DNA of 6,048 bases from a virus (Duplodnaviria; Heunggongvirae; Uroviricota; Caudoviricetes): IMG/VR virus record IMGVR_UViG_2667527717_000014, positions 1 through 6,048 of that record. One strand, given 5' to 3'. The notes below the pieces were generated by a model. The model was not told the origin of the DNA and did not search any database. It saw only the letters and a list, made by a program, of their open reading frames with translations. Numbering within the stretch: the first letter of the stretch is position 1; each line of letters begins with the position of its first letter. Positions 1 to 6,048 of the stretch are shown here, piece by piece. The position numbers and the translations under genes were made by a program.

Positions 1-245
1 ACCACCGCCTGCCGCTTCTTCGATCCGCGCCTNNCNNCGNNNANCANNAAGCGAGCATTAGGATGTTCACTGAGCCACATATACTTATTCCTGCAAAAGA
101 AAGTATCGCGTGTGTCATACTTCATGGCAAATCCAAAACCGACTTTTATGATGGATAACGTATGTATACTAAATGCAACATATGAAATGCAGCCAATAAG
201 AAATAATGGGACGAAAACTGACATTAAATAGTTATTATCATCATC
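1..245 (-). CDS. Hypothetical hydrophobic protein, 3'-partial (runs off window start; crosses ambiguous bases 33-50)
   Basis: ATG at 245..243 (minus), same frame as the upstream 291..881 ORF, with no in-frame stop down to position 1 by manual codon check. Translation MIDNNYLMSVFVPLFLIGCISYVAFSIHTLSIIKVGFGFAMKYDTRDTFFCRNKYMWLSEHPNARF... contains a transmembrane-like segment. No convincing SD; may be the tail of a disrupted larger gene. Confidence 0.35.
33..50. other. Run of ambiguous base calls (N interspersed with called bases)
   Basis: Sequence reads nncnncgnnnancannaa; it coincides with a switch from GC-rich (1-32) to AT-rich composition. Interspersed called bases point to low-quality sequence rather than a sized scaffold gap. 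Confidence 0.9.
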
Positions 246-290
246 AGTTGGCGTTACTTTCCTTTTCTTTACTTTTGAGGGCATCAATAT

Positions 291-881
291 TAAACAAATA
301 ATGCAAACAAGGTAAATGATGCAATACAATATAAAAATAAAAAGTAATGCTACAACTGCCGTCATGAGTTTATTGAATGTAGCATCAAATGGAATGTCAA
401 ACAAATTGGAAATTAGCGAGCGTGCAATATAATATGAAATTAATGATACAATTACCCACACATATTTAATTCCCAGGTTAATTTTTATGGCTATGTTTTT
501 TTCTTCATTATCGAACGATTTTATGTGAGATGATATTGTGTATGTAATACACAATATCGTCACAAAAGCCAATGTATATGGAATGATGGTATTTATATAA
601 CCAATAACGTTAAAGGAAACAATTGTTAATAAAAACAGAAATACCGACAACAGTGCGGCATCTTGCGTTTTTTTATAATTTTTTCGAAGGCGAACGGCCT
701 GTTGACTGGATGACTTTTTATTCCAATTATTTTGTACGATTAATCCGCTGAGAATAATCATACCAAACCAAATAAGAATGGGGTATACAGGATCACTCTG
801 AGGTATGATGACGAGCACTGCCATAAAAAACAATAAACTGTGAACAATCCCGAGGTGTAAGGAAGAGTATATACTTTTCAT
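291..881 (-). CDS. Polytopic inner-membrane protein of unknown function (196 aa), AT-rich cargo gene
   Basis: Manual translation: ATG at 881..879, stop TAA at 293..291, upstream in-frame stop at 911..909, and no stops across 196 codons in AT-rich DNA where stops are frequent. Protein MKSIYSSLHLGIVHSLLFFMAVLVIIPQSDPVYPILIWFGMIILSGLIVQNNWNKK...LMTAVVALLFIFILYCIIYLVCIFV has about 5-6 hydrophobic helix-length segments with basic loops. Weak SD (AAGG, 7 nt upstream). Not in the supplied ORF track. Confidence 0.6.
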
Positions 882-992
882 CGATGACCTTTTTAATAAT
901 GGGTTATTCTATTGGAATTAGAAAAACCACCAGCAGGCCATTACTGTCAAGCCCGGACGCTGTCTGTTTTATCCGTAGCACACGTACATAAA

Positions 993-1018
993 CGCGCCAT
1001 CCGAACCACGATGGCGCG
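993..1018 (-). terminator. Candidate rho-independent terminator closing the minus-strand prophage operon
   Basis: Perfect 9-bp GC-rich inverted repeat cgcgccatc (993-1001) / gatggcgcg (1010-1018) with an 8-nt loop, starting 10 nt after the stop of the 1029..1199 ORF. On the minus-strand RNA it is followed by UUUAUGU. Confidence 0.5.
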
Positions 1019-1028
1019 ACAGTACATC

Positions 1029-1199
1029 TTACAGTTGGTCAGACTTTCCTTCAGGGCGTATCAGCTCGTCCCGTGATTCAGGCGTTATTACAATCTGATG
1101 ACTCAGCAATGGCACGACCACGAACTCACCAGAACTGAGTACGTATACAAGATATCTGCCAGGAACTTTCAACATTCTCAACAGTTCATCTGTATTCAT
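1029..1199 (-). CDS. Small hypothetical protein (56 aa)
   Basis: Internal ATG at 1199..1197 of track ORF 1029..1262, preceded by GGAG 8 nt upstream. The TTG-initiated N-terminal extension in the track is less likely. Translation MNTDELLRMLKVPGRYLVYVLSSGEFVVVPLLSHQIVITPESRDELIRPEGKSDQL. Confidence 0.45.
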   Translation of the reverse strand: MNTDELLRMLKVPGRYLVYVLSSGEFVVVPLLSHQIVITPESRDELIRPEGKSDQL

Positions 1200-1325
1200 A
1201 TTTTTGCTCCGTTGGTTAACAGATTCCCTTTCGGGAGCATTCCCTTTCATCCCTGTGCACAATCTTTTTAAAACAGTGCCGGTACGCGCATACAGGTTTG
1301 TTAGAATGTCTGTTAATAGAGCAAA

Positions 1326-1532
1326 TCAGATATCACTCTCCCCAAGGCTCCTGCATTCAAAGTTCTCCAGTTTCACATGTTCACCGGCAGTACGGCCCGC
1401 CTCTTTAGGCTTATAAAAACGCATTTCGCACTGTTTCTGGGTCAGTCTGGTTTCGGAGTAAAATGACCAGGCCACAGGCGGATTGCCTGCTTTATGGATA
1501 GTTGCTGTAATTTTGTATTTTTTCCCTTTCAT
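1326..1532 (-). CDS. Small basic hypothetical protein (68 aa)
   Basis: Track ORF with ATG at 1532..1530, co-oriented with the flanking prophage genes. Lys-rich N-terminus (MKGKKYKI...); no strong SD. Confidence 0.35.
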   Translation of the reverse strand: MKGKKYKITATIHKAGNPPVAWSFYSETRLTQKQCEMRFYKPKEAGRTAGEHVKLENFECRSLGESDI

Positions 1533-1607
1533 ACTTACTGCCGAAAAATGTGTTGATTATTTACACAGATTCGTATCACAAGCAGCCAGGAGTATCCAAG
1601 CAGGATA

Positions 1608-1634
1608 TGAAGGTAACCCAGTATGTTACCTTCA
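1608..1634 (-). other. Perfect 10-bp inverted repeat (hairpin) just downstream of the 1648..2388 gene
   Basis: tgaaggtaac (1608-1617) / gttaccttca (1625-1634) with a 7-nt loop, 14 nt past the stop at 1648-1650. No clean U-tract follows on the minus-strand RNA. Confidence 0.4.
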
Positions 1635-1647
1635 CTGTCTGATATCA

Positions 1648-2388
1648 TCATTCGGTACTAAGCCCCTGCCACAACGCCCTGTTACCAGGTTTATGCACTT
1701 GCCGGGAAATCTCACGGCACTTTTTCAGACGTTTCAGTTTTGCTTCCGTCCTGCGAATTTCAGCGCTGATCGCCCGTGGTGTAGGGATGACAACGTCGTC
1801 GTGCCGCCGTTCTGTGAATGACGGTATCGACTGAATAAGGTCTGCAACGTTATCTGTTGAGGCTTCAGCAGCAGTTACTGATGCCGCTAACTTTATTGCT
1901 TCAGGTTGCGGCGCAGGATTATCGTCGCGCCCCATGGCTGAACAGGCTTTCTGTTTCTCCGGTAAACCATCATCAGGCAGACTGTAACGAAACTTGCCAT
2001 CATGATTAATCCGCAAAAGACGCCCCTTTCCCGTAGCCATCGCCAGCGTGGAGGCAACCTTCCTGGCTGTTGTGCTGAAGCGCCTGGACAGTTCATCCGC
2101 CGTCTGTGGGCCGTGTTTTCGGATAGCGTCTGTCAGCTGCTTCTCATCGATTTTCATAACCGTTTCCACTGGTGTTACAGGGTTCACTATTTTTTCTTTG
2201 GCAACGTCAGTCAGTTCCTTTTCCGGTCCGGACAGAGACCAGTAGCCGTTCAGGAATATCACCCTGCCTGAGTCTTCCTGCTCACGCAGCATTTCCAGAA
2301 CATCTTTTGTCTCGATGAGCAGGCGTGCTGCGACCTCGCGAGCAGTGGCTTTTCCCATCGCTTTCAGTGCATCAGTCACTGTTTCCAT
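1648..2388 (-). CDS. Prophage hypothetical protein (246 aa) with internally duplicated, winged-helix-like N-terminal repeats
   Basis: Start moved to the internal ATG at 2388..2386, preceded by AGGAGA 8 nt upstream and lying 23 nt after the DnaC-like stop (2412-2414). The track's ATG at 2463 would overlap the DnaC-like gene by 52 nt. Two similar ~50-aa segments: TVTDALKAMGKATAREVAARL...GRVIFLNGYWSLS and QLTDAIRKHGPQTADELSRRF...GRLLRINHDGKFRYSL. Confidence 0.7.
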   Translation of the reverse strand: METVTDALKAMGKATAREVAARLLIETKDVLEMLREQEDSGRVIFLNGYWSLSGPEKELTDVAKEKIVNPVTPVETVMKIDEKQLTDAIRKHGPQTADELSRRFSTTARKVASTLAMATGKGRLLRINHDGKFRYSLPDDGLPEKQKACSAMGRDDNPAPQPEAIKLAASVTAAEASTDNVADLIQSIPSFTERRHDDVVIPTPRAISAEIRRTEAKLKRLKKCREISRQVHKPGNRALWQGLSTE

Positions 2389-2411
2389 TGACAATTTCTC
2401 CTGTGATTCAG

Positions 2412-3152
2412 TCAGGGCCGGTTGACGTTTTTTCGCCAGCTTTCCCAGCCAAAATTTACCCATCGGCCACCGTTCATGGACATTCTGTCCATCACCCGCT
2501 GACCTGCCAGCTTAGTCAGTGCATCATGGTTCAGGTTGGTCAGCATTCCGACGCTGCGCAGGGATGCGGTCCGGCGATCAACAATCTGGTGCAGGATGAC
2601 CTGCTCGTTGCGTGTCTCACGCTGCACACCAACCTCATCAAGGATCAGCAGGTCCACTCCGCACAGCTCCTTCAAAAATTTTTCACCCGAATTTCCATCA
2701 TCGTACCCGGCATGAAGCGCACTCATCACGTCGGCGACGGTGATAACAATCACACTGCGTCCGGCGTTCATCAGGCGGTTACCTATGGCGGCGGCCAGAT
2801 GATTTTTGCCGGTACCAGGCTTACCGCTGAACACAAAATTTGTACAACCGGTATCCAGTTCAGCAGCTATGGATTTGGCCTGGCTGAGCGCATGCTTCTG
2901 GCCGTCATTCTGCACCCGGTAATTCTTGAACGAGCATCTGCGATGCAGTGGCTGAATACCGGCCCGACCGAAGATTTTTTCGGCCCTGGTCTGGCGGTTA
3001 AGTCGGTCAATTTCCTCGCAGCGTCTGCGCCCTTCGGCTAGCTGCCATTCCCGCCACTCCCCCGGCGTCCGGAACGGTGCGGAACTGTTGGCCGACCGTG
3101 GCGCCAGTTTCCTGATGCGGGCCAGAATCCCGGTATCTGCGATGTTTCTCAT
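2412..3152 (-). CDS. dnaC: DnaC-like replicative helicase loader (AAA+ ATPase, DnaC/IstB family)
   Basis: Walker A FSGKPGTGKNHLAAAIG and Walker B DLLILDEVG. Block-wise similarity to E. coli DnaC as recalled from memory (CSFxNYRV, IITVADxMSA, QIVDRR, GMLTNxN, GxRVMDRM). ATG at 3152 with GGGGTGA SD 6 nt upstream; 6-nt gap from the upstream initiator gene. Confidence 0.92.
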   Translation of the reverse strand: MRNIADTGILARIRKLAPRSANSSAPFRTPGEWREWQLAEGRRRCEEIDRLNRQTRAEKIFGRAGIQPLHRRCSFKNYRVQNDGQKHALSQAKSIAAELDTGCTNFVFSGKPGTGKNHLAAAIGNRLMNAGRSVIVITVADVMSALHAGYDDGNSGEKFLKELCGVDLLILDEVGVQRETRNEQVILHQIVDRRTASLRSVGMLTNLNHDALTKLAGQRVMDRMSMNGGRWVNFGWESWRKNVNRP

Positions 3153-3158
3153 GGCTTG

Positions 3159-4076
3159 TCACCCCCTGAAACCCGGTGGAATGGTTGTGTCCGGTGGCGA
3201 AATATCCTGAATCCTGGTCGGGCTGTCGCGGCCACGATTGCCTCCCCGGTCCTGGTCTTTTGCCAGCCAGCCGGTGATAAATTTCCTGATGCCTCGGGCG
3301 GTTTTTCGTCGTCGTCGTTCGCTGAGCAGCCATCCGCGCTGATTACGCAGTGCCTGCCGGACGTCGACCGCCGGATACAGCGTCTCAAACTCGACAACCA
3401 TCGATTCGGTCACGGAAAATTCAGAACCGTCGTTGAGCGGAAGCCGAATAAACTCAGGGTCATCAGGCGGTGTTGATGGCACACCAGCGCTCAGAGGCCG
3501 ACGCTCAGGTCCGACATGGGCTGGTCCGGTACCATCGGGCAAACTCGCACCCTGTGACCCGAAATTTTCATCCAGTTGCGTGGGGCTGATTTTTTCAGCT
3601 CCGCGCAAGAGGTTTTGATCTTTTAGATCTGTTTCTTTATCTTTATCTGGATCTTTATTAGTTGCCTTTGTGTTGGGCTCCTGTTCAAACACAGAACCAA
3701 CACCTGTTGAACATGTGTTATTTTCGCTGGCAGATTGTGCTTCCTTCCTGTTCCTTCTTGACTGAACAGATGCTTTTCCTGCTGCAGACTTTTTCGCTAA
3801 GGTTTCCCTGACCGAATGAAGATCATCTTCAATACGCTTGTGAACCCACTCCGTGCCGTTATCAGTAAAAAATTCTCTCAACGACTCTTCTACGGCTCCC
3901 CAACGCTCACTGCTAACCCGGGCAATCTTTGCCAGCCTGTTTTTCGGTATAGCCCTTCCGGTCTGCCAGTAATTGAACATCAGCAGTAAATAGGCCCCAT
4001 GCTCCTCGGTTGAAAGATGCATTGTGTCAGCCAAGTAATCAGCGATATAAAGCTGCATGTATGGAAGTGCCGCCAT
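3159..4076 (-). CDS. Phage replication initiation/organizer protein, DUF1376 (YdaU-like) N-terminal domain
   Basis: N-terminus MAALPYMQLYIADYLADTMHLSTEEHGAYLLLMFNYW matches the conserved DUF1376 motif as recalled from memory. Low-complexity acidic/basic linker (KDPDKDKETDLKD). Sits immediately upstream of the DnaC-like gene. GAGG SD 4 nt upstream of ATG 4076. Confidence 0.85.
   Translation of the reverse strand: MAALPYMQLYIADYLADTMHLSTEEHGAYLLLMFNYWQTGRAIPKNRLAKIARVSSERWGAVEESLREFFTDNGTEWVHKRIEDDLHSVRETLAKKSAAGKASVQSRRNRKEAQSASENNTCSTGVGSVFEQEPNTKATNKDPDKDKETDLKDQNLLRGAEKISPTQLDENFGSQGASLPDGTGPAHVGPERRPLSAGVPSTPPDDPEFIRLPLNDGSEFSVTESMVVEFETLYPAVDVRQALRNQRGWLLSERRRRKTARGIRKFITGWLAKDQDRGGNRGRDSPTRIQDISPPDTTIPPGFRG
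3610..3720. other. Candidate phage replication origin embedded in the initiator gene linker region
   Basis: Three GATC sites within 37 bp (3617-3620, 3626-3629, 3650-3653). AT-rich tract with CTTTAT repeats (3635-3640, 3641-3646, 3653-3658). Two palindromic TGTT-N-AACA motifs (3682-3691, 3706-3714). This corresponds to the inter-domain linker of the encoded protein, as for lambda ori within O. Confidence 0.3.
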
Positions 4077-4126
4077 AACGCCTCGCTACGCTCTTTTCCG
4101 TTCGGTCTGAATACAAAAATTAATAC

Positions 4127-4143
4127 TCACTGGTCATGTCTCT
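4127..4143. repeat. 17-bp exact direct repeat, copy 1 (tcactggtcatgtctct)
   Basis: Identical 17-mer at 4127-4143 and 4716-4732, in the same orientation, bracketing a ~590-bp segment. Confidence 0.9.
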
Positions 4144-4154
4144 CTGTTTGGTGC

Positions 4155-4214
4155 CGAACCTCCTGCTGGTGCTAGCCTGCTGATTCCCCAACCAACAGAA
4201 CCACAGGAGGTTCG
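4155..4214 (+). promoter_or_regulatory. 5' leader stem-loop sequestering the Shine-Dalgarno of the 4217..4429 gene
   Basis: cgaacctcctg (4155-4165) is the exact reverse complement of caggaggttcg (4204-4214), which contains AGGAGG (4205-4210) and ends 2 nt before ATG 4217. 11-bp perfect stem, 38-nt loop. Confidence 0.45.
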
Positions 4215-4216
4215 AC

Positions 4217-4429
4217 ATGTCAGATACAAAACTTAAAAATGGATTAACGCCTGAACAAATGGCACACGATATCGCTATGGTGCTCATCGGGAACCCATCC
4301 CATGAATGGCTTTCGGATAATGCGACCAAAACTCGTAGCACTGAATTAGCAATGAGCGCTGTAGCAGAAGAAGTCATGAACATGGAAAAACATCTTGCTG
4401 CAGCTCTTCATCAGTACACGGAGAACTAA
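4217..4429 (+). CDS. Small acidic hypothetical protein (70 aa), opposite-strand gene inserted in the early operon
   Basis: ATG 4217 with AGGAGG 6 nt upstream, stop TAA 4427-4429, followed by an intrinsic terminator. Translation MSDTKLKNGLTPEQMAHDIAMVLIGNPSHEWLSDNATKTRSTELAMSAVAEEVMNMEKHLAAALHQYTEN. Preferred over the antisense track ORF 4120..4383, which has no SD. Confidence 0.6.
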   Translation: MSDTKLKNGLTPEQMAHDIAMVLIGNPSHEWLSDNATKTRSTELAMSAVAEEVMNMEKHLAAALHQYTEN

Positions 4430-4438
4430 TCCGCATCA

Positions 4439-4465
4439 AAGGTCGCTGAGTTCGCGACCTTTTTT
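4439..4465 (+). terminator. Rho-independent terminator between convergent genes
   Basis: Stem ggtcgc (4441-4446) / gcgacc (4454-4459), extendable by flanking A/T pairs, 7-nt loop, followed by TTTTTT (4460-4465). The stop codon of the minus-strand 4465..4686 gene abuts the T-tract. Confidence 0.75.
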
Positions 4466-4686
4466 CAGTCCACTCCAGTAGGCATCCCCAACCATTTTTT
4501 TATATCGCTATAACTCAGCGTTATGGGCTGATTTTTGCCGGACTCTTCAACCGGTATGGTATGTTCCTCTTCAAATTTCTTTTCGAAGGTACGCATGTGC
4601 TCACGCCAGGCATTTCGATCTTCGATCGCTTCTTCCCTCCGGTTCAGTCTGGCGTAATACCGTTCCTGCTCAGTCAACGTTTTCAT
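4465..4686 (-). CDS. Small hypothetical protein (73 aa) downstream of the YdaT-like gene
   Basis: Internal ATG at 4686..4684 with AGGAG 6 nt upstream, preferred over the track's GTG at 4719. Translation MKTLTEQERYYARLNRREEAIEDRNAWREHMRTFEKKFEEEHTIPVEESGKNQPITLSYSDIKKWLGMPTGVD; charged and helical-looking. Confidence 0.6.
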   Translation of the reverse strand: MKTLTEQERYYARLNRREEAIEDRNAWREHMRTFEKKFEEEHTIPVEESGKNQPITLSYSDIKKWLGMPTGVD

Positions 4687-4702
4687 TACTTCTCCTGCAT
4701 GG

Positions 4703-5206
4703 TTACAACAGATGGTCACTGGTCATGTCTCTGATACTGCTGGCGGTAACTGCTTCGTAGCGTCTGTATTGCTTGTATGGCTTCATCACACTCCCGTTCA
4801 AAATCCGTAACAGGCGCACCAAGAAGTACCGCATTTGCCACTGCGGTTTTTTTAAAAACTGTGTAAGCAGATACTCGATGCTATGCCCTGCCGTGACCTG
4901 CTTATGCAGCTCCGGCGCGTGTATCCGGATTGCTTCAAGAACTGCGGGGATTAGCGCTGAAAACTTTTCGCGGTGCTCTGTCGTTTCGAGTTTTCGCCAT
5001 CGCTGAAAAATGTTTATACGATTCCGGCGCCATGCTTCGTAATCCACCGTTCCGTCATCACGTTCTATACGGTGGACAGCAATATCTGGTCTCACTTGCT
5101 GTTCCAGAAAGGCGCGGGTGATCAACTGTGTTGCACTTTCCTGACTCATTGCGGGTGTAGCCAGCCAGGATGACAGTGCTTTGTTGGCATCCTCAGGGGT
5201 GATCAT
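4703..5206 (-). CDS. ydaT: YdaT-like protein (functional analogue of CII in YdaS/YdaT-type prophages)
   Basis: Core segment NIFQRWRKLETTEHREKFSALIPAVLEAI resembles the conserved YdaT core as recalled from memory for E. coli Rac. ATG 5206 with AGGTGA SD 6 nt upstream; 14-nt overlap with the upstream Cro-like gene. Confidence 0.8.
   Translation of the reverse strand: MITPEDANKALSSWLATPAMSQESATQLITRAFLEQQVRPDIAVHRIERDDGTVDYEAWRRNRINIFQRWRKLETTEHREKFSALIPAVLEAIRIHAPELHKQVTAGHSIEYLLTQFLKKPQWQMRYFLVRLLRILNGSVMKPYKQYRRYEAVTASSIRDMTSDHLL
4716..4732. repeat. 17-bp exact direct repeat, copy 2 (tcactggtcatgtctct)
   Basis: Identical to 4127-4143. On the minus strand it encodes the RDMTSD C-terminus of the YdaT-like protein; the copy at 4127-4143 encodes RDMTSE in an otherwise non-coding or antisense context. 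Confidence 0.9.
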
Positions 5207-5468
5207 CGTTGTTCACCTCTCTCGCATCCTTTAGTGGTAGATTTTGATGGCTAGGCAAAGCATCCGTTGGATTAGGGTAAAGAACTGAGTCGAGCTGATG
5301 CGGTGTAACTGCATACCCTACGGCCTCACAAAAAGGAATAATTCGTCGCGGTGGGAATTTTCCTGTTGTAACCCATAGACTTACGTTTTGCTGACTAGTT
5401 TTAAGACGTCGGGCGATCTCGGTCTGATTAGTGATGCCGAATAGTCGGCTCCTGGTTTTAAATTCCAT
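5193..5468 (-). CDS. ydaS: Cro/YdaS-like HTH DNA-binding protein (first gene of the early operon)
   Basis: ATG at 5468..5466 with GGAGG 4 nt upstream; the track's GTG 5486 extension is rejected. HTH-like segment QTEIARRLKTSQQNVSLWV. Divergent from the repressor gene across the operator region, with the YdaT-like gene immediately downstream. Confidence 0.75.
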   Translation of the reverse strand: MEFKTRSRLFGITNQTEIARRLKTSQQNVSLWVTTGKFPPRRIIPFCEAVGYAVTPHQLDSVLYPNPTDALPSHQNLPLKDAREVNNDDHP

Positions 5469-5570
5469 ATATCCTCCAAATGTCACACTTGTATAAATAC
5501 AGCATGAACTTGTATTTTACAAATTTAAATTTGTGTGACGCTAACAAAATTTACTTGTAAAATATGAGGT
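5469..5570. promoter_or_regulatory. Divergent promoter/operator region between the repressor and Cro-like genes
   Basis: Perfect 16-bp palindrome ACAAATTTAAATTTGT (5519-5534). TTGTA-TTT-TACAA (5510-5522) and TTGTA-TAAA-TACAg (5489-5502) sites. ACTTGTA recurs three times (5487-5493, 5508-5514, 5553-5559). Candidate minus-strand promoter: -35 TTGTAA (5522-5517), -10 TATTTA (5499-5494). Candidate plus-strand -10 TAAAAT (5558-5563), only ~8 nt before ATG 5571. Confidence 0.6.
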
Positions 5571-6041
5571 ATGAAAAAAAACAACGAATCAGCTCAATAC
5601 GAGACTTCAGCCAGAAGGATCAAACAGGTCCTGTATGAATTAGGCTGGAACCAAAGTCGCCTGGCTAAAGAAATTGGGGTTTCAGCTCAGGCGGTACAAC
5701 AATGGGCAAAAGGTACTTCTCGACCGAATGGCCCTAATCTAACTCGACTTTCTGAAGTCACAAGCAAACCTGAAGCATGGTTTTTCAGTGATGTCAGCGG
5801 GTTATCTGAGAGTCATGCAGTACATTTACCAGAAAGTAATGGTTCAGACTTTCTCCCGCTTAGCGATGAAGAGATCAGACTGCTAACTGTCTTCAGGAAA
5901 TTTCCTTCTGTAGAGAGTAAAAACATGCTGTTAGCGTTTGAGATGAGACTTCNGCGCCGCTTCAGTTCACTCTTCAGGGCGGGGGTGAAATGGCTGGTAA
6001 TAAATGACGGACACAGACGGAAACCACGTCGTAGCCAGTGA
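5571..6041 (+). CDS. CI/RacR-like prophage repressor (XRE-family HTH, no obvious S24 peptidase domain)
   Basis: HTH segment QSRLAKEIGVSAQAVQQWAKGTSRP; 156 aa; divergent from the Cro-like gene. One ambiguous base at 5953 gives X in the C-terminal region, so the C-terminus may be affected by sequence quality. Confidence 0.8.
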   Translation: MKKNNESAQYETSARRIKQVLYELGWNQSRLAKEIGVSAQAVQQWAKGTSRPNGPNLTRLSEVTSKPEAWFFSDVSGLSESHAVHLPESNGSDFLPLSDEEIRLLTVFRKFPSVESKNMLLAFEMRLXRRFSSLFRAGVKWLVINDGHRRKPRRSQ

Positions 6042-6048
6042 AATAAAC

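Follow-up and report, generated by a model that had tools for sequence, protein, structure and literature searches.

How did an accessory gene module come to lie between two identical copies of a 17-bp sequence, at a place where related prophages carry only one? The origin of phage mosaicism is an old question, to which two models offer different answers. In the first, homologous recombination is targeted to short conserved sequences between genes; in the other, random illegitimate joins are sorted by selection (PMC3233612). The locus considered here is found in a 6048-bp stretch of DNA (hereafter the window) whose source is a Rac-like prophage, and the insertion site is located between the CII-like regulator and the replication genes. 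A previous sequence-only reading had interpreted the repeat as the 3′ end of the regulator gene, duplicated when the module was inserted. The comparisons reported below do not support a mere duplication of this kind, and suggest that the module was probably acquired by recombination at a conserved stop/restart gene-junction motif of Rac-like (YdaS/YdaT-type) prophages, rather than leaving a random scar.

The 17-bp direct repeat and its two copies

The sequence TCACTGGTCATGTCTCT occurs exactly, on the + strand, at positions 4127-4143 and 4716-4732 of the window, and no further match is present even when 3 mismatches are allowed. The number of exact direct 17-mer pairs expected by chance in 6048 bp is 0.00106, which agrees with the probability of about 0.001 first put forward, and the two-match result was obtained in 0 of 200 shuffles, indicating that the repeat is non-random. 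The bases bordering the two copies differ on both sides, so that the repeat is exactly 17 bp long. Its length, position and shared orientation are thus as originally described. Inspection of the 17-mer itself shows no dyad symmetry.

Both copies are read in the operon sense, on the minus strand. Copy 2 (4716-4732; AGAGACATGACCAGTGA in mRNA sense) forms the final 17 nt of the CII-like gene in its conserved -1 frame, where QRHDQ is followed by TGA at 4716-4718, and a GTG at 4717-4719 is the start of the 84-aa form of the next open reading frame (ORF). Copy 1 (4127-4143) is placed 50 nt upstream of the ATG, at 4076, of the replication initiator (DUF1376, YdaU-type; 3159-4076, minus strand), matching the earlier estimate of about 50 bp. 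The GTG of copy 1 (4128-4130) starts a 14-codon ORF (4086-4130), the end of which is 12 nt short of the initiator start. From copy 1 to the initiator, the sequence is homologous to the ydaT-initiator spacer of relatives lacking the module; ydaT sequence does not extend into the 5 nt (aacag) that precede copy 1.

The CII-like gene that ends in copy 2 (YdaT family, phrog_163; 4703-5206, minus strand) is read in frame 0 up to a run of seven A residues. Its conserved C-terminal 43 codons are found in the -1 frame (4716-4847, ...YRQQYQRHDQ*), and the position at which a -1 shift, by programmed frameshifting or by transcriptional slippage, would be needed is the slippery A7 run TTA_AAA_AAA at 4847-4853 (minus strand). 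On the + strand this run is the T7 tail of a terminator-like hairpin (4828-4847). The window lineage shares the A_AAA_AAA sequence with about 60 relatives, a single frame encodes the protein in distant YdaT homologues, and substitutions distributed 7/1/12 by -1-frame codon position point to coding constraint on the -1 frame. The conserved YdaT C-terminus thus appears, from its sequence, to need a conserved -1 shift at A7, with the stop codon located inside the motif. Copy 2 had initially been said to encode the C-terminal RDMTSD of the protein; these residues close the frame-0 ORF when it is read without a shift, whereas the C-terminus that is conserved in the family belongs to the -1 frame and terminates in QRHDQ*. 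A predicted -1 shift in the CII-like regulator of a large prophage group matters for annotating and studying YdaT-type regulators.

Empty sites and content of the inserted module

The comparison set comprised 76 related prophage loci, most of which are closely related to each other; exact conservation among close loci weighs little, and roughly a dozen diverged contexts supply the strong evidence. In 62 of the 76 loci the ydaT end carries a single exact 17-mer, two direct copies are found in none, and neither p73 nor p70, the two small proteins of the bracketed segment, is encoded in any of them. Aligned to its relatives, the window corresponds to an empty site with 589 bp added. The segment is therefore an insertion with respect to related prophages. 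Genomes in which the initiator directly follows ydaT, whose existence the insertion hypothesis predicted, were found: the DUF1376 initiator starts within 90 nt (about 50 nt) after the ydaT-end copy in 39 of the 62 single-copy loci. A second initiator type follows this copy in 22 loci and a third module in 1. Four loci (L060-L063) have a 10-nt deletion within the ydaT-end motif and retain the initiator, and the ydaT-end copy is thus dispensable there. Neither the junction nor the cargo had a megablast match among complete E. coli genomes or GenBank phages; in a distant search the 5′ end of the initiator was the sole match, and the recE leader had no match among GenBank phages.

The cargo proper (4144-4715, 572 bp) holds the elements first listed for it, namely a + strand 70-aa ORF, a hairpin with a U6 tail and a 73-aa minus-strand ORF. 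The 70-aa ORF (p70; 4217-4429, + strand) encodes a small helical protein and is antisense to the early operon; other lambdoid prophages have homologues with 49% identity in the corresponding place, likewise antisense. The hairpin at 4438-4465 (+ strand; 9-bp stem, -13.1 kcal/mol, z = -2.8, U6 tail) is read as the predicted p70 terminator. The minus strand can form the hairpin too (-16.9 kcal/mol), with a poor tail (UUUGAUG). Upstream of p70, a 5′ leader hairpin (4152-4217, + strand; CGAACCTCCTG / CAGGAGGTTCG) buries the Shine-Dalgarno sequence and is near-identical at the nucleotide level in loci L090 and L192. On the minus strand, p73 (4465-4686) is a frameshift variant, at an A7 run (4495-4501), of an 83-aa protein, p83 (P0009), which has A8 in L084-L086. 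The C-terminus of p83 is homologous to 88- and 93-aa proteins that occupy the cII slot of L090 and L092.

The convergent p83/p70 pair forms the conserved core of the module (4148-4689) and is 90.6% identical over 544 nt to the Salmonella prophage locus L192, in which the same module has no flanking motif or repeat. The p70-side edge of the module in the window, '...ggttcggcacca', is found in L090 and L192 as well. The motif is thus not needed for the module to move. In L084-type prophages, a 1231-bp version is found between the same two exact copies; a p151 module is inserted there 4 nt after the motif, and the p151 unit ends in a hairpin with a T-run.

No function could be assigned to p73/p83, p70 or p151 from Pfam, PHROGs, NCBIfam or PADLOC; the searches returned only a match of p151 to phrog_1244, a family of unknown function, and a weak PADLOC match of p70 (PDC-M18A, 17.6 bits). 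AlphaFold models were uninformative both for p70 (a two-helix hairpin, pTM 0.36) and for p83 (pLDDT 66). Close relatives of p73 and p70 are absent from IMG/VR, and a large protein database contains only three clusters for p73 and two for p70; 153-aa Salmonella proteins grouped in the p73 cluster were rejected as relatives, their sequences being unrelated.

A direct repeat flanking an insertion could also be the target-site duplication of a small transposable element. This origin is hardly credible here, since the cargo contains no transposase or other family match beyond the single weak PADLOC match, the bracketed segment lacks terminal inverted repeats, 17 bp would be an unusually long duplication, and the module is present without any duplication in L192.

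A discrete motif at many gene boundaries

The motif, AGAGACATGACCARTGA in mRNA sense, belongs to Rac-like prophages of Escherichia coli, Salmonella and relatives, where its 17 nt recur as a discrete, sharp-edged unit. Four copies with at most one mismatch are present in the window's own prophage, against 0.00012 expected, and all are in operon sense: one ends ydaT, one precedes the initiator, one precedes recE and one is at the start of the excisionase gene. Within the window lineage, the copies on the pL side differ from those on the pR side at one base; an exact inverted copy is present on the pL side in 57 relatives. In relatives, 21 nt are identical between pL and pR copies. No Rfam family was matched at any copy.

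Exact copies join 12 classes of left flank to 16 classes of right flank, giving 18 different pairings across phages; 5 right flanks are seen with the ydaT end, and 3 left flanks with the initiator leader. Homology between L182 and L129 begins at position 1-2 of the motif, and the sequence shared by L182 and L178 is only AGC, the motif and CC. Mosaic breakpoints coincide with motif edges in the comparison of the window with empty sites, in those of L182 with L129 and L178, and in L084. The 17-mer is therefore a common motif, found at intergenic sites upstream of recE and at the starts of unrelated genes, a finding that the sequence-only reading had itself named as incompatible with its proposal; its four copies in one prophage and its 18 flank combinations leave little room for a mere duplicated ydaT end.

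The content of the motif suggests what it may be kept for. It carries a purine run and a TGA stop in each of two frames, at positions 8-10 and at 15-17; the latter stop overlaps a start codon, ATG or GTG, that occupies positions 14-16 (RTGA). The AGAGA within the motif is a weak Shine-Dalgarno sequence. These signals are used by quite different genes. The excisionase ORF begins at the motif ATG, with Pfam DUF1233 matching from residue 5 and phrog_539 from residue 2; in L182, a methyltransferase ORF begins at the motif and the upstream initiator ORF ends at its first TGA; and the -1 frame of ydaT terminates at its second TGA. Judged from this usage, the motif may be maintained as a portable stop/restart joint for translation. 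The short ORFs that it opens were considered as conserved leader peptides and rejected, as their peptides and lengths vary with small indels.

Sharp edges, a consistent orientation and the alternation of motif-cassette-motif with a single motif at empty sites would also be expected of the core site of a dedicated, integron-like site-specific recombination system that captures and excises cassettes. Such a system is very improbable. The 20-kb contexts contain no recombinase other than the prophage integrase beside the excisionase, the 17-mer lacks dyad symmetry, and the module moves without the motif in L192. Moreover, distant alleles show the ydaT-end motif changing as any coding sequence would (AGAGATGTGACCAGTAG in L001 and L073).

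Proposed acquisition at a gene-junction motif

Recombination at the junction motif, which we favour, would account for the arrangement as follows. In an ordinary relative, a single copy ends the CII-like gene and opens a short leader ORF before the initiator. In the window lineage, the 572-bp accessory module, consisting of sense p83/p73, antisense p70 with its putative terminator and the leader hairpin burying the p70 Shine-Dalgarno sequence, would have been placed immediately 3′ of the CII-like/initiator junction. Copy 2 would still end the CII-like gene and now open p83, while copy 1 would restore the original junction ahead of the initiator leader. The motif may have served as the crossover site, either in a single crossover of a motif-bearing circle or between non-allelic copies, plausibly aided by the prophage's own RecE/RecT. 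The RecT protein of Rac efficiently recombines short or diverged homology, and the minimal segment for efficient pairing is 23-27 bp for Red-beta and 31-34 bp for RecA (PMC3945230). Since 17 bp is below both values, a homology-driven crossover at this site would be inefficient. A donor carrying motif-module-motif outside the window's own site was not found.

The main competing explanation is that a single illegitimate insertion or unequal crossover duplicated the last 17 bp of ydaT by chance, the other copies of the motif being unrelated to the event. The existence of empty sites and the start of the cargo right after the ydaT stop speak for it, as does the presence of the module without repeats in L192. 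In addition, the 3′ end of ydaT and the start of the initiator leader overlap (GTGA), so that any viable insertion must duplicate the overlapping signals and selection alone could fix the duplication. However, both edges of the duplicated unit coincide with those of the independent copies, whether in front of recE, at the start of the excisionase gene or in unrelated phages, which is not expected of a random breakpoint, and the aacag upstream of copy 1 is not a continuation of ydaT. We therefore consider a chance duplication unlikely.

Acquisition at a boundary motif would be a new instance of a known idea. The conserved boundary (linker) sequences of the modular theory of lambdoid phage evolution, summarised in PMC3233612 as targets of homologous recombination, offer a first parallel. 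Like them, the 17-mer is a short sequence conserved at gene boundaries between unrelated flanks; breakpoints coincide with it, and it is found in early operons of lambdoid prophages with a Rad52-like recombinase (RecT). Compared with that same summary, the 17-mer differs in that a single sequence recurs at several boundaries within one genome. Its copies are present in both of the divergent early operons, without exception in mRNA sense, and its coding role, supplying two stops and one start, is evident. For the Rac-like prophages of E. coli and Salmonella, the locus offers a concrete, testable example of the targeted-boundary model: one 17-nt unit is found at many module joints, filled and empty sites can be compared side by side, and the phage's RecET is present.

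A second parallel is provided by the PeSL cassettes of T4-type phages, in which intergenic expression signals flank variable ORFan genes and a single copy is found at the empty site; recombination between copies, with excision of a mini-circle and its re-insertion, has been proposed as the mechanism (Arbiol et al., 2010; PMC2839356). Here too, a repeated element flanks variable genes and leaves one copy at the empty site. Unlike PeSLs, which span about 100 bp and combine an early sigma-70 promoter with a terminator stem-loop, the motif has 17 nt and neither promoter nor hairpin; it would act, if at all, at the level of translation, and its 17 bp are a marginal substrate for recombination.

Putative antisense transcription and a possible regulon

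The junction has a further feature in common with lambda. The OOP antisense RNA of lambda is located in the cII-O interval, between a CII-type regulator and the replication initiator that follows it. In the window, the stretch antisense to ydaT contains the terminator-like ACCGCATTTGCCACTGCGGT followed by T7 (4828-4853), with an equivalent in locus L009, an empty site. Facing it from the 5′ end of the L009 initiator is the promoter-like TAGACA-18-GATAAT, with 10/12 matches. At the same place in the window, outside the cargo and within the initiator gene, the only candidate antisense promoter, TTGAAA-18-AGTAAT (4010-4039, + strand), was noted by eye; it is a weaker match than its L009 counterpart and fails the scanner's rule. 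If functional, it would drive p70 in the window lineage; at empty sites, the product would be an OOP-like antisense RNA. The position and the terminator-like hairpin antisense to the regulator gene are as in lambda, and in L009 a promoter-like site faces that hairpin, whereas there is no sequence or Rfam similarity to OOP and the predicted antisense unit of the window would encode a protein, p70.

The 17-mer itself could then be regarded as an RNA operator for a trans-acting regulator, either an OOP-like antisense RNA or an RNA-binding protein, with its copies kept for the sake of co-regulation. An antisense RNA across the ydaT-end copy would contain the complement of the motif and pair with the copies at xis, in the recE leader and in the initiator leader, and the duplication in the window would preserve control on both sides of the cargo. 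Every copy is in mRNA sense and overlaps or precedes a translation start, the exact identity over 17 nt exceeds the needs of a ribosome-binding site, and the 21 nt shared by pL and pR copies in relatives, the antisense hairpin with T7 in both lineages and the L009 promoter-like site are all consistent with it. On the other side, the predicted RNA has the poorer promoter match in the window, the folding of the antisense stretch is unremarkable (z = -0.13), the one-base pL/pR difference in the window lineage would give a C-A mismatch, Rfam is silent at every copy, and L060-L063 lack an intact ydaT-end motif. An RNA operator is thus decidedly unlikely. Less probable still is its extension to a prophage-wide post-transcriptional regulon, in which an OOP-like RNA running from the initiator 5′ end to the T7 hairpin in ydaT would pair in trans with the sense copies of the 17-mer at the excisionase start and in the leaders of recE and the initiator. 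If this were true, excision, recombination and replication would be repressed together, and the p70 module would have inserted into the antisense unit and taken it over in the window lineage.

Three other regulatory roles of the motif were rejected. A nut- or put-type antitermination site does not fit, as the motif has no hairpin or boxA-like sequence and the copy on the recE side is downstream of a terminator-like hairpin. The published YdaT-box is TTGATT-N6-AATCAA (PMC9986795; PMC11879457), and a binding site for YdaT or CII was dismissed because the 17-mer contains neither of its half-sites. Pairing with DicF, assessed by eye, was limited to 5 contiguous pairs.

Accessory genes at the junction

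The description of the segment as a moron-type insertion stands in part. Like the morons of lambdoid phages, it is placed between genes that are adjacent in relatives and contains an antisense gene, p70, with its own predicted terminator, and a second unit, p151, was added at the same spot in L084-type prophages. Unlike morons, its base composition is not distinct (GC of 0.46-0.47 for the cargo vs 0.47-0.50 for the flanks), and the cargo includes a sense gene, p83/p73, which occupies the cII slot in other phages. A scan detected no promoter-like site inside the cargo upstream of p70; the candidate at 4010-4039 is outside it. The interval after the CII-like gene is a hot spot that collects antisense accessory genes.

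Gene map and prophage setting

The window represents the early region of a Rac-like prophage. Besides a plus-strand cI-like HTH gene (5571-6041), it encodes on the minus strand a YdaS/Cro-like protein (5193-5468), the CII-like YdaT homologue (phrog_163; 4703-5206), a 73-aa ORF (p73; 4465-4686), a DUF1376/YdaU-type replication initiator (3159-4076), a DnaC-like protein (2412-3152) and a DUF1627 protein (1648-2463), with a 70-aa ORF (p70; 4217-4429) on the plus strand. Exact look-ups retrieved positions 49-5952 at 100% identity from prophages of E. coli and Salmonella enterica, in which int, a DUF1233 excisionase, RecT, RecE and YdaE lie left of cI, and Q-like and lysis genes lie to the right. 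Both window ends (1-48 and 5953-6048) include Ns and fail to align with loci that match the rest of the window at 100% identity, so the 3' part of the cI-like ORF looks like a chimeric or low-quality contig end; the repressor of the matching loci has 144 aa.

An insertion between two motif copies

The sequence-only reading had described an exact 17-bp direct repeat at a recombination or insertion junction. Both copies of TCACTGGTCATGTCTCT are indeed present, at 4127-4143 (copy 1) and 4716-4732 (copy 2), and no third site occurs in the window even when three mismatches are allowed. Two matches were found in 0 of 200 shuffles, and by chance 0.00106 exact direct 17-mer pairs would be expected in 6 kb. 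Since the neighbouring bases differ between copies on both sides, the repeat measures exactly 17 bp.

Insertion of the intervening cargo (4144-4715) is borne out by 76 loci encoding a YdaT homologue at 63-80% identity, none of which encodes p73 or p70 or carries two direct copies of the 17-mer. The single-copy empty sites sought among these relatives are common: 62 loci have one exact 17-mer at the ydaT 3' end, followed within 90 nt by a DUF1376 initiator in 39, by a different initiator in 22 and by a third module in 1. When aligned (alignment A1), the window equals an empty site plus 589 bp, and homology picks up at the 17-mer on each side. Every context carrying the window's exact initiator allele is filled, which indicates that the cargo is fixed in this sub-lineage and missing from its sister lineage. 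The insertion reading is thereby upheld, but the view of the junction has to be revised: the repeat is one copy of a boundary motif that is conserved, which adds a fresh case to an established concept.

A recurrent motif at module boundaries

The motif, which reads AGAGACATGACCAGTGA in mRNA sense, occurs four times at no more than 1 mismatch in the window's own prophage, against 0.00012 expected. The two additional copies, about 60 nt upstream of recE and overlapping the excisionase start codon, are both on the pL side, and all four follow the sense of their operon. An exact inverted copy is present on the pL side in 57 of the 76 relatives, and an IMG/VR scan with AGAGACATGACCARTGA returned 96 stretches. 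Across all collected loci, flanks of 12 left and 16 right classes meet at the exact motif in 18 combinations; five different right flanks occur with the ydaT end and three different left flanks with the initiator leader. The edges of the unit are identical in every context. A one-off duplication with random breakpoints, which is unlikely, would leave these edges unexplained, as the duplicated unit and the independent copies share them. Transposon target duplication, for which the defining parts are missing, is barely conceivable, and an integron-like system, lacking its defining parts too, is very improbable.

Breakpoints coincide with these edges in other prophages. Loci L182 and L129 have unrelated genes upstream as far as motif position 1, and from the motif onward they are homologous; between L182 and L178 the flanks are unrelated on both sides, and the common part is only AGC+motif+CC. 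In L084-type prophages a second antisense gene, p151, is inserted 4 nt past copy 2, and the 1231-bp cargo is bracketed by the same two exact copies. The p151 insertion replaces 10 nt at this point (L084 10487-11154; also in L088 and L089). Its 151-aa product (phrog_1244) has a coiled coil and a Cys-rich C-terminus, and the gene has its own terminator; a related ORF lies near the repressor in L009.

Within the motif, TGA stands at positions 8-10 and 15-17 and ATG at 7-9; a further start codon, ATG or GTG at 14-16, overlaps the second TGA. The second TGA ends the -1 frame of ydaT, and in L182 the first ends a replication-initiator ORF. The excisionase ORF begins at the motif (its Pfam DUF1233 alignment starts at residue 5 and that of phrog_539 at residue 2), and so do two ORFs of L182, one for a DNA methyltransferase and one of 277 aa, as well as an 84-aa form of p73. 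In other contexts the RTG is the start of an ORF 11-19 codons long, whose end falls anywhere from 5 nt past the ATG of the next gene to 25 nt short of it; the peptides of these short ORFs show no conservation. Solely from position and usage, we infer that the motif may act as a portable stop/restart junction at module boundaries; its purine run is a poor Shine-Dalgarno, a weak point of this proposal.

The module would have been acquired through recombination at a motif junction, leaving one copy on each side, so that the CII-like gene would retain its stop and the initiator its leader. This picture agrees with the lambdoid 'conserved boundary sequence' model and parallels the PeSL-flanked cassettes of T4-type phages, for which mini-circles have been proposed (PMC2839356) and whose empty site retains a single copy. 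The prophage has its own RecE/RecT, a pair proficient at recombining short and diverged homologous sequences, but the quoted minimal pairing segments exceed 17 bp (PMC3945230), a weak point for crossover at the motif. The model is also weakened by a 10-nt deletion (ACATGACCAG) at about 5475 within the ydaT-end motif of four loci (L060-L063), where YdaT has ...QQYQSE as its last residues and the initiator leader shows no other change. A further weak point is a Salmonella locus, L192, with 90.6% identity to the module core (window 4148-4689): its module comes after another ydaT allele and is not flanked by the motif, which shows that the module can move without it.

Another short exact repeat, TGAACAACGATGATCA (16 nt), occurs at 597-612 and 9472-9487 of L078 (the latter being window 5198-5213) and links the ydaS-stop/ydaT-start junction to a position some 70 nt away from the motif copy on the excisionase side. 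It may be due to chance, the expectation being about 0.09.

A probable conserved -1 frameshift in ydaT

Single-frame distant YdaT homologues (L001, L002, L068, L069 and L073) end ...FERECDEAI...YRQQ(Y/H)QRCDQ. In the window and about 60 relatives the conserved C-terminus (...FERECDEAIQAIQTLRSSYRQQYQRHDQ before the stop) is reachable only via a -1 shift at TTA_AAA_AAA (4847-4853), and the PHROG match on the frame-0 ORF extends no further than residue 129. When the window is compared with L009, substitutions 3' of the A run fall 7/1/12 at codon positions 1/2/3 in the -1 frame and 1/12/7 in frame 0, a pattern that supports the -1 frame in the window gene (4716-5206). The real ydaT stop would thus be the TGA at 4716-4718, the last three bases of the 17-mer; RDMTSD, previously taken as the YdaT C-terminus, belongs to the tail of the unshifted frame. 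Programmed ribosomal frameshifting or slippage during transcription could underlie the shift, a separate finding that deserves follow-up.

The cargo genes

In its intact form p73 is 83 aa long (p83), with A8 in L084-L086 versus A7 in the window (4495-4501); both variants are common in public assemblies. Its C-terminus, encoded through the terminator hairpin and ending 6 nt from the p70 stop, is homologous to 88- and 93-aa proteins adjoining p70 homologues in L090 and L092, so p83 and p70 form a conserved convergent pair, which in those phages fills the slot directly after the cro-like gene. About 70 nt of p70 leader, among them a hairpin in which the Shine-Dalgarno is buried, are nearly identical between phages that share just 49% identity in the p70 protein. 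At its 3' end p70 has a hairpin with a U6 tail. The leader (window 4148-4216; L090 5935-6005; L192 6465-6537 and 7327-7397) is far more conserved in nucleotides than the p70 protein; the second copy in L192 (83% over 72 nt) lies beside another small antisense ORF. Family searches and structure models gave no functional assignment for the cargo proteins.

Antisense and leader elements

A reading of the motif as an RNA operator is distinctly unlikely. In its favour, an antisense terminator-like hairpin with T7 lies within ydaT in both lineages, faced in L009 by a promoter-like site; against it, the antisense stretch has no unusual fold and no motif copy has an Rfam match. The hairpin spans window 4828-4853 (+) and L009 5360-5379, its T7 being the A7 slip run of ydaT, and the promoter-like site lies in the initiator 5' end (window 4010-4039; L009 5580-5609). 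By sequence, the arrangement is OOP-like and in the window would drive p70.

A block of some 150 nt in front of recE is conserved (L078 6740-6930, minus strand, with counterparts in L004, L144, L178 and L182). It comprises a terminator-like hairpin with compensatory changes, the invariant CCCGGCTTTACATCCCGGCGATG, another hairpin that covaries (GGTGGG/CCCACC versus GGTCGG/CCGACC) and, last, the motif. The block has the look of a recE regulatory leader; an Rfam search of it gave no match. Matches to STnc100 and DicF, mostly under the gathering score and with one STnc100 match at threshold, fall within the pL operon, in the stretch from YdaE to the repressor (L078 7601-7858; L009 2155-2407; L182 9530-9719).

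Follow-up and report, generated by a model that had tools for sequence, protein, structure and literature searches.

A small-gene unit inserted between CII-like and replication genes of a tailed-phage genome, headed by a conserved 72-nt element with a predicted promoter on one strand and a predicted hairpin on the other

The DNA analysed here (the window) is a stretch of 6,048 nucleotides, positions 1 to 6,048 of the IMG/VR virus record IMGVR_UViG_2667527717_000014 (Caudoviricetes). It contains a short plus-strand unit in a neighbourhood where the flanking genes all lie on the minus strand. On one side of the unit lies a CII-like gene (phrog_163 match, E 5e-28 in the family scan), and on the other a DUF1376 O-like gene followed by a DnaC-like gene. 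According to the ORF map and the family scans, the unit fills the slot that separates the CII analogue from the replication initiator, and it runs counter to the early operon. The first-pass annotation had likened this position to that of lambda oop, in agreement with the ORF map and with the M3 RNA of phi80, which is annotated at the same place. The features of the locus are collected in Table 1.

Table 1. Features of the inserted unit and its borders, in window coordinates
Feature	Position	Strand	Remarks
Direct repeat copy 1, TCACTGGTCATGTCTCT	4127..4143		exact 17-nt repeat, immediately left of the insertion
572-bp insertion	4144..4715		contains head element, ORF70, terminator and ORF73
Conserved 72-nt head element	4148..4219	+	predicted promoter, leader, SD and ATG
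-35-like hexamer TTGGTG	4148..4153	+	G3, G4, T5 and G6 invariant, T2 nearly invariant in alignment A1
66-nt long hairpin	4152..4217	-	in early-operon transcript; -43.6 kcal/mol, z = -5.9, 44% of ensemble
Extended -10 TGcTAGCCT	4170..4178	+	T, A and final T of TAnnnT are invariant columns
Predicted transcription start	4182..4185	+	from -10 position; 5' UTR ~33 nt
Shine-Dalgarno (SD) AGGAGG	4205..4210	+	invariant in A1; 6 nt before ATG
ORF70	4217..4429	+	70-aa acidic, predicted two-helix protein; ATG 4217, TAA 4427-4429
Intrinsic terminator of ORF70 unit	4438..4465	+	-13.1 kcal/mol, z = -3.65
ORF73, converging small gene on the insertion	4465..4686	-	early-operon orientation; SD GGAG before ATG 4686
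Direct repeat copy 2	4716..4732		true CII-like gene 3' end (QRHDQ-stop), ancestral frame

Sequence comparison with related loci indicates that the opposite-strand unit is part of a discrete insertion. When the window is compared by blastn with loci L137, L138, L140 and L147, it is split into two segments (5219-4716 and 4143-2345), and the same 17-mer is matched twice. Relatives with an empty site carry a single copy of these 17 nt, and relative to them the window has an additional 572 bp together with a 17-bp duplication. The left-hand copy of the repeat corresponds to the duplicated last five codons and stop of the CII-like gene and reads ...ERHDQ-stop on the minus strand; the end of the CII-like gene falls at 4703 or 4716. 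In the closest related prophages without the insertion, the CII-like stop is joined directly to the O-like start, and the replication gene of the empty-site relatives is 84-88% identical to that of the window. The GC content of the insertion is 0.47, as compared with 0.52 and 0.505 in the flanking genes, and no terminal inverted repeats of at least 11 nt were found to flank it. The element occurs in just 7 of the 80 related loci, and because most related prophages are devoid of it, the opposite-strand unit is not a component of the core switch. Neither the insertion nor the widespread leader that it shares with many other cargos had been included in the first-pass annotation.

The product of ORF70 is acidic and hydrophilic (pI 5.1, GRAVY -0.44), and all other frames in this region are closed. 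Relative to its homologues at loci L130 and L132, ORF70 shows dN/dS values of 0.04-0.26, with about 0.2 overall and 0.04 over the first 26 codons. Between the window and L130, pS and pN amount to 0.72 and 0.35 overall and to 0.63 and 0.05 over the first 26 codons, and the comparison of L130 with L132 yields a dN/dS of 0.21. These substitution patterns indicate that the unit is a protein gene under purifying selection, not an oop-like small RNA, and the earlier claim of a protein-coding unit with a 70-aa acidic ORF is thereby borne out. The family is represented by only 5 clusters across two large protein databases, and family searches returned no Pfam, NCBIfam or PHROG match. An AF2 model (pLDDT 77.7) predicts helices at residues 12-23 and 30-69, for which Foldseek retrieved nothing from the PDB at E < 1. 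A PADLOC hit to PDC-M18A (E 4.9e-4) is weak, covers a helical stretch and was given no weight. A type I toxin-antitoxin system of the hok/sok kind was likewise rejected, as ORF70 is acidic and hydrophilic, with two predicted soluble helices, and not a hydrophobic membrane toxin.

The terminator downstream of ORF70 consists of a stem with arms at 4438-4446 and 4454-4462 and a T-run at 4460-4465, the final T of which is also the first base of the ORF73 stop codon (4465-4467). A strong intrinsic terminator abutting the stop of the upstream minus-strand gene had been described before, and the fold agrees with that description. The consensus scan missed it because the stem extension consumed the T-run. 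The terminator is present in all three loci of the ORF70 family (the window, L130 and L132) with compensatory stem changes, the stem GGTCGC/GCGACC of the window being replaced by GGCCGC/GCGGCC in the homologous loci. The distance from the predicted start to the terminator is ~280 nt, and since the predicted transcript ends short of the upstream gene, no early coding sequence is overlapped in antisense. ORF73 has no Pfam or PHROG match and displays weak similarity (E 0.02) to the converging genes that adjoin the ORF70 homologues.

The head element at the start of the unit has a far wider distribution than ORF70 itself. It is present in 635 of 5426 complete E. coli genomes (~12%), including O157 Sakai Sp4, and its alignment is based on 39 distinct variants among 127 loci. 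At least 11 BLASTP-distinct families of cargo ORFs begin at the same head ATG, and the cargo is always in register with the SD-ATG of the head, which is conserved to the base. Eleven head loci have no ORF at that start codon, nine of them carrying ATA instead of ATG and two carrying other changes. The ORF70 family is found with two head subtypes. Mosaic junctions are observed at both edges of the head, with the cargo and the right-hand genes covarying and the left-hand genes changing independently. The flanks upstream of the head vary among loci, and the sequence before TGGTG, which is ancestral spacer outside the insertion, is not conserved. Two matches from the genome collection (L003 and L004) were discarded as chance matches to a 21-nt pattern. 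A range extending into the Pasteurellaceae was also rejected, since the sole phage-database match, 'Actinobacillus phage vB_Apl-pPE4', shares 99.6% identity with prophage DNA of E. coli over this region; our claim on the range of the element goes no further than the enterobacteria. An integron attC cassette does not fit either, given the lack of a GTTRRRY core, the single cassette per site and the lack of an adjacent integrase in annotated loci.

On the plus strand, the columns that are invariant across 37 variants comprise TGGTG, T-A-n-n-n-T and the SD-ATG. TAnnnT lies 17-19 bp downstream of the -35-like hexamer in every variant, and the variants limited to the 19-bp spacing all have TGn. These invariant positions can be read as a predicted sigma-70 promoter (TTGGTG, 17-19 bp spacer, TAnnnT). 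The copy in the window combines a weak -35 (TTGGTG, 3 of 6 consensus positions) with a 19-bp spacer and a weak -10 (TAGCCT), and with the insertion starting at 4144, any promoter of the unit has to lie within 4144-4216. A simple consensus promoter scan of the window did not call the head promoter, because the -35 hexamer matches 3 of the 6 positions only, and it called no other promoter-like site upstream. No published transcript ends were found in the EHEC TSS and sRNA supplements searched, the Sakai/EDL933 copy included. In the Sakai copy, at ECs_5703 (ECs1072), the corresponding hexamer is TATAAT at 1,169,859-1,169,854 on the minus strand of NC_002695.2, which places its predicted primary 5' end at about 1,169,848 ± 3. 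As an indirect hint of expression, the ECs1072 copy of O157 Sakai was scored as differentially expressed in a growth-transition microarray with no prophage induction (PMC2241611), and the prophage loci that lysogens express are typically accessory ones (PMC7067206).

The promoter-like motifs overlap an inverted repeat with arms at 4152-4165 and 4204-4217, each 14 nt long and 93% complementary to one another. The SD had accordingly been described as strong but sequestered. Its strength is confirmed (AGGAGG, 6 nt from the ATG), whereas its sequestration is not, since the predicted mRNA, starting at ~4183, folds only weakly (-7.7 kcal/mol, z = 0.15); this mRNA lacks the 5' arm because the promoter-like motifs sit inside the hairpin. 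As judged by folding, the SD is probably open in the predicted ORF70 mRNA. It would be sequestered only in a transcript starting upstream of 4152, and one starting at 4148 indeed folds with the SD paired (-27.7 kcal/mol, z = -2.45).

On the minus strand, the same DNA folds into a long hairpin, in which an asymmetric internal loop separates a 17-bp lower stem from the upper stem. The cargo SD and AUG can pair with the 5' arm of this hairpin by complementarity, and the predicted 5' end of the cargo mRNA with its apical loop. ACCA follows the hairpin, and CACCA after the stem is invariant. The invariant TA...T falls in the internal loop of this hairpin and could be an RNA motif, not a -10. The strand that carries the hairpin is in all cases that of the early operon, and a distance of ~7-47 nt usually separates the end of the hairpin from the start codon of the early gene that follows. 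In 77 loci this is a DUF1376 replication gene, and in 23 it is Rha-like. No dedicated conserved promoter for an antisense hairpin was found right of the ATG, because the sequence there is cargo and differs among families.

The hairpin is more stable on the minus strand in 38 of the 39 variants (mean -32.5 vs -25.1 kcal/mol), with base composition explaining ~2.8 of the 7.4 kcal/mol difference. Among 36 distinct variants, the lower stem contains 96 G·U cells on the minus strand vs 3 on the plus strand, and 97.7% vs 81.5% of its cells are paired. Of the ~109 non-Watson-Crick cells, 96 are C·A when read on the plus strand and hence G·U when read on the minus strand. One of the search patterns called for the lower stem, so that its invariance is in part due to ascertainment; true covariation in it is slight, with one pair changing on both sides. 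The upper stem covaries, with pair 3 being G-C in 20 variants and T-A in 14. Its pairing was determined by an anchored count, as its sequence was too variable for RNAalifold on MAFFT alignments. This count gave 118 paired cells of 156 vs 92.8 ± 4.5 in partner shuffles, a test that overstates significance because the variants are related. Taken at the sequence level, the inverted repeat appears better explained as a structure of the opposite-strand (early) transcript than as a device for SD sequestration.

Several known elements were compared with the hairpin and rejected. The YdaT operator is TTGATTN6AATCAA (PMC9986795); the loop TGATTCCCCAATCA is only loosely similar to it, with the wrong spacing and an imperfect copy in the window, and its sequence varies among loci with the pairing kept. 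A LexA box is excluded by the spacing of CTGT...ACAG in the upper stem, which is 13 nt and not 8. The M3 RNA of phi80, an oop homologue, lies on the other strand and bears no sequence resemblance to the minus-strand hairpin on inspection, and HnrS, a multicopy EHEC prophage sRNA, belongs to the late region and is unrelated. An Rfam scan of the window (E <= 1) returned only two chance matches, both elsewhere in the window.

Since the leader is conserved in hundreds of loci, ORF70 is under purifying selection and the terminator stem displays compensatory changes, these features go beyond chance. They can be best explained, and we believe with fair probability, by an accessory cassette of the moron type, with a head that in addition specifies an antisense hairpin of the lytic transcript. 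The cassette would have arrived within the 572-bp insertion between the CII-like and O-like replication genes. The plus-strand head would supply a sigma-70 promoter (TTGGTG, 19 bp, TGcTAGCCT), an open leader from ~4183 and a strong SD with ATG, giving an mRNA of ~280 nt for the 70-aa acidic helical protein that ends at 4438-4465, before any early gene. With its own predicted promoter and terminator and its end before the early genes, the cassette should therefore be expressible from a repressed prophage independently of the early promoter, and we infer that it is expressed in lysogens. Readthrough of the early operon on the minus strand would place a 66-nt hairpin of very high stability just before the early gene that follows. 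The apical loop and 5' arm of this hairpin would match the cargo mRNA exactly, in antisense, at its 5' end, SD and AUG. Lytic transcription may thus shut off the cargo by promoter occlusion and antisense pairing, and the hairpin may in addition be a processing or stabilising site for the replication-gene message. Interference of convergent transcription with early-operon readthrough into the replication genes, as proposed in the first-pass annotation, is a possible further effect. On this account the unit in the window would be an ordinary inserted accessory gene with an unusual regulatory head.

Alternatively, the main function of the element might reside in the early transcript. The minus-strand hairpin would then serve RNA processing or stabilisation, with RNase III, or RNase P in view of the 3' ACCA, as the cutting enzyme, and would determine where the downstream replication or Rha message begins and how stable it is; cargo genes would merely use the hairpin as an entry point. 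T7 RNase III sites have a layout of this kind, with two stem segments around an asymmetric internal loop. The layout of the hairpin, its constant strand and its usual distance from the next early start codon agree with such a role, as do the strand asymmetry that favours the minus-strand fold, the invariant CACCA after the stem and the existence of copies with no cargo. We nevertheless regard it as somewhat unlikely, since in most close relatives these replication genes are expressed although the element is lacking, and since the SD-ATG of the other strand is conserved to the base with the cargo always in register.

A primarily oop-like RNA regulator, in which the promoter fires against the early operon and the ORF is secondary, is improbable. 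Collision or antisense pairing would then reduce expression of the CII-like and replication genes. Position and orientation are those of lambda oop, phi80 M3 and OOP-BTP1 (PMC7067206), and in 9 loci a cargo-less head abuts the stop of a ydaT-like (CII-analogue) gene, so that the promoter would transcribe antisense into that gene. However, the predicted transcript of the window, ~280 nt long and coding, stops at 4465 before any early coding sequence, its ORF is under clear purifying selection, and neither a likeness to M3 on inspection nor an Rfam match was found. Moreover, the copies with no cargo show no evident terminator, and most related prophages do without the element. Kinship of the unit with oop is not supported.

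The version implied by a sequestered SD, in which the mRNA starts upstream of 4152 and the hairpin keeps ORF70 translationally silent until it is opened by processing, temperature or a trans-acting RNA, we hold to be quite improbable. It would account for the paired SD in a transcript from 4148 and for the conservation of the inverted repeat everywhere, but it is at odds with the excess of C·A cells on the plus strand, the unconserved ancestral spacer before TGGTG, the lack of a promoter-like site in the upstream region and the location of the invariant TAnnnT inside the hairpin. The least probable reading is that the element acts at the DNA level as a homology patch for module recombination or as a protein-bound operator or cruciform: it would explain the mosaic junctions at both edges, the linked change of cargo and right-hand genes independently of the left-hand genes and the occurrence of one cargo family with two head subtypes, but homology exchange needs no hairpin, G·U strand bias or upper-stem compensatory changes, no recombinase is linked to the element, and terminal inverted repeats of at least 11 nt are lacking around the insertion.

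The moron-type reading can be extended to a more ambitious model, in which the 72-nt head is a two-strand switch that defines a previously undescribed cassette system of Rac-like prophages. One strand would act as a portable promoter and ribosome-binding site that expresses the attached small gene during lysogeny. On the other strand, the early transcript made in lytic growth would be cleaved by RNase III, or by RNase P at the stem-ACCA, to release an antisense RNA of ~66-70 nt that silences the cargo and defines where the replication-gene message starts. Exchange of cargos between phages would likewise take place at the conserved head. That all these steps hold jointly is doubtful, and we put the model forward tentatively.

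If the moron-type reading is right, roughly one in eight complete E. coli genomes, including those of O157:H7 Sakai and EDL933, would harbor prophage cassettes governed by one portable head, which would express small and mostly uncharacterised proteins from a silent prophage and turn them off on entry into lytic growth. Among the cargos are the ECs1072 family, BssS-like proteins and the ORF70 family. The head would then offer a simple sequence handle for finding accessory genes expressed in lysogeny, and a compact natural case of one DNA segment serving as a promoter on one strand and as a structured RNA on the other. It would also show that different lambdoid phages put the 'oop slot', which separates cII from the replication genes, to different uses.

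Comparison with known systems helps to place the unit. Like lambda OOP (from pO), phi80 M3 and OOP-BTP1, it lies between the CII analogue and the replication initiator, is read in the direction opposite to the early rightward operon and has at its end an intrinsic terminator adjoining the upstream gene. RNAs of the OOP type are 60-77 nt long, non-coding and overlap the 3' end of cII, whereas the unit is ~280 nt long, coding and free of early-gene overlap; it is moreover an optional insertion and displays no likeness to M3 on inspection. The arrangement also resembles pR/pL of coliphage 186, where a weak promoter in the lysogenic direction faces a strong lytic operon, and occlusion or collision is plausible here too. 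In 186, however, the promoters are 62 bp apart and control the switch, while here ~1.3 kb lie between them and the weak, predicted promoter would drive an accessory gene.

The hairpin recalls T7 RNase III hairpins of the R1.1 type, which are intercistronic, have an asymmetric internal loop between their lower and upper stems, and sit just ahead of the ribosome-binding site of the next gene. It differs in having no sequence relation to them and in that its DNA doubles as a predicted promoter on the other strand; cleavage here is putative. Similarly, RNA-OUT of the IS10 RNA-OUT/RNA-IN pair is, like the hairpin of the head, a stable hairpin of ~66-70 nt with a loop complementary to the 5' end of the target mRNA (a complementarity predicted here), and one side of the stem covers the target SD and AUG, given a start near 4183. 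No sequence relation exists between the two, and the pairing in the head is predicted. RNA-OUT has its own promoter, whereas the hairpin of the head would be part of, or cut from, the long early transcript.

A further parallel is offered by the lambdoid morons, such as bor and lom of lambda and the morons of HK97. They share with the unit a promoter (predicted here) and terminator of their own, the addition of an extra gene between genes that are adjacent in relatives, and a G+C content somewhat below that of the neighbours. Unlike these morons, the unit belongs to a set in which many unrelated cargos share one 72-nt promoter-leader head that encodes a hairpin on the other strand, and its site lies inside the early operon, in antisense direction.

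By ORF map and family scans, the window is early-region DNA of a Rac-like lambdoid prophage. Its early operon occupies the minus strand, and a plus-strand unit, made up of a leader, ORF70 and a terminator, lies between ORF73 and the O-like gene. Compared with the intact 165-aa homologue in locus L045, the CII-like gene carries a frameshift: tblastn with this homologue places residues 3-121 in frame -3 and residues 121-165 in frame -2. The frame changes near 4847-4860, inside a TTTTTAAAAAAA run; the ancestral stop codon lies at 4716-4718. The gene could be a pseudogene, or the assembly could be wrong here. In the cI-like ORF the family scan found an HTH domain alone and detected no S24 peptidase domain. 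N runs and a single N are present (33-50, 5953). Past the N at 5953, the C-terminal part of this ORF (in 5950-6048) appears unrelated, suggesting that the ORF is truncated or spans an assembly junction. Between the divergent Cro-like and cI-like genes, the promoter region (5469-5570) shows by eye a motif of the type ACTTGTA(T/A)AA three times; these copies are likely operators. The AT-rich stretch 60-880 contains only short ORFs of 31-42 aa in a listing that omits ORFs running past the window end.

Coordinates of genes and sequence features in the window
Feature	Position	Strand	Remark
cI-like HTH gene	5571-6041	+	
Cro/YdaS-like gene	5468-5193	-	
CII-like gene	5206-4703	-	phrog_163, E 5e-28
ORF73	4686-4465	-	73 aa
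Terminator	stem 4438-4446 / 4454-4462, T-run 4460-4465	+	-13.1 kcal/mol, z = -3.65
ORF70	4217-4429	+	70 aa
SD of ORF70	4205-4210	+	AGGAGG
Inverted-repeat arms	4152-4165 and 4204-4217		
Predicted extended -10	4170-4178	+	TGcTAGCCT, window copy
DUF1376 'primosomal'/O-like gene	4076-3159	-	
DnaC-like gene	3152-2412	-	
DUF1627 gene	2463-1648	-	

The first-pass annotation had described the plus-strand unit as an acidic ORF with a strong SD and a terminator, in the position of lambda oop, but protein-coding. All the described features are present in the sequence, and the interpretation was borne out in part. The protein is indeed acidic (pI 5.1), and the terminator is real and abuts the converging gene, where its final T is also the first base in the stop codon of ORF73. 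The coding assignment holds as well, given purifying selection and the closure of the remaining frames. Between the window and the homologue in locus L130, pS is 0.72 and pN 0.35 overall, and over the first 26 codons pS is 0.63, pN 0.05 and dN/dS 0.04; between the homologues in L130 and L132, dN/dS is 0.21. All other frames contain stops. Homologues are intact rather than disrupted and have the N-terminal motif KLKNGLTPxxMAHDIAMVLIG in common, in a family that is rare (three clusters in 5.8 billion proteins and two more in 1.8 billion representatives). L130 and L132 have the same kind of leader, each with its own terminator, and the terminator stems across the loci of the family differ through compensatory changes.

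The AlphaFold model of ORF70 consists of two helices (pLDDT 77.7), and neither family libraries nor a fold search gave a pointer to function. Residues 13-66 align weakly with the C-terminal end of the 339-position PADLOC profile PDC-M18A, a candidate defence model (E 4.9e-4, 17.6 bits); this is probably noise from helical composition. ORF73, hydrophilic and without a family match, lies on the same insertion as ORF70 and converges on it. In L130 and L132, the ORF70 homologue is likewise opposed by a small convergent gene (88-93 aa) with only weak similarity to ORF73 (E 0.02). ORF70 and its converging gene may form a two-gene module.

Among loci encoding relatives of the window's replication protein, most are without any ORF70-like unit. 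In seven of these (L137, L138, L140, L141, L143, L147 and L154), the CII-like gene ends with QRHDQ and a stop codon, and the O-like ATG follows ~50 nt later. The blastn alignment of four such relatives (L137, L138, L140 and L147) splits the window into 5219-4716 and 4143-2345, and one 17-nt stretch of the relatives matches the window twice, at 4716-4732 and 4127-4143. Because the match splits in this way with the 17-mer used twice, the window carries a 572-bp insertion (4144-4715) with a 17-bp duplication. The flanking exact direct repeat corresponds to the last five codons and stop of the CII-like gene, and the inserted DNA comprises leader, ORF70, terminator and converging ORF73. Target duplication could account for the repeat, as could recombination of an unequal or secondary kind; the insertion showed no terminal inverted repeats of 11 nt or more. 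With hits of the leader's covariance model in just 7 of 80 related loci, the leader is, by its distribution, an accessory element and not a core component of the switch.

The leader itself is a widespread element that different genes share. A first clue came from blastn, in which window positions 4149-4221 were 82% identical to deposited phage DNA with different downstream ORFs. Pattern searches for this conserved 72-nt head (4148-4219), which ends in the SD and ATG of ORF70, returned 127 loci with 39 distinct variants. Across 5426 complete E. coli genomes, blastn finds the head in 577 with the window copy as query and in 635 with the major variant, in up to four copies per genome; carriers include the Sakai prophage Sp4 (ECs1072 = ECs_5703) and EDL933, and it is also found in Salmonella (L002, L132). 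The sole phage-database match is PP818812.1 (L001), 'Actinobacillus phage vB_Apl-pPE4'. Over 1660 bp that take in the cassette and the replication gene, this deposit matches E. coli prophages at 99.6% identity, and it is Rac-like in gene content. Its host label should be treated with care.

At least 11 BLASTP-distinct ORF families start at the common head ATG, including the ECs1072 family (NF033230), a BssS-family protein (PF13991), two PHROGs without assigned function and several orphans; the ORF70 family is paired with two head subtypes. A further 11 loci lack an ORF at the head start codon, and nine of them have ATA in place of ATG, with the element abutting the stop of a ydaT-like gene. 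Directly after the element, the early operon continues with a DUF1376 replication gene in 77 loci and with a Rha-like gene in 23; the early gene upstream of it is YdaT-like in 61 and Cro-like or other elsewhere. In L006 and L049, the gene adjoining the TGGTG end is a 112-aa ORF resembling, by eye, an IS-family transposase; in L006 the base preceding GGTG is not the usual near-invariant T. The head is thus a conserved dual-strand element of wide distribution. It has no Rfam match, and full-text searches on a 14-nt stretch of it, on ECs1072 and on oop and lambdoid antisense RNAs gave no description of it.

On the plus strand, the alignment of 37 variants has as invariant columns TGGTG, the T, A and final T of TAnnnT, and AGGAGGTTCGACATG. 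TAnnnT (TATAAT, TATCCT or TATTCT; TAGCCT in the window) lies 17-19 bp past a TTGGTG-like hexamer in every variant. According to the variant list, those variants in which 19 bp is the sole spacing all have TGn directly upstream of TAnnnT, an arrangement that makes an extended -10. As the insertion begins at 4144 and flanks left of TGGTG vary by locus, a cassette promoter is confined to 4144-4216. The predicted sigma-70 promoter of the window copy is weak compared with the consensus, and a simple promoter scan did not call the site. Its confinement and the position of the -10 together predict a transcription start near 4183; published start-site data were found for no head copy. The SD had been described as sequestered, which would hold only if transcription began upstream of 4152 (-27.7 kcal/mol, z = -2.45). 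An mRNA from the predicted start folds weakly (-7.7 kcal/mol, z = 0.15) and leaves the SD accessible.

Judged by stability and pairing, the hairpin of the head belongs to the minus strand. The minus-strand RNA is more stable than the plus-strand RNA in 38 of 39 variants (means -32.5 vs -25.1 kcal/mol; -41.0 vs -26.8 for the window), and dinucleotide shuffles attribute ~2.8 of the 7.4 kcal/mol difference to base composition. Mean z-scores are -5.2 for minus and -3.65 for plus. The window's own minus-strand hairpin, from 4217 down to 4152, reaches -43.6 kcal/mol with z = -5.9 and 44% of the ensemble. Standard pairs fill 97.7% of cells in the 16-pair lower stem on the minus strand vs 81.5% on the plus strand, with 96 vs 3 G·U cells, and non-Watson-Crick deviations are almost always tolerated on the minus strand alone; only one pair is changed on both sides, an invariance imposed in part by the search pattern. 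In the upper stem, sequence varies between variant families with pairing kept: pair 3 is G-C in 20 variants and T-A in 14, and pair 4 is T-A in 20, A-T in 4 and C·A in 6. Here 118 of 156 cells are paired, vs 92.8 ± 4.5 with partners shuffled (0 of 5000 shuffles as high, a significance overstated by the relatedness of the variants).

Being on the minus strand, the hairpin is part of the early-operon transcript, and in most loci it ends ~7-47 nt before the start codon of the next early gene. Its 5' arm is the complement of the cargo SD and AUG, and its apical loop that of the predicted cargo mRNA 5' end. Because of this complementarity, we favour a model of expression followed by shut-off: in the repressed prophage the cassette would be expressed from its own predicted promoter, and once lytic transcription sweeps through, occlusion of that promoter and antisense pairing would turn the cargo off. 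The hairpin is additionally a candidate processing or stabilising site for the downstream message.

IS10 RNA-OUT pairs with RNA-IN in an antisense geometry and has its own antisense promoter; the head hairpin would have a like geometry, but without a dedicated antisense promoter. Its layout also seems similar to T7 RNase III sites, and its invariant ACCA after the stem to RNase P model substrates. The oop analogy holds for position and orientation, which match lambda oop, the oop-type OOP-BTP1 RNA (PMC7067206) and, in phi80 (L133, NC_021190.1 36229-36288), the annotated ncRNA 'M3 RNA, homolog of lambda oop RNA' between cII-like and O-like genes. It fails in that the ORF70 unit is coding, has a predicted transcript of ~280 nt, overlaps no early coding sequence and is, by inspection, unrelated to M3 in sequence. 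Nearest to an oop-like arrangement in the family would be the copies without cargo, with their predicted promoter aimed into the ydaT-like gene. Like a moron, the ORF70 unit is inserted relative to close relatives and has its own terminator, a probable promoter and a somewhat lower G+C (0.43 for ORF70 vs 0.50-0.52 in its neighbours). On these sequence features the moron definition suits it better than oop; as an accessory cassette for a small protein without assigned function, the unit itself is nothing out of the ordinary.
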